This document shows, piece after piece, positions 1 to 64,000 of a stretch of DNA of 64,000 nucleotides. The DNA is from Sporopachydermia quercuum (Eukaryota). Positions within the stretch are counted from its first letter, which is position 1, and every line of letters starts with the position of its first letter. The stretch is taken from NCBI GenBank assembly GCA_001599295.1, contig BCGN01000001.1, positions 1,798,001 through 1,862,000 on the forward strand, in the 5' to 3' direction. The notes below the pieces were generated by a model. That model was given only the letters and a program-made list of their open reading frames with translations, searched no databases and was not told the DNA's origin. Both the position numbers and the translations under genes were made by a program.

Positions 1-1
1 A

Positions 2-1336
2 GAAAGCAGATTAGCTAGTCAAATAGAACAGCACGGACTCTCTAGTGATTCGGCATTTATAGCAGAATATGTTACAGTATTGTTAGCTAATCAAAGACCT
101 AAAGAAGAGATCGTATCGGAGTTGACGGGGTTGGTTGGTGATGGAACTGCAAGTACTATAGCTGATTTCGCTGTAGCAGAGTTGAGTAATGTTCAACATG
201 GCACTTCTAACTCGCAAATCCAGAACGATTCATCTACCGCCAAAAGTGCCAATGAGAATGAAAATACAGGTCTTGTTTATGGTGTTCCAGCAAAGGCTTT
301 AGATGAAATAATTGCAGAAACTAGCGTCAGATCTAATAGCAAATTCAATAATAATTATGGAACTTCTAGAGGTGGAATTTCAAAAAATCGGAAAGGAGGA
401 AATCAAACCATTAATAGAAATAAAGCTATGGTTGCTGGAATGTTCGATAATGCTAATTCTGGAAGTTTTGGTAGTAACAACGATAACAGTAGCAATACTA
501 CTGTCGTGAAAGTTAGAGAACGATGTCGGCATTGGCCAGGATGTAACTATCCCAATTGCAAATTTATACATCCTACAAAACGTTGCCACGCATACCCAAA
601 TTGTACCCGACTTAATGGTACTTGCACATTTTTGCATCCTGAGGATGATCTCATCCTTTCGCAATATCAACTGAACATGATGAATAATATGATGAGTAAT
701 CAGTTTCAACAAGCTAATAATTACAATAACTCATATAGTAACAAGGATTACAAGAACAATTCTAATAACCATCACAATAACAATAGCAGCAATAGTAACA
801 GCAATTATTTAAACCATCAAAATCAAACTGCTCAACATGAAGAATCAAAACTCAATAGATGCAAGTTTGCCAATAAATGTGCCAACTCCATATGTACAGC
901 TTTACATCCATCACCAGAAGCTGAAGATGGCTTTGAAATAACTGACAGTACATGGTGCCCGCAAGGTATCAAGTGTACCAATAAAACCTGTCGTATGAGT
1001 CATCCTTCACCTAGTATTATCAGGAAAATTATCCCTAAATCTCAAGAAAAAGTCTTAGAGCAGTGCAGATTTTTGGCTAACTGTACTAATCCTGTGTGTC
1101 GATATAGACATCCTAGATCAACTGTTCTGTGCAGAGATGGTTCAAATTGTCAAAGAATTGACTGTTTGTTTTCTCATCCATTCCCTACTGAATGCAAATT
1201 CAGAGCTAATTGCAGAAATACTTATTGTCTGTATGAACACCCACCGGAGCGTGAGACTTTAATAGAAAAAAATAGCGCAAATTGGGTCAAACAGGATANT
1301 CAAGCTGCTATGCAAACTGATACTCCAGTCGCATGA
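2..1336 (+). CDS. NAB2: Nuclear poly(A)-binding protein Nab2 (5' end lies left of the window)
   Basis: Frame open from position 2 (ESRLASQIEQHGLSSDSAFIAEYVTVLLANQRPK, PWI-like N-domain); seven tandem CCCH zinc fingers (e.g. CRHWPGCNYPNCKFIH, CKFRANCRNTYCLYEH); N/Q-rich linker. Confidence 0.88.
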   Translation, partial: ESRLASQIEQHGLSSDSAFIAEYVTVLLANQRPKEEIVSELTGLVGDGTASTIADFAVAELSNVQHGTSNSQIQNDSSTAKSANENENTGLVYGVPAKALDEIIAETSVRSNSKFNNNYGTSRGGISKNRKGGNQTINRNKAMVAGMFDNANSGSFGSNNDNSSNTTVVKVRERCRHWPGCNYPNCKFIHPTKRCHAYPNCTRLNGTCTFLHPEDDLILSQYQLNMMNNMMSNQFQQANNYNNSYSNKDYKNNSNNHHNNNSSNSNSNYLNHQNQTAQHEESKLNRCKFANKCANSICTALHPSPEAEDGFEITDSTWCPQGIKCTNKTCRMSHPSPSIIRKIIPKSQEKVLEQCRFLANCTNPVCRYRHPRSTVLCRDGSNCQRIDCLFSHPFPTECKFRANCRNTYCLYEHPPERETLIEKNSANWVKQDXQAAMQTDTPVA

Positions 1337-1712
1337 AAGTATTTTCAATGTTCGATGTTTAACATGTGCTGTATTATATAAACCTATATACTGTATTTAT
1401 GCATTATTGATCTCAATCAAATTATTAAAGTTGACGAGAAACACAATTGATGAAACCACGTCAGTATTAAACTCTTTATTGCTAATTATTCAGACTTATC
1501 AAAGTCAGTACAAAGTAACTACACAGGTTCATTATTGAATACTGGACATTCAGCTGTCTTTATTTATTCTAATCAAACCTATAAACATGCAATCACATTC
1601 CAATGAATTGTCTTTTATTATTTTTTGCTTCAAAGTTTGGTAACAGAACCTAATTGTTAACCTATCCTACAATAATTCACCCTAGCCATAAATCATGAAC
1701 TCATATTTTCAA

Positions 1713-2067
1713 TTAATTCTGAGAAACAGCAGTAGCTGTATTTACACGCAGATGCTGTAAATACTTTTCAGCAGCGCGCTCTGCTTCCGTTCTTTCAGCA
1801 TCGCTCAGCCTTCTTTTCAGTAGACTTATTGTGCTATTCGATAGGCGTCTAAAGGTACTTCGTTAGAAAAATCGTCAAAAGGTGAACTTATTATTGAACT
1901 TATTTTCTTAGCAATGAGTATCTGCATCCTCCTGCGATACCAGAATCCTTTGAAAAGTAATTAAACACTTACTTTGAATATTCTTCTTCAAGCTCATTTC
2001 TCTGTCTTAAACTGTTACTGCTGTTTATACTGAAAACATCAGTTGAATCAATTGTAGTGTGGACCAT
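1713..2067 (-). CDS. Putative 76-aa two-exon microprotein of unknown function (exons 2067-1973, 1848-1713)
   Basis: ATG at 2067; intron 1972-1849 GTAAGT...TTCTAAC-gaagtaccttTAG; spliced frame open to TAA: MVHTTIDSTDVFSINSSNSLRQRNELEEEYSKRLSNSTISLLKRRLSDAERTEAERAAEKYLQHLRVNTATAVSQN. Confidence 0.65.
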
Positions 2068-3818
2068 TATGTAAAAGTGCAGCAATAATATAAATATATC
2101 TTTATCTGTTGGCGAATTTCTTACGACCGTAGCGAACACTAGAAGTTTAGTATAAAATATCCCTGATGTTCTGAGTTAGAAAGTATTCTTACCATATGAT
2201 CATCAGCAAGAAGAAGGATCTCACTTATTTATATATCTATTCTTGTTTTCAATTATATCAAGAGAAATAAATATGGGTTAGATTATTCATTTCTATGAGA
2301 ATGGTAGATTGGGGGCACTATAAAGTTTAGATAAACTTTTTTTCTTAAACTTAAATTTAAGGTTTTATTCTTAATGAAAAAATGGAGGAGATGCACCAAG
2401 ATACTCAATAATGGGTCATTTGACTCATACAATCTATATCTACCAACTAATTACAATAATTCAAATAACAGAAAAGTCGTATAATCAGTAGTCAACAACC
2501 CCTTCTTTGATAAAATTCTATTAGGACGCAGATAGTGAAGAATAATATTCATCAAAATCGCTCCATCTTGCTGTTCAGTTAATATTCATATTGAATTATT
2601 ATTCTACATTTTGTCCGAAATTGGAAGTTAATTCTTTCCTTTTTGACACATCAGGGGGAACAATGTGATCACTCTACCAAATTTTTATTTTTGATTATAT
2701 ATTCTTTAACCAAAAGCAGAAAGCAAAAAGTTTCCATGCATGAAAATGACGTTTATACTGGCTTAATTTTGAAAACAATGTGGAATAAACTGTCTACATC
2801 TGCAATATGATGGCATTATATGCAAGTGAAGCTTTCTAGGTCAATCTTATTTGAAACTGAATAATGACTTTTGCACATTTACTTAATATGAGAGAACCAC
2901 GAAAGCATATGGGTCTTGAATAATAAAGGCTATTAACTAGTACATCATAATCAAATTTGTCTCTAATATTGAAAACATCTGTGATTCAATAAATGTAATT
3001 ACACATTTTCCATTATCCACATGGAATTGGGATTAATATGTTTCTAATAAGTTTGTTTTTGTCCAATTGGTCATTATCATTAAAGGAAATAATGAAGAAA
3101 CAATACTAAATCAACTAAGAAATTTTATAAATATAGTCAACAATTTAATTATTAAATCATTAGTTATTAGAAGATAATTAATATGGTAATAAAATGTAAA
3201 GTATATGTGATGTTGCTCTGTGTAAACACTTTTTGCTTCTTTCGATCTCAACGTCAAAAGGTGACAAAAAATGATTCCTTAGTATGTTTTCTACAGAATA
3301 ATAAAAAAATCGATCATAGTTTCAGTTCTTCAATCTCTAGTATCTATGTGTGATGTCATATTGAATCAAACTCTCAAGCTTTTGGACATACTCAAATGTT
3401 CTGTTCCATCAATTATAGAGCAAAGACTTTCTAAATGTCCATATTTTCATCCTGCAACATAGTTCTTGTTCATAAGCAGAATCTATTTTGCTTGTTCAAA
3501 TTGCTCCTTAATACCAAATAGCAATTGACAACAATTTAATTGGGCTTCCCAAGTTCGCTGACATTCATGTATGTATTTTCAATCTATATTTGAGAGCAAA
3601 GTAACACATAATATATGCGTCAGATCTATATTGATTATACGTTGAATACATTGTGTTGAATAAATAAATAATCTGCGAAAGAAAAAATATATATAAATAG
3701 CTACTACAGTGATAAACAAACTGTTCGAATGAAGTAGTTGCCTAGAAAGTTTTCAACCTCATCGTTCCAACAAGTGCAATTTACTCCCGTCAGTGGATAA
3801 TTTCTTCCATGGCATCAA

Positions 3819-5196
3819 TCAAAATTTGAACACTTGATCCTTACTATAACCAAGTTCTGCTAAAATGCCAGTAAGTTCACCTTGATCGGTGGGAGAAACT
3901 TTCAATCCTGATAACGCTTGATAAAATGGTGGAGGTCCGCACACAAAGATTTTAGCCTTCTCTGTGGATGGATCAAAAATTGTTTCTTTCAAAAATTCTT
4001 TAGTGACAAACCCAGTGTGACCTTTCCACTCAGGTGAAGTTGTTTTATCAACGAAATACTCCACTCTCAATTGTTTTGGATATAAGAAGGCTAGCCTATC
4101 NAGTTCTTTCTTGAGAATGATATCTTCTTCAGATTTATTACCATAAATCAATGTTATCTTGCCTTTATCTAAAGGATTGAATAAAATACCTTGCATCAAT
4201 TGATCTGATTATACCGTTAGTAAATCAATTCGACAAGAAGCTATATATATAATTGTTCCATTGCCCTGCTGTGCTCATATAAGAACTATTATGATTCCTC
4301 TAGACTTACAAAGTGGAGTAATACCTGCACCAGCACCAATTAATACAGTATCAAGAATTTCACCAACTTTCCATGGATATTTTCTAATAGGGCCTTGGAA
4401 TGCTAATGTATCATCAGGCTTCATATTACTTATATGCTTCGAAACCACGCCGTTTGGATACTCCTTCACAACTAGTTCTAAATATCCAACCTTGTTAAAC
4501 TCAGACACTGGTGTGTAAGGTCGGATTATGTCTTTACCATCAGGGCCAGGAATTTTAACAAATAAGGCTGATGCTAATTGTAGTCCAGCGACATGTTTCT
4601 TGGTAGGTAATGCAAACCTATATCTTTTGGTATTGTGAGTAATAGGTTCTGCTGTCTCAAGCTATGGTATATGTGTTCGTTAGTAAGGCGTTTGATTGGA
4701 GTGTAGGCAATACCATGAGCCAAAGCCTACGAAGATAAAGGTTTTGAGAGTCCCCAAAACTAGAGCTTAGTATTACAAGAATGAATTGGCATCAACTGTC
4801 TCGCAAAATCATCCTTTGTATTCTTCTTTCTTACCTTCAAATCAATCCATTCATTAGCATTTGTAAATGTCTTAGGTCCTAATGCATGATCAGCCAGGCT
4901 GAAGTTTCTAATCAAATGACGCTTTATTAATTGTTAATAAAACACAAGAATACTTAAAATTAAAACGACAAAAAAAATAACTATGAGAATAGTGTTTAAA
5001 TAAATAACTGTTTCTCTTTATCGATTCTGTGATAATATATGAATGAATAATCTATCACCTCTTTTCATCCATAAACCAGTACTCATCATATTAATCATCA
5101 TAGTCAATCGTATCTTTTCCACTTCAGTCAAAGTAACCAACTTACATCAATCAATGACAATCTATTAGTAGCGTTCGATTTAGTAGCAAGAAACAT
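3819..5196 (-). CDS. MCR1: NADH-cytochrome b5 reductase, MCR1 type, 291-aa PTS2-bearing isoform (exons 5196-5146, 4921-4835, 4661-4310, 4204-3819)
   Basis: FAD motif RPYTP, NADH motifs GAGITPL|YQ and FVCGPP, C-terminal LAELGYSKDQVFKF; introns 4309-4205 (GTAAGT..TACTAAC..CAG), 4834-4662 (GTAAGA..TACTAAC..TAG), 5145-4922 (GTAAGT..TATTAAC..AAG). Family call strong, first-exon choice inferred. Confidence 0.85.
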
Positions 5197-5674
5197 TGTA
5201 CCTTCTTTATCTTCACTATAATCACCAATTCAAATCGTTATTACTGTTCTATAAGTATATTATAGTATACTACTAGTATCTTTCAATCTATCTCTAATGG
5301 CTATCAATAGAATCAATATATGTAGTTAATCAATAACAAGAATAATAAATAAGATGACTCCATATATTCAAAATAAAAAGCAGACATTTCATTCGACTGA
5401 AAACAAAATCTCTATTTCGATGAAACCGGAGCAATCTACTCGTTCCGTTCATTCCTCATTTATGCCTCATAATATTCCCACCCCTTATTCCTTCCATGGC
5501 TTGTTTAGCTTCGTAAGAGTATGGTGAGGCTGGAGGTGATGGACTAGGGAACAACGGAAGTGAAATGTAGGTCATTAATAAATGATTGCTTATTAGATGA
5601 GATGAATCTTGTAAAAAAAGAACTTTTGTTTGTAGATAGCAATAGATACGGAAATTAAGTATATTAGCACTTAC

Positions 5675-5691
5675 GTTTTGGAATTTGTCAT
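5675..5691 (-). CDS. Alternative upstream first exon of the b5 reductase (MTNSKT), phase 2
   Basis: acaATG ACA AAT TCC AAA AC|GTAAGT; in frame with the TAG acceptor at 4908 (275-aa product) or the TAG acceptor at 5162. Confidence 0.55.
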
Positions 5692-5926
5692 TGTTGATAG
5701 TGATTTTCTGGGATGGGTTGTCTGTTGAACCAACTGTTTAATTCTAAAAGCAAGTTTACCTTTTCTTGGATTAAAAGAATAACTGAATAAAAGGAAAACT
5801 ATCATTAGTCCTCCGTGGTATTAAATATATGAACAAAAAGTTCCATTCTTATAAGGTAATTTATTGGTAGAAATAGGATTCTCACCAAGCAAAGTTGATT
5901 GAGTTATTTAGCTCATTGATTTCTTA

Positions 5927-5932
5927 CCTCGG
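5927..5932 (-). promoter_or_regulatory. CCGAGG (FarA/Ctf1/Por1-type fatty-acid response element) upstream of the b5 reductase
   Basis: CCTCGG on +, about 235 bp upstream of the ATG at 5691; single hexamer match only. Confidence 0.3.
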
Positions 5933-6707
5933 AAGAAACTCCCATATTGGTGTCAAAACCAAATGAATGGTGTGATTCTACATAAATACATACTTTGAAA
6001 GATGTTATCTCCGTCGAATATATTGATTACATACTTATAGAGGTAGTTGAAACAAAAAAATCCATTATTTAACATAGAATAATAGTTGCTATTTCGTTGA
6101 ATTCATTAGATTGAAATAATACAAAGCTTCAATGAACTACTTGGCAATCAATAGCCGATGATCACACTGATAGTTAGGTATGAAGCATGGAGAGATTGTG
6201 GGAAGGAAAGTATGCGATACTATGAGCTAACATTAATATGATATACGCGCTGTATTTTTTTATGAAAGTCCAATAATAAGACTTTGATATTTTAATTTAT
6301 ATTTGTTTTGTCAAAGAGTATTAGTTCGGAGTCTTACGAAGCTGTGAGAAGAATGAAGAAGAGAATCGCCAATTATCACATCAAACCTATCAATCGGCAA
6401 GGGGTGTGCATATTACTGCATGTTCTGCATATGATCTAACTTAATTCGTCTTCCCTCTAGCACTTTTCTATTTTTATTGAGACAACGAAATAATTTCTGT
6501 TTATCATAAATATTATAGAAAAACAATCCTAGTATCAACTCGCTTGGGAACATCAACAAGTTTATTGATCAAATCAATTACAATCCTGTCATTATTTATT
6601 TAGAGCAAGCCTGACTTGCTCTTTCTCTGTTTCCGTTCCCTTCTCATTAATCTACGGAGCCTGTCATTTCTCTACTAATACTTCATAGCTATCACATCTA
6701 ATAAACA

Positions 6708-7881
6708 ATGTCACGAAATAAAGAAAAATCACAGTCTATGCTGTATAGATTCAAAGAACAACAAGCTGCTGAACTAGGTATTGTTGATATCGGAAGAACT
6801 CAAAGACCACGAAGAGTGGAAACTGTCGATAGTGTTGCAATGTGTGAGAAATGGAGAGGACAAGTTATAAGAGATATTAGCTGGAAAGTAACCAAGATTC
6901 AAGATGGTATGTTATTAGATTATGCTATTATATCAAGTATATACATTGGAAAGAAGAAGAAAAGAAGCATTTGATGATTAAAAAGACGTTAGAATTAAAG
7001 CGAGAAATATCTTGTTTTTACTGTTCATCTATTTGCTGTTTGGTTGTTCAACTCTTTGAATGTTGTAAAAAATAATTAGCTCCACTACTCAACTGATCTA
7101 GTCTTTCTACTGTTGCTTTAACATCGATTTCTTTCTGGACAAAAGCTTTTATTTCACTTATAACAATTTAATCAATATTCCTTACTAACTGGAATCTAGA
7201 ATCACTCACTGATTTTCAAATCCGAGATCTCAATGATGAAATCAATAAACTAATGAGAGAGAAACATGCATGGGAAATACGGATAAAAGATCTAGGTGGG
7301 CCAAATTATATTGTAAGTAGCTACTTATGCTGTTATTCGGATATCTATGATATTTCTGTCTTTTTATTCATGCATTCACATATGAAATTATTCATGGTTA
7401 CTAACACCAGNCTCGCGGTAAATAGAGATTTGCAAGACACACTATTGAAAATGGTGATCCGGTTCCAATGGTCAAAGGGTATCGTTATTTCGGTAGAGCA
7501 AAAGAACTTCCTGGAGTGAAAGAAATACTGGAAGCTCAGAAACAGAAGTTAAAAGATCAATTAAATGGAGAATACAGTAAAGAGTCTGAAAAGAAAAAGC
7601 AATTATCGTTCATGAAATATAAGCTAGACGCTGAGTATTTTGGTTTTGACGAAGAGGATGATGAAATAGATGATGAACTGGATAAAGGAGAAGAAATGAA
7701 ACTTTCAAGAAGAAGGTATGAAATGGTGTCAACGCAGTATTCACAGTCAAAATTAACAGGTTTTGATATATCAACGTTTGAACCAATACAGGAAGATGTT
7801 TGTAAGATACCGAATCAAAGTGACGTAGAGAGATGGTTGGTAGAAAGAGAGAAAAAAAAGCTAAGAGATAGACTATTATGA
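6708..7881 (+). CDS. ISY1: Pre-mRNA splicing factor Isy1 (exons 6708-6906, 7200-7312, 7426-7881)
   Basis: [57 protein letters not shown]; introns 6907-7199 (GTATGT..TACTAAC..TAG) and 7313-7425 (GTAAGT..TACTAAC..TAG). Confidence 0.93.
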
Positions 7882-9120
7882 TATGAAAGGTTTCTCAGAA
7901 TATATTTGAATATTGTAATCATCGTTATCATAAGATTGATTATCACTATCAATAAAAACCAACATGTTTCTACCGGAGATATCATGGTCACAATAACGTC
8001 TAGTCTAACTAATGATTAAACATAACACGATTTCACTAAACTTGTTGAAGAGACTCAATGGTTATAGCAGGTTCTTTATCCATGTTGAATACTCGGTCGC
8101 TCCGCATCCTCACCAATTAAAACACTTATTAATACCTTTTTCATATAGACGTGATCTTCTAAATGAAGATTATCTCATCAAATTAAATCACCTTGAGCAG
8201 CATGGCAACCATTGAGAGTATTAAGTGTTCAGGTAGGCGACCAAATTGGCTGTGAGCGAAGATCATGTCACAATAGAGTTGTTCTACTTCTAGGAATCAG
8301 AATTCGTCACAATCTATTAAGTATTATTATCTTGTTTGTTAGGTCATAATGTTATATTTTTATAAGTGTATAATAGAAATAAGGATCAGAANAGCAATTT
8401 GAACATATGATAAATGTTCTACAGCATATTTATTGAATACGTTTTCGAATTGAATCATAGTAAAAAGAACGTGAGACGGCGCACCTCAATAGAAGATAAT
8501 ACTCTCATTGACTTCTTTTTCTGCAAATTGGTGATATTATCACAGGATACTTAATGTATTATATGAAACAACTATATATAACAAGTATCTATGCATATAG
8601 ATACATTCATAGNTATGTTCATCTGTGTTCATAATTAGGCACCATTAGTATATTTTATACCCAAACCCTCCAAAAGTAAAATGAAATAATGAATAAAAGG
8701 AACTACATATAAGAGCTGCAATCAAATCCATTAGCTTAAATCGGCTAAAATCTTGATATTGAATAGGTATTATCAAATAAGAAATAAAGCAAGACAGTAC
8801 TAAACGAGCCAGTCAGTAATTTAGAGCCCAATACTAGAAGAAAGAGCCTAATAAGCAAGAGTCTTGCTCTCGCACTATTTATTCAACAGAAGATATAAAG
8901 CGTTCTAACGACAATTCATCAGTCCCTACTATTCATGTGTAAGCAATAAAACTACCAGAGTGTCTTGTTCCAAAAACCAACAGAAACCAAGTAACTGATA
9001 ACAACTGACACTAAATAACAGTCACACATTTATATCGATTACTTGGTCTGAAATTATCAGTATCAACTATTAATTATTCACTCACACTGGTGATTCAGCA
9101 TTTTATCACTCCCTTTCTCA

Positions 9121-12100
9121 CTAAGCAAAGAACAATGCTACTTTCTTAACAAATCTACTGAAAGATATTGGTAATCCTGAATCCTCTTCCTCCCATATAA
9201 TTCTGTCAATTTCTCTTCGCCCTGTATCTAAATCCAATTGGTCAAGTTTCTTGATCTTTGTTTGCTTCAGCACTTTGTATCCAACATAGAAAATAATAAA
9301 TGCAATGAGGGCTCCATAACTTGAGAAGAAGAATGCAACATTCCAACCACCAGGTAAGAAAACAATGAAACCNGCAAATAATACTAGCAGAAAGCCACCA
9401 ATCATACCAATATATGCCAGTAACGGTTGAAACGGAGCCTTATAAGGATACAAAGGAGAATTCCTTGAAATGATATCTTGTCTTTTATTCAAACCATGAT
9501 AGAATCTAATAAATGCAAGACACATTCCCGACCAAACCAATAATCCTGCTGTAGTGCAGACACTCATCAATCTTTGAAAGATTATTGTGGTGCTATAAGA
9601 TACAGATAAATAAGACAGTAAGCCAAAAGACCCAGAAAACAGCACAGCAGTATATGGAACTCCTGATTTGGAGCTCCATGAAAAGAAGCTTGGAATCTTG
9701 CCTTGAATTGATAATGAGTATAAGGTTCTACTAGCAGCATACAATTGTGAAGATCCTGCACTTATAGCAAAGAAAACTAAGAACCCATTAACAACTGAAG
9801 CAAAAGAACAAAGTCCTGCTGATTGTAAAGCAATAATCCAAGGACTTTGATTACCATTAGCAAATGATCCCCAAACAATAATTTGCGTATTACATAATGA
9901 AGCATCAGGTGTGTTTTCTAAATTATGAGGAACTAGAACGTCAGTATTATCAAAAAATCTCAATAGCCTATCATCACCGGAGTAGAAATTAAGCCCAACT
10001 GCAAATATACCAATTATATAAAAGAATATGATTCTCCAGAAGATTCTTCTAGTAGCTGATGGCAGAGCTTTTCTTGGGTTTCTTGCTTCTCCTGCTGCCA
10101 CACATACAATCTCCGTTCCAACGTAAGCATATGATGCAACAGTTGTAGCAACCCATGTTGCTAAGAACCTACCTAATGCGCCGTCAATACCATCTAATGA
10201 ATCGTCGTTGTTTAGATAGTTGAATGTAGGTCGGAAAGGCCCATAATACATGTTTTCTATATGTTCTGATTTCGATGGTGACCAGTAAAGCATACCTACT
10301 TTTCTATGTTGAGGGGGGACACCACCTTGATTGAGCACGACCATGAAAATAATCATACTGATCAGTACTAATAGCTTCAGCAAACTTGAGTAATATTCAA
10401 CTTCTCCATATACTCTAACATCAAATACATTGATCAACAGTACAACAAATAAAAATAGTGTAATCCAGCCAGCTGCTGCAACAGATGGCACATCTAGCTG
10501 GGGATAATAACTAAGCATAATAGCAGCAGCGGTTAATTCGGTGGGAACTCCAATCGAATAAGAAATCCAATAAACAACACCTAAACTGAAACCAAACGCA
10601 TCATCTACAAATCTTGAACCAAGCGCACTTACACCTCCTGCAACAGGTATTAATGTTACCATTTCGCAGAAACTTAGCATAGCACATAATACAATCAAAC
10701 CAGCGATAGTAAAACCAATAAAAGCACCTAATGGGCCTGCAATATAAAACGCTTTCCCTGAAGCAAGAAATAACCCTACTCCTAATGTACCACCAAATGC
10801 AATCATCTGTAGATGTCTTGATTTGAGTTTTCTTTGAATTTCGTTATTATGACCGAAATGTCGATTCCTATTGACTGAACGCTTACCAGTAGATGTGTAG
10901 GTTATACCATTTCTTTCAAAATCCGCTTCATCTATTGGAACGCCATCAATGATATTTTCATTATTTATATTATCATTGCCATTGCCATTTATATTGCCGA
11001 AATATCCTTCTTCATTGATAGCATCAATACCTCCTCTAACGTCTGTAGAAGTAATCCGATAAGAAGCCTTAGCAGAATATAAACCACGATTATTAATTCT
11101 CGTATTAAAAAACCTACTGAGTCCTCCATTACTAACACTATTGTTGAACCGTTGTTCATCAATAGCATAAGGACCCGGTGCTGCATCAACTACAGCTGTG
11201 GAATGGGTTCTGTTACTTAGCTGAACGACTAAATTGGAATCATTATCAAATTCACTAACAGAAGCAGTTGATGTATATAGCTGTTTCTCGCCATCATTGT
11301 CTATTTCATTTGTCTTATTNGTTGTTTGAGTATTTTGTCTATCAAATAGATATCTATTGTCATGACTCTTATTTATTGTAGGAATGTTTCGTAGCTTCCT
11401 TTGAATTAGCTTTGCAGGATTTGGTAGACGTAGGATATTAAACGCAGAAGTTGACTTTCTCGTTAAATCCTTCTCAAGCTCTGTATCAATAAATTCGCCC
11501 TCATAGGCTTCTGGTAGTACGCCAACTTTCAAATGGCCACCATTCAGAGCACCGATTTTATTGTCGTTGTAGTTTCTCTGATCATTTGATGCTAGTTTAT
11601 CTTTCAGATATGCTTCCTTCTCTATTCTTGAGTTATATATATCAAAATCTGTCAAGCCTTCAGGATTGGAATCATGAACATCCGAAGTTATGTAATCCAC
11701 GTTATGGTTTGTAATTATATCATTATCACAATCGCTGGTAGTGTCGTTGCTTTCCCTGAATTCAATGCCTGAATGAGGTGTAGCATCTAAATTAATAGAT
11801 GACACAACACTATCATTTTTGGTATCAATACCTGTAGCAAATCGCTCACTTGAGTTATGATAATCTCTAACATTCTGATCGTCTCTTTCGTTACTATGTC
11901 GTTTCATAACCATAAAATGATCCTCGCTGGTGGAGTCATTATTGAACTCTCGATAATCAAAACTATCATAATATGAAGCTTCCCCTGATTGTTGTATCCA
12001 ATGCGCATCAGATGACTCAGTGTTCCCAAGCTCTTTCAAAACAGTAGAATCTATAGCTGATATCAAGTTAGCAAACTCATTTTCGCTAGGAGTATCTTTA

Positions 12101-12198
12101 TTTTTGCTCGGCCTGTTGTTCACGGGAAAAAGACTTCTTGATGGTTCCTTCGATGGATTACCTTTCGGCCGAATTCTACTGTCCTGCTGTTTTGACAT
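9121..12198 (-). CDS. SSY1: Amino-acid permease family member with ~450-aa hydrophilic N-terminal extension, SPS amino-acid sensor Ssy1-like
   Basis: IQRKLKSRHLQMIAFGGTLGVGLFL start of the YAT permease domain, about 12 TM segments, long acidic N-terminal domain and enlarged loop typical of Ssy1. Confidence 0.8.
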   Translation of the reverse strand: MSKQQDSRIRPKGNPSKEPSRSLFPVNNRPSKNKDTPSENEFANLISAIDSTVLKELGNTESSDAHWIQQSGEASYYDSFDYREFNNDSTSEDHFMVMKRHSNERDDQNVRDYHNSSERFATGIDTKNDSVVSSINLDATPHSGIEFRESNDTTSDCDNDIITNHNVDYITSDVHDSNPEGLTDFDIYNSRIEKEAYLKDKLASNDQRNYNDNKIGALNGGHLKVGVLPEAYEGEFIDTELEKDLTRKSTSAFNILRLPNPAKLIQRKLRNIPTINKSHDNRYLFDRQNTQTXNKTNEIDNDGEKQLYTSTASVSEFDNDSNLVVQLSNRTHSTAVVDAAPGPYAIDEQRFNNSVSNGGLSRFFNTRINNRGLYSAKASYRITSTDVRGGIDAINEEGYFGNINGNGNDNINNENIIDGVPIDEADFERNGITYTSTGKRSVNRNRHFGHNNEIQRKLKSRHLQMIAFGGTLGVGLFLASGKAFYIAGPLGAFIGFTIAGLIVLCAMLSFCEMVTLIPVAGGVSALGSRFVDDAFGFSLGVVYWISYSIGVPTELTAAAIMLSYYPQLDVPSVAAAGWITLFLFVVLLINVFDVRVYGEVEYYSSLLKLLVLISMIIFMVVLNQGGVPPQHRKVGMLYWSPSKSEHIENMYYGPFRPTFNYLNNDDSLDGIDGALGRFLATWVATTVASYAYVGTEIVCVAAGEARNPRKALPSATRRIFWRIIFFYIIGIFAVGLNFYSGDDRLLRFFDNTDVLVPHNLENTPDASLCNTQIIVWGSFANGNQSPWIIALQSAGLCSFASVVNGFLVFFAISAGSSQLYAASRTLYSLSIQGKIPSFFSWSSKSGVPYTAVLFSGSFGLLSYLSVSYSTTIIFQRLMSVCTTAGLLVWSGMCLAFIRFYHGLNKRQDIISRNSPLYPYKAPFQPLLAYIGMIGGFLLVLFXGFIVFLPGGWNVAFFFSSYGALIAFIIFYVGYKVLKQTKIKKLDQLDLDTGRREIDRIIWEEEDSGLPISFSRFVKKVALFFA

Positions 12199-14043
12199 TA
12201 CAACTTCACAGAATTGAAAATCATATTATCATTTCTAGCAGGTAAGTGTCGTCTTTAATTCAAATCACTCGATTGGACTATGACTCGGTGACAGTTAATT
12301 GTTTGGTTTCGATGATCAGTAGGAGGTTGTGCTTTGACGTGCTTAGTTGAAAACATAAAATAATTGAACAGAGAGAGATAAGCAGCTTCCGAAATTGTTC
12401 TTTTTCATGTTGGAAGAAAATGATGAGATGATATAAATAAATGATTACATAATCTGACATATGGATGCAAAGAGATAAGGAGGTAATGTTAGGTCGAGCG
12501 GAACAATTTGGCTTTCATTGTGAAGTTATTAAGAGGTTCTTAAATCTTTAAGAAGATTAAATATGTTCTAAAACGGAATTATTCAAATATTACAAATACA
12601 TAATACTTTGAGCGTAAAGAAATACAAACCTGAAGCTATTCTGTTCACTCAGGTTTCTATAACTTGGTGCCCTGGAAAGTAGAATAAGGTTTATCGTAAT
12701 TTACGGCCTGAGACGTTCTGGGTTAGATCTTTCATCTGCTACAATTTTAAACGGATTTATGCAGAGAGAGAGAAAATGAGAGATGGCAGTCGGATTTGCC
12801 AACAAATCTATCCTTAAATTTTAATTGCTTCAAGTATAAGTAGTCATTTGATTAGCGCATTCAACAGAAGAGCACAGGAGCGCGAAAGGTTGATTTTTTA
12901 GCTTGGATCTGTGTTTTTTGCTACTGAGAGTATTATTAGAAGATAGAATGCTTTAGATATATAACTAACTGGTTTTAACCTAGACAGTAGAGAAGATGTG
13001 TAAGGTTTAGTTTTCTAGTCTAATGTAATTAAATTTATATCAATTTCTTCCAGTTGCAGCTATTCATATCCTTTTCCAGCCTCTTGAGTCGGTGGTAGTT
13101 GGGAGGTATTGATCTGCTGAAATATTATTACTTAAACCTAATTTCTTAAAAAGAATCCTGAAGGTTTTTCTTTGCATATGTACATTAGCTGTCTTACATT
13201 TGAAATAATGGTAGAAACCAAGCACTAAATTTTCTCTTTTCTATTACGAAATANCTTTCCTGCTGTTCCAACAGTCAATTTACTACAAATCCTGGCTACC
13301 ACACCTGTATATTCGTCTTATAATATACAAATTCTATAGCTATCGTCTCTCCGTTTCAACCTATTCATGCATATTAATGCATTATATACAATTATATATG
13401 AAACATGCATTTCAATGTCATACAAAAGCTCTACATGTTCAGCAACCTACATTAACCTTAAATACACTTTTCGTTAGGCAAGAAAAAATTACTTCACCCG
13501 AATGATCAATAGATTTCGTCAAAAAAAGGAACTCGGATGTAACTGTAAAGTAGGCATTATGGTAACCGATGTATAGAATGAATTGAAATGGATTGGGATT
13601 AAGTGAGAAGCAAGATTTCGAAAGATTCTAAACGGAGATGAACTTTGGATTGAATAGTTTAGCTACCCAAAATTCCTCAATAATATTTCTTTCGAACAAA
13701 GAACTCAAGAACTAAATGTCGAGAGTTGTGCAAGATCTTTGATTGCACTTCCGCGATTCGCTCTAGCAGGTCAATAACAAATAACCGTTAGTTCAATGGT
13801 TGGAAATAGTTTGATTTTACAATATTCTAAATACCGGTCTTCCAATTGCTGGGAACCCATAGTAAGATATTGTAAAGTAAGATAAATACACAAAAAATGA
13901 TATTTCAACCTAACTAAAGAATATACAATTCCTATACAAGAGAGATAGGTGATATACCATATTTAATAACGATGCCATTGATAAATAAAACCATTCAAGT
14001 CATAAGAGAAAAGAAAATAAAACGTTTCCACAGACGACTAAAT

Positions 14044-14456
14044 TTAAGCACAAGCAGACTTCAAGTAGGTAATCAAGTCGTTTCTGTCCTTGTCCTTCTT
14101 CAAACCACCGAAAGCCATCTTGGTACCAGGAATGTACTTCTTGGGGTTGAGAAGATAGTCAGACAAGGTGTCTTCAGTCCAAGTGACACCCTTTCTCTTG
14201 TTAGCATCAGTGTAGGAGTATCCTTCAGCTTGACCAGACTTTCTGCCAAAAATACCATTGAGGTTAGGACCAACCTTGTGTGGTCCACCTTTTTCGACAG
14301 TGTGGCATTGAAGACATCTAGTCTTGAAGAGATTGGCACCCTTCTTTTCACTTCCTGTGGTATTTGTTAGTTTATATCCTGCAACATATGCTTCTACCAA
14401 TATTTCACTATCATCATAAAGAAATCAAATCTTAACTTACCTGGAGCATAACCCAT
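14044..14456 (-). CDS. CYC1: Cytochrome c (exons 14456-14441, 14354-14044)
   Basis: [23 protein letters not shown] (CxxCH), [19 protein letters not shown]; intron 14440-14355 GTAAGT..CTAAC..CAG. Confidence 0.97.
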
Positions 14457-14649
14457 TTTTGATATTAGTTTATTGATAAAAATAAATGCGAATTAGATAG
14501 TTGTTGACAGAATCTATAAAGATCGTTCACTCTATAAGCAACACAAAACTTAAGTATACACAACGTGAAAGAAAAAAAGATCTATTCTTTACTATATATA
14601 TTACAAAAATAGACTGTTTACCACTCATAAAGAGGAAAGAAGGAGGAAA

Positions 14650-15163
14650 CCAATGAAAGAGAGAATAAAGAAACTAAAAGAGGATCAATCAAACTTCCTC
14701 ATGCAGCGACTTTTTTTTTCACTTTCCGTTTCCGTTTCAAGCTACATGATGGGACACTTTACCGTTTGTCTATATCAAATCTTATTATTATCTTTATTTG
14801 ATGTTCATATAAGGCTCAAGTCTCTTAAGCATTATTATATTCCACATATTTGATACTATCATTACAATGAGAATCAGTTACTTCCATCAAAATCTATCAA
14901 GTACCACAGTATTTGATACAATGGTAGTAGTCAAGCATTACCCAATCCGCTTCCGCCGAATGTCATTGAGGAAATGTCTGGCGTCTGTTTTGAAAATAAA
15001 GTATTCGTAAATGATACTATTTTCACATAAAAACATAAGCAATAATTATCTCATTTCTGACTGGTTGTTTCGGAGGTCTCGGGACAAATGGCCTGCTGTT
15101 TTGGTGAATATGGACAAACTGTAATTGCTGATGGGACAACTGTTTCGGAATAATTCGGAATAA
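14650..15163. promoter_or_regulatory. Cytochrome c upstream region with CCAAT box(es) and a tandem TTCGGAATAA repeat (possible zinc-cluster sites)
   Basis: CCAAT at 14650-14654; TTCGGAATAA x2 at 15144-15163; short motifs, function inferred from gene class only. Confidence 0.3.
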
Positions 15164-16266
15164 CTTAGAAGGGTTGAGTCATGTGATTAGAGATGAATTA
15201 TGNCAATGGGACGAAGAATACCAGATTCAGATGTAGATAACATATAGCCAGATGGCTGTATATTATTTTGTTTAAATTGAAGGAGAGAACAAGGTGATAA
15301 AATGATGCAAAANTGGGTGCCAGGTAATAGAGGAGTATTGTGCTAAAAGTATATGTTGCGAGTGCCAATACGGTAAAATCCACATATGATGAAGTATTTG
15401 GGAATGCATTACATCTCTAGTTTTCGCTAATATCTTTAGAGAAGTAATTAAAGAGTTGAATATTGTTGGTGAGATAGACTTACTTGTTTCCTTTGTTCTG
15501 TATTTTTGTACAATCTTTTATGGTCACCTCAAAAATATATGAACCATTTAATCCGTTGTCACTTTTTAGATCTGCGTGTGAAATAATACTATGGAGGCGA
15601 TTGAATACGAGCAATTACAACTACGATCTGCTGATGTTATTATTGAATAAATATAAGTAGTTCCTAGGAAGCTACAGCCTGCATAACTTACTTGCTTAAG
15701 AAACCAAGGACGTTTGGTAACATTACAAGACAATTAGAACTCCTCCAAACGATTCATTTATAGATGGCTATATCATGCTTAGTGTATGTAACCAAGGCTC
15801 TTGTAGTAAATTGAATCTAAACTCAAAGCCATTAAATAAAGGAACGAAACTAAAGAAAGCAATGGCTTATCAAGGCATTGTCAATTTACTAACTNTTACT
15901 ATCGATTCTTCCATCTAAGTTTCATATCGAGCTCTAGTTCCCATTTTTACAGAATACATATATTTATCTAACGACATATATAGTAAAAATTATTCATTTC
16001 GATTGATTAGTAGACCAATTTTGCTTCCAGAAGGTTGAGCAGGTATAATAACGGAAAACTACCCAACACATCTTGAGAAAGAAGGTAGAATGCATAGATA
16101 CCTTCACAGTTCTGCCAAAGAAATGTCGGCTTAGATATACCGGCAGTAACAGCATAACTATTCTCACATAATATAATAGTCTTTTTGGCTTATTGTTCCT
16201 TCGCTTCGTCTGCAGCTTCAAGCCGACTTAAATTTTATGATTCTTAGGTAAACAACCTGTAATTTG

Positions 16267-16325
16267 CCGGGGAGATTACCACTGATAGAGTCTCTGTCAT
16301 GAAGGATCAGTGGTAATCTCCCCGG
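16267..16325. repeat. Perfect 20-bp inverted repeat with 19-nt spacer
   Basis: CCGGGGAGATTACCACTGAT (16267-16286) / ATCAGTGGTAATCTCCCCGG (16306-16325). Confidence 0.95.
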
Positions 16326-17090
16326 TAGTGATTATTCCATTTCACTTCCCATTTTAGTGTACTGAAGAGCTAAAATTATAGAAATTAGTGGAAGAAATAG
16401 TACAATCTCATCAATTAAAATACTGCTTTTGGACTGGAATTGGGCTATACAAGTTTCCTCTTTGGTTAGAATTCTTGGATAACCAACTCTCTGCCATGTA
16501 AATTGCTTTACCTTTTCCTTCCCAAATAAACTCTCTCTAGCTTTCTTCAGTATCTATTGACTGATGTCAGATAACTAGGACGTAGTTCAAACACACAATA
16601 ATCCACTATAACTTTCTTCTAGTATTGTGATAAGAACACATAACTCACTTCAAAATGGCTACTCAATTGATAGCATTCTGGTTCTTTTACGTGGTTAAAG
16701 TTCTAGAATATAAATTACAGTAGGGTTTAGCCTTTTTTAGATTAATTATTACTTAGTTCGATTATCAACTTAAAGTGCTATAGAAACTTTAATTCATGTA
16801 CAACCAGTTACTTGACATAATTAATGGCGTAAGACTAATTAATGAAAATGTATATAAGAAAGGAATAATCTCACAAGTGATTCCAGTTTCTTTGTCATTG
16901 AACAATATGGTCTTTAATGTAGTGTTTCTCTGTTGTTTAAATATCGTCACCACTTTCGCTTATCAAATTTAGAATCTAAGATCATTGAGGCTTTAATATT
17001 CACTTAAGCTCAGGTAAAAAGCAGAGAAGACTCAAGCTGNTACTACTTATCACTCTAAGAGATAAACAGTATCAAAGAAATTTTAGAATA

Positions 17091-17338
17091 ATGGAATTCA
17101 AGAAGATAGTTATTGCCGGTATGACGCTTGCAGCTACCGCTGCTGCTCAAAACAACACCACGTATGTATTCTAATGCTTTTTTATTCTACCTTTTGTTGA
17201 ACTCAAGCACTCCAGAATAATACTAATACTAACTAACTCAGTGGTGGTGCGACTACTCCTGACGCTGCAGCCATAGGTTCAGTTTCTGTTGGTTTGCTTG
17301 CAGCTGCCATTGCAGCAGGTGCTGCTCTACTCTTTTGA
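17091..17338 (+). CDS. 55-aa secreted, probably GPI-anchored peptide, HOR7/DDR2-like architecture (exons 17091-17161, 17242-17338)
   Basis: MEFKKIVIAGMTLAATAAA-QNNTTGGATTPD-AAAIGSVSVGLLAAAIAAGAALLF; intron 17162-17241 GTATGT..TACTAAC..CAG; signal peptide, N-glycosylation sequons, hydrophobic C-terminus. Confidence 0.85.
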
Positions 17339-17471
17339 ACTTTTGAAAGTGTAAGAAACGTCCTGAGTTTCAATATTTATTTCTATCACCCTTTATTTTA
17401 TCAGCTTTTAATAATTAATTTCAAATAACCGCTGGGTAACATTTTATTCATGTGTAGAAACGTAGTGAAGC

Positions 17472-17583
17472 TTGCCTATACTTACTATTTAGTTGATATT
17501 GTATTACTATAAATTTATAAATACTGTTATGTAGAGAAATTGCCTATGCTTACTATTTGCTTGATTATTGTACTACTATGAAT
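17472..17583. repeat. Imperfect direct duplication of ~43 bp downstream of the GPI-peptide gene
   Basis: TTGCCTATACTTACTATTTAGTTGATATTGTATTACTATAAAT (17472-17514) vs TTGCCTATGCTTACTATTTGCTTGATTATTGTACTACTATGAAT (17540-17583). Confidence 0.8.
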
Positions 17584-18940
17584 ATTGTTAGAACTTTAGT
17601 TTGAAGGATTGTTTGAATTCTTATTAATAGACAGCTAACATCAACCATTAATTCGACTGATTGAAATGAAGCGGAGCATTTCGTTAATTGTATTACCAGA
17701 AATAGACTAAGAGTAATGACTCTTGGGTTTCTATTGTTCTTATTGGGAGTCTAGAATTCTAGATTGACTATTTGAAATAAAGTTGTGGCCATACGTCAAA
17801 GTCCAAACCATATATGCTCAACTTTTCTTTTTCTACTGATGTTAATAATGAATGGAGATTATCAATAAATCAGTATCCGCTTGCCAAGTGACAACTATAT
17901 TGCAATTACAAAGATTATAACTCTTCGTTTTAACTGCAAAATCAGGGAACTTATAAGCTTTCTCACATCGAAAGAATAGATGATGTTGTACAAGCTGCTT
18001 GGCTATATGCAGGGTGTATTAAGGTTGAAAGGAAAGCTGTACCTGAAAGCCTATCACAAAGCATAGTTTTAAAGATTATGATTTTCAACCATTAAGTTAG
18101 AACGATCCTAAAAAATGTATTAAGATTTTTACAAATTTCTAAATTTCCATTAGTCTAGGTACTTTTGGATACTTTTATTTGCTTCAGAATCAACTTTTTA
18201 CTTGCTACTGTTGTAAATTTTACAATAATCGAACTATTGAATTCATTAGCTTTGTTCTTATAGAACGATGAAATTGTTAGATCATATTTTCAACCTTATT
18301 TAAGATCTATATATACTTAAAACCTAAAGTTCATGAATACTTTGAGAGAGAATATTCAATGAGATCACCACTTTTGGTTTACCGATAGAGAAAATATTAT
18401 TATTATGAAAATCTCTATCGTATAGTATGTTACAATACAATATCAATTATATCATAGGATGAAATATTACCAATCAGAGAATCATCTAGCTTGTTAGTTA
18501 CAAAATCCAGTAAAATTTGCCACCAGTTTTTTCTCTTTGATTATGGTTGATGGTATTGATATTAACTAATGAAAGGAATATAACTATCGTTATTTATGAG
18601 TTAGAAGGTAAGATGTGCAGACCACACCGTTAATTGTAATATTTTTCTTTTTTTTTCTTTCAATACATATTTATTGCATAGAGCAAACTTGAGACACGGA
18701 GATTAATAGAGTTGTATTAGACTGTGGTTTCCCGAGTTCACCGAGTTCATTTGCATAGTACTTATTATAACTCACTTATCGTCGATATGTCATAGATATT
18801 ATATTCTCGACGGATGATAGATAGTTTAAACTACTAATGGTGGGACACACTCAAAAGTGCCCTACGGGAAATTATCAATACATAGTAATCTATTAAACTG
18901 ACTATCGCTAAATACAACAGGCGATGGTCTTTACAATCAA

Positions 18941-21481
18941 TTATTCATCAGCTTTCAACTCTTTGATATCATCAGTATTCGAATTTAGACCCAAAACATT
19001 AAGGAACATATTCAAGTTACTCAAAATATATTGGCAGCCTTGTTCATCACCAGCTTCTCTCTTTGATTTGGCTGCGGCCATTGCACCAAAAATACGGTCT
19101 CTTACTTCATCAACCATCACAGTTTGATGTTGGAACTTGGATCCTAACGCAAGAGTGGCCAAAAAGTGCCAAACATAAGATTCATCAAAAGAATCTGCCG
19201 GGGGGAAAATTGACGCCAAGTTACCTTCCAATTTCGAAAACAATTCATCGAATAATCCATCCCATGGTCCAAGTAATGTTTGAGCGTTGGAGTCTTGTTT
19301 CAACAACTCTGCCCTTGAAATAATAATATTCAATAAAGACAATCCAATTTTTGTCCTTGCGACATCAATAACATTTGCTTGTAGAAAATTCCTGGTAATT
19401 TGTATAAGTTCTTCAGGTGATGATTCTGTGATGAATAAGACGATAGGGGACAAGGACGTTTGAAAAAATAAATCAACATTCTTTGCAATATCTGAAGATT
19501 CAGAGATATTCTCCTTATTATATATATTGTAATCACCAGACTTGATAACAATCAATTGATCCAAGGTTAGCAATAACAAGGAAATGATCTTGAATTGAGA
19601 TTCACGAGTAATAAACCGGAATATTCTAGGAAAGACTTTTATACCTTTGTTGACATTCAATAAAGCGATCACTCCGTTAGTTTTAGCTCCACCTCTACCA
19701 ACAATTTCACTGTTCAACAATAAATCAAGTAACTTCTTTGTCTCATTATCAAATTCTTCCTTCCAGTGTTGAAAGTCTTCACCTGTAGATTCGTCAGATT
19801 CATGAGGTCTTTCTCTATCTAATGATTCCAGTTGAAGAACAACATCATAAACGTTTTCAACAAATCTCAAGCTTGATCCTTTATTCTTGAATTGATCTTC
19901 ATTGTTGTCTGCCTTTATTTCTAAGGCTCTTCTCGGTGTTTTACTATTGACAACACTAACTTTGCCCAATGCACCTTGTTTAGCAAATGAATCCTGTTTA
20001 GGATGATTTTTAGCAGTAGTTACCGCTTTTCTCACTTGATCATACATATTTCTCATAACTAATTCAGGTTTAGGAACTCTACGTCTTCCTCCATCTCCAT
20101 AGTTGAAGCCTTGAATAGATTGAGAAGCATACGTTTGTGCAATAGATTGGTATTCTTGAGAGATCTCTTGCTCACGTGCTTCAGAACCGTGAATTGCCTT
20201 ATGAACCTGGAAATAAAAATCGTCAACAAAAGGATTCTCAGTAACAATTTGAGCCAACTGAACTCTTGTGATAAAATCACGATCCTTAGCAGTAAGCAGT
20301 CCATTATAACGATACTTAGGATCAGTATTACTAATGCTATTATTATTGTTATAATTATTGTGATTATTTCTTCCTTGTCTGAACCCTTGAGAATACTGTT
20401 GCTGAGACTGCTGCTGATTTTGTCTATTGTATTGTTGCTGGAAATTTCGCTCACCACCGTCAGACTTCAAATCTAACTTGTCCAAACGAGCATTCAATGT
20501 TTTATCAATAGTCTCTTTGACTCCAAGAGGAGGAAATTCAGACAAGTCTGGAACATTTTGCCCTTGATTTTGGCTTTGAGATTGGTTTGAGAATTGGTTT
20601 CTGTTCTGAAGTTGAGGTTGAGATTGGAATTGCATTTGAGGAGGCTCTTGAGGTTGTGCCGATGGAATTTCACTAGGAATCGATCCCTGATTAAGTTGTG
20701 GTACACTCTGCTGTTGGTTTTGTTGTTGTGGTTGTCCTAATCCTCGAGGTTGATAGGAATCTTGACCAGATTGTTGTTGCTGTAGCGGTTGTTGTTGGAA
20801 TTGAGGAAATCCCAAAGGCTGCTGCTGGTGTTGAGGTTGCATTGGTACTTGAAAAGGAAGATACCCAGGGGCTGCAAATTGATTAGGACCAGGACCTGCA
20901 GCTGAGTTAGGGATAGGACCAGGACCAGGAGGATAGTTAAACATAGGATGGTTCTGTCCTGGATAAACGCCTTGCTGAGGAACATAACCTTGAGGGAATG
21001 CTGGTGGTTGTTGTGGTTGTTGGAATTGTGGTTGAGCAACATTTGGATTATACTGTTGTCCAATCATTTGAGACTCAAGTTCTTCCAATGAAAACACTTT
21101 CTTTGGTGGTTGACTGGCACTATCAACTGGTTCAGGTGATCTAGATACTTCTTTAACATTGCTTCCCCAAATTGAAACATTTGGTTGCAAGATTTCGCTC
21201 TCATCGATAACAATAGGTTCTTGTTGTTCTTGCGAATAAGATGACAAGAAATCATTATTCTTCGGAGATGGTTGAGAAAATGACTGACCAGAGAAATCAA
21301 AGTCCAGTCCGATATCTTTCACATCGCCACCAAATGTTTCATCATTCAGCTCATCTATTGCTTCTTCATCCAAACCAGAATACGTGTCGTCGAAATTATA
21401 AGCACGTCTGCCATGCTTCCTGTCTCTTGGCTTCGAATTTTGAGCTTCCTTGCCGGAAGTGTCAAAACCAAAAAAAGACAT
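18941..21481 (-). CDS. PAT1: mRNA decapping activator / deadenylation factor Pat1
   Basis: MSFFGFDT start, DELNDETFG, LSLEELE-like motif, GLLTAKDRDFITRVQLAQIVTENPFVDDFYFQV, C-terminal NLNMFLNVLGL. Confidence 0.93.
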   Translation of the reverse strand: MSFFGFDTSGKEAQNSKPRDRKHGRRAYNFDDTYSGLDEEAIDELNDETFGGDVKDIGLDFDFSGQSFSQPSPKNNDFLSSYSQEQQEPIVIDESEILQPNVSIWGSNVKEVSRSPEPVDSASQPPKKVFSLEELESQMIGQQYNPNVAQPQFQQPQQPPAFPQGYVPQQGVYPGQNHPMFNYPPGPGPIPNSAAGPGPNQFAAPGYLPFQVPMQPQHQQQPLGFPQFQQQPLQQQQSGQDSYQPRGLGQPQQQNQQQSVPQLNQGSIPSEIPSAQPQEPPQMQFQSQPQLQNRNQFSNQSQSQNQGQNVPDLSEFPPLGVKETIDKTLNARLDKLDLKSDGGERNFQQQYNRQNQQQSQQQYSQGFRQGRNNHNNYNNNNSISNTDPKYRYNGLLTAKDRDFITRVQLAQIVTENPFVDDFYFQVHKAIHGSEAREQEISQEYQSIAQTYASQSIQGFNYGDGGRRRVPKPELVMRNMYDQVRKAVTTAKNHPKQDSFAKQGALGKVSVVNSKTPRRALEIKADNNEDQFKNKGSSLRFVENVYDVVLQLESLDRERPHESDESTGEDFQHWKEEFDNETKKLLDLLLNSEIVGRGGAKTNGVIALLNVNKGIKVFPRIFRFITRESQFKIISLLLLTLDQLIVIKSGDYNIYNKENISESSDIAKNVDLFFQTSLSPIVLFITESSPEELIQITRNFLQANVIDVARTKIGLSLLNIIISRAELLKQDSNAQTLLGPWDGLFDELFSKLEGNLASIFPPADSFDESYVWHFLATLALGSKFQHQTVMVDEVRDRIFGAMAAAKSKREAGDEQGCQYILSNLNMFLNVLGLNSNTDDIKELKADE

Positions 21482-21972
21482 TGAATACAAGTCTCAAAGG
21501 TGAATTCAATTGTTGATAGGAGTTAAATTTATCCGATTATCTACTATCAAATATCCAGTCTCTGACGACTAAAGGAATAGCTATAGCNTTCCAAAAGTTT
21601 CACTTCAATGGTTAGTTATCTCTACCGCTTCTGTTCACATGATCAGCCATCAATCTTTTGCACTGGGAGGATATTACCTTATTCTAACGGACCACAAATT
21701 GATATACGTACGTTTCAAATCGGGAGTTAATTGCAGATTGCAAATTGATATTACACTTAATCCAGCACTTGCCGTAATTGTTCACTACTTGTTTACGATT
21801 TGATATACTCAGGAAATGGCAAAAATATCACACAATGGCATGCTATGTGAGTTGGATGTAGCACGTAGCTTCTCCTCATCATGTTTTTTCACTTTGTTCC
21901 CTGTCCTGCTTGGGTTTTATTTGTGAACAAACACTGATGCAGAAAGAAGGGTACTGCAGATTAGTTGCATAT

Positions 21973-21980
21973 CCGGGTAA
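21973..21980. promoter_or_regulatory. Reb1-type site in the divergent PAT1/ARC35 promoter
   Basis: CCGGGTAA exact match followed by a T-tract. Confidence 0.45.
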
Positions 21981-22430
21981 CTATTTTTTCATAGATAATG
22001 GTTGAGAAACACCCTGACATCTGACGATTGCAAAATTGAGTTGAAAGGAGATGTGTAGTTGTAAAAGGGAGGGTGTACTGAAGATAATACTAGTAAGAGT
22101 CAATTCCGGCTCTATAGCCCCTTAGGTAGATAGGAATAGATGATTGACGAGCAACTACAATGTGGATTGATTGCAAGGGCAGAAGTAGAGAGCCAAACCC
22201 AGGGGAGTAAGTATTTGATACAAAGGAACAGAGGACTCTTGTGAGAATATATTGAGTACTAGGAAGGATTGATTCATATTATATTGCTAGATTGTATTGT
22301 GAGGAGTACCTTGAGATTGAAAGGAGTTGAATCAGATAAGGAATACAAGTAATATACAGTTCGATTCAAGAGCTAAGGGTAGGAGATAGGTCTCAATTGC
22401 AGTTCTTTTACACTAACAACGATATTTCCA

Positions 22431-23393
22431 ATGTTACAACTTCAATATCATAACTTATTAATTCAGTCAATTTTAACTGAGAGGTTCGCATTTGATGCTA
22501 CTCCCATAACAATTGATCAAATCATCTCAGACTTTGACAATGTTACCTTTCATGTTTCAACCCCAGAATCAAAAACCAATATTGTGGTTTCCCTATACAT
22601 CAAATGCTATTCAGATCTTAAGAAATATGGAGTTGAAGAGTCTTTGAAAAAAACTTATGGAAAATATGTTTCCGAAACAGTTGAACCAGGGTATGACTTT
22701 TCTCTTTATATTGACTTAGAAAACTTACCGGAGGATCCTGTTGAACGTGAAGAACTAGTAACGAAAATCGCTTTGTTAAAGAGAAATGCTATGGCTGCAC
22801 CTTTTGAAAAGGCGTTCCGTGAATTTGACTCATTAAGTGCAGATGCTGATAAGAAGTCTCTTGATTTATATGCACCTGAGACTAGCAACAACAACAATGA
22901 AGTAATGGCATTGAACTACAGAGACGAAGAATCAATTTACATCAAGCCTTCTCACGACAGAGTTACTGTGATCTTTTCAACTATTTTCAAAGATGAAACG
23001 GATAGAATTTTTGGTAAAGTATTCTTACAAGAGTTTGTTGACGCACGGAAAAGAGCCATTCAAAACGCTCCACAAGTGCTTTATTCCCAAAAGGAACCAC
23101 CCCTTGAAATCAAACATTTGGTAAAGGACACTACAGATGACATTGGCTATGTTATTTTTGTTTTGTTCCCAAGACATTTAGCTCTACAGCGACGAGAAAA
23201 CTGTATATCTCAAATTCAAATCTTCCGAGATTATTTCCACTATCACATCAAATGTTCAAAGGCCTATATGCACTCCCGAATGCGTTTCCGAGTCTCTGAA
23301 TTCTTGAAAGTTCTTAACAGAGCAAAGCCCGAGAATGCTGAAAAGGAAAAGAAAACAGCTTCAGGTAGAAGATTTGAAATCAATAGAGCTTAG
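22431..23393 (+). CDS. ARC35: Arp2/3 complex 34-kDa subunit (ARPC2)
   Basis: DRVTVIFSTIFKDETDRIFGKVFLQEFVDAR, FRDYFHYHIKCSKAYMHSRMR, FLKVLNRAKPE. Confidence 0.96.
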   Translation: MLQLQYHNLLIQSILTERFAFDATPITIDQIISDFDNVTFHVSTPESKTNIVVSLYIKCYSDLKKYGVEESLKKTYGKYVSETVEPGYDFSLYIDLENLPEDPVEREELVTKIALLKRNAMAAPFEKAFREFDSLSADADKKSLDLYAPETSNNNNEVMALNYRDEESIYIKPSHDRVTVIFSTIFKDETDRIFGKVFLQEFVDARKRAIQNAPQVLYSQKEPPLEIKHLVKDTTDDIGYVIFVLFPRHLALQRRENCISQIQIFRDYFHYHIKCSKAYMHSRMRFRVSEFLKVLNRAKPENAEKEKKTASGRRFEINRA

Positions 23394-23729
23394 ATTTTAT
23401 TACAATTATTGCTCTATATGAATGAACAATGGGATATCAGTATGAATTGAAGTTACAATTCATTCGTCAAGTACTCATATGTTTTTTGACAGTTAGCATT
23501 TGGGTTTAGTTTACTATTTTTAAATAAAGTACATTTACTACTTCAAAATTGCTTAGAATAGATCTGGTAGACATATTTTAATTATATACAAAAAACATCG
23601 TTGTCGTACATATTCATATACTAAACCTGCATTATGCCATTGCCACTCATCATCGTATTACATCATATTGTATCCTTGGAGCACCCTTATGTTCATTCTC
23701 ACATTCATTACCATAGTTCACTCTATCGT

Positions 23730-24236
23730 TTACTCGGTTTTTTGAGGCTTCTTGACACCATATTTACTTCTTGAAGAAACTCTTCCACTAACACCACTCA
23801 AGTCATAAACGCCTCGTACCAAATGGTATCTCACACCAGGCACATCCTGCACTCTTCCACCTCGCACTAACACTACTGAATGTTCCTGGCAATTATGCCC
23901 TTCACCAGGAATATATGCCAGCACTACTTTTCCATTAGCAAATCGAACTCTTGCAATCTTTCTTTGAGCAGAATTGGGCTTCTTAGGTTTAACGGCAAAT
24001 ACCCTGCTCACTACTGCTTTTCTGAATGGGATCCCCGAAACTTCTGGTGATTTGGATTTCTTTATTTTCACAGGTTTCCTAAAACCTCTAACTTTTTGAT
24101 TGATAGTCATTTGATTGAAAGCTGTAGAGCTGAATAACGATTTCCATGGTGTTGTTCCAACTATTGGTGATCCCAACTTCAGACTAGAATATCTTAAAAC
24201 TGGACTCACCAGTGCTTTCCTCAATAGACCAAACAT
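23730..24236 (-). CDS. MRPS12: Mitochondrial ribosomal protein uS12m
   Basis: [45 protein letters not shown]; presequence-like N-terminus from ATG 24236 (MFGLLRKAL). Confidence 0.93.
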
Positions 24237-24850
24237 AGTTGAACGACAAAAGGTATTTTGTTGAGTTTTCGTCTCTATTCTAATTATTGATTCTATTCCC
24301 ACTCAACAACACAAGTAACATGATCCGCCAAATTTATCCTCACCTTTTCCTTCATCTCTCTTTCAGTCCAACCATAGAATTCAACTTGTGGTGAAATTCA
24401 CTCAACTCAACATAGAAACCCAATAGTGAGACAAATTTCAAAAGGGGACGTCTAGAGAGCAGTGCAGGATTTACCCCCAGTTTTTTTCAGCGTACATTTC
24501 AGAACATATGATTACTTTCTCCATTGTCTCTCTCTAGTTTTTTTTCCACTCACCATTTACTACAAACAATACAAGCCAGATATTGTAATATGTAATTACT
24601 TATGGCATAGATATAGCTTTACTACAATTTCTAAATTCGTATTAAATATTTCATATTAAAAAAAGAATTGTATATTAATTGGTATTTTAAGTACTGAATT
24701 AATTAGAGAATCTCGCTGTTACTCAACACACTCTGAAACATTGTGGTTGTACAACTTCGTGATACCCTGTACCATTAGAATTATTGCCACTAGTAGTAAT
24801 ACCTCAATACCGGTAGTGTAAATACGTTAAAGAGTCTTTTTAGTAACAAG

Positions 24851-25783
24851 ATGGCTGAAGAAGGGGAAAGATATTCAGATCAAGAAAGATCTGCATCTCC
24901 AGCAAATGAAAGAGACGCTTCACCTGAAAGAAGGAGTTACAGAGAATCTGACGAAGGAAGAGATAGAGAAAGAGACTATGATAATGATGACAGACGAGAA
25001 GATGATTATAGAGAAAAAGAAAGAGATAGCGACAGAGATTACCGAGATGGTGACAGAGAATCTTATCAAGAATCTGCCCCTCCCAATGATGACGATGAAG
25101 CAAAGAATGAAGGGACAAACTTGTTTGTCACTGGGTTAGCAAGAGCTGTCACTGAGACCGAGTTATCAGACTTGTTCGCTAAGTATGGCACAGTTGACAG
25201 ATGCCAAATTATGGTTGATCCTCACACACGTGAATCAAGAGGTTTCGGTTTTATAGATATGAGTGAAGTCGAAACAGCAACTGCTGCTTTAGAAGGTCTT
25301 AATGGTGTCGAAGTTGCTGGTCGTACCATCAGTGTTGAAAGAGCAAGAAGAAAGAGACCTAGAACTCCTACCCCAGGTAAGTACTTTGGCCCACCTAAAC
25401 GTGGTTTCCGTGGTGGTAGAGGTGGCTTTGGTTTCAGAGGATCTAGACGTGGTGATTACGGTAGAGGCCCACCAAGAGGGTACAGGGATTACCCTCCAAG
25501 AAGTTATGAAGGAGGAAGATACGGTGACAGATATGGCGATAGATATGGCGGTGATCGTTACGGAGAGAGATATTCCTATCCTCCCAGAGACGATCGTGAT
25601 CGTTACAGAGATCGTGATTACAGAGACTCTAGAGACCGATATCCTCCTAGTGATTACCGTGATAGAAGCGATCGTTATGATCGTAGACCAACATCACCAA
25701 GACCTTACAGAGATGATGCTCCACCTGCTAGAGAAAGATATCCACCTGCAGGGGGGGAAGAATCTGCTGACAGATGGAGATAA
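24851..25783 (+). CDS. Tra2/SR45a-like RRM splicing factor with flanking RD/RS-rich domains
   Basis: RNP2 NLFVTGL, RNP1 RGFGFI, DPHTRESRGFGF and post-RRM linker RRKRPRTPTPGKY typical of the Tra2/SR45a family. Confidence 0.85.
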   Translation: MAEEGERYSDQERSASPANERDASPERRSYRESDEGRDRERDYDNDDRREDDYREKERDSDRDYRDGDRESYQESAPPNDDDEAKNEGTNLFVTGLARAVTETELSDLFAKYGTVDRCQIMVDPHTRESRGFGFIDMSEVETATAALEGLNGVEVAGRTISVERARRKRPRTPTPGKYFGPPKRGFRGGRGGFGFRGSRRGDYGRGPPRGYRDYPPRSYEGGRYGDRYGDRYGGDRYGERYSYPPRDDRDRYRDRDYRDSRDRYPPSDYRDRSDRYDRRPTSPRPYRDDAPPARERYPPAGGEESADRWR

Positions 25784-27793
25784 ATCAACTAATCGGAAAT
25801 ATTGAAGGTTTTTCTTTCTCTCATCAATGCTATCTCTTTCAATAATAATCTTATGATCAGAAACGCAACTTTATTTATATGATTATCAGCTTTGCGAGTA
25901 AGTTGACAGAAATCAAGAACAAGCAAATGCAATCATTATTCAAATGTTTTCAGTACCACCATTTTCAGTATAATTAAATTATTGCTCCATTATTATAATA
26001 ATAGTCTCTAGAATTAATTTATCAACAGAATAATCAACTTGTCAAGCTACCCATTATAAATCTTGTCACCATGATTACAATTTCATCTTTTATATGTATC
26101 TTGTTTATTCAATCAGTATCTGTATAATTATTCAACCTTGTTGATACAGCGTTCAGCTTAATTCAATATTTTCAGTTCTCAATAGTTCATATTAACAAAC
26201 TCGTCATATGCTCATTCCTCACGCCTCACTGACACGAATAATTTCAAAACAATTAATTATTATAACTATCCAGCAAATAGCTGTTCAATAAGTTGCCTCT
26301 TCATAAACAACTTGATGAAAAGCAGAAACTCAACGAAGAACGAAAGGGACACCTGAAAGGAAGGACGTATTAACATTAAAGCCAATAAGCATCAATCGCC
26401 GTCACTTAAATAATCCCGGCTTCAATTGATTTCTTTTTATTTTCAACCTTAATTATGTAAATGTTCAGCCTTAATTGTATCAATAACTGAGAAAATGAAA
26501 ATCAAAGTGTTTTAAGATCCAAAAGTATACACAACAGTAATAGCAACCGGTAATGCAGTGAATAGCAGGTATTAACTAGTAGCATTACCTATTAACATGA
26601 CAACTTCAACATGCTATAATCATTGAGAACTTCATAGCTATTATTCAAAATTGTTGTCTTATGATTAGACATTCAATTATAATTCAGCTATTTCACAATT
26701 TAAGGATAAGTTTCGGTGTCATTAATAGACGGTCTGACCTAACAAAATGCTCAACTTAAGATATTTTTTTTTGTAGGGTCAAAAAACTAGTTTTTTTTTC
26801 CTTTTTTACTAACATCATTTCAATAGATATAAATGATCTACTAAATATGGGAAGGCGTATCTGAAATATCAAACTGATAATTTTTCACTATGATGTTTTC
26901 ATCAATCAGTCTATTATTCTAACTTTCTAGCAGAATATGCAATAGCTTCTAATGCATCACCAGAACATTGCTTTTTGAGATTGAACAGAACAGGGTATCA
27001 AAAAATTGATCTCTGATACCTCTTGCAGTTAAGGAAACATAGCAGTCTTTATCTTTTTTTCGTAAACCAAATACCATAGTTAGAACATTGGTGATACCAA
27101 AAGCGCTCACGGTAAGTTGATCTATCGACTTACACCAAATGATGTTCTCGTCTTGTTCTATCGATATAAACGTACCTGTGCAGAGACGTGTATCATTAGG
27201 ATCTGAGTTCGAATGTCTATTTCTATGATACCATGTGAAACATCAGTTGATTGAATGAGTAATGTTGATTACCGCAGAAAATATATTAAATCCACACCAT
27301 ATGGTTTATACCATATAACCTATAGTTCTCTTGGTACTAGCTGCGATATAATACCAGTTCAACAAATACCTTTGGAATTATTTGCACATTACTTCACAAC
27401 CAGTCAACATTTTAATATTACATTAGATGTATAATGTTTACCCAATTGCAGTCTTATACATTTACTACACGCCTAACTGACCCTTGATCATAACATTATT
27501 AAAATTTGTGATTATCTACAATAAACTATTTACATATGAATCATCATACACGAAACTTCAAAATATCTATCTAATTAGTCAATTTCTCGTATGAAGATTT
27601 CTCACATTAGCATTCAGAGAAACAGATTATCAACATTCCAAGTGTGACACTACTCTTTATGATCATTAATGTCCCTCGAATATAATACCATCTTATCATC
27701 TTTTCACCAATTATTGAACTAATCATTAAATGTAATAAAAACAACACGCTAGCCCCGATCAAACTTAACCCAATAGGAGCCAAACCACTTGCT

Positions 27794-30181
27794 TTATTTG
27801 AAAGACTGTAAAGCGGATTCTAATTTTATAATCATTTCTTCCCATTCAGCTTCGGGATCGCTTAAGATTGTGATTGCTCCACCAGCACCAATTCGCCATG
27901 TCATCAGATTCCCGTTATTCTCTGCTTCATAATTGAAAGCCGAACGAATCATAACGCTCCAATCACATCTCCCACATAAACTGAAATAACCAGTAACACC
28001 TGAATATGCCCCACGCACACCTCCCTCGGCTCCTAATGCTGATTCTAAGCCATTAAGCAATTCCACAGATCTTTTCTTTGGAGCACCCGTCATTGACCCT
28101 GGAGGTAATGAGTAAGCAAGCAAATCCAATCCTTGATAACCTGGTTTCAAATCACCTTCAATCACTGAAACTAATTGATATACTGTTTCATATTCTTCAA
28201 CAACCATTAATTCTGGGACAACAACATTATCAGCAACCAGATTCACGTCATGACGAATCAAATCTACAATCATTAAATTCTCAGCTACTTCTTTAGGAGT
28301 TTTCAATAGTTCTGTGGCTTGTTCAATTGTCATTGTCTTTGATTTCTTCACAGTACCTTTTATGGGTCGCAATTGACATTTATTCTCTTTCGAACATGAA
28401 AGGAATCTTTCAGGTGATGTGCCAAGAATCGTAACCAAAGGTAGTGGCATGTAACAAGAATATGGGGATGGATTTCTAGTCCGTAAAATCTTGTACATCT
28501 CAAAGTTGTCAATACGACTAGTGTTAATCTTTGTTTGAGCTGTAACGCATAGCTCATATGAATCTCCTGTTTGAAGATATGATTGAGCTTTCTTGATTGT
28601 CTGAATATACTCATTCTTATCAGGTAATACATAAGAAACTGGTCCCTCACTGATTTGAGCAGCTGAAGTGAACAATTCACTATGTCTTAGACCGCTTGAG
28701 CTGTTAATATGGCCATTATTGTCATTACTTAATATCTTATCCACATCAGGAACCAAGCTATCAACCCATGGCTTATCATCCGATTTGATGCTGCAAATAT
28801 AAACATTATGAGATTCGTTATCATAGAGAATAAACCTTTCAATGAATACTAACGTTGTGTCAGGAATAAACAAATCATCAGTAGGTTCTTTACAACGGGT
28901 ATCAAATTTTGGAAATTTGGTGAATCTTCCTTCTTCGTAGGAAAAAAAGCCTAAGAGACCACCAAAGAAAGGCCAATCCAGTTCTTTTGAAATAGGCTCA
29001 ATACCTGATTTGTAAGGATAAATAAACGATGCAATATACTCCCAAACATCAGCTTGCTTCCAGCTTAATTTTTTATGGTTTCTATTTTCAAATGCGTCCC
29101 AAACTGTTGACAAAACATACTCTGGCTTATGAAACTTCGAATGCATTATAACAGGCGACTGATTAGCAATTGGAATACCAATAATTGACCATCGACCAGG
29201 ATTGGCAGCCGAGTTTAAGCAAACAATATCTGGTCCAAGATATTCACAGATCTTATCTGTCACTGCATATTTCTCACTACCACTAAAAGTAAGTGTCCTA
29301 TAGTAAAGATCAACCTTTCCCGTTGTATTTATGTTATCACTAGCTTTCTCTAATTCAGGGCATGGTATAATTGGATTAGGATCAACTTCGTATAATGAAG
29401 TCAAATGGTGAATTGCTTTCTCGCCTTCCGGTGTTAATTCTTTCCTATTAAAGTCTCTTTTGTTACTATTCCAACTTATAGCTAGCATGAAAAAGTTGTC
29501 CATCAAAATATTACCTTGCTGAGAGCAGATTGATTCAGGGTGATATTGAACACCATAATATGGTAGAAATTTATGTTGCACTGCCATAAGAATATCCTCT
29601 TCGTTATCATCATCATAAGTATAGGCCAATGGTATTAAATCTGACGATGACTCGACTCCATTTTCAACCTCTTGAGTTTCTTCCATGGGCATAGTAGCAA
29701 ACAATGAATGATACCTAACCGACGGGACAGGATTATCGCAACCGGAAAATAATTCACTATCATCTATCCATGAAACCTTGTATACAATACCATGCTTTGG
29801 TAGTACTAGATTGTCAATTTCATAACCAAAACATAAGCANAAGCTTTGAAATCCTAAGCAAATGCCCATAATAGGAATATTAACCTTGGCTTTATATAGT
29901 TGGGAGATAAATCCCGTATCGTGTTCATTGTTGGGATTTCCAGGACCAGGACCAACAATAATTGCATCAAATAAGGGTAGATACTCGTTTAATTGTTCAA
30001 AGGTGATGCTGTCATTATGAATTGTTATCACTTCAGCATTTCCTGTTACTTTCTTAATTTGCTGACACAAATTGAATGTGAATGAATCGTATGAGTCAAT
30101 TACCAATACTCTTGATATCAAATTTGAGTTACCAGTTGATATCAGTTGGTTCTCATCACCCTTTGTTATTTTCTCTTCCAT
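27794..30181 (-). CDS. ABZ1: Aminodeoxychorismate (PABA) synthase, fused GATase + chorismate-binding domain
   Basis: LVIDSYDSFTFNL, GPGPGNP, GICLG, VQYHPES; SPERF, RPIKGT, AENLMIVDLIRHD, PPGSMTGAPKKRS. Confidence 0.95.
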   Translation of the reverse strand: MEEKITKGDENQLISTGNSNLISRVLVIDSYDSFTFNLCQQIKKVTGNAEVITIHNDSITFEQLNEYLPLFDAIIVGPGPGNPNNEHDTGFISQLYKAKVNIPIMGICLGFQSXCLCFGYEIDNLVLPKHGIVYKVSWIDDSELFSGCDNPVPSVRYHSLFATMPMEETQEVENGVESSSDLIPLAYTYDDDNEEDILMAVQHKFLPYYGVQYHPESICSQQGNILMDNFFMLAISWNSNKRDFNRKELTPEGEKAIHHLTSLYEVDPNPIIPCPELEKASDNINTTGKVDLYYRTLTFSGSEKYAVTDKICEYLGPDIVCLNSAANPGRWSIIGIPIANQSPVIMHSKFHKPEYVLSTVWDAFENRNHKKLSWKQADVWEYIASFIYPYKSGIEPISKELDWPFFGGLLGFFSYEEGRFTKFPKFDTRCKEPTDDLFIPDTTLVFIERFILYDNESHNVYICSIKSDDKPWVDSLVPDVDKILSNDNNGHINSSSGLRHSELFTSAAQISEGPVSYVLPDKNEYIQTIKKAQSYLQTGDSYELCVTAQTKINTSRIDNFEMYKILRTRNPSPYSCYMPLPLVTILGTSPERFLSCSKENKCQLRPIKGTVKKSKTMTIEQATELLKTPKEVAENLMIVDLIRHDVNLVADNVVVPELMVVEEYETVYQLVSVIEGDLKPGYQGLDLLAYSLPPGSMTGAPKKRSVELLNGLESALGAEGGVRGAYSGVTGYFSLCGRCDWSVMIRSAFNYEAENNGNLMTWRIGAGGAITILSDPEAEWEEMIIKLESALQSFK

Positions 30182-31207
30182 TTCGATTTGATATTACCAC
30201 TGCTAACTATAAGTATCGTTTATACTTGTGGTATTGAATTATACTGGACAGAATAGTATCAAGTAAATGTGTTTCGTGAACTATGAAATNAGCTTGATCT
30301 TCCAACAGTCAAGTAGCGAACGTAACAGCAGGTTCTATCAACTTCACGGCACTCAATGAATGAGCTCTTTGCTTCAATATCGTCTTTATGAATTCGCTAT
30401 AATTTACTTTTTCAGCAAATTACAACGAGACAACCAATATGTTATCTACCGTAATCCCAGCATTCAAATAGCCAACAAAAATAAATAAATCTAATCGAAA
30501 ACTAACAATAAACTTGCAAACGTTTTTTTCCCAATATATACGTTTGTAGAATCTCACCAACAGACAGTTCTCATAAAATACTATCCAACCAATTAACGAA
30601 TCATACAAACCACCGTTATTAATTACGCACCTTCAACTCTTCATCTATTAGTATCTATCAATGAATTCGGCACTGACACATCAATAAATGCATCAATTTC
30701 CCTCCACAACAACGCTCAACTAGACTCCAATAACAAAGAAAGAGTAAAGACTGTTTCAAAGCGTTCATAGCCTTTCCTGTTATCTTTCTCTATTTTTATT
30801 TCCTTTTCTTCTGAGAGAACCAAAAGAATATACTTCACAAGATGGTCCCTTTTTTCGTTAAAATTGTTTGATTTTCTTTGGTTGATTTCATTTCTTACTT
30901 TGGCAATTGAATTTGTCACTTTTCGTTTTACTTCGTTAGCTATAAATGTCTTAAAACAGGTGTTTCACAAAAAGGAGAAGGAAATTTGCCGTTTGTGTTA
31001 GAGAGACTATCATCATATTTCTTGTAACAGCATTAGTCTGCTATATTTGACTCATATGGTATTTATACCTGAGAGATGATGAAAGAATTAATTGCTCAAT
31101 TATTATTTGGAATAGATCTTAATTGGGATTTTCGATAGTGTTGATATTACTGAGAGGATTTTGATTTGTTAGTTAGGTNCATTAACATAGTAGTTGAGAA
31201 GAAAAAA

Positions 31208-31610
31208 ATGATTGAAGTTCATTGTAATGATAGGTAAGCACGGGTAGGACTTTGTATTGCAATTGCTATAAGCAAGCACATTCTTAGAAAATACTTAGAA
31301 GAAATAGTGATACAATAGTGATGAAATAGCTAGCACGGTAGCGTTAGATGTAATACCATCTTAAAGCAGAGAAGGTATCATTCCACTAGTACNTTTACTA
31401 ACTATCTCATATAGATTAGGAAGAAAAGTGAGAGTGAAATGTCTCCCCGATGATACGATTGGAGATTTCAAGAAGTTGTTGGCAGCTCAAATTGGTACAG
31501 CTCCTGAGAAATTGGTATTGAAGAAAGGAATCACTACATTCAAAGATCATATTACACTTGCGGATTATGAAATTCATAATGGTATGAATTTAGAATTATA
31601 TTATTCATAA
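31208..31610 (+). CDS. HUB1: Ubiquitin-like splicing modulator Hub1/UBL5 (exons 31208-31233, 31415-31610)
   Basis: [30 protein letters not shown]...[15 protein letters not shown]; intron 31234-31414 GTAAGC..TACTAAC..TAG. Confidence 0.96.
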
Positions 31611-31706
31611 ATCAAGCAGGCTTAGTACTTGGTTAACTAATGTACAAAAATATTCTGCATCGCAGACAAATGAGATTACTATGAGAAATGCAATACTATC
31701 AGTTGT

Positions 31707-32783
31707 TCATAGGAAATATTCAACTGGTTTGGGCTGAGGAAATCCATTAGTCAGTTGACCGTTTTTATCAAAATTATTGGGATCCATAACTAATAATCGC
31801 TGTTCTTCATTCTCAGGAGCGGTATCAAATACATTGAAGAACTTTTCACCGTCTGTATCAACCTCGAGAACAGAGGCTAGATTACCACATCGATAGCAAT
31901 AATTTGGAGCGGACCATACCGTCGATAATAGACCATCAAAAAGAACTTGGTATCCTTCTTGACAAAGCTGATGNGCTCGTAGGATATGAGATGTGTCATT
32001 GACAGCTAAAAATTTGTTTACTACTAGCTTGCCAAAGGTGTATCCTGCTCCCCGGGGACTAAGAGCAAAATTAACTTGCGTTTCATCGGGATCAGACCAA
32101 ACTAAATCTGCCATCAAACCTTCATGAGGTATTTCTCTAAATCTATCCAATACTCTAATTTGATCTAATGAATGCAAGGCAGGACTCAATCCTCCATGAA
32201 CACAGAATATATTATTATCAATTATCGCAGAAAGCGTTAGATAGTCAAATACATCTGTAAAATACGACCATGTAGTAGATGAACCATATTTTCTAATACA
32301 CTCAGTATAAAACCCATAATTCTGTGTAATTCCTCGGCTTTCATGGTTCCCCCGAATCAAATTAATCCTCGTAGGATACCTTATCTTTAAACAAAATAAT
32401 AGTGTAATTGTTTCTACGGAAAACAAACCACGATCAACATAGTCTCCCAAAAACAAATAGTTTGTATCAGGACATTTACCCCCTATTTTGAATATCTCCA
32501 ACAAATCATAATACTGCCCATGTATATCGCCTACAACGGTTACAGGCGATTTTATTGCAACAACATTTGACTCTTGAACCAATAGCTCCTTGATCTTTAA
32601 ACAGATCACTCTTACTGTCACCTCAGGAAGTAGTTCCCGTTTATAAAGTCGTTCAATGCATTCATCGAGATCGAAATTCGCTGTTACAAGTTTGTTAGTT
32701 TCTGCTTACTCAACTACCTCCCAACAAATATCCACTTTCAATACAACTCGGCGTCTTCATAACTTACATAATAATTCTGTCAT
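31707..32783 (-). CDS. PPG1: PP2A-like Ser/Thr phosphatase catalytic subunit Ppg1 (exons 32783-32768, 32680-31707)
   Basis: [39 protein letters not shown]-terminal VEYFL; intron 32767-32681 GTAAGT..AACTAAC..CAG gives [17 protein letters not shown]. Confidence 0.85.
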
Positions 32784-33233
32784 GAATACAATGTTAAGAT
32801 GTATCTATATGATCTGTTCTTTAACCTAGGAGACACATAATACTTTTCACACTATGAGCGCCAACAATTAACGTTTGCATTCGTTGTTGAAGATAACTAA
32901 CTTCCTTAAGTTAAATTTCAACAGACCACTTGAATTGCCAATTGAATCATCAACAATCTAAATCAGTTGATGTATTATGATTTCAGCCTTCAGTCGATAC
33001 TGGTGTTGTTTAGTCACGTCACTGTATATTGGTTACTTCTACATTTTTTTAATAAGATTACAAATTTGACAAAATTGTGCCTCACATTAACTGTGAAAGG
33101 AATTGAGACGCTATATTCATTTTTGATTACGTAATGTACAGATGAAGCAAAGCACTTGAAAGAGAACTGAAAATATATATTTAAAATACATACAGAGTAT
33201 GAAAATTATCATAAGAGCAAAACTTTGTAGATT

Positions 33234-34799
33234 TTAGGTCAATCTGTAGAAGAGTTTGGAAAAAATAGCAACAAATACAGAAGAAATCAATGCAAGACCA
33301 AGGTATGTCCTTTTTGTAGGAGGTCCTGTTCTGTTGAAAGCCGTCCTAGAAGGACGACTTGCCAAATTGAATTGTTTCAAATTAGAAGGTGTAGCTTTGT
33401 AGCGAATTTTTAGTAACAAATCAGCCCAAAATGGTGATGAGACAACTGTTCTGAAATGTGAAAACTCTTGGAATGATTTGTATCCATGGTAGGCACCGAT
33501 ACCTGACTCACCTATGCCACCAAAAGGAACGGTGTAGACACCAACATGGAGTAAACTGTCATTGATCATGGCACCACCAGATCTAATACCTTCCAACAGC
33601 TTGGTTTGCTCTTCTTTATTTTGTGAGTAAATATACATAGCTAATGGTGTGTCATGATTGTCAACAACATTCTTGATTACTTCATCCAAATTTTCGTACT
33701 CAATGATAGGCAAAATAGGACCAAAGATTTCACCTTGCATTGTTGAATCGTTGAATGTAACGCTACTGACAATTGTCGGTGGAACATATCTTGAGTTTTC
33801 GTCACATGCAGCTAATCCTCCAGCCAAAACGTCACCTTTCGTATCTTTCAAATAACCTACTAATCTGTTATAGTTTCGCTCATTTCCTATATGAGTAAAT
33901 TCAAGAGTGTCTTTAGTTAGCTCCCCATAAAGTTCTTTATATGTTTCAACCAACGATTCCAAGAACTCAGTTTTGATAGATTTATCAATTAATATGTAAT
34001 CAACGGCAACACAGGTTTGACCTGCATTAGCGAACCGTCCCCACAGTAATCTTCTGGTTAGAGTTTTCCAATTGAAAGAATCGCTAGTAATTGTTCCTGA
34101 ACCAAAATGTTTTGAGACAATAGCAGGCGATTTACCCCCAAGTTCCAATAACGTGGGTGTTAAATTTTGAGCTGCTGCTTTGGCAACAATTCTTCCAACT
34201 ACTCCATTTCCTGTNTAAATGATCTTATCAAATTTTTGGCCTAAGACAGCTGTTGTTTCTTTAACACCTCCATTCACGACAGTGAAAATCTTGGAGTCTA
34301 ACGTCTCTGTTAAAATATCTGTTAAGAGTTGTGAGGTATGCTCACATACCTCACTAGGTTTCCAGCAAACTGTGTTACCAGCAGCAATTGCTCCGACAAT
34401 GGGAGAAATAGACAGAAAAATAGGATAATTCCAGGGAGAAATCACCAAAACAGATCCATAAGGAATTGGTTCAAGTTTTATGCCAAGTGCTTTAAACGTG
34501 ATAGGAAGGTTATCGGGCTTCTTTGGTTTAACCCATTTCTTTAAGTTGTTGATTATGAAATGCAGCTCAGATAATGTACTATTGATTTCTAATGTTTCTG
34601 TTTCGAAGGGAGAACGATGGAAATCCTTCTGTAGAGCGTCGTTGAGAAGATTGATATTATCATAAACAGCGTAATAAATATCTCTAAGAACTTCCAAACG
34701 TTTCTCTAGCGGGAGAAGAACCTTTCTGCTTTCAATAGATGAAATGGTCTCTATCAGACCAGCGATATCCTCAACTGGAGTGTAATGGAGAACGGACAT
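33234..34799 (-). CDS. HFD1: Fatty aldehyde dehydrogenase (ALDH3 family) with C-terminal membrane anchor
   Basis: PWNYP, LELGGKSP, NAGQTCVAVDY, EIFGPILP, PFGGIGESGIGAYHG; hydrophobic tail. Confidence 0.9.
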   Translation of the reverse strand: MSVLHYTPVEDIAGLIETISSIESRKVLLPLEKRLEVLRDIYYAVYDNINLLNDALQKDFHRSPFETETLEINSTLSELHFIINNLKKWVKPKKPDNLPITFKALGIKLEPIPYGSVLVISPWNYPIFLSISPIVGAIAAGNTVCWKPSEVCEHTSQLLTDILTETLDSKIFTVVNGGVKETTAVLGQKFDKIIXTGNGVVGRIVAKAAAQNLTPTLLELGGKSPAIVSKHFGSGTITSDSFNWKTLTRRLLWGRFANAGQTCVAVDYILIDKSIKTEFLESLVETYKELYGELTKDTLEFTHIGNERNYNRLVGYLKDTKGDVLAGGLAACDENSRYVPPTIVSSVTFNDSTMQGEIFGPILPIIEYENLDEVIKNVVDNHDTPLAMYIYSQNKEEQTKLLEGIRSGGAMINDSLLHVGVYTVPFGGIGESGIGAYHGYKSFQEFSHFRTVVSSPFWADLLLKIRYKATPSNLKQFNLASRPSRTAFNRTGPPTKRTYLGLALISSVFVAIFSKLFYRLT

Positions 34800-34919
34800 T
34801 GTGTATAGATGTTCTTTTCAAATAGAATGAATTTCTCTGAAAATAGCATCAATGTTTAGATCAAGACTCGCCTTACCAATTATTATTTTCTTTATTCAGC
34901 TTGAAAGAAAATAGCCATC

Positions 34920-34939
34920 TATATATATATATATATATA
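34920..34939. repeat. (TA)n microsatellite / TATA region upstream of HFD1
   Basis: About 10 TA units; a second (TA)n at 35398-35417. Confidence 0.85.
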
Positions 34940-35030
34940 ATACTATCACCAACGAGGTTTATTTATATCAAACCCTACTTGTTTCAATCGCCCCCTACTT
35001 ATTTTTGCCGTATAATCAACTTTAGAATAC

Positions 35031-35036
35031 CCTCGG
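35031..35036 (-). promoter_or_regulatory. CCGAGG (FarA/Ctf1/Por1-type) element upstream of HFD1
   Basis: CCTCGG on +, about 230 bp upstream of the HFD1 ATG, overlapping CGG-N5-CCG. Confidence 0.4.
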
Positions 35037-35476
35037 CAATACCGCTGATAGCTAATTAAGCTTACCCTGACTTGTTTAATATATCATATGTCATTATATA
35101 TGTTTCTTACGTCTTTGCTATTGACGATAATATTGAACAATAACTTCAATTGAATGCTTAAGTGCGTGGAAATTGTGGTTACAATTGTTATCACATCCAT
35201 GTGATGTTATCACTGAAACCGAAAGAGCCGGAACAAAGGATGAGAATGAAATATTGAAATAATGTATAGGATAGAGATGAATTGGTATAGTAAAGAACGC
35301 TTTGGACGTCTATACTTGAAGGGAAAGAGTTTAAGATAGAAATCAAACAGCTCTTTATTGTAAAGTGTATTTGATGGGAATTATTAACAATTCATTCATA
35401 TATATATATATATATATTTAAGATTGATAGCAGCCTGATATTTTCATGTGAGAGAGAAATCTATAGAGTTTTCTCT

Positions 35477-35485
35477 TCACGTGAC
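35477..35485. promoter_or_regulatory. bHLH E-box (Cbf1-type TCACGTGAC)
   Basis: Exact RTCACGTG-type match on the minus strand; another ATCACGTGAT at 58681-58690. Confidence 0.35.
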
Positions 35486-35649
35486 GTTTTGTCAACTAAA
35501 AAATGGCCATTAGGATAATGATTTGATTTCACTATTGACTGGGAACACCGGTACAGGCTGATTGTTATTGATTTCACTCATAAACAAGACTCATTGTCGC
35601 AGTGATGGTATACTGACAGAATTACACCAAAACATATTGTTTCTGCTGT

Positions 35650-36468
35650 TTATTTTTTAGTCTTAGACTTAGACTTAGATTTACTTTTCTTGACCTTGTT
35701 GGATACTGGTTTGACATATTTATTCTCCAGTCTAGAAATCAAATCATCAAAAGAACCTTTTTTTCTTTTCATGATCAATTGTTTTAAATCGTCCTCTTGT
35801 TCCTGCTGAGATTGCTTTTCTCTCTTACTCAAATCTATTGCCAGTTCTTTTGCATACACTTCAGCTTCCTTGGCTTCAGAATCAACTGATTTGAGTTTCT
35901 TCTTTATGTTCTTGGATCGGTTTTTCTTATAAGATTTCCAGGACTTAAATTCTTCTGTTGCACCTTCTTTTATTTTATCTGAGATAATGTTGAAAATGCG
36001 CTGCTCCTCTTTTTCATTGAACTCCAAATGGGGTATATCATCAAAAATAGATAAAAAGTCACCTTCATGGTTTTCAAATGAGTCAATAATATCTTCAAGC
36101 TCCTCCGTACTTTGTTGATATTCTAATTTATCCCTTTCAATCAAGTCAAAACTAACTCTAGATAAGTTACGGAAATATTCTTGCCATGATGTTTCCTCAT
36201 TGGATGTTCCNTCCATTATACCAGTTTCGTTGTATGTTTTCCTTCGATCATTATCCATAAGAAACCAATTAGCGAATGATATCTTCTGAAACTTCTCCTG
36301 AGCTTCCTTTATTTCCTCCTCATCCTTCCCCGACAATTTATCTGGATGGTATATCAAGGCTAATTTTCTATAGGCGCTTTTGATCTGTTTGATTTCAATG
36401 GTATTCGTATCTAACTCATGAAGTCCTAGAACTTCATAAGGATTTTCTGACTCCACATTATACCCCAT
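35650..36468 (-). CDS. J-domain protein, DNAJC9-like histone co-chaperone
   Basis: PYEVLGL...AYRKLALIYHPDK J-domain; YQQSTEELEDII; EAKEAE; C-terminal DLKQLIMKR...FDDLISRLENKY. Likely start ATG 36468. Confidence 0.8.
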   Translation of the reverse strand: MGYNVESENPYEVLGLHELDTNTIEIKQIKSAYRKLALIYHPDKLSGKDEEEIKEAQEKFQKISFANWFLMDNDRRKTYNETGIMXGTSNEETSWQEYFRNLSRVSFDLIERDKLEYQQSTEELEDIIDSFENHEGDFLSIFDDIPHLEFNEKEEQRIFNIISDKIKEGATEEFKSWKSYKKNRSKNIKKKLKSVDSEAKEAEVYAKELAIDLSKREKQSQQEQEDDLKQLIMKRKKGSFDDLISRLENKYVKPVSNKVKKSKSKSKSKTKK

Positions 36469-36870
36469 GACGAGTACTTTTATGACACAATTACTGCACA
36501 ATCCAATAAACAATTGATTACTTCGTTTTGTGATATATTTATGGAACATATTAGTTATATATCATTAGTTCTTGTTTATTATATCTTTCCTTTTTGCACG
36601 CGTCACAAGGAGATGAGTTTAGGAGCGTAATGTCATGTGAAAGAATTGGAGAGTATGTTTATGTAATCATACAATACAATCACAAGTCATCCGATATTAT
36701 TATTCCGGAAATTATTAATTTACTAAAAATCTTCAGATAGATTGATTTATCAACAGGAATCATCAAAAAGAAAACTATGTGGATCATATTAGAGTTACCA
36801 GCTATAAGTTTAGCGGACTATTGAGAAAATGCATCATTACATTTCAAACTAGTAAGAATAGTTTGTCAGT

Positions 36871-37704
36871 ATGGTTTACTATTTTGAATCCCGAGGGACC
36901 TCCGGAACGATAGATCCCCCCAGATACATATATATGGGCAAACATAAAGAGGAAAGTATGTAAAGTCAATGAAGATTGGCTATTGGATAATGAAGAAAAA
37001 AATTGTATTTGGCATATGCTAACCATCGCCAATAGATGAGGATTTGATAAAGTATGGATGGGAAGAAGATTTGTGGTTTCATGTAGACAACCTTTCATCA
37101 GCTCATGTCTACTTACGCTTGCTTGATGGAGAATCTTGGAACGACGTACCTCAAGAAATTATAGATGGTAAGTCGTGGAGGAATTGATAGTGCATAGTGC
37201 AGTCTGGAGTATAATTGAAGATTTAATCTTTGGTCTTCACGTTGTATCTTGGTCTAACCTTGCTTAGATTGTGCTCACTTGACCAAAGCAAACTCAATCG
37301 AAGGCAACAAGAAAGATAATATAACGGTAATAGTCACACCATGGTCAAATTTGAGAAAAACAAAAGGTATGGCAGCTGGTCAGGTTGGTTTTAAGAACAA
37401 CAAGTTGGTCAAAAGAGTCAAGATACCTACGAGAGTTAATGCTATCATAAATAGATTGAACAAAACCAAGAGAGAGGCATTTCCAGATTTGAATCAAGAA
37501 CGGCTAGATCATAGGAAAGAATTAGAAAGAAAGGAAAAAGCAAGATTGAAAGAACTTCATGAAAAGGAACTGGAAGCTGCCAATTACGAACAAGGAGAAA
37601 GATACAAGAAGGATCATTTGTATGATGACTTGTTTACAGAAGATAACGTCCGATGTTCAAGCAANCAATTCCGTAGTGAAGATTTTGAGGATGATTTTTG
37701 GTAG
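36871..37704 (+). CDS. JLP2: NFACT-R domain protein CCDC25/Jlp2 (exons 36871-36955, 37036-37167, 37268-37704)
   Basis: [71 protein letters not shown]; two GT-AG introns with GCTAAC/TCTAAC branch points. Confidence 0.9.
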
Positions 37705-38051
37705 TATAAAGAAAATGAAATAGACGAAAAATACGTACTGTAAAAACTTTTAACATGAAGAAAATGTAAATATGATTTCCATTATAGAAGGACATGTCAT
37801 TTGCAAATCATTTAGATATTGCATTTGTCGAAACGCCTTATGCCTGGACTATATCAAAATAACATAAATGCAACAAAAAACAAGGCAATTTCTATGCCAA
37901 TGAATCCAATAAAAATCTGAATATATATCTTAATAAGCCAACGATTCAAGTGTAAAATGTGTAGGAATAGATTGATGATTGAAAATAGTTCTCTTTGCTC
38001 AATTACTCATTATATTGGCACTTACTCACTTTCAGAAGGAGTTTTTAATGT

Positions 38052-38627
38052 TTAGTGTTCGGCCTTTGGTCTTGGTTCACCAGCAAAGTTACCCTTTTCT
38101 ATAAGTCAAAATGTTAGTAATCAATTTATAAAAGGGAACGTTCCCTGATTATGTGTGAATGTAAAATGGTACTGTTGTCTGTCCAGCCAACTGGTCGATA
38201 TGTCACTTGCGAAAGGCTTGAAAATTGCAATACTTCGTCTCAATTGTCTCCCAGAGACCACATATATATCCCAAAACGATTGGCTTTTTCTNCTAGGCTT
38301 TGTAGATATTGTTTGCAGTTCAGAGNAACTCCCCGGTCGTCGTTCACACCTTAGATTCCATCTAGTACCATTTACAGTCAACACATCTCGTTATCTCTCT
38401 CTCATCCCGTCTCAAGACTTACCTCTTTGATCATTCCATTTTTCAACCCAGTCTACAGGGCAGAGGGAAGAATAAGTTCTGAAAAAAACTTGACATGGAG
38501 CAAAATCTTCACCCTTAGCTTTGATACACTTGTGGTAGTCAACATATGATTGCCAGCAGTGTCTGGTTTGGTTTTGTTGAGGGAATCGTGAATCGAATTG
38601 AACGGTTTCGAGTGTAAGTTCAGTCAT
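38052..38627 (-). CDS. COX12: Cytochrome c oxidase subunit VIb (exons 38627-38423, 38098-38052)
   Basis: FDSRFPQQNQTRHCWQSYVDYHKC..C..CPVDWVEKWNDQR|EKGNFAG; intron 38422-38099 GTAAGT..TACTAAC..TAG. Confidence 0.95.
38177..38355 (-). ncRNA. Candidate intronic box H/ACA snoRNA in the COX12 intron
   Basis: H box AGAAAA (38291-38286), 3' hairpin closed by AGCCAA/TTGGCT and GATAT/ATATC around an internal loop, ACA box (38182-38180) 14 nt from the top of the pocket. Confidence 0.5.
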
Positions 38628-39382
38628 TTTGAGATCGGGTTGTCTTTAATATATATCCAATAAATCTGATTTATTGATATTTTTCTTCTGGTTAAATGTA
38701 AGATATGTTCATCGACCTTCCAGTTCTTCGGCACAAGGAAGACAAATAATAACAATTCCTTTTACTCTGTCGGCAGAAAATCTTCACTAAGAAAGAAGGT
38801 GGTGTTATTTATTTTTGTACACCCTTGCCTCGATAAAACACATGTACACTCTAATTGTTTACATCTCAATCATGATTCGTGCGTCTGAGATCTTTGGGGT
38901 AGGAATCGCATCATGCATTGCTTATGTAGGACTCATGCACTATTGCTGTACAAGTAAGTTTCTTATTTTAAACCTTGATTCTTATTCGTCAGATGATTTG
39001 TCCATTATTTTAATCACTCTGTGCCGGTGAGACTGGAAAGTGGACACATCAATCATGCTCTCAATTACACTTCGAACTTACTGAAAAGCTGAAACTTAAC
39101 TTTAAATTCTTTCCACATCGTGTCTCACTCTACTAAACAGACAAAACGGAAATGATATNTACCATCATTGAGAAGGATTGTTATTGTGGGTATGAATGAC
39201 TATTGATTCTGGTTTTATTGATTATTAAAGAAATAATCTAATCGTTAGTGATATTTAGTGATTAATTGTTACATTTTGGTATATTTCCATTCTTATTTGA
39301 TAATCGATCAATGGCTTGTTTTCAGTATAATAGCTAGGCTAGTCAACTCTGTAAATCAACTCCTTTCCTATAGTTGAAGCAA

Positions 39383-41509
39383 ATGTCTTCAAAGCCTAGG
39401 TGTATGTATATCAACTATACTTTGTTTTGTTTTATTATGATATTTATTATCTATTGTTTATCATTTGTTTCATACACACATTTACTGACAATCCATTATT
39501 ATTTAGTAAGCGCTTTTGCTGCCAAGGAAAAAGGTCTTTCTCCCACTTTATATCAAGCATGTAAGGATTCATTAGACTCAGCGCCCATCTCTGGTAATTC
39601 TTCATACTTTAATTCCCCTAAACCTTCGAAAGATAACCAAGATGACCATTCCATACTGTATGCCATTTTTTTTCTTCTCCAANTAATTTCATCATTGACG
39701 GTTGTTACTGTTACTAACTATGCTAGTAGATACCCAGTCTCGCAATTCAACGTGTCGGGTGAGAAGCAGAATGTCATATTCAATTCAACTAATATGATAA
39801 TAACATTGGAAGAGAACGAATATTTGATTGCTAGAGGTCAATTTATAATCAAAATCCTCCAAGGAACTGTCATCATCAATGGATTTAAATTATCTTCAGA
39901 CTCATCATCCTCCAATTCCCATTCCGTATTTGCTGCTTCTTCGCATGCATTACCTGTCATTGAGGTAATGTCAATACCATGCCAAGTTCAACTAAGTAAC
40001 CTTTCAACAGGGCTAGAAGATCTCGGCACAATTTGTCCAATGGTAAAAAACTTATGGATTAGTTCAACCAAAGAGCAATGCGATGTTCTTACTACCCCTT
40101 CATTGACATTTGGAATCGTCATGGCATCATCATCCTCATCAATAAACTCGTTATCAATAGATCAATCATGGCGATTAGCAGCTGAAGAAGTCCAATTCCA
40201 ATCTGTATTAAAACAATCTGACGATTCAATTCATTCCCCTTCTCCAATGTCGTCCTCAGCGTCAATATTAATTGCTGGACCTAAAGGTTCCGGCAAATCA
40301 ACATTCAGTAAATACTTACTGAACCATCTACTAAACACTCAAGATACTATTTATTTTCTCGACATTGATCCTGGGCAACCTGAATTCTCGCCACCTGATT
40401 CAATCTCATTATCCAGCATTACAAGCCCGGTTTTTGGTCCTAATTTTTCCCACCCAATGCATCCTGATTTAATTAGTTCCCATTATATTGGGTTCTCGTC
40501 TCCTAAAGAACAACCATTAAGATACTTCCACCTCATCAAAAATCTCTTCAACACTTATCGAAAGAAATCAGAGCTCGTTCCAGGTCCATTAATAATAAAT
40601 ACTCCTGGTTGGATTAAAGGTTTAGGACTTGACATTCTAGGGAGAATATTGTATGAAATAGAACCCACAGTACTAGTATACTTGAATCATGATAACGAGT
40701 CTTCGAATAATGATGTCATAGATATGGTTGATCTGAATAGAACTAAAGTGATAACTCCAAATGCTTTTTTCAGAAACACTGGTATTCAAAGATATACATC
40801 TGCCTTACTAAGACATGTTTTAACTACTTGCTATCTCCATTTCAATGGTTGGCAAGAAAGATCAGACGAAACAATGATCAACACTACCACTTATCCTATA
40901 TTCAATTTTCAACCGTTGATATCTAAACCTCCATTAACTACAAGGTATAGCAATAAGTTTGACTATGGAAAATTAGAAGGGTTGACTGGTGGATGCTCAA
41001 TATTACAAGGAGAGGGATTAAATATTAATGACATTAAACTCATCTTAGAGGCAACTGTGATTAGTATTTATGCTATTGATAATGATCATTTTGAATCAAT
41101 AATAATGAATAATACTAGTAGTACTACAGATAATTCTAGTGCTCCTTCTTTTAATTTACCTATACTCGATTCGTCGGTAATTGATTCATTATTGCTACCA
41201 TCAATGTCGACTTATTTATCATTAGCAATAATACACTCAATTGATGAGAAAAATCAACTAATCCATCTTTATATTCCTAATGGCTCAAAAGTCCTTGAAA
41301 TTGTACGGAATTTGCACTCAGCGAGACTTACAATTATAAGAGGAAGAACAGAACTGCCTGTGTGGGAACTATATAATAATAACGATAGTCATAAGAATAA
41401 TATGATTGTCAGCCAGCCGTTTATTTCATTTACGGCAGGAAAAGGTATTGGTGGAGGTTCCTGGAGGGTGAGAAGGAACATACATCGCCGTGGCCATCAA
41501 ATGGTTTGA
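39383..41509 (+). CDS. GRC3: Polynucleotide 5'-hydroxyl kinase Grc3/NOL9 (exons 39383-39401, 39507-39657, 39727 or 39730-41509)
   Basis: LSAFAA, GPKGSGKSTF P-loop, LDIDPGQPEFSPP, INTPGWIKGLG, C-terminal WRVRRNI; introns GTATGT..TACTGAC..TAG and GTATGC..TACTAAC..TAGTAG. Confidence 0.9.
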   Translation: MSSKPRCMYINYTLFCFIMIFIIYCLSFVSYTHLLTIHYYLVSAFAAKEKGLSPTLYQACKDSLDSAPISGNSSYFNSPKPSKDNQDDHSILYAIFFLLQXISSLTVVTVTNYASRYPVSQFNVSGEKQNVIFNSTNMIITLEENEYLIARGQFIIKILQGTVIINGFKLSSDSSSSNSHSVFAASSHALPVIEVMSIPCQVQLSNLSTGLEDLGTICPMVKNLWISSTKEQCDVLTTPSLTFGIVMASSSSSINSLSIDQSWRLAAEEVQFQSVLKQSDDSIHSPSPMSSSASILIAGPKGSGKSTFSKYLLNHLLNTQDTIYFLDIDPGQPEFSPPDSISLSSITSPVFGPNFSHPMHPDLISSHYIGFSSPKEQPLRYFHLIKNLFNTYRKKSELVPGPLIINTPGWIKGLGLDILGRILYEIEPTVLVYLNHDNESSNNDVIDMVDLNRTKVITPNAFFRNTGIQRYTSALLRHVLTTCYLHFNGWQERSDETMINTTTYPIFNFQPLISKPPLTTRYSNKFDYGKLEGLTGGCSILQGEGLNINDIKLILEATVISIYAIDNDHFESIIMNNTSSTTDNSSAPSFNLPILDSSVIDSLLLPSMSTYLSLAIIHSIDEKNQLIHLYIPNGSKVLEIVRNLHSARLTIIRGRTELPVWELYNNNDSHKNNMIVSQPFISFTAGKGIGGGSWRVRRNIHRRGHQMV

Positions 41510-41868
41510 TTTGTATTAAGATGGGAACCTCTCAAGGTTGTTCCTCAGAAGATAGTTATTGCTCATAATCGCTGGATTATGGGAAATACTGAGTTAGGTA
41601 TGGGAGATGACAAATACAACGAGATCCTAACAATACTGTAATTACAATAGTTATCTTTTCATAGAGATAGTTTTATTCCTAGATAAATAGAGGAATAGGA
41701 GTAAAGGTAGTAACTACTAATATTTCTACTACTAGTAGAATTTGTCCATATAACAAGTGAATATTTTCTACTCTATCCACTATTTAAGGAAAACGCACGT
41801 TCTCTTCCCCGTTTTACTGCTCATCCCCATCCCATATATACATGTCATTCTACTTGACCCAATCCCTT

Positions 41869-44505
41869 TCATTGTCCATCATCACCTTTCTCTCTACTAC
41901 TTTCTAATGTACTCCAACCCAAACGTCTATTCAATCTTTCATACTTCATACGATCCTTCTCAGAAACACTGGGTCTCACGTTATTAAATGCACTCTCAAA
42001 ATCGGTCATTGTTATTTTAACAACTGCTGTGCTAACAGAATGCTTCAAATATGAATTCCTTGTATCAACTGTAGCTCCATCATCAACAGCTTTCCCATTA
42101 ATACTGGTATCATCAGTACTATCACCACTGGCAATCGATTCATCTCCCTGAGCGATACCAGTAAACACAGCTCTTTTCAGGGCAACGATTGCTGCTTCTC
42201 TCGATAATGCTGCTAAATCAGCACCACTGAAAGATCGACATCTTTCATCATGGGCTAACGATACTAAATCGACACTTTCATCAATCGGACTCTTCTTAGT
42301 AACAGTACGTAAGATTTCCACTCGTTCAGCTACCGTTGGTAATTCAACATACAATGGTTTATCTAATCTGCCAGGTCTAAGCATTGCTGGATCGATCATA
42401 TCTGGTCTATTTGTTGCAGCAATAACATAAACCCCTTTCCTGTCACTCAATCCATCTAATTCCGTTAATAATGTATTGACAACCCTTGCTGATGATTCAG
42501 ATAACGATTCATCTCTTCGTGGAACCAAAGCATCTAGTTCATCAAAGAAGATAACGCATGGCATAGAGGCTCTTGCTCTAGTGAAAACTTGTCGCACTGC
42601 TCTTTCAGACTCTCCAACATACTTGTTCAGTAATTCAGGTCCTCTGATGGATATAAAATTGGCTCTTGATTCATTGGCAACAGCTTTAGCTAATAATGTT
42701 TTACCACAGCCAGGAGGACCCCATAGTAACACACCAGCAGGAGCGGTGATTCCAACTTGTTCATATAATTCTGGACGTTTGATGGGTTGGACAATTGCCA
42801 TATGAAGTTCAACTCTTATGCGTGATAANGCACCAATGTCGTCCCAAGTAACATCAGGCACTGTAGCAAAGCCTTCACGTTTGGATGTTGGTTGGACTGT
42901 TGGTAAGGCAGCAATGAAATCTTCAACTGTAATACTCAGGTGTAACAATTGTTCTTCAGTTAAAGGATTAGGATGTGCTGTGAGAAATTTCTGTACTGCT
43001 GACATTGGTAGAGTAACTAAATTAGTGCTGATAGTAATTGGTATGCTATCATTATTGATCTCATCAGTATCAGTGCCATTGGTAATAGTGGTAGTATCAT
43101 CTCGAGAGTTTTCCTCTGTGACCTTATCACCATCGATCTCCATATCATCAGCTGGTTGAACTCCTTTCAAAACATCTTCACTAAATACTCTTCTAATGCA
43201 AGCAATACCTGCCGCTGCCGTTAAGGCATGTAAATCAGCACCAACATAACCTGGGGTTAATTTAGCTAGCATTTTGAAATCAAAATCACCAGAAACGCGA
43301 ATTTTCGATAGCATTGCCTTCAAAATGGTCTCTCTTGCCTTTTCATCAGGCACTGTAATACAGATTTCTCTATCAAATCTTCCAGCTCTTCTCAAAGCAG
43401 GATCCAATGCATCAGGACGATTGGTAGCCCCCAGTATTATTACAGCTTTACCATCAGTATTATCAAGCGACATTTCATCAATACTAGTAAGCAACTGGGC
43501 TACTATTCTTCTCTCCATTTCTCTGCCTGCTGTTTCCCTCTTTGGTGTAATCGCATCTATCTCATCAAAAAATATAATACAAGGTGCCAATGATTTGGCT
43601 TCGCCAAATATCTCTCTGATCTTCTTTTCTGACTCCCCGGACATGCCTGATACAACACTTGGTGCCGAAACGTTTAAGAACGGTACATCCAGTTCTCCTG
43701 CTAATGCATTGGCTAAAGTAGTCTTACCACAGCCAGGAGGACCATGCAGTAATACACCTCTTGGAGGTCTTATNCCTGTCGACATATATATCTCAGGATG
43801 AAGAATTGGCAAACCAACTAATTCCATTAAATCAGAAATAGTATCATCTATACCTCCAAGGTCAGATAGTCTGATCTTGGGAGTACTGGACTCAATTTTT
43901 GACTTCTTCTTTTTACCACTTGAGTGTTCTCTATCTTTGCTCTTTCGTTTGCTAGTTTTGCTATCCTTTCCAGTAGATTCCTCTTTTGATGGTTTTGATT
44001 CTTTTGACGAGTCGTTATCAGCATCTGTACCATTCGATACTAAAGGATTATTCCACAAACTAATAATACTTTTGTTCATGCTATTCTGAACTTCCTCAGA
44101 TACTGACATAAGCTCCTTGTCTCCCATACCATCAAATTCACTGTCTATATCAATGACTTCAGGTTCATCTTGTAGATTCAATTCTGCTAGCTCGGACTTC
44201 TCCATTTCCCGTACTTTTTGAAGAGCTTTACCTATACCTTTCTCCAAAATTATTTTCTTGGTTCTTCTTAATAAATGGTCTACTCGTTGGCAAAAATCTA
44301 ATACTTCCGTGGAAGATAGGTCCTTAGCGTATGCCAAATCTTGCAAATCTGGTTCCGCTTCATTTTCTGGTAAATTATTAAGCTTGAAGCCCGACTCTTT
44401 GAGTCTTCTTCTATGATTCACAGTTGTCTTTTCATCTAGCAATTTATATATTGATTCGACAATCCTATTGTCAACGTTCTTGTCACTATTTGATTTAGAT
44501 GACAT
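41869..44505 (-). CDS. RIX7: AAA-ATPase Rix7/NVL (60S biogenesis)
   Basis: Two AAA modules (GPPGCGKT x2), VSGMSGESEKKIRE, REMERRIVAQLL, QPTSKREGFATVPDVTW, PELLNKYVGESER; start ATG 44505. Confidence 0.95.
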   Translation of the reverse strand: MSSKSNSDKNVDNRIVESIYKLLDEKTTVNHRRRLKESGFKLNNLPENEAEPDLQDLAYAKDLSSTEVLDFCQRVDHLLRRTKKIILEKGIGKALQKVREMEKSELAELNLQDEPEVIDIDSEFDGMGDKELMSVSEEVQNSMNKSIISLWNNPLVSNGTDADNDSSKESKPSKEESTGKDSKTSKRKSKDREHSSGKKKKSKIESSTPKIRLSDLGGIDDTISDLMELVGLPILHPEIYMSTXIRPPRGVLLHGPPGCGKTTLANALAGELDVPFLNVSAPSVVSGMSGESEKKIREIFGEAKSLAPCIIFFDEIDAITPKRETAGREMERRIVAQLLTSIDEMSLDNTDGKAVIILGATNRPDALDPALRRAGRFDREICITVPDEKARETILKAMLSKIRVSGDFDFKMLAKLTPGYVGADLHALTAAAGIACIRRVFSEDVLKGVQPADDMEIDGDKVTEENSRDDTTTITNGTDTDEINNDSIPITISTNLVTLPMSAVQKFLTAHPNPLTEEQLLHLSITVEDFIAALPTVQPTSKREGFATVPDVTWDDIGXLSRIRVELHMAIVQPIKRPELYEQVGITAPAGVLLWGPPGCGKTLLAKAVANESRANFISIRGPELLNKYVGESERAVRQVFTRARASMPCVIFFDELDALVPRRDESLSESSARVVNTLLTELDGLSDRKGVYVIAATNRPDMIDPAMLRPGRLDKPLYVELPTVAERVEILRTVTKKSPIDESVDLVSLAHDERCRSFSGADLAALSREAAIVALKRAVFTGIAQGDESIASGDSTDDTSINGKAVDDGATVDTRNSYLKHSVSTAVVKITMTDFESAFNNVRPSVSEKDRMKYERLNRRLGWSTLESSREKGDDGQ

Positions 44506-45854
44506 TGCGCATATATTTGTAATACTAGCACATGGACGATAAGTACGCAAACGTATTGAGATCTGGCTTCCACCGGCAACCAAAATCTATTATCGAATCT
44601 AACATAAATAGTTTGGCGGGGCTAAACAAACTGCTGCAATAAATAATGTGATATAGTTCGAATCAAGCAACTCATTAACAGCAAACAGTAAAAAAAATCA
44701 TGACACGATATCCTCTCCTCCTGATTCCTTCTTCATTTCTTTCTCACATAGTTGACAATTTTTTTCTGTTACTATGGCTAATAAAGATATTTTCCGTTAT
44801 TGGCAATCTTCTTGGATTATTTCCGAAATTTAAAAGCAGTTATATATTTCCATACTTGAATGGTCTTCCAATTCAAGTATTTCCTTCTATTCTTGGAATG
44901 AGCAGATTTTTTCACTTCACTGCGGCAAATTTTTTGTATGAAGCAAAAAGGTTCAGCAAACTTAAAATAAAGTTGTATAGGAAACAAACTGTTAGCATCA
45001 AATTACTTATAATTAGTTCATTCTATTACCATAATAAGAACTAAAGTGTAAACCATTTCAAGTGGTTAATTCTGTAGAAATCTAAACATCAAACTGGTTT
45101 TCATTGTCATGCAGAGTAATCATTTCGTCATTCTCGAATAGTCTTTAAGATCAATTAAACAATTAAACAATTGAGTCAACTAATTGTGAAACTTCACATT
45201 GTTTAAATTGCTTGCTATTCAAGCTACATTTACTCAATTCATGCTGTATATAGTTGGATTCTTGCAAGCTCAAGTAACTCCATCTTGGATCGAATTCGCT
45301 TTCTACTCATTAATTCCATAATCAGTTAATCTTCAGCAACTTATTTCAAATCTTGCATAATTCCACATATTTTTGCATGCACTAGCTGGTTCTTGTCCCG
45401 TAAACACTATATTAAAACCCAGATCAGGTAGTTTCATCTAAACTCTAACTTATTTGAAAGTTTATCCCATTTCATTCTACAATTTCGATTTCTCGGGGCG
45501 AACTCTTTCCAGGGTGAAAAATAATGTCTGGAAATAACTTATAAAGTCAAGAGACTAAAAGGGAATAAAGTATATTCATATAGAATAGAATAAGTTATAA
45601 AATCCCTTCCAGATCCATCATTTTACTGCGACTAGCTTGTTAGAGCCTGAATACTGGTTCTCACTTATTAGATAATTTCGCTTGGATATATTTTTCTTGT
45701 TTATGTATCCAACAATCAGCTGTATTATACATTGAGTAATCTAGCATCGGAATAGACTGGACTGACCATTCAGAACTTCTGTGTACTATATAAATTTACA
45801 TTGTTCGAATTTCTACTCTATTGAGTTAATTTGATTGTCTCATAGAGTATTGGG

Positions 45855-46021
45855 ATGAATATGAATGAAGAAGTTTGCACTATTTCTCCCTCGCGTAAGC
45901 GAGCTACAGGAGAATTTCATCACTCATCTGCCTTTACTCAAGAAATGGAATATCTTAAGCGAGTGAAGAGAAGATTACCTAATCCCCGACCTGACAATCA
46001 ACAACAACTGCAACTGCAACT

Positions 46022-46055
<34 letters not shown>

Positions 46056-46331
46056 ACGCAACAGCAAATGCATTTTCAACAAAATCAATCACAAGTTGGG
46101 GAACAGCAATCTGTTATTGAAGGTCAAAATCAATCCGTACAGTCTCATCAACATACTCATACTCATACTCATACTCAGAGTACCCACCATAGTCATCCCT
46201 TTGATGGACCTTGCTCATGTTGTACTCAATTTGAATATGATGATGAATATGACGATTTTGACGAATATGACTTCAATGATATTGAATCCTTTCCTAATGG
46301 ATGTGTGCCTTTCTATAACACTGGGAAATAA
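45855..46331 (+). CDS. Uncharacterised 158-aa protein: basic NLS-like segments, polyQ, (HT)n, CSCC, acidic tail
   Basis: ATG-initiated ORF with coding-type low-complexity tracts, upstream TATATAAA near 45787; no family recognised. Confidence 0.6.
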
Positions 46332-46676
46332 ATGTATTATCAAGAAAAAAATGAAAACGAAAACGAAAACGAAAAATGGGTAGGTTGCAAANTATTATTT
46401 AACTGGTTTTAACAAAATAAAAGAATAAAAATTGTTTTGAATTTCAAATGAGTGACTGTCCAGAAAGGAACAATGATAGATAGATAGTGTTGATGCTATC
46501 GTAAAACAAAGGAAGACGAAATAGTAAATCACCACCACATGTAGTAAAATTGAACACAAAATACTTGAAGAAAAAGATCTATTCACAGATGAAAGAGCTA
46601 TAAAATATTAATTGTACACTGATAGGATCTGATACAGTAAAAATCATAATAGTAGTTAACAATTAGAAGAGAATGA

Positions 46677-49069
46677 TTAAAGTAAATTTGGACCATTGTA
46701 TACACTCCCTCTAATGTTTTGCTGGTTCTGATTCAAGTTAGATCCATAATTCATATTCATGCCTGTCATGTTCATAGGATCCATTTGAGCACTTTGTTGG
46801 AAATTCATTTGAGGATTGAATCCCTGGAAATTGCCTGTATTATTAGGGAAGATGTTTGGATTAACCATACTCGTACCACCATTCATACCAGTAAAACTTG
46901 AGGCGCCAGCTAGTTGACCGTTAGCAACAGCCTTGGTTTCAGGAAATACTGGAATTGTATACTGCTGTTCTAATCCACCCATCGTCGCAAGGGGCTGTTG
47001 CTGCTGCTGAGTAAGAATACTACTTGATGAATCTGTTCTAAAAGGATTCGACCCTGTTGCTTGAGCTGATAATTTGTTATCAGGCAAGCCGGTAGCTGAA
47101 AAGGACTGTCTTTTAACTATATTGTTGCTGACATTGCCAAATCCAGCACCGGTTGGTTGATTAGCGAGAAATGGGTTGGCTTGATTCTGGGTTAAAGGAT
47201 TGGATTGTTGTTGAAGCTGTTGCTGCTGCTGAAGCTGTAACTGTTGATGTTGTAACTGCTGTTGTTGCAATTGCTGTTGTTGTAACTGTTGTTGTTGTAA
47301 CTGTTGTTGCTGCAATTGCTGTTGCTGTAGCTGCTGTAGCTGCTGNTGCTGTTGCTGTTGTTGCTGCTGTTGCATTTGTTGTTGATGTAACTGCTGCTGT
47401 TGCTGTTGGTGTTGTTGGGCAAAGTTTTGACCGGCAGCAAAAGGATTAGATGATGACGCATGCATAGGAATCTGCATACCTGTAGCTTGAGCTTGTGGGA
47501 AAACTGACTGCTGCTGTGGTTGCGTTTGCTGTTGTATCAATGACTCAACACCTGTGACTTGAGCAGTTTGTCCTTGTCCTAAACCAATACTAGAGCCATT
47601 GAATTGAGGTTGGGTCTGGCCTTGATTTTGCCCTGTCATTGCCATTGCCATGTTCAAATTGGCAAAAGGATTACTGGTCAATTGAGGATGTAACTGACCT
47701 TGGAAAATAGAACTACCGGATACAGATGGAGTGGTAGTGGTAGAACCAGTAGCAGAATTTGATGGCGATGAAAATAAAGTTTCCTGTAAGGCAATACCAT
47801 TAACTAGGTTCGCGGGAATAAATTGTGTATTTGGTGGTAGTGTTTGAGTGAAAATTTGCTGTTGAGCAACAGGTTGGAGTTGAATTTGATTTTTTTGAGT
47901 TTGCACTTGGGTCTGGGCTGGAGCTTGTTGTACTGCTTGAGATTGGATCTGACCTCGAGCTTGAGTTTGTTGTGATTGTTCCGCAAATGATTGNCCGTCG
48001 TCATTGGATGGTCTAGTTTTTGGGGCAACGGCTGAAACTGATCCTTTACCACTAGCTTCATGAGCTTGTCTTTCAGCTAAAAATTGAGTTCTATTGATCT
48101 CAAAGTTAGGATCATCAAGATACTCTCTCAAGCTTTGACCAAGCTGAGTAGGGGCATGCTTTATATTAGGAATATGTAATTTGGTAGAATACTCCAAATG
48201 TTTAGCAACTTTCAAATAATCAATAACATCAGATGTCATATTGGCAAAATCATTATAGATTTCTAAAGCCCTTTCAGCGTCAGGGCGAGACATTTCAAAA
48301 TAGTGTTCTAATATATTAATGACACCTTCATTGACCACTTGAAATAAGGATAATAAATCATTGACCAACATTCTAAATTCAGTCAAAACAATGTCATTGT
48401 TTACATCTTGTTCACGGAATCTACAACGCAACAAGACGGCAATCTGTCTAATGACACCTTCTACCTCGCGCAACAATCCTTTTTCCACTGACAGTTTTTT
48501 AAGTCTATTCACGTCACGGCCTCCAGAATTTGCTCTTACATAGTCGACTTTTAGTGCTGCGTATTGCTTTGCTCTTTCGGTGATGTAGCTAGCATAGCGA
48601 TGTAAATTTCTATCATCTGCTCCATTGCGAGGAATTTGTCTGGCATCTAACATATGTAAATGGGTTGAAAGGTATCTCAATGTTTTATCTTTCTCTCCCT
48701 CTCTGATCATGATATGTAAAACAATTAATGATTTATAAACAACACTCCATGCCGAATCGTTAAGTCTTATTTTTAAGTACTTCATAACAGCGTGAAAATC
48801 ATCGCTGTTTGAAGTCGCCATAAGAATTGGTTCAATATATTTTGGTTTAGGAGCTGCCACCTTGACTTTGGTAGCACCCTTTATAAGTTGTTAGTATGAA
48901 GTGATTAGATTCCATGTCAATACTGGATATCATTGTAGAAACCTATTTGAGCGTCTATTTGCTAATATTATCCAAAAGCATACTGTTCTTAGACGAGTAG
49001 CTTCAATCGCACACTCAATCACTCAAAACAAAACAAACATACCTTAACAATCTTCTCATAAGTAGTCAT
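46677..49069 (-). CDS. YAP1801: ANTH-domain clathrin adaptor AP180/Yap180 (exons 49069-49043, 48878-46677)
   Basis: MTTYEKIVK|GATKVKVAAPKPKYIEPIL, LSVEKGLLREVE, VINILEHYFEMS; several NPF motifs, polyQ; intron GTATGT..TACTAAC..AAG. Confidence 0.92.
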
Positions 49070-49223
49070 TTTGAATATCGATTATATGAATGAAAAACCA
49101 AAAAGTTCTATCTCTAAATATAGCAAAAACTACTACCTTCATTAACCAGTGTAGTTATTAGAACATATAATATATGTTGATAGATGTATCAATCAATGGC
49201 TGATATTGCTAACCCTTCCAGTG

Positions 49224-49259
49224 GAAACAACAATCGAAACAACAATCGAAACAACAATC
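49224..49259. repeat. 12-bp tandem repeat x3 upstream of YAP180
   Basis: GAAACAACAATC repeated three times. Confidence 0.9.
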
Positions 49260-50086
49260 AAACGCAGAAATCTCCAAGTCGATTCCACTCTTTCCAGCTT
49301 CCATATAATTGATAGGAAATCTGGTTCGATATGGCTTGAATACTCAGTGAGTCTCTTCCTCTGCCTTTGGTTGATTGGTTCTATTATATTTGATACATTG
49401 TTGGCAAAGAGATCAACTTATTGATTGATCAAAAAGAATTTAACGATACAAAACAATTATTCAACCACTTGAATCAGTTGTGAGATATGATTTGTATGAC
49501 AAACCTTAGTCATGGTGAGAAGTTGATTTGTCAGACAAAAAATAGGGATGTAAATATGGCAGTTACATGAGGCCAGGAGTATATTTGTTTACGTTATCAT
49601 CATATCAACTAAAGAATGAAGGCTATGGCTGATATTATATTTAGTAATGAAAGTGAAAATGTGAGGCATGTTTGTTAGGGTGATATGTAAATGGCAGTGG
49701 AGTTTGAGTTATTTCTGACAGAACAAGCATTGACACTTCCCTTACTGATAGCATTGTTCCTTGGGGGTTTTCAAACAACATTATTCTATTAATAGATTCA
49801 TTCATACAGAAGAAAAATAGTGTTTACCGATATTCTTTTCTAGTATTAAAATAGATATTGAAGATAGATACATTCTTATATATAAGACTTCCTCCAAAAT
49901 TTATAGATTCAAATCATTCTTCAATCAGACTCTTTATCTGTCTTCTCTCTTCGGTAATCGTCCCTTCCAAATTCCGACAATTGTCACCGTGTCATAAACT
50001 TCCACCCCCTAATTCCAACCCCAAATCCGAATTTACCATGATGATTCTCAGCATTGATTCTTCATGACTTAAGTTAATATCTCCTT

Positions 50087-52657
50087 TCATTCGACAGTAA
50101 CACACCCGTACCCCTTCTTTTCCCACATTTTCTTCAGCTGGTCACGTTTTTCTTTATTGACAGTTTGAGTANTATGTCCATTATTTGTAGTGAGACTTAT
50201 GGAGGACATACTGGCAGAATGAGGAGTACCTGTGTGTGGAGATATGTTTCTTCTAGTGAGTTTGTTCATTCGTACTCTTCCAGAACCACTAGAATTAATG
50301 GACATAGGATAAGCAGGGTTGTAGCTAGAATTGTAGGTTGAATTGCAATTAGTTGAGTGGTTAGGGGAATAGTTAGGTGAAAATTTAGGTGAATAAGATG
50401 NGCGTGACATGTTGGGACTGTGTTGTGGAGATGCTCTATTGAAACTCATTGTATGCATATTAGACTGTCTTTGAGATCTAATTGCATTTTGACGTTGATC
50501 GTTGGGCATCAAATTACCAATTAGTCCTCTTCCTGATACAGGAGGTGGAGCTTTGTTTGAAGGTAAAGCTGGTGGGAGAGTTGCAAATTGTGTACTACTC
50601 ATTGACATACGTTTCAGCTCTGGTGGTGTAGGAGCATAAGGATCAAGTATCAGCCTAGGGGTAGATGAAGATATTGCCATCGAATGTCTCTTCGGTGCCG
50701 GGAAGTTATGTGCTTGTAAGATGCCTAGGGGAACATCATTATCAAGATCGTCTTCTTCGATATATTTGGCAGCTGTTGGCGGTACTGATGATGTTAAGTT
50801 GGTTACAAGTTGCTGAGCTGTAGTAATGTTTTTAGCGGTTTTACCTCCTGTAACCTTTTTCATCTTTTGTCTGTAAACCGCCATTTGTTCTTGTTGTCTT
50901 GTACGTAATGAGTATGTATCTTGAGCATTTGATAACGGATCTACATCATCAGTTGATTTTATAGATGATTCTGATGCTATAGATCGAACTGTTAGTTTTC
51001 TTACTAGTTTGATGCGCTCAGCTGGCGAGAACACATATGGTTTATCATCATCACTAGTATCCTCTGTCAAATCAATTGTGTTTTCAATTCCTTGTTTGGT
51101 TTTTCCTTCTCGGATTTGCTCTCTATATGATAATTCAGCAGTTGTTTGGTTATTTGAAGTCTGTTCAAGACCATCATTTGCTTCATTATCGACTGCTGCA
51201 TAGACTGCTTTCAATCCGATTTTCTGTAAAAACCCAGATAATGACAATCCAGAACCGTCTTTATATGTATTGTCTGCAATGGTTTTATTGGGCTCCCCTT
51301 GCTCATCGATCAATCCAGCCTCCTCCTTAGGTTCCTCATCATGATGAATAACTGTATTTTCTTCTTCGTATTCAACACTATTAGTACTTGTAGATGTTTG
51401 TTCAGCATATAGTTCTTGTTTTGCTTTTCCAACGGGCTCTACTNGTAGAAATCTTTCGGGCTGTTGTTTTGTAGGCTGCATCATAACAGGTCCATTAATC
51501 CGCACGACTCGTTCCATTGTCGGGGTTGTCTGTCTACCAATCATGGGTCTTTGATCAATAGTTTGTTGTCTTCTGTAATCAAAATCATCATCTCTATCGC
51601 CATAGTATTTGATCACATCAAAACTATTGACTGATGAGAATGTTTGAGCAGATCCACCTGTACCTGTTCTAACGACGCTGAATACAGAGGAAACAGATGT
51701 AGCAGGAGTTGTTTCAGATGATTGGGAAATCAAATGATCATTTCTGAGATTGGCCGCTCTAGATTCTGTCCGCAAATTTATTTCTGTTCCTCTGGGTGGT
51801 TGTTGTGATATTGGTAGAAAGGATTCGCATTGGGGAATAACAGGACTCGGTAAAATGCTTGATTCAGATTCATATGATGCTAATGAGTGCATATCAGAAT
51901 TTGACACGCTTCTAGCAGCATCTGGCAATGTACTAGAATCAGACCTTTGAACTCCGGAACTGATACTAAGACGTGTACTGTTTGAAGGAACTCTTTTANT
52001 ATTACTGATGATATATGGCTTGTTTCTAGTATTTTTTTGTTCATCATTACCATAATTAACATTTCCAACACCATTACCATAAGTAACATTTGCAACAGCA
52101 TTAATGTCTTCGTCAATAATCACTATTGGTGACTCATTTGCAAGTATGCAACCACGGTTATTTCTTTTATCCAAATTCTTGCTCCTAGTTGCTGTGAAGT
52201 CAAATGATTCTGCTGTTGAAACAACTCTAATGTTTTGCCTATATTCCTCATCAGCTTCCGGAACCCAAGCTTCTCTCAGTATAATCTCAGAATGTCTCTT
52301 TGTAGACCCCATTCTTGAGACTGCCGGTATTCCAGCCGGGGGCTCCCATTCAAAATCAGCGGGAACAGAATAATGGTGTAGAGCTTTCATATCGTCGTTG
52401 TCTCCTTTATCGTAATTATGAATAGTAGGTGGTAACGTGGGTAAATCTTTCTCAAATACATCTCTTGTANTGGTTAAATCTGTAGTAGAATAAAATGCAG
52501 GACTGGTTCTATTTCTAATGGACACTGTTTCAATCGTAGATGAAGCTTTAGATGTTACAGACTTTTCTTGTGGCACGTTTGCAAATGCTTCTAAAGGGTC
52601 TTGCAACTGACCAAACACCAGCGATGGTGTTGATTTTCTTCTAGCGAAGAATTTCAT
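50087..52657 (-). CDS. Uncharacterised, largely disordered 856-aa protein
   Basis: Long ORF, S/T/P-rich, with short ordered blocks QQEQMAVYRQKMKKVTG and DDLDNDVPLGILQAHNFP. Confidence 0.8.
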   Translation of the reverse strand: MKFFARRKSTPSLVFGQLQDPLEAFANVPQEKSVTSKASSTIETVSIRNRTSPAFYSTTDLTXTRDVFEKDLPTLPPTIHNYDKGDNDDMKALHHYSVPADFEWEPPAGIPAVSRMGSTKRHSEIILREAWVPEADEEYRQNIRVVSTAESFDFTATRSKNLDKRNNRGCILANESPIVIIDEDINAVANVTYGNGVGNVNYGNDEQKNTRNKPYIISNXKRVPSNSTRLSISSGVQRSDSSTLPDAARSVSNSDMHSLASYESESSILPSPVIPQCESFLPISQQPPRGTEINLRTESRAANLRNDHLISQSSETTPATSVSSVFSVVRTGTGGSAQTFSSVNSFDVIKYYGDRDDDFDYRRQQTIDQRPMIGRQTTPTMERVVRINGPVMMQPTKQQPERFLXVEPVGKAKQELYAEQTSTSTNSVEYEEENTVIHHDEEPKEEAGLIDEQGEPNKTIADNTYKDGSGLSLSGFLQKIGLKAVYAAVDNEANDGLEQTSNNQTTAELSYREQIREGKTKQGIENTIDLTEDTSDDDKPYVFSPAERIKLVRKLTVRSIASESSIKSTDDVDPLSNAQDTYSLRTRQQEQMAVYRQKMKKVTGGKTAKNITTAQQLVTNLTSSVPPTAAKYIEEDDLDNDVPLGILQAHNFPAPKRHSMAISSSTPRLILDPYAPTPPELKRMSMSSTQFATLPPALPSNKAPPPVSGRGLIGNLMPNDQRQNAIRSQRQSNMHTMSFNRASPQHSPNMSRXSYSPKFSPNYSPNHSTNCNSTYNSSYNPAYPMSINSSGSGRVRMNKLTRRNISPHTGTPHSASMSSISLTTNNGHXTQTVNKEKRDQLKKMWEKKGYGCVTVE

Positions 52658-54454
52658 GTTTCTGATAGTAGAGTTTATCAGTTAAGTTGAGAAAGAAAAA
52701 ACAGTAGAATTAAGTTCTACTACCAATTTCAATAACTATGCTATACAGCTTAATATTCACTCAAATATCAACAATAGGCTGTCAACTGGTCAATAATCAA
52801 TAGGCAATCANTCGATCCTAAGCAATCAACTGTTAGTGAGTGTTTTCCAGCACCAACTGACTTCTTCCTTCACTATTCAAAGCAGAAGCCTTCAATACTT
52901 AAAATAAAAGCCTTTGTCGGCTATTTTCCTTCTTTTCTCTCAAATCTGGCAATCCCACTATGCCTATCTACTAACAGATCAATCAAGCTAGCTCAAAGTT
53001 TTGTTACTCCTATCAAATCAAGAGAAGCTCCAGAATCAGATCACTTGCTTAACAGTCAAAAACTAACTTCTGAAAAAAGGTTAAAATCGAGCTTTTCTTA
53101 TCCGACAGTACTCTCAGAATTTTTAAATCTTTGATCTTCTTTGTTTTAAATCAACAGGCCCTTTAATCGTAGGGAGAAATACAAACTGGCTTGGTGGGGT
53201 TTTCGAGAAGCATGATTGAAACTAATAATAACTCATAACTCATACATGAGTTTTGAACTTTAGTTGAACCTGCATGAAGCTGCAGAAGAGCTAAATCACT
53301 TAAAAGAATCCTTTACTAAAGGGACGAAAATAAAATAATCTGCATTTATAAAATAGATAGTATGTATTTCGACTAATCTAGTTAGGTAATTAGATACTAC
53401 TCAGACTATTTCAGTTACAGTGAATGCTCAATGGTAGCTACTTGGTGAAATGAACAACATGACATGAAATTTGCTTAGCTTCCTTCAAATGCAAAATGGC
53501 TTCGAAAGCGAGATAGGTAGGACCAACTTGGGTCCAAAATCAGTAAGGTAATAGCAACCTATTTTCGGTTCTTTGCTTAGAAACTGTTTGAAAGTAATCA
53601 GCAATAACACATACAAATTCAACTAGAAAAAGTAATAATATTTTCTATGTGGTATATTNAATAGTCCATTCGTTTAACGCCTTTCTTCCAAGGTAAGTAT
53701 AATCAGAATTTTTAAAGTTCACTAGAGACCCAGTTTAGAGTTTGTTCGTGGACTTATAGTTCGGTTGTTAAGGTAGCAAGTCACCAGGGTACTATGCAAT
53801 AGCATGCAGAAATCTGCATGAGATACTTTTTGAGGCAGTTTCAAACTGGTATTACCCAAGGTAGATAAATCTAAACATAACTTTAAATTTTTATTTACTA
53901 TGAGAACTTTAATTGTTTAATATTTTTGATTCCCTTTATCCCGTAGCTTATATCAATAAAATTACTGAGTAAGGAGTTCAGAAATATGAAACAAGCTTTT
54001 ATTGCAATATTTATCTAACTAAGCATCCTTTCCAGAAAAACAATTGAGGAGTTTTGGCCACGTTCTTACCCGATTCTTGTTCCTCCCTATTTAGGCGTTG
54101 AATATTTTTAGTTGGTGAGATGGCCGGCAAAACAATTAAGTTTGCTTTTCCCCTGCAAGTATACATGCTCTCTGTAAAATATTGCATATTATTGCATATT
54201 TTTACATATCATTGTTCATCGATGCTAAAACTTTACACAACTACATCATATTGATTAATTACTTTATTATAATTTACTATGAAGCCCAAATTTACTTCAA
54301 AGTTGATCCTTCATACAACATTGAATAGTTGCTTTTCGAATTCATAGTTGGTGAAGTGAACATACGGTCATGTGCTAATGCTAGTCAGATCTATGCAATT
54401 GTTGCTCATAATTATTATTTTACATTTAAAAAACTTCTAAAAAATTTCATCTCC

Positions 54455-57400
54455 TCAAGAAACAAAATTGTATACGCCCCAATTGCCTCCGCATAAACAT
54501 GTTCTCGTAAAAGGAACAGTCCAGTGAGCTCCATGTCCTATAGATGAGCCGCCAACTGTGCCAGGGTCCTCATCCTGATCTATAATCATGGAAACTGAAC
54601 CACATCTCGTGCAACGTCTCAAATTCTCAGTATTAATATATTCACTAACATTTTCCTCAGATTCATTGAGCTTTGCTGTGATCAAGGCCTTTAATGCATT
54701 ATGAACATCAACTGCTGAGTTACTTTCAGGTAATAGTTGTGCCAATTCAGCATCTGATGACTGTGCTAACGATGATATTGTAGATTCTAACTGTGCTAAA
54801 CCACCATTAGGTAGAAACTTTTTTCTTAAGGCATCAGTAACCGCATATTGTATCCTTCTGTATAGCACATTCGATAACTGAATAGGGCCATCGATAACTG
54901 AAAAGTTCTTTTTCACCTCTTCGGGNGTCAATGTTTTCTTTCTATACATATTTCCTTCATTGGTCAATTCCACTGGCGTCAAATCAACACCTAACCAGCT
55001 TATATCACTGAAAAATAGACTACTCAGCTTCATCGTCAGTGATTCTCTCAGATTGAAATAACCATTACATAACCTTTGAATCACGTCATCATAATTATCA
55101 GGAATTATTCCACACCATACAATTTTCTGTTCTACAAATAATGGAGAGTCAATAGCGGGTGCACGTCCTGATTGCTGCTGTTGCTGTTGTTGATTTTTCA
55201 TTTCTTGGTGTTTTTGAAGCTGAACTTGGTAAAAGCTTTTCATGAACTCATCGAAGTTCTTTAGAAATTGTTCAAACTTGTTTAGTTTGACGGGACATTC
55301 TTCAATGATAGCTTTGAATTTACTATAAGCAACGGTGACAGGTAAATCATCATCGGCATTAATTCCTAATATACTTGCTGCCGTTGTAGATGTTTGTCCC
55401 TTAGCTTTATTATTATAGTCAATGTAATTAGTAAGCATAGTATCAAACTTACCAATCATTGTCAAACAATACAGTAGAAACAATCTTGACGTTTTACCTA
55501 ATACTATAGGAAACACTAAATGCGATGACAGTTCTTGTTTCATATTCCTTTGCTCTTCAGTTTGGTTACTCTGTTTCATCTTGTTGAGTATTATTCCACA
55601 CTGTAATAGCTCTTGATTTAGAAGGATAATAAAATCAACAACCCATTTGATTACACCTAAGCTTGTCATTAAAGGCATTCCTTTACTAATATCATCAACA
55701 GTTGCTTTCATACTATTATTAGCACCACTTGCTAAACTTTGAAATAATGATCTATAAGTTATCAGCAAGCATAGACAAGACATTCTTAGGTTTAAAATCA
55801 CCCATGCAATTCTACCACTATTATTGCGCCGAAAACCAGCACTAGTTCCTAATCCGAGTTGCAATCCAAGTAGCTTTTGTAAAGGTGGACTTGAGACCAA
55901 TCTATCTATTGGTTCTCTTGAAGAGTCTAATGAGAAACTGATAGCTCTATGACACTCCTGTAGAACCAAAGAGCAGAATAAATCACGGCTGCCGCCAAAT
56001 TTCTCTATTCTATTGGCTTCTTGATGAATAAATGCCATCATTTCCTCTCCTTGAATATTTGCATAACAAGCTGATATAAACCCATGAGCTATTGCTGATG
56101 CCGTAGATCGCAACTCTCTTGAGTATTCTTCATACAGTCCAGGTGCCTTCTTAAGTAGATGCATCTCTAGTTTGTTNCCAGGTTTCAAAATCACACAGCC
56201 AACTTTTGTAGGAGCCAAAGCAGAGAAAATTGGTACTTCAGGTGAGTTCTCATCGCTGTTATTAAAAACATACCCGACATCAAGCAAAGATCGTATTTGG
56301 TNAGGACCTAACTCTGAAGAATTATCAATAGGTCTATTATTTTTTCGGGAATATTGGCTCAAATCTGTAACAGGAATATGAAGTTTTAATGAATCCCTGT
56401 CTCTTATTTCAATTTTACCGTCTTGGTAATGAAAAAATAAATGATTCTCTGTTGGTACAGTAGATATCCTTTGAAGCAAATCATTCAAATAGACTTTCTT
56501 ATCTAATGTTAAGGTTTTACTACCATCAGAAGTGTTATTCATGCCTGAACCGTTATTCCCGCCCCCTAAATTCATCAAGCTTTCATGCAAAGCCATTGAA
56601 AACTCTTGCAGACGGTAAAGATACACCAAACTTTTAGAGTCACTTCGCATAACAACTAGTAAGGAAGCATCACGCGATTTAGAAGTCGGTAATGGTGCTA
56701 ACATTTTCAATTGAGCAACAGTAAAAGAAGCTGAATATGTTCCTGAATCTGGAAATACGACCATGCATATTTTCTTCTTCACTAAACGAGTGATTTCCAA
56801 TGAAGGTGGCACATGAGGTCCCTGGGGAATATTCTTAGCTAGAAATTGCTGAACCTGTTGACTAGCATAAGCTTGAGCTTGAGAAACAGAATTTCCTCTA
56901 GCTTGTGCTTGTTGTATTGCCTCTTGTTGAATCTTAGTGCAAGCTTTCGCTATTCCTTGAGCTTGTTCTAAAGAGTTCCATTCGATACTAATAGAATAGA
57001 CACTGATCGTAGTAGATAATGGATGATAGACAGTTAATAGTACAGGATGTTCTTTGGTAAATGTGAAAGAAGCATGAGAGATCCATCCATCAAATGCTAG
57101 ATCTACTTTCAACGAGGTGGATACCTTATGAAATCCAATTCCAGAATCACCTTGATACCATAAACTAATTGCTCCGTTTCTCCTTATACCGATGCAAGCT
57201 ACTTTGCTAGGGAAAGGATGCATAGCACCTTCTTGTTTGTGAGTATTGGCTTTATATGTATAAGTAAAAGAAGGTTGGGGATGATTTGAGAATATATTCG
57301 AAATATCACTTGCGTTGGCGCTCGCATTTTGNTGTAGAATATCTACTTTCGTTGCTGGTTCATTGAAAAGTAATTGCTTATCAACGCCTAACCAACCAAA

Positions 57401-58316
57401 TCCAACAATTCTGCTGAAACTATCGTCTGTGGTTATAGAGGTTGAAACTGTTGGTATACAGTCTTCGTATATTTGAACCAAATGAGGATGAATTGAGCTG
57501 TGGAGGTTATGACGATCAAGTACAGAAGATGAAATACCAGATTGTGATGTTCCTGAAGGTGTTAAAGCAACAGCTGGTGTTGCTGAACTTGGACGAGAAG
57601 TTCCTAATGCAATGTTATTGTTTAAGCCTCCAGATGCTCCAGAACCACTACCAGACTCTATTTTACTTCTTAAGCCATTTAGTGTTGAAATGCTATCACT
57701 AGCTAAGTTTCCACTGCTTTCATTATCCTTATTTTTTTCTAAATCATCGTCTTTACGGCGTATACCTGTCATATAGATGTATATTCCGCCTTTTTGATCA
57801 ATGCATGCTAGCTCTTGACCAGTTATACTCCAATCCACATGAACTAGTAATGGTAGAACTTCAAACTCTCCTGCGTGATATCCAGTAGGATCATGTCTGA
57901 CTGAATATCCTATCGGCCTTGCTAANTTCCAATTACTACCATCTGTCACTTCTAAATAAGTTAGAAATAGGTTAAACTGTTGCTTAGTTCTATGTTGTTT
58001 TTGAGAATCCTCTGAGTTATATTCATCAAACAGTTGTTCNAATGGCGATCTAGAAACATAAGCAATCATGGAATACTTTGACCAAGCAATTTTACTAAAC
58101 AATAGTTCTGTTAATATTTGGATCCAAATAGTAGAAAGAAATATATTTACGGTTCTTAGCATAGCAATCTGCATGGTATCTGTGATAACTTCAGCCAACA
58201 TACTCTGTACAGTTATGCTTGGTCAACTCAAGACCAGCTTTTATTTGTTTTAGACGTTCCCATTCTAGTAATTCATCAACTTTCTTATCGGTTGAATATT
58301 GGCTGGAGATAGTCAT
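54455..58316 (-). CDS. SIN4: Mediator subunit Med16/Sin4 (exons 58316-58204, 58094-54455)
   Basis: D|KIAWSKYSMIAY N-terminal propeller start, HVDWS..GQELACIDQKG, GRIAWVILNLR, C-terminal RRCTRCG...CLCGGNW; intron 58203-58095 GTATGT..TATTAAC..TAG. Confidence 0.85.
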
Positions 58317-59109
58317 TCTGTATATCTTTCGTTAATATAGAAGTCTATTCTAAAGCTATACAGTTCTGATAGAAAACAAGAAATAAACGCAGGGTAGAAG
58401 AAGGTCAACAGCATAAATGATTTCAAGGGTTATTGAAGCCAAATATTGACATAATCATCAGTTAACGAGCCATCTATTCCAATTGTTAGTCTTTCCTAGA
58501 CAAAGAGTGATAAAACTAGCTGATTCAGTAGTGTACATCTACCTGTTTTGTGAACGAATAATTATTATAAGAATTACAACTTTTTTAGTACTTTAATGTG
58601 AAAAAGGAACATGTCCATCAATGGAGGTTAGTAAATAGATTGCGGAGAACATTGCGTGAAGTCAGCTTCCGAAATACTTTATCACGTGATGATGAATGGG
58701 AGCTTACCTAATGTTTGAAGACATTACGATCGAATAAACAAGAGGTACGAATAAAATATATGAGCCTAAGTAAGTTATCACAAGACACCATCATTTTAGT
58801 ATCCTCTCAGTTAACTTTTTAAGTTGCAGAACCGTACCGGTCTTCCAAGATTAAATAGGTTGTTTCGTAGTTAGCTTGATGTTTATGAGCTGGGAGACAA
58901 TACACATGCTAAGAAAAGAACAGGTGGGTGAACTATTTCCACAGTTAAATATTTATTTTCATAACTTCCAATTTATTTCCACTATATACTTTTTTATCTA
59001 TTCACCTTTGAAATTTGAAATCGTGGTAGCTTTTGACATACATTGCTTGGTATAATTGTATCAATAATTCATAAATTAATGTGCCTTGTTTAACTATTTG
59101 CACTGACCA

Positions 59110-60642
59110 CTAAACAAGATTAGGCCCTGGACCATCAGATGTATCTTCCTGTTTTGATTTACCTTGTTTGTCTGCTGACTGTTGTGAAGAAGAACCATCA
59201 ACATCATCAACGACACCAAACTCAGTTCTATCATCATCATTAGCTATCGAATCCAGTTCATAATCATTTAACGAAACATCATATCTATCTCCTGTGCCAG
59301 AAACTGAAGAATATCCATGAGCTGAAAATGGGTTTCCTTCAGTATTTAAACCGTTGGCTCTATTATAACTGCTTCCCAATTCATCCCTTCCAAGGTATAG
59401 GTAGAAATTAATTAACATTAAGATCCACAGATTAATTAAAAATGTGAAACTAGTAATAACCAAAATATACGATGAATGATCAACACCAGCACCGTCCAAG
59501 AGAATTAGCTGTTCTTCATTAGCACCCATGAAAAGCATCCCACTTTCAATTAGACCAAAGGATGGGAGATATTGAAATGATCTAATACGACCATCGAGTG
59601 CTTCAGCATTATCATCCAAAACAAATGAAATCTCAATAATTCTGCATAATCCACTTATCATTAATGCAAGACCAAAAACGTAATGAACTTTAGTACTGAT
59701 AGCCAGATGCTGAACGTGTTCGGACATCGCATAACCTGTAAAAATTAGAATCACAGATGGGATGAAACTTCTCTTGTTATTTCTTGATAGATAAATGCCC
59801 ATCATTCCGCCACACCACCAAATAATTCCCATACTAGTATGCTGGAAGTCTCCATGGCTCCATGACTGTCCCCATCTATGTTCTGTAAAAGTATTGACAA
59901 TACCCCAAGCTGTTATCACGATACTATCATAAAACTCTTGACTTCGTCCAGATCGCTTTAAGGCTTCATGAGCTGAGATTAACATAATTAGATAATATGC
60001 TCCGTANATAATAAACGAAGATCCCATAATGCCATGTGCTAAACATTGTCCCAAATGATCAGCGCGACAAAATCCAAGCATTGACACCACTGACAATCCA
60101 ACTCTGACATAACCTAACAATGGCAATGCAACCGCACATAGAATGAAATAAAACCTTTCAATAATCCATAATTTACCTGACTCAAGTATTTGAATCTTAC
60201 TCCCGATACCTGTATATCTTGACCCAACTCCTGGGACATTGCATAATAAACCTAACATTGCTACTATGCAAGCCAAAATCCAAAGTAAGAACCCAGTAAA
60301 TTTACTGACAGACTCTTCGTTCGATTCATTATTTTGATTGGTGATGTCAGGAAATTTGAAAAAGATCCAGTCAAATAAACAGAATCCTGCTGTTATTATT
60401 TGAATAGGAATTGCCAATTTTCTTCTTCTTTTCAAAGTAAGAGGTATTGATAAAGGATATAGCATCAACAAAATAACCGCCAAAAGTACTATGTGTAACA
60501 TTTCCCAAGTAATATCTCCTTTAGATACAGTTGTAAACTGATTACTGCTACCACCTTCATGCTCATGTTCATGTTCGTCTCGAATGAACAGAGCTTTGAA
60601 CATCTCAGCACCAAACTTTGCAGATGAAAACTCTGAACTCAT
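59110..60642 (-). CDS. YTP1: Ytp1-family integral membrane protein
   Basis: HLGQCLAHGIMGSSFI, NTFTEHRWGQSWSHGDFQHTSMGIIWWCGG, FMGANEEQL; multiple TM segments. Confidence 0.88.
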   Translation of the reverse strand: MSSEFSSAKFGAEMFKALFIRDEHEHEHEGGSSNQFTTVSKGDITWEMLHIVLLAVILLMLYPLSIPLTLKRRRKLAIPIQIITAGFCLFDWIFFKFPDITNQNNESNEESVSKFTGFLLWILACIVAMLGLLCNVPGVGSRYTGIGSKIQILESGKLWIIERFYFILCAVALPLLGYVRVGLSVVSMLGFCRADHLGQCLAHGIMGSSFIXYGAYYLIMLISAHEALKRSGRSQEFYDSIVITAWGIVNTFTEHRWGQSWSHGDFQHTSMGIIWWCGGMMGIYLSRNNKRSFIPSVILIFTGYAMSEHVQHLAISTKVHYVFGLALMISGLCRIIEISFVLDDNAEALDGRIRSFQYLPSFGLIESGMLFMGANEEQLILLDGAGVDHSSYILVITSFTFLINLWILMLINFYLYLGRDELGSSYNRANGLNTEGNPFSAHGYSSVSGTGDRYDVSLNDYELDSIANDDDRTEFGVVDDVDGSSSQQSADKQGKSKQEDTSDGPGPNLV

Positions 60643-61695
60643 GACGAATTAATTGATAGTANACTGCTGTTAGGAAAGAATATATATGATAATATTGTCA
60701 ATCAAGGTTCTCGTTATGACAAGTTCTTTTGTATATAACTCTTTTCAAACGGATTATTTGAAGCACCTTCGTTTGTCCTCTTGTTCCCTTTGTAAGCAGT
60801 AGTTCACAACAACTCTATGAGATGAGATGATCCAACACGATAATATGTATAGTTTATATGTTAGGTACACTTGGTAATGTGTGTTACTCTCTTTTCTCAT
60901 AATAGATAACAAAAGAAACAAATCAATATGGCTTCAACTATCATATAATACAACAATAGCGGTCGTATTCCCAAATTGAACCCAGACTATCCTTATATGT
61001 TGTTCCTATCTCCTAACGGGTGGAATTGAATCAATCACTTGTTTCCTGAGTTGGATGAACAGAACTGGTATTGACAATTGATATATTTTAGTCAATCTAG
61101 CCCTAGCCTTCTTCTTCAATAACCATGATAGGTGCAAACGATTCTGTTATCTCTGATAACTCAATGTTGTATGCATGATATAACGTGCATCGAACAGAAA
61201 ATTTAATCTTTCATGAGCTGATTAGATTTCTCATTGTCTGCGAAAGCATGTATGGATAAATGTGGCTTATAACCATAACAAGAGATGCTGAGCCACAGTT
61301 TAAGACTATTACTTTCTAGAAGAAATAAGGAGGTAGATGAAAAGACTGTTCACTGACTTTGCATACACTGGCATAATTATGCAGTAATGGTGCATCACGA
61401 GGTTTTATCAGGTTAGAGCTATGATATGAAACGTTTAACAAAAGATGACGAAGACTTTTGGCCAGATGGCTTTAATACAGTGTTTACCAAAGAAAATAAT
61501 ACAATTGTAAAGTTAATNAAANTTGTTTCTATTTACAATAATGGTCCCTGCTCCTAAAGGTGAAAGGTTGGAGATATGTAATACATGTCAATTGATTGTG
61601 ACCTAGTAGTGAATATATATGTTCTAAATTGATCAGAAAGTTGTATTATATATGAACAGCGGCATTTTTTTGCAATATTTTGAACTATTGTCGAT

Positions 61696-63168
61696 TTAAT
61701 TCACAGCTAATGCTCCACAAGGATCCCAGGGTGGAAGAACAATTTTTTTATCGTCTGGAACGTTTTCACAATCTAACAAATCGCGCACTAAAGAGGAAAA
61801 TTTGCCATTCTCGTATTCAACTACTTCCTCTTCCTCCGCAACAATCTGATAAACATACTCTTCAAAGTAGTCTTGTGACATGACATAATAGCCATTCAAT
61901 CCAGAATCTTTTCCCCACGAGTTCTCAACTTTCCATCTAATAGGTTTTCCCTCTGCGTCCAGATGAACTGCGGTTATAACCATAGCATGTGTCATCAATG
62001 ATTGATGATAGGACAGTCTATCGGCTTTTTTTTGCTCCGACTTATACGGAATTAGATCGAAGTTCCAAAGCTTGGTATCCATAATTCCATTCTTCTTATC
62101 CATGAACACAGGTGTATGCGAGCCGAAAAACACTGGGACCTTGTTCTTAATTCTCGTTATTGCAATATCTGACAAGCTTTTAATTGANGCATTCAAGTAA
62201 TGAACAGTTTTCGCTCCATGAACATTTCCTAACCTATCGATCTTGATGATCCTATCATACTGATTTCTAGGATCGTTCAATAGTGATATTGCCTTGGTGG
62301 CATCATATTTCACAACATTTTTGTAAAACTCAATAGGAGTGAGCTCCTCAGAGTGATACTTATTGTCTTTATCAACGTACTCCCACGTAAATTTGTCATT
62401 GGGACCTGGAGGTGTTCCAAGGAAAAGAATTAATAACTTATGAACTTCCTTTTGTTGATTCAATTTCAATTTAGACAACTCCTCAGGTGTTGCATTCTCT
62501 TTAATTGCATTTCTCAGATGCATAGCAAACTCTCTTAATTTTGCCTTAATCATAAAGTTCATTCTATGTGATGCTGTTGTGTTATATGAGTCCGGGAACA
62601 CATTGTTAGGGACAATACCATATTTCTCAACAATGTTTACAAACATGTCAAATTGGCCACCATCACAGGTAGGATCAGTTAGTAAATGTTGAACTAAACG
62701 CGAGTCTAAATCTTCATTGGCTGTGGAAATGATTTGTTCCAAGAAAAAGTTTGCTTTCTCCAGCTTATCATAAAAGAACAAAAATGACGGAGACAATTGA
62801 AATTCTTTCAAATTGTACCCTTTCATGATATTAACCCTAAGAACATTTGTTGCAGCAAATAACCAACATCTTCCACTAGATTTCTGATTGGTTATAGGTA
62901 AGCCCTCTACGTCAATTGTGTTATTGAACAAGTTGACTGAATGCTCGATATACTTGTCTCTATTGATACAGACTTGATTGGCATCATTAGTACGTAAAGC
63001 TGATGCGGCAAGATTCAGATGAGCATCATTTTTAAATTCGTCTTGCCACGTTGATAGATTTTCAACTAATAGTTTATCAACTGGTTCAGTCATTTTCAAC
63101 GTGGAATAGTAATTCTTTCCAATTGTAAAACTAATAGAATTCAATGATCTTGTACTTCGGGATAACAT
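61696..63168 (-). CDS. LAP3: Bleomycin hydrolase / cysteine aminopeptidase (peptidase C1B)
   Basis: ITNQKSSGRCWLFA, YDKLEKANFFL, DGGQFDM, MTHAMVITAV, WKVENSWG, LPPWDPCGALA; second in-frame ATG at 63093. Confidence 0.95.
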   Translation of the reverse strand: MLSRSTRSLNSISFTIGKNYYSTLKMTEPVDKLLVENLSTWQDEFKNDAHLNLAASALRTNDANQVCINRDKYIEHSVNLFNNTIDVEGLPITNQKSSGRCWLFAATNVLRVNIMKGYNLKEFQLSPSFLFFYDKLEKANFFLEQIISTANEDLDSRLVQHLLTDPTCDGGQFDMFVNIVEKYGIVPNNVFPDSYNTTASHRMNFMIKAKLREFAMHLRNAIKENATPEELSKLKLNQQKEVHKLLILFLGTPPGPNDKFTWEYVDKDNKYHSEELTPIEFYKNVVKYDATKAISLLNDPRNQYDRIIKIDRLGNVHGAKTVHYLNXSIKSLSDIAITRIKNKVPVFFGSHTPVFMDKKNGIMDTKLWNFDLIPYKSEQKKADRLSYHQSLMTHAMVITAVHLDAEGKPIRWKVENSWGKDSGLNGYYVMSQDYFEEYVYQIVAEEEEVVEYENGKFSSLVRDLLDCENVPDDKKIVLPPWDPCGALAVN

Positions 63169-64000
63169 CAGCTTACTCTAGTCAATTGAGGTATCAGTTC
63201 ACTCAGCTTGAAATAGTAAAGCTAGAGACTTTTAGAGAACAGCTGAAAATTAGATTCCCTTGAGGTTGAGGCACTGTGATGATGTGCACATGAATAGAAT
63301 ATGTGATTCATCAGCTAGAATTAAGAGATAAGAATGGAAAAGATAAGAACACTCAAAACGTATTTAGAATCCACTTACTTTCTGAAGATGATATTCCGGA
63401 TATTATGTCAGAGAGAAAACGGAGACTATATAATCCATCTGTACGAAGAATCGAACTTGGATTACTGCAATTTTTCATTGACACAATCATTTGGAAACTC
63501 TTTGCTATTATTTCCACTGGATTGTCCAGCTATCTATCTTGAATGTTCCCCTTTTTCTCTATGATTGAAATAGATATTCACTGAGACGAGATATCCATTC
63601 TAGATTACCATAAATACTGCTCCTCCGGTATGATGGAAACTATCAGTTGTTAATGGTCTTACACACAAATGTTTGTAGTTCCTTCCAGAAAAAATAACCT
63701 TCTCCTGTCAAACAACATCATGTTTCTGATTAGGTTATAGACTATTAAATCTATAAACTAAATACCCGTATCAAATACTTTAACAATTCACTCATTCGAA
63801 CATCTCTCATTGTTTCATGGCCCAATCAGGAAATTTTCACTTCTTAAGCAGTTATTTCCTGTTAGGCGTTCTCCGTTGTTCATTTCCATGAATAATAAAT
63901 GAATGAACTGCCCAAACTTCAACAGTTTGTTTCGAATACTTCTTTCTTTTTTTCAATTTTGTCACATAAGCTGCTGATATTATTATTATTTCTTCAAATT

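What the first reader, a model, noticed from the sequence alone, without database searches (positions are those of the whole stretch)
4835..5196. A peroxisomal PTS2 signal is assembled across a splice junction in the NADH-cytochrome b5 reductase
Seen: a 51-nt exon (acaATG at 5196 to GAT|GTAAGT at 5146) encodes MFLATKSNATNRLSLID in phase 0; the first AG after the branch point TATTAAC (4939-4933) is an AAG 11 nt away (4922), and the next exon reads RHLIRNFSLADHALGPKTF in frame with the reductase. The junction creates RLSLID|RHL, an exact R-L-x5-H-L PTS2 near the N-terminus. The same AAG acceptor and 11-nt spacing is used by the YAP180 intron in this window. Established: Mcr1-type reductases normally carry a mitochondrial signal plus membrane anchor, absent here; PTS2 is read by Pex7. 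Inference: a soluble peroxisomal b5 reductase (NADH reoxidation or lipid redox); the leader also resembles a mitochondrial presequence (R-N-F-S), so targeting may be dual.
Basis: partly seen in the sequence, partly recalled or inferred. Interest (0 to 1): 0.9.

Follow-up and report, generated by a model that had tools for sequence, protein, structure and literature searches.

The report
Anchor-less yeast b5 reductase, PTS2-like leader
A budding-yeast gene for a mitochondrial-type NADH-cytochrome b5 reductase has lost its membrane anchor, and after splicing its leader carries both a peroxisome-import motif and a mitochondrial cleavage motif, so the enzyme may go to peroxisomes, mitochondria or both, which only an experiment can settle.

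Summary
On the minus strand, 3819-5196 is a four-exon, 291-residue Mcr1-type NADH-cytochrome b5 reductase. A 51-nt first exon with a GTAAGT donor joins, through TATTAAC plus an AAG 11 nt on, to an exon that has no ATG of its own. The junction spells RLSLID|RHL at residues 12-20. The YAP180 intron in the window uses TACTAAC plus 11 nt plus AAG, and the codons across its junction stay in frame.

The leader has no hydrophobic anchor, whereas 209 of 239 homologues do. It keeps two features typical of the family's mitochondrial leaders: an MF start and R-N-F-S.

No RNA run and no close relative could be found, so splicing and conservation remain untested.

One other homologue, from Tortispora caseinolytica, also lacks the anchor and has RLRKILAHL at residues 4-12. 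It was the only one of 263 homologues with such a motif, and it is probably an independent case.

My odds:
- Working PTS2, alone or shared with mitochondria: 0.45.
- Mitochondrial presequence only: 0.30.
- Different 5' gene model: 0.15.
- No working signal: 0.10.

Two literature searches found no paper describing a PTS2-bearing b5 reductase.

The parts
5146..5196 (-). Exon 1 (51 nt, 17 codons, ATG at 5196-5194), encodes MFLATKSNATNRLSLID; holds the first six residues of the nonapeptide (codons at 5163-5146)
   Evidence: MF start shared with 111 of 239 homologues; shuffles
4922..5145 (-). Intron 1 (224 nt): donor GTAAGT 5145-5140, branch-point-like TATTAAC 4939-4933, acceptor AAG 4924-4922
   Evidence: splicing inferred, no RNA evidence
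4835..4921 (-). Exon 2 (87 nt, 29 codons, no ATG): R-H-L of the nonapeptide at 4921-4913; R-N-F-S at 4909-4898
   Evidence: the only AG between the in-frame stop (4936-4934) and the R codon 4909-4907 is the AAG at 4923-4922
4662..4834 (-). Intron 2 (173 nt): GTAAGA donor, TACTAAC 4685-4679, TAG acceptor
4310..4661 (-). Exon 3 (352 nt): FAD-binding domain, includes RPYTP
   Evidence: Pfam PF00970, E 6.6e-26
4205..4309 (-). Intron 3 (105 nt): GTAAGT donor, TACTAAC 4222-4216, CAG acceptor 11 nt on; splits a TAT codon
3819..4204 (-). Exon 4 (386 nt with stop): NAD-binding domain, ends ...DQVFKF; one N in a CTN (Leu) codon
   Evidence: Pfam PF00175, E 8e-18; PDB 7rom NADH-cytochrome b5 reductase 1, E 5.9e-20
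48879..49042 (-). Comparison intron in the YAP180 (ANTH) gene: GTATGT donor, TACTAAC 48896-48890, AAG acceptor 11 nt on
   Evidence: the junction IVK|GATKVK keeps the ANTH-domain frame

Best explanation
The locus is an intact four-exon gene for a soluble, anchor-less NADH-cytochrome b5 reductase of the Mcr1 lineage.

Splicing of a 51-nt first exon to the AAG acceptor at 4922 yields a 41-residue leader. In it, the position occupied by the membrane anchor in the nearest relative (P0202) is taken by an amphipathic, positively charged stretch. That stretch contains RLSLIDRHL at residues 12-20, followed by R-N-F-S at residues 22-25.

The most likely working is as follows. The nonapeptide is read by Pex7 as a PTS2, so at least part of the enzyme enters the peroxisomal matrix. 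There it would oxidise NADH on some acceptor (inferred). The rest of the leader still looks like the family's mitochondrial presequence, so a share of the protein probably also goes to mitochondria (dual targeting).

Shown: the gene anatomy, the family, the absence of an anchor, the presence of both motifs and their rarity by chance.
Inferred: the splice itself, Pex7 recognition, the localisation and the physiological role.
For: Gene model:
- Exon 2 is open only from 4933 and has no ATG, so an upstream exon is needed.
- Exon 1 has a perfect GTAAGT donor, is in phase with the first AG after TATTAAC, and starts with MF as 111 of 239 homologues do.
- Chance rates from shuffles: 9.7% for any phase-0 mini-exon, 1.0% for one starting MF, 1.0% for the branch-point-like site.
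- Keeping the family-typical R of R-N-F-S requires the AAG, because it is the only AG between the in-frame stop and that codon.
- The YAP180 intron shows this yeast's genes can use an AAG 11 nt after the branch point.

Family:
- Pfam FAD_binding_6 and NAD_binding_1 both match.
- The protein is 50% identical to S. cerevisiae Mcr1p (P0010).
- It falls inside the budding-yeast Mcr1 group in two trees.

No anchor: leader hydropathy maximum is 0.2, against 1.0 or more in 209 of 239 homologues.

Motif:
- It is an exact R-L-x5-H-L with I at position 5, near the N-terminus.
- Its chance rate is 0.25-0.5% given the leader's composition.
- The strict pattern occurs in the first 60 residues of only 1 of 263 M-start homologues. 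That one (P0059, Tortispora caseinolytica) is also anchor-less, with RLRKILAHL at residues 4-12.
- The tree does not place P0059 with the window protein, which suggests two independent cases of anchor loss accompanied by a PTS2-like motif.

Tolerance at position 6: Histoplasma Pot1 (RLSQVTSHL, T at position 6) needs Pex7 for import (passages of PMC13343957).

Precedent for a splice-dependent PTS2 in budding yeasts: C. albicans GND1 (passages of PMC7491326).
Against: - There is no RNA evidence for the splice.
- TATTAAC is not the TACTAAC seen in the other introns scanned in this window.
- A TAG lies 25 nt and a CAG 34 nt after the branch point. Both are out of frame, and use of either would destroy the protein.
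- Position 6 of the nonapeptide is D, outside (LSGA) of the consensus quoted in PMC4726662.
- No orthologue was found, so conservation of R, L, H and L is untested.
- The leader keeps the MF start and an R-x-F-S site like the mitochondrial leaders of relatives, has net charge +3 over residues 1-24, and forms an amphipathic stretch at about 12-28. It could therefore be a plain mitochondrial presequence.
- Other anchor-less family members have no PTS2-like motif (for example P0057 Mrakia and P0081 Basidiobolus). Anchor loss alone does not imply peroxisomes.
- The AU test does not formally reject a single origin with Tortispora (p = 0.068).
- No oleate-response element lies upstream. There is only one CCTCGG, about 730 bp upstream.
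Confidence: 0.45

Rival explanations
1. Mitochondrial only. The leader is simply the family's matrix-type presequence, and the RLx5HL nonapeptide is a by-product of an R-, L- and H-containing amphipathic helix. Without the stop-transfer anchor, the enzyme would be imported fully into the mitochondrial matrix and cleaved at R-N-F|S.
For: - The family is mitochondrial: Mcr1p is the reference member, and it is listed among mitochondrial proteins in PMC2063889.
- 111 of 239 homologues start with MF, and 114 of the 209 anchored ones carry R-x-[FY]-[AS] before the anchor, for example ..ARNFST.. in P0009. The window's leader has both features.
- The leader has net charge +3 and a hydrophobic moment of about 0.55-0.59 over residues 12-28.
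- Looser PTS2-like strings do occur in anchored relatives (P0019, P0025, P0041).
- That R-x-[FY]|[AS] is a matrix processing site, and that loss of a stop-transfer segment sends such proteins to the matrix, is recalled textbook knowledge and was not checked here.
Against: - The exact R-L-x5-H-L arises in only 0.25-0.5% of shuffles of the leader.
- None of the anchored homologues inspected has it.
- The only other family member with the strict motif is also anchor-less.
- An acidic residue (D17) sits in the middle of the supposed presequence.
Confidence: 0.3
2. The 5' end of the gene is different, so the nonapeptide is never made. Possibilities include another first exon (for example ATG 5945 with a GTAAGA donor joined to the same AAG, or ATG 5805 or 5691 with the GTAAGT donor at 5674 joined to the TAG acceptor at 4908) or another acceptor.
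For: - Enumeration found 18 stop-free combinations of ATG, donor and acceptor upstream. Four of the donors involved are strong.
- TAG and CAG acceptors lie 25 and 34 nt after the branch point.
- There is no RNA evidence either way.
Against: - The rival exons lie 480-1350 nt further upstream and would require introns of 766-1500 nt that swallow a perfectly good ATG-GTAAGT exon.
- Of the rival first exons, only the one at 6553 starts with MF, and it has a weak GTTAGA donor.
- The TAG and CAG acceptors remove the R of the family-typical R-N-F-S.
- The 5196 exon together with the branch-point-like site is unlikely by chance.
- A TATA-like run lies 40-70 nt upstream of ATG 5196.
Confidence: 0.15
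3. Neither signal works. The enzyme is a soluble cytosolic reductase, or a decaying paralogue, with a meaningless leader.
For: - Some family members appear to have no leader at all in current annotations.
- A second contig of the same genome matches 4445-4508 with 8 differences. This hints at another reductase-like copy.
Against: - All four exons are open with consensus splice signals, and the cofactor motifs are intact.
- Two independent rare motifs sit in the leader.
- The leaderless Lipomyces models share a 90% cluster with a 319-residue form that has a leader, so they are probably truncated annotations.
Confidence: 0.1

Closest known systems
Mcr1p, mitochondrial NADH-cytochrome b5 reductase of Saccharomyces cerevisiae (P0010)
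   Same: - Same two-domain enzyme.
- 50% identity from residue 34 to the C-terminus.
- Same ...DQVFKF C-terminus.
- The window protein groups with it in trees.
- Both start with MF.
   Different: Mcr1p has a hydrophobic signal-anchor right after a short basic N-terminus. The window protein has none and instead carries RLSLIDRHL and R-N-F-S.
Tortispora caseinolytica ODV89665.1 (P0059), annotated only as hypothetical protein / NADH-cytochrome b5 reductase
   Same: - Mcr1-type reductase without an anchor.
- R-L-x5-H-L near the N-terminus (residues 4-12).
- 48% identity over the core.
   Different: - Its nonapeptide fits the full published consensus, and its leader is only about 19 residues, with no MF start and no R-x-F-S.
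- It is not the sister of the window protein in the tree. A single clade is disfavoured but not rejected (p = 0.068).
- Its localisation is untested as far as my searches show.
Known PTS2 cargoes (thiolase Pot1; Gpd1)
   Same: - N-terminal nonapeptide of the R-L-x5-H-L kind. Histoplasma Pot1 has RLSQVTSHL and is Pex7-dependent.
- Gpd1, like this enzyme, is NAD(H)-linked and takes part in peroxisomal redox balance. I saw only the title and the start of the abstract of PMC5605654. Gpd1's PTS2 is recalled, and also implied by the title and abstract of PMC5314374 in the listing.
   Different: - Different enzyme family.
- D at position 6.
- The motif sits inside a leader that also looks mitochondrial.
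Candida albicans GND1 alternative 3' splice site that includes a PTS2 (Strijbis et al. 2012, as described in PMC7491326)
   Same: In a budding yeast, splicing decides whether a PTS2 is present at the N-terminus (passages).
   Different: - There, two productive isoforms exist.
- Here, the nearby alternative acceptors (TAG at 4908, CAG at 4899) are out of frame, so the splice looks constitutive.
- One in-frame alternative (the AG at 4872-4871) would drop 17 residues including H-L and R-N-F-S, but it lies behind three other AGs.

Membership tests
NADH-cytochrome b5 reductase (FNR-like flavoenzyme) | FAD-binding and NAD-binding domains in this order | tested here: met
   PF00970 E 6.6e-26 on exon 3 and PF00175 E 8e-18 on exon 4. 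Best solved relative is 7rom, NADH-cytochrome b5 reductase 1, E 5.9e-20.
NADH-cytochrome b5 reductase (FNR-like flavoenzyme) | Cofactor motifs R-x-Y-T/S, G-x-G-x-x-P and C-G-P-P (the motif list is recalled) | tested here: met
   RPYTP, GAGAGITP and CGPPP are all present in the spliced translation.
Mcr1-type (mitochondrial) reductase | Groups with Mcr1 rather than with other b5 reductases | tested here: met
   - Inside the budding-yeast Mcr1 group in two trees.
- 50% identity to Mcr1p.
- No Cbr1-type sequences were included in the trees, so the contrast rests on hit ranking.
Mcr1-type (mitochondrial) reductase | N-terminal hydrophobic signal-anchor | tested here: not met
   Best 17-residue hydropathy in the leader is 0.2. 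209 of 239 homologues reach 1.0 or more.
PTS2 cargo | Nonapeptide R-(LIVQ)-X-X-(LIVQH)-(LSGA)-X-(HQ)-(LA), as quoted in PMC4726662 | tested here: not met
   RLSLIDRHL fits five of the six specified positions. D at position 6 does not fit. The simpler R-L-x5-H-L is met exactly.
PTS2 cargo | Motif close to the N-terminus of a soluble protein | tested here: met
   Residues 12-20, with no hydrophobic segment in the leader. This depends on the inferred splice.
PTS2 cargo | Pex7-dependent import into peroxisomes | not testable with these tools
   Needs localisation in wild type against a pex7 deletion.
PTS2 cargo | Motif conserved in orthologues | tested here: inconclusive
   No relative was closer than 57% (core only), and the nearest (P0202) has an anchor. 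One distant anchor-less relative has a PTS2-like motif.
Mitochondrial matrix-type presequence | Positively charged amphipathic N-terminus with an R-x-[FY]|[AS] processing site (criteria recalled) | tested here: met
   - Net charge +3 over residues 1-24, and hydrophobic moment 0.55-0.59 over 12-28.
- R-N-F-S at residues 22-25, matching the motif present in 114 of 209 anchored homologues.
- One acidic residue (D17) lies within it.
- No trained predictor was available.

The most novel reading that the evidence does not exclude
Mcr1-type b5 reductases have at least twice independently lost their membrane anchor and gained a Pex7-read PTS2: once in this yeast lineage and once in Tortispora. This would create a previously undescribed class of PTS2 cargo, a soluble peroxisomal NADH oxidoreductase acting beside the malate and glycerol-3-phosphate shuttles. 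In this yeast the PTS2 would be embedded in a still-functional mitochondrial presequence, so a single overlapping N-terminal signal would send the enzyme to both organelles.
Probability: 0.25. Interest if true: 0.7.

Novelty: new variant of a known kind. Interest (0 to 1): 0.5.

Why it matters
By recall, known PTS2 cargoes in yeasts are very few, essentially thiolase and Gpd1. How peroxisomes dispose of the NADH made by beta-oxidation is explained by only two shuttles in S. cerevisiae, according to the title and abstract of PMC5605654 as listed.

A b5-reductase-type NADH oxidoreductase imported by Pex7 would add a new cargo class and a possible third route for peroxisomal redox balance. An N-terminal signal that is at once a mitochondrial presequence and a PTS2 would be a compact model for how targeting signals are re-purposed.

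If the motif is fortuitous, the locus is still a clean example of an Mcr1 paralogue or orthologue that became soluble. It would also serve as a warning that R-L-x5-H-L can arise inside presequences.

Tried and rejected
**RNA evidence**
- The look-up of sequencing runs listed no RNA holder.
- Read laying on X1, X2, X4 and X5 gave only the organism's own DNA contigs. Nothing came from the two other organisms of the same study, even at 80% likeness.

**Whole genome**
- None is held for this window, so I could not look for a second, anchored MCR1, nor for PEX7.

**Close relatives**
- Word-based search with exon 3, longer proteins: 4 hits, best 52% identity.
- Exhaustive search of the 50% representatives: best 53% identity.
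- Profile search with Tortispora plus the window's exons: 3795 hits, of which I saw only the best 120, none close.
- Metagenome contigs: 383 pattern matches, none confirmed.
- A Rix7 search placed the organism at 53-60% identity from many budding-yeast orders, with no near relative.

**Earlier findings of this scan**
- Three look-ups returned nothing.

**Promoter motifs**
- No oleate-response element. One CCTCGG about 730 bp upstream, against 5 in the whole window. This is too weak to use.

**Other checks**
- Hidden anchor exon inside intron 1: the open frames there are not hydrophobic, so I rejected this.
- Rfam and tRNA scans of the window found nothing.
- I did not attempt structure prediction, because the spliced protein is a joined sequence.
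- No TargetP or MitoFates was available. Only my own crude charge and hydrophobic-moment measures were used.

**Literature**
- 'cytochrome b5 reductase' + PTS2 + peroxisom: 1 paper, unrelated.
- Mcr1 + peroxisomal + PTS2: 1 paper, which lists Mcr1p as mitochondrial.
- One search also turned up no peroxisomal PTS2 reductase.
- I did not see the supplementary figures of PMC7491326, which show PTS2 alignments of GND.

Full report
**What is in the sequence**

On the minus strand between 5196 and 3819 lies a four-exon gene:
- Exon 1: 5196-5146, 17 codons, MFLATKSNATNRLSLID.
- Intron 1: 5145-4922, with donor GTAAGT, TATTAAC at 4939-4933 and an AAG acceptor ending at 4922.
- Exon 2: 4921-4835, 29 codons, beginning RHLIRNFSLADH...
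- Intron 2: 4834-4662, GTAAGA ... TACTAAC ... TAG.
- Exon 3: 4661-4310.
- Intron 3: 4309-4205, GTAAGT ... TACTAAC, then CAG 11 nt on.
- Exon 4: 4204-3819.

The spliced frame is 876 nt and encodes 291 residues with no internal stop.

Exon 3 matches Pfam FAD_binding_6 (E 6.6e-26) and exon 4 matches NAD_binding_1 (E 8e-18). The best solved relative of exon 4 is an NADH-cytochrome b5 reductase 1, PDB 7rom, E 5.9e-20.

**Is the first exon real?**

Exon 2's frame opens only at 4933 and contains no ATG. The first Met of exon 3 lies deep in the FAD domain. An upstream coding exon is therefore required.

An enumeration of ATG-donor-acceptor combinations over 2.3 kb upstream gave 18 stop-free models.
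- It is the nearest to exon 2.
- It has a perfect donor.
- It uses the first AG after the only branch-point-like heptamer.
- It starts with MF, as do 111 of 239 M-start homologues with a leader of 25 or more residues.

In 20,000 shuffles of the 479 nt upstream:
- a phase-0 ATG-to-GTA[AT]GT mini-exon arose in 9.7%;
- one starting with MF arose in 1.0%;
- a TACTAAC-like site 8-20 nt before the AAG arose in 1.0%.

The acceptor gets independent support. 114 of the 209 homologues with a hydrophobic segment carry R-x-[FY]-[AS] before that segment, for example ..ARNFST.. in P0009. The window has R-N-F-S at residues 22-25. The only AG between the in-frame stop (4936-4934) and that R codon (4909-4907) is the AAG at 4923-4922. 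The next acceptor, the TAG at 4910-4908, overlaps and destroys the R codon and is out of frame with exon 1.

The YAP180 gene of the same window (ANTH domain) has an intron at 49042-48879 with TACTAAC, 11 letters, then AAG. The exon junction IVK|GATKVK keeps the ANTH frame. An AAG at that distance is therefore plausible in this yeast. Other TACTAAC-bearing candidate introns in the window have 5-17 nt between branch point and acceptor.

Weak points of the model:
- TATTAAC is one letter off the TACTAAC seen elsewhere in the window.
- No RNA run holds the locus, so the splice is inferred.

I put the model at about 0.85.

**What the protein is**

The core, from about residue 34, has the following identities:

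| Relative | Identity |
|---|---|
| P0202 (unnamed NCBI protein) | 57% |
| P0229 (in a cluster with Blastobotrys adeninivorans) | 56% |
| S. cerevisiae Mcr1p (P0010, named) | 50% |
| Tortispora caseinolytica ODV89665.1 (P0059) | 48% |

In a 62-row tree and in a 26-row tree built on the core only, the window protein sits inside the budding-yeast Mcr1 group. In the second tree it is sister to P0202, with support 90/83. From the 62-row tree I dropped 8 near-identical Lipomyces rows.

A Rix7 search with another gene of the window gave 53-60% identity to many budding-yeast orders and nothing closer. The organism therefore belongs to a lineage without annotated near relatives. That explains why no orthologue could be found.

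**The leader**

The leader is 41 residues long before the conserved W. This is the same length as in P0202 (42 residues, counted). Where P0202, Mcr1p and 209 of 239 homologues have a hydrophobic stretch, the window protein has ..ATNRLSLIDRHLIRNF. The maximum 17-residue hydropathy is 0.2. No hydrophobic exon hides in intron 1. The protein should therefore be soluble.

The leader carries two rare motifs.

1. R-L-x5-H-L at residues 12-20, with I at position 5.
   - Shuffling the leader's own residues gives this motif in 0.25-0.5% of trials.
   - Among 263 M-start homologues, the stricter pattern occurs within the first 60 residues in one only. That is P0059, which has RLRKILAHL at residues 4-12 and is also anchor-less.
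   - The published consensus R-(LIVQ)-X-X-(LIVQH)-(LSGA)-X-(HQ)-(LA) (passage of PMC4726662) is missed at position 6 (D).
   - A Pex7-dependent Pot1 of Histoplasma has T at that position (RLSQVTSHL; passages of PMC13343957). Position 6 is therefore not absolute.

2. The MF start and R-N-F-S. These are the hallmarks of the family's mitochondrial leaders. They come with net charge +3 over residues 1-24 and an amphipathic stretch over about 12-28. That R-x-[FY]|[AS] marks matrix processing is recalled knowledge.

**How it most likely works**

Both motifs are individually unlikely by chance. The reading that accounts for both is a soluble reductase whose leader is a remodelled mitochondrial presequence now also read by Pex7.

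My odds:

| Reading | Odds |
|---|---|
| Working PTS2 (about half of this is dual targeting) | 0.45 |
| Mitochondrial presequence only | 0.30 |
| Different 5' gene model | 0.15 |
| No working signal | 0.10 |

The Tortispora protein is the strongest outside support. It is a second anchor-less Mcr1-type enzyme with a nonapeptide that fits the full consensus. The tree does not join it to the window protein, and a forced clade costs 11.9 log-likelihood units (AU p = 0.068). That clade is disfavoured but not rejected. Either reading favours function:
- If the two are independent, this is convergence.
- If they share an origin, the motif has been conserved over a deep split.

Against this, other anchor-less relatives carry no such motif, for example Mrakia P0057 and Basidiobolus P0081. 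The apparently leaderless Lipomyces models share a 90% cluster with a 319-residue form that has a leader, so they look like truncated annotations.

The physiological role is inference only. It might be NADH re-oxidation in the peroxisome beside the two known shuttles (title and abstract of PMC5605654, as listed).

**Does the splice junction matter?**

That the motif straddles the junction appears incidental.
- The nearby alternative acceptors are out of frame.
- The one in-frame alternative (the AG at 4872-4871) would remove 17 residues including H-L and R-N-F-S, but it lies behind three other AGs.
- Splice-dependent inclusion of a PTS2 does have a precedent in budding yeasts: GND1 of C. albicans and relatives (passages of PMC7491326).

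**Novelty**

Two full-text searches combining b5 reductase or Mcr1 with PTS2 and peroxisome found one paper each. Neither describes such an enzyme. A third search found nothing either. The library lacks most subscription journals, so this is not proof of absence.

I rate the finding a new variant of a known kind: an Mcr1-type reductase with a changed targeting signal. It is of moderate interest until localisation is tested.

Noticed in passing
window 4445-4508: In both DNA runs of the organism, a second contig of about 16.7 kb ends with a 64-nt stretch that matches this part of the FAD domain with 8 differences. This may be a fragment of, or a paralogue of, the reductase. The 20 letters beyond it do not continue the reading frame.
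   Followed up: partly
window 5197-6880: The gap between the reductase start and the divergent ISY1 gene is about 1.7 kb. It has no ORF over 93 codons, no tRNA and no Rfam match. That is unusually long for a yeast intergenic region.
   Followed up: partly
window 6907-7410 (+): The ISY1-like splicing-factor gene appears to have two introns, both with TACTAAC: GTATGT at 6907 to about 7199, and GTAAGT at 7313 to about 7410. In the second, the branch point is only 5 nt from the CAG.
   Followed up: no
window 4872-4871 (minus strand acceptor): An in-frame alternative acceptor would give an isoform 17 residues shorter, lacking H-L of the nonapeptide and R-N-F-S. It lies behind three other AGs, so it is probably unused.
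   Followed up: no
P0012/P0156-P0164 versus P0157 (Lipomyces): 263-residue 'leaderless' reductase models and a 319-residue model with a leader and hydrophobic segment fall in one 90% cluster. The short forms are probably missing a first exon. This is a caution for any survey of N-terminal signals in yeast annotations.
   Followed up: partly
window, 48 N positions, e.g. in the codon near 4101: The window contains 48 N. The one inside exon 4 falls in a CTN codon and does not change the residue, which is Leu.
   Followed up: yes
window 5927-5932: A single CCTCGG, a fatty-acid-regulator type site by recall, lies about 730 bp upstream of the reductase ATG. There are 5 such sites in the whole window.
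   Followed up: partly

What the first reader, a model, noticed from the sequence alone, without database searches (positions are those of the whole stretch)
4908..5691. Two first exons frame-locked to different acceptors: a splice switch that removes the PTS2
Seen: an upstream exon (ATG 5691, MTNSK-AC|GTAAGT, phase 2) is in frame with the distal TAG at 4908 (MTNSKT-NFSLADH, no PTS2) and with a TAG at 5162 inside the PTS2 exon (MTNSKT-LSLIDRHL, which swaps the critical Arg for Thr). Cross-pairings stop at once: upstream exon to the AAG gives ACC GTC ATT TGA; PTS2 exon to the distal TAG gives AAA CTT CAG CCT GGC TGA. Both ATGs have A at -3. Inference: promoter choice plus 3' splice-site choice partitions one enzyme between cytosol and peroxisome, with wrong combinations removed by NMD.
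Basis: partly seen in the sequence, partly recalled or inferred. Interest (0 to 1): 0.72.

Follow-up and report, generated by a model that had tools for sequence, protein, structure and literature searches.

The report
Peroxisomal b5 reductase, optional upstream exon
A yeast gene for a soluble copy of the enzyme NADH-cytochrome b5 reductase carries a peroxisome-targeting signal split across an intron, and a second, upstream start exon may make a signal-free version for the cytosol, which is plausible but unproven without RNA data.

Summary
All coordinates and frames check out. The gene is a 291-aa MCR1-like NADH-cytochrome b5 reductase with no membrane anchor; the genome also has an ordinary anchored MCR1. 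The PTS2 exon and its AAG acceptor are well supported: a 42%-identical paralog has a PTS2 split by a phase-0 intron at the same place, and a Tortispora protein is also anchorless with a PTS2. The upstream 17-nt exon is about even odds to better. For it: best start context in the interval, 2-10% chance in shuffles, and GND1 in this genome has a similar nested PTS2-exon layout. Against it: no RNA or orthologue evidence, other candidate micro-exons, and a competing branch point. The 'frame lock' is weaker than stated. It is one 1-in-3 fact: any phase-2 exon fits the AG of any AGN codon, so 4907, 4898, 5161 and 5215 are the same coincidence. The 5161 acceptor is unlikely, because its AG abuts the branch point. 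The PTS2 N-terminus also resembles a mitochondrial presequence. Best model: two promoters, passive AAG/TAG competition, NMD of mismatched products. This is a new variant of known fungal dual targeting (GND1, MDH, APE2).

The parts
5675..5691 (-). Candidate upstream first exon U (ATG + 17 nt, phase 2)
   Evidence: start context best of 10 ATGs scored in the interval, 96th percentile of all ATGs; use unproven
5669..5674 (-). GTAAGT donor of U (putative 767-nt intron to 4908)
   Evidence: consensus donor, but such hexamers occur about once per 1.9 kb per strand
5400..5600 (-). C-rich to G-rich compositional switch centred near 5501; putative internal promoter or long-intron signature
   Evidence: highest value (45) in 262 kb sampled; GND1 long intron 38, ZWF1 847-nt intron 49, 40 ordinary upstream regions at most 35; no specific pairing
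5301..5331 (-). Rival branch-like GATTAAC (5331-5325) and TAG (5303-5301); splicing U here makes a 7-codon uORF
   Evidence: inference
5216..5243 (-). Rival non-consensus branch TAATAAC and TAG acceptor; U joined here is in frame with exon P and keeps the PTS2
5146..5196 (-). First exon P (17 codons, phase 0) with PTS2 residues 1-6; preceded by 164 nt without ATG
   Evidence: same split in paralog L003
5162..5164 (-).
   Evidence: AG at distance 0 from TACTAAT; such AGs skipped
4922..5145 (-). 224-nt phase-0 intron splitting the PTS2: GTAAGT, branch TATTAAC 4939-4933, AAG acceptor 9 nt later
   Evidence: TATTAAC also serves a predicted intron in L043; AAG is first AG in 5 of 32 candidate introns
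4908..4910 (-). Distal TAG acceptor, 23 nt after the branch site, inside codons Ile21-Arg22; in frame only with phase-2 exons
   Evidence: distance near the top of the 5-25 nt range
4835..4921 (-). Exon 2: PTS2 residues 7-9, an R-x-F-S motif (residues 22-25) and the start of the FAD domain
4310..4661 (-). Exon 3, FAD-binding domain
   Evidence: PF00970 E 5e-26; 173-nt intron before it is at the same place as in L003
3819..4204 (-). Exon 4, NAD-binding domain and stop; no PTS1
   Evidence: PF00175 E 8e-18
5927..5932 (.). CCTCGG motif (FarA/Por1-type fatty-acid response site, recalled), upstream of both ATGs
   Evidence: also upstream of 3 of 4 thiolase genes; background 26 in 262 kb, so weak

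Best explanation
The gene encodes a soluble, anchorless MCR1-like NADH-cytochrome b5 reductase. Shown from sequence and homology: exon P spliced to the AAG gives a 291-aa protein with an intron-split PTS2. Inferred: exon P has its own promoter inside the long first intron of an upstream promoter. Transcripts from the upstream promoter splice the 17-nt exon U to the distal TAG and give a 275-aa enzyme with the whole catalytic body and no targeting signal (cytosolic). The two acceptors share one branch site and compete passively. The first AG is a weak AAG, the second a consensus TAG. Each promoter yields one productive and one frameshifted product, and NMD probably removes the latter. Likely role, inferred: NADH-dependent one-electron reduction (erythroascorbyl radical, or a cytochrome b5-type partner) in the peroxisome matrix and the cytosol, beside the mitochondrial Mcr1.
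For: Pfam domains and a clean four-exon ORF. Separate anchored MCR1-, CBR1- and PGA3-like genes exist (names recalled); no hydrophobic anchor here (max KD17 0.23 vs 1.38-2.58). Paralog L003 has R-L-x5-Q-L split by a phase-0 intron after residue 6 and shares the next intron. Tortispora ODV89665 is anchorless with a PTS2. PTS2 by chance in 0.27% of 20000 shuffles and 0 of 44 background N-termini. For U: 96th-percentile start context and 111 nt without ATG; 37-199 of 2000 shuffles; 4 of the 7 other good-context micro-exons in 224 kb look like real first exons. GND1 has a predicted 14-nt upstream exon, a 1435-nt intron and a nested PTS2 exon. The compositional switch is shared with both introns over 800 nt that were examined. 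UPF1 present.
Against: No RNA or orthologue evidence for U. The frame match is one 1-in-3 event. Three other candidate micro-exons lie in the interval. No excess of long donor-branch distances in 262 kb. A branch-like GATTAAC at 5331 could capture U first. The paralog tolerates an unused out-of-frame TAG 13 nt after its AAG and shows only a weak upstream candidate (73rd percentile). The 2.0 context threshold was set after seeing U's score of 2.32. Switch values of 38-40 also arise at coding positions (3 cases), and the four 333-425-nt introns checked lack it. GND1's upstream exon is itself a prediction, and its two exons share one acceptor. PTS2 position X4 is Asp, outside the extended consensus.
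Confidence: 0.5

Rival explanations
1. Single organellar isoform. Exon P to AAG is the only coding route. U is a chance ATG-GTAAGT, or a 5' UTR/uORF exon spliced at the GATTAAC-TAG site (5301), and the distal TAG is only an Ile-Arg codon pair.
For: 27 of 39 A(-3) ATG-donor elements in 224 kb of non-ORF DNA lack a strong branch site nearby; paralog's AAG works with a TAG 13 nt downstream; long introns are rare; GATTAAC fits the YTRAY branch consensus (recalled) as well as the gene's own TATTAAC.
Against: U has the best start context in the interval; matching GND1 layout; strongest compositional switch of the sample lies between U and P.
Confidence: 0.35
2. U is a constitutive first exon that splices to the TAG at 5216, so exon P is an internal exon and the protein keeps its PTS2.
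For: Join is in frame and the 19 nt before ATG 5196 are open; branch-to-AG distance of 19 nt is in range.
Against: Branch TAATAAC lacks the conserved pyrimidine (consensus recalled); ATG 5196 has its own 93rd-percentile context and 164 nt without ATG; in L003 and Tortispora the PTS2 starts within 10 residues of the Met.
Confidence: 0.08
3. The exon-P N-terminus acts partly or mainly as a mitochondrial matrix presequence, cleaved near residue 24, so the switch is cytosol versus mitochondrion (or both organelles). This is independent of whether U is used.
For: 4 basic and 1 acidic residue in 26, moment 0.59, and R-x-F-S at 22-25, like the genome's presequence-type thiolase and MDH N-termini; motif in 1.3% of shuffles and 2 of 44 background N-termini, both presequence-like (cleavage motif recalled). 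A PTS2 point mutation can create a mitochondrial signal (PMC4585086 passage). PTS2 X4 is Asp.
Against: The homologous L003 N-terminus is acidic and Pro-rich with a full-consensus PTS2 at the same splice position, so the ancestral signal is a PTS2.
Confidence: 0.3
4. Active coupling: the 5' exon sets the acceptor (U to TAG, P to AAG) through exon contacts with U5 loop 1, so little RNA is wasted.
For: U5 loop 1 contacts both exons at step 2 and exon sequences were proposed to affect splice-site use (PMC4381068 passages); the two exon ends differ.
Against: No data here; passive competition plus NMD explains the same sequence.
Confidence: 0.12
5. The TAG at 5162 is a real third route that inactivates the PTS2 by replacing its Arg.
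For: In frame with U and preceded by TACTAAT.
Against: AG at distance 0 from the branch motif is skipped in the homology-fixed last intron of L003; the in-frame fit follows from the AGA codon and recurs in GND1. One predicted intron (L014) scored best at distance 0, with an in-frame CAG 6 nt on as an equal option.
Confidence: 0.07

Closest known systems
GND1 (6-phosphogluconate dehydrogenase) PTS2 isoforms of Candida albicans, Lipomyces, Cyberlindnera (alternative 3' sites) and Yarrowia (exon skipping); PMC7491326 section 10
   Same: One gene, a PTS2-bearing and a PTS2-free isoform made at the RNA level near the 5' end
   Different: There the PTS2 is included or skipped downstream of one first exon. 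Here the PTS2 is split by the intron, sits in its own ATG exon, and the two first exons differ in phase and need different acceptors 14 nt apart.
APE2 of Saccharomycetaceae (start site and AUG inside the intron; PMC7491326 passage) and A. nidulans NADP-isocitrate dehydrogenase (alternative start sites; PMC3798809 table)
   Same: Nested transcription start decides whether a targeting signal is present
   Different: In APE2 the signal is in the upstream exon and the intronic start has no donor of its own in the passage read; here the nested exon carries the signal and is spliced.
Yarrowia and Aspergillus MDH alternative 3' sites (AAG/UAG, 4 nt apart) creating a PTS1; PMC7491326 passages
   Same: Closely spaced proximal AAG and distal UAG compete and decide peroxisomal targeting
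   Different: C-terminal PTS1, one donor, both products productive; here N-terminal PTS2, two donors, half of the pairings frameshifted.
Mcr1, mitochondrial NADH-cytochrome b5 reductase (outer membrane and a second submitochondrial form; erythroascorbyl radical reductase; via PMC4105880)
   Same: Same two Pfam domains, 51% identity to the genome's own MCR1-like gene
   Different: No signal anchor; PTS2 instead; three introns against none in the anchored copy.
Ustilago Pgd1 PTS2 isoform by non-AUG initiation (PMC7214817)
   Same: Cryptic N-terminal PTS2 extension on a redox enzyme
   Different: Translation-level mechanism, no splicing.

Membership tests
NADH-cytochrome b5 reductase (MCR1-like) | FAD_binding_6 plus NAD_binding_1 domains | tested here: met
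NADH-cytochrome b5 reductase (MCR1-like) | R-x-Y-T-P, G-x-G-I-T-P, C-G-P-P motifs and the Asp for NADH preference (motifs recalled) | tested here: met
   alignment
Canonical mitochondrial Mcr1 | N-terminal hydrophobic signal anchor | tested here: not met
   max KD17 0.23 vs 1.38 for L002 and 1.93 for P0010
PTS2 cargo | (R/K)(L/V/I)-x5-(H/Q)(L/A) near the N-terminus with hydrophobic X3 | tested here: met
   residues 12-20, X3 Ile
PTS2 cargo | Extended consensus X4 = L/S/G/A | tested here: not met
   X4 is Asp; L003, Tortispora, GND1 and thiolase signals meet it
PTS2 cargo | Pex7-dependent import in this organism | not tested
   PEX7 was not searched; pathway inferred from PTS2 motifs in a thiolase and GND1
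PTS2-bearing MCR1 subfamily (window gene, L003, Tortispora) | One clade | tested here: inconclusive
   quick 17-row tree leaves them unresolved; shared intron positions link only the two genes of this genome
Dual targeting by alternative first exon / 3' splice site | Both isoforms exist as transcripts | not testable with these tools
   no RNA run listed
Dual targeting by alternative first exon / 3' splice site | Conservation of both routes in relatives | tested here: inconclusive
   no orthologue found: best identity 53% and 62-73% on short segments; 0 of 47 distinct loci had a PTS2
Dual targeting by alternative first exon / 3' splice site | Both isoforms keep the catalytic body in frame | tested here: met

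The most novel reading that the evidence does not exclude
Both first exons are used and the upstream exon itself biases the spliceosome to the distal TAG while exon P favours the AAG, giving a donor-coupled acceptor choice in a budding yeast. The 14 extra bases complete an overlapping PTS2 and presequence signal, so one gene of an undescribed anchorless MCR1 subfamily supplies cytosol, peroxisome and possibly mitochondrial matrix.
Probability: 0.1. Interest if true: 0.75.

Novelty: new variant of a known kind. Interest (0 to 1): 0.45.

Why it matters
The firmer part is a PTS2-bearing, anchorless Mcr1-like reductase in at least two yeast lineages. Three literature searches (listings only, open-access library) showed no description of one. 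It suggests an NADH-consuming, antioxidant-recycling or b5-linked activity inside fungal peroxisomes and gives a candidate for how beta-oxidation NADH is reoxidised there. If the upstream exon is used, the gene is a compact natural test of whether 3' splice-site choice depends on the 5' exon or is left to NMD. It would also show nested first exons as a recurring design for peroxisomal isoforms in this genome (GND1 too).

Tried and rejected
Orthologues: protein searches and two metagenome scans (no relative, 80 loci) gave ordinary MCR1 relatives. Loose PTS2 matches: 4 of 154 proteins (only P0059 anchorless), 1 of 119, 0 of 47 distinct loci out of 80 fetched, 68 with a tblastn hit. Structured RNA in the long intron: folding z 0.36 and 1.10, half-shuffle z 0.42; Rfam gave one sub-threshold snoRNA match at E 0.076; rejected. 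The U region has no second copy in the genome. The de novo intron predictor was too noisy and was replaced by a strong-motif census. The 57-row tree had a mis-joined L003 row and an unfinished search, so the corrected 17-row tree was used. The sigma-70 scan does not apply to a eukaryote and was ignored. The ESM Atlas (run on P0059) only confirmed the family. A peroxisomal cytochrome b5 partner was not examined: 16 b5-domain matches exist but their sequences were not seen. The GPD1, ZWF1, MDH and PK loci gave no second nested PTS2 exon.

Full report
Observation. The window is from an intron-bearing fungal genome (16.4 Mb, 15 contigs), probably an early-branching budding yeast (inference from MCR1 similarity and intron motifs).

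The gene. Exons 5196-5146, 4921-4835, 4661-4310 and 4204-3819 give 291 aa without internal stop, with FAD_binding_6 and NAD_binding_1 domains. The genome holds five relatives: an intronless anchored MCR1-like gene (L002, 51% identical), CBR1- and PGA3-like genes (L004, L005; names recalled), this gene, and a second intron-bearing paralog (L003, 42%). This protein has no hydrophobic anchor (max KD17 0.23, against 1.38-2.58 for the anchored ones).

The PTS2 route is well supported. L003 carries R-L-x5-Q-L split by a phase-0 intron after the sixth residue, exactly as here, and shares the next intron position. Tortispora caseinolytica ODV89665 is a 271-aa anchorless relative with an N-terminal PTS2. 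Such proteins are rare: loose matches in 4 of 154 (only this one anchorless), 1 of 119 and 0 of 47 distinct metagenome loci. A common origin of all three is not shown; the quick 17-row tree is unresolved. The motif arises in 0.27% of 20000 shuffles and 0 of 44 background N-termini. The AAG lies 9 nt after a TATTAAC branch site. In 32 candidate introns with strong motifs the first AG at least 5 nt past the branch was TAG 16, CAG 11, AAG 5, at 5-25 nt (not all validated). Caveats: X4 of this PTS2 is Asp, outside the extended consensus, PEX7 was not searched, and the N-terminus also has presequence features (4 basic, 1 acidic, R-x-F-S at 22-25; cleavage motif recalled).

The frame lock is one fact. 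The acceptors are 14 nt apart, so an exon in frame with one is out of frame with the other. A phase-2 exon fits the AG of any AGN codon of the reading frame. That accounts for 4907 (Arg22), 4898 (Ser25), 5161 (the PTS2 Arg) and 5215 (a Ser codon upstream of ATG 5196, which keeps the PTS2). The GND1 PTS2 Arg codon gives the same apparent swap. The 5161 site has its AG directly after TACTAAT; an AG at that distance is skipped in L003's homology-fixed last intron. The distal TAG needs no purpose either: L003's second intron must use an AAG although an out-of-frame TAG follows 13 nt later.

Is exon U real? For: its ATG scores best of the 10 scored in the interval (96th percentile of all ATGs, 71st of 51 presumed true starts), with 111 nt free of ATG (11% in background). 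A phase-2 element appears in 37, 72 or 199 of 2000 shuffles depending on donor strictness. Of 8 distinct good-context micro-exons in 224 kb of non-ORF DNA, U is one, 4 join long ORFs through a strong branch site (products recognised from memory), and 3 are unresolved (threshold set after seeing U's score; output was cut in the middle). GND1 of this genome has a predicted 14-nt phase-2 upstream exon (97th-percentile context), a 1435-nt intron, and inside it a second ATG exon with R-V-x5-H-L and its own donor, both joining one TAG. A C-rich to G-rich switch between U and P scores 45, the highest in 262 kb; the GND1 and 847-nt ZWF1 introns score 38 and 49, and 40 ordinary upstream regions at most 35. 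UPF1 is present.

Against: no RNA run was listed (no evidence) and no orthologue was found. Three more ATG-donor candidates lie upstream, one (5945, phase 0) able to use the AAG. 27 of 39 looser elements lack a nearby strong branch site. Donor-branch distances peak at 50-100 nt (33 against 5.2 expected) with no excess beyond 150 nt. A branch-like GATTAAC at 5331 with a TAG at 5301 would turn U into a uORF exon. The switch also reaches 38-40 at three coding positions, is absent from four 333-425-nt introns, shows no specific pairing, and may simply mark exon P's promoter. L003 has only a weak upstream candidate. GND1's upstream exon is also a prediction, and an ATG inside its nested exon could supply a signal-free form. 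I put use of U at about 0.65 and the full signal-free route at about 0.5.

Mechanism. Shown: gene structure, PTS2 motif, frames. Inferred: two promoters; in upstream transcripts the cap-proximal donor is favoured (recalled principle); the weak first AAG and the consensus TAG compete for one branch site; P-to-AAG gives the targeted 291-aa form, U-to-TAG a 275-aa cytosolic form, and the other two pairings carry early stops and are probably NMD substrates. Donor-dependent acceptor choice through U5 loop 1 is possible but not needed. The enzyme likely passes electrons from NADH to a one-electron acceptor; yeast Mcr1 keeps erythroascorbate reduced, so a peroxisomal copy could recycle antioxidant and reoxidise NADH (inference).

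Comparison. RNA-level PTS2 switching is known for GND1 and PTS1 switching by AAG/UAG sites for MDH; intronic start sites for APE2; alternative start sites for A. nidulans isocitrate dehydrogenase; non-AUG PTS2 isoforms in Ustilago. New here would be the cargo, the intron-split signal, and two first exons of different phase using different acceptors. Searches for a PTS2-bearing or peroxisomal b5 reductase and for first-exon PTS2 switches showed no such report in their listings; the library lacks most subscription papers.

Papers seen: PMC7491326, passages and section 10 (its supplementary figure 6, not read, may show a GND layout like the one here); PMC7214817, first fifth of the text; PMC3798809, PMC4585086, PMC4105880, PMC4381068, passages only. 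Strijbis 2012, Kabran 2012, Petriv 2004, Lee 2001 and Szewczyk 2001 are known only through those texts.

Verdict. Observation confirmed; PTS2-bearing anchorless MCR1 paralog about 0.9; two-first-exon switch about 0.5; 5161 route about 0.07; active coupling about 0.12. New variant of a known kind, interest 0.45.

Noticed in passing
L031:208-1656 (minus strand; G000:C1 near 1349200-1350660): GND1 has a predicted 14-nt upstream exon, a 1435-nt intron and a nested ATG exon with a PTS2 and its own phase-2 donor, both joining one acceptor: a cleaner nested-first-exon switch than the finding itself.
   Followed up: partly
L003:1056-2310: Second anchorless MCR1 paralog, five exons, PTS2 split at the same position; 30-nt internal exon entered through an AAG acceptor; weak ATG-only upstream exon candidate at L024:4947.
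   Followed up: yes
L033:657-1503: ZWF1 has an 847-nt internal intron with a strong C-rich to G-rich switch; purpose unexplained (internal promoter or long-intron signature).
   Followed up: partly
L032 minus strand, ORF from position 1336 of the reversed locus: The single GPD1-like gene has a basic N-terminus with a degenerate PTS2-like nonapeptide ending H-T, and a later Met; possible dual start.
   Followed up: no
L027-L030 upstream regions; window 5927-5932: CCTCGG (FarA/Por1-type site, recalled) lies upstream of 3 of 4 thiolase genes and once upstream of this gene; background about 0.1 per kb.
   Followed up: partly
window 6705-7881 (+): Divergent neighbour is an ISY1 splicing-factor gene (PF06246) interrupted by introns; a splicing factor with introns next to this locus.
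   Followed up: no
window 5928-5945 (-): Another ATG micro-exon (A at -3, phase 0, GTAAGA donor) that would join the AAG in frame without the PTS2.
   Followed up: partly
P0012 / P0156 (Lipomyces): Lipomyces MCR1 is annotated as 263-aa (no anchor) or 319-aa forms differing by the start Met; may be annotation choice or a real soluble isoform.
   Followed up: no
G000:C6:1202864 and C12:10711: Two pyruvate kinase matches; the C12 copy starts at profile position 24, possibly intron-split or partial.
   Followed up: no
window 5023-5076 (-): Sub-threshold Rfam match to a C/D snoRNA family (E 0.076) inside the PTS2-splitting intron, in an ATGA-repeat-like stretch; probably chance.
   Followed up: partly
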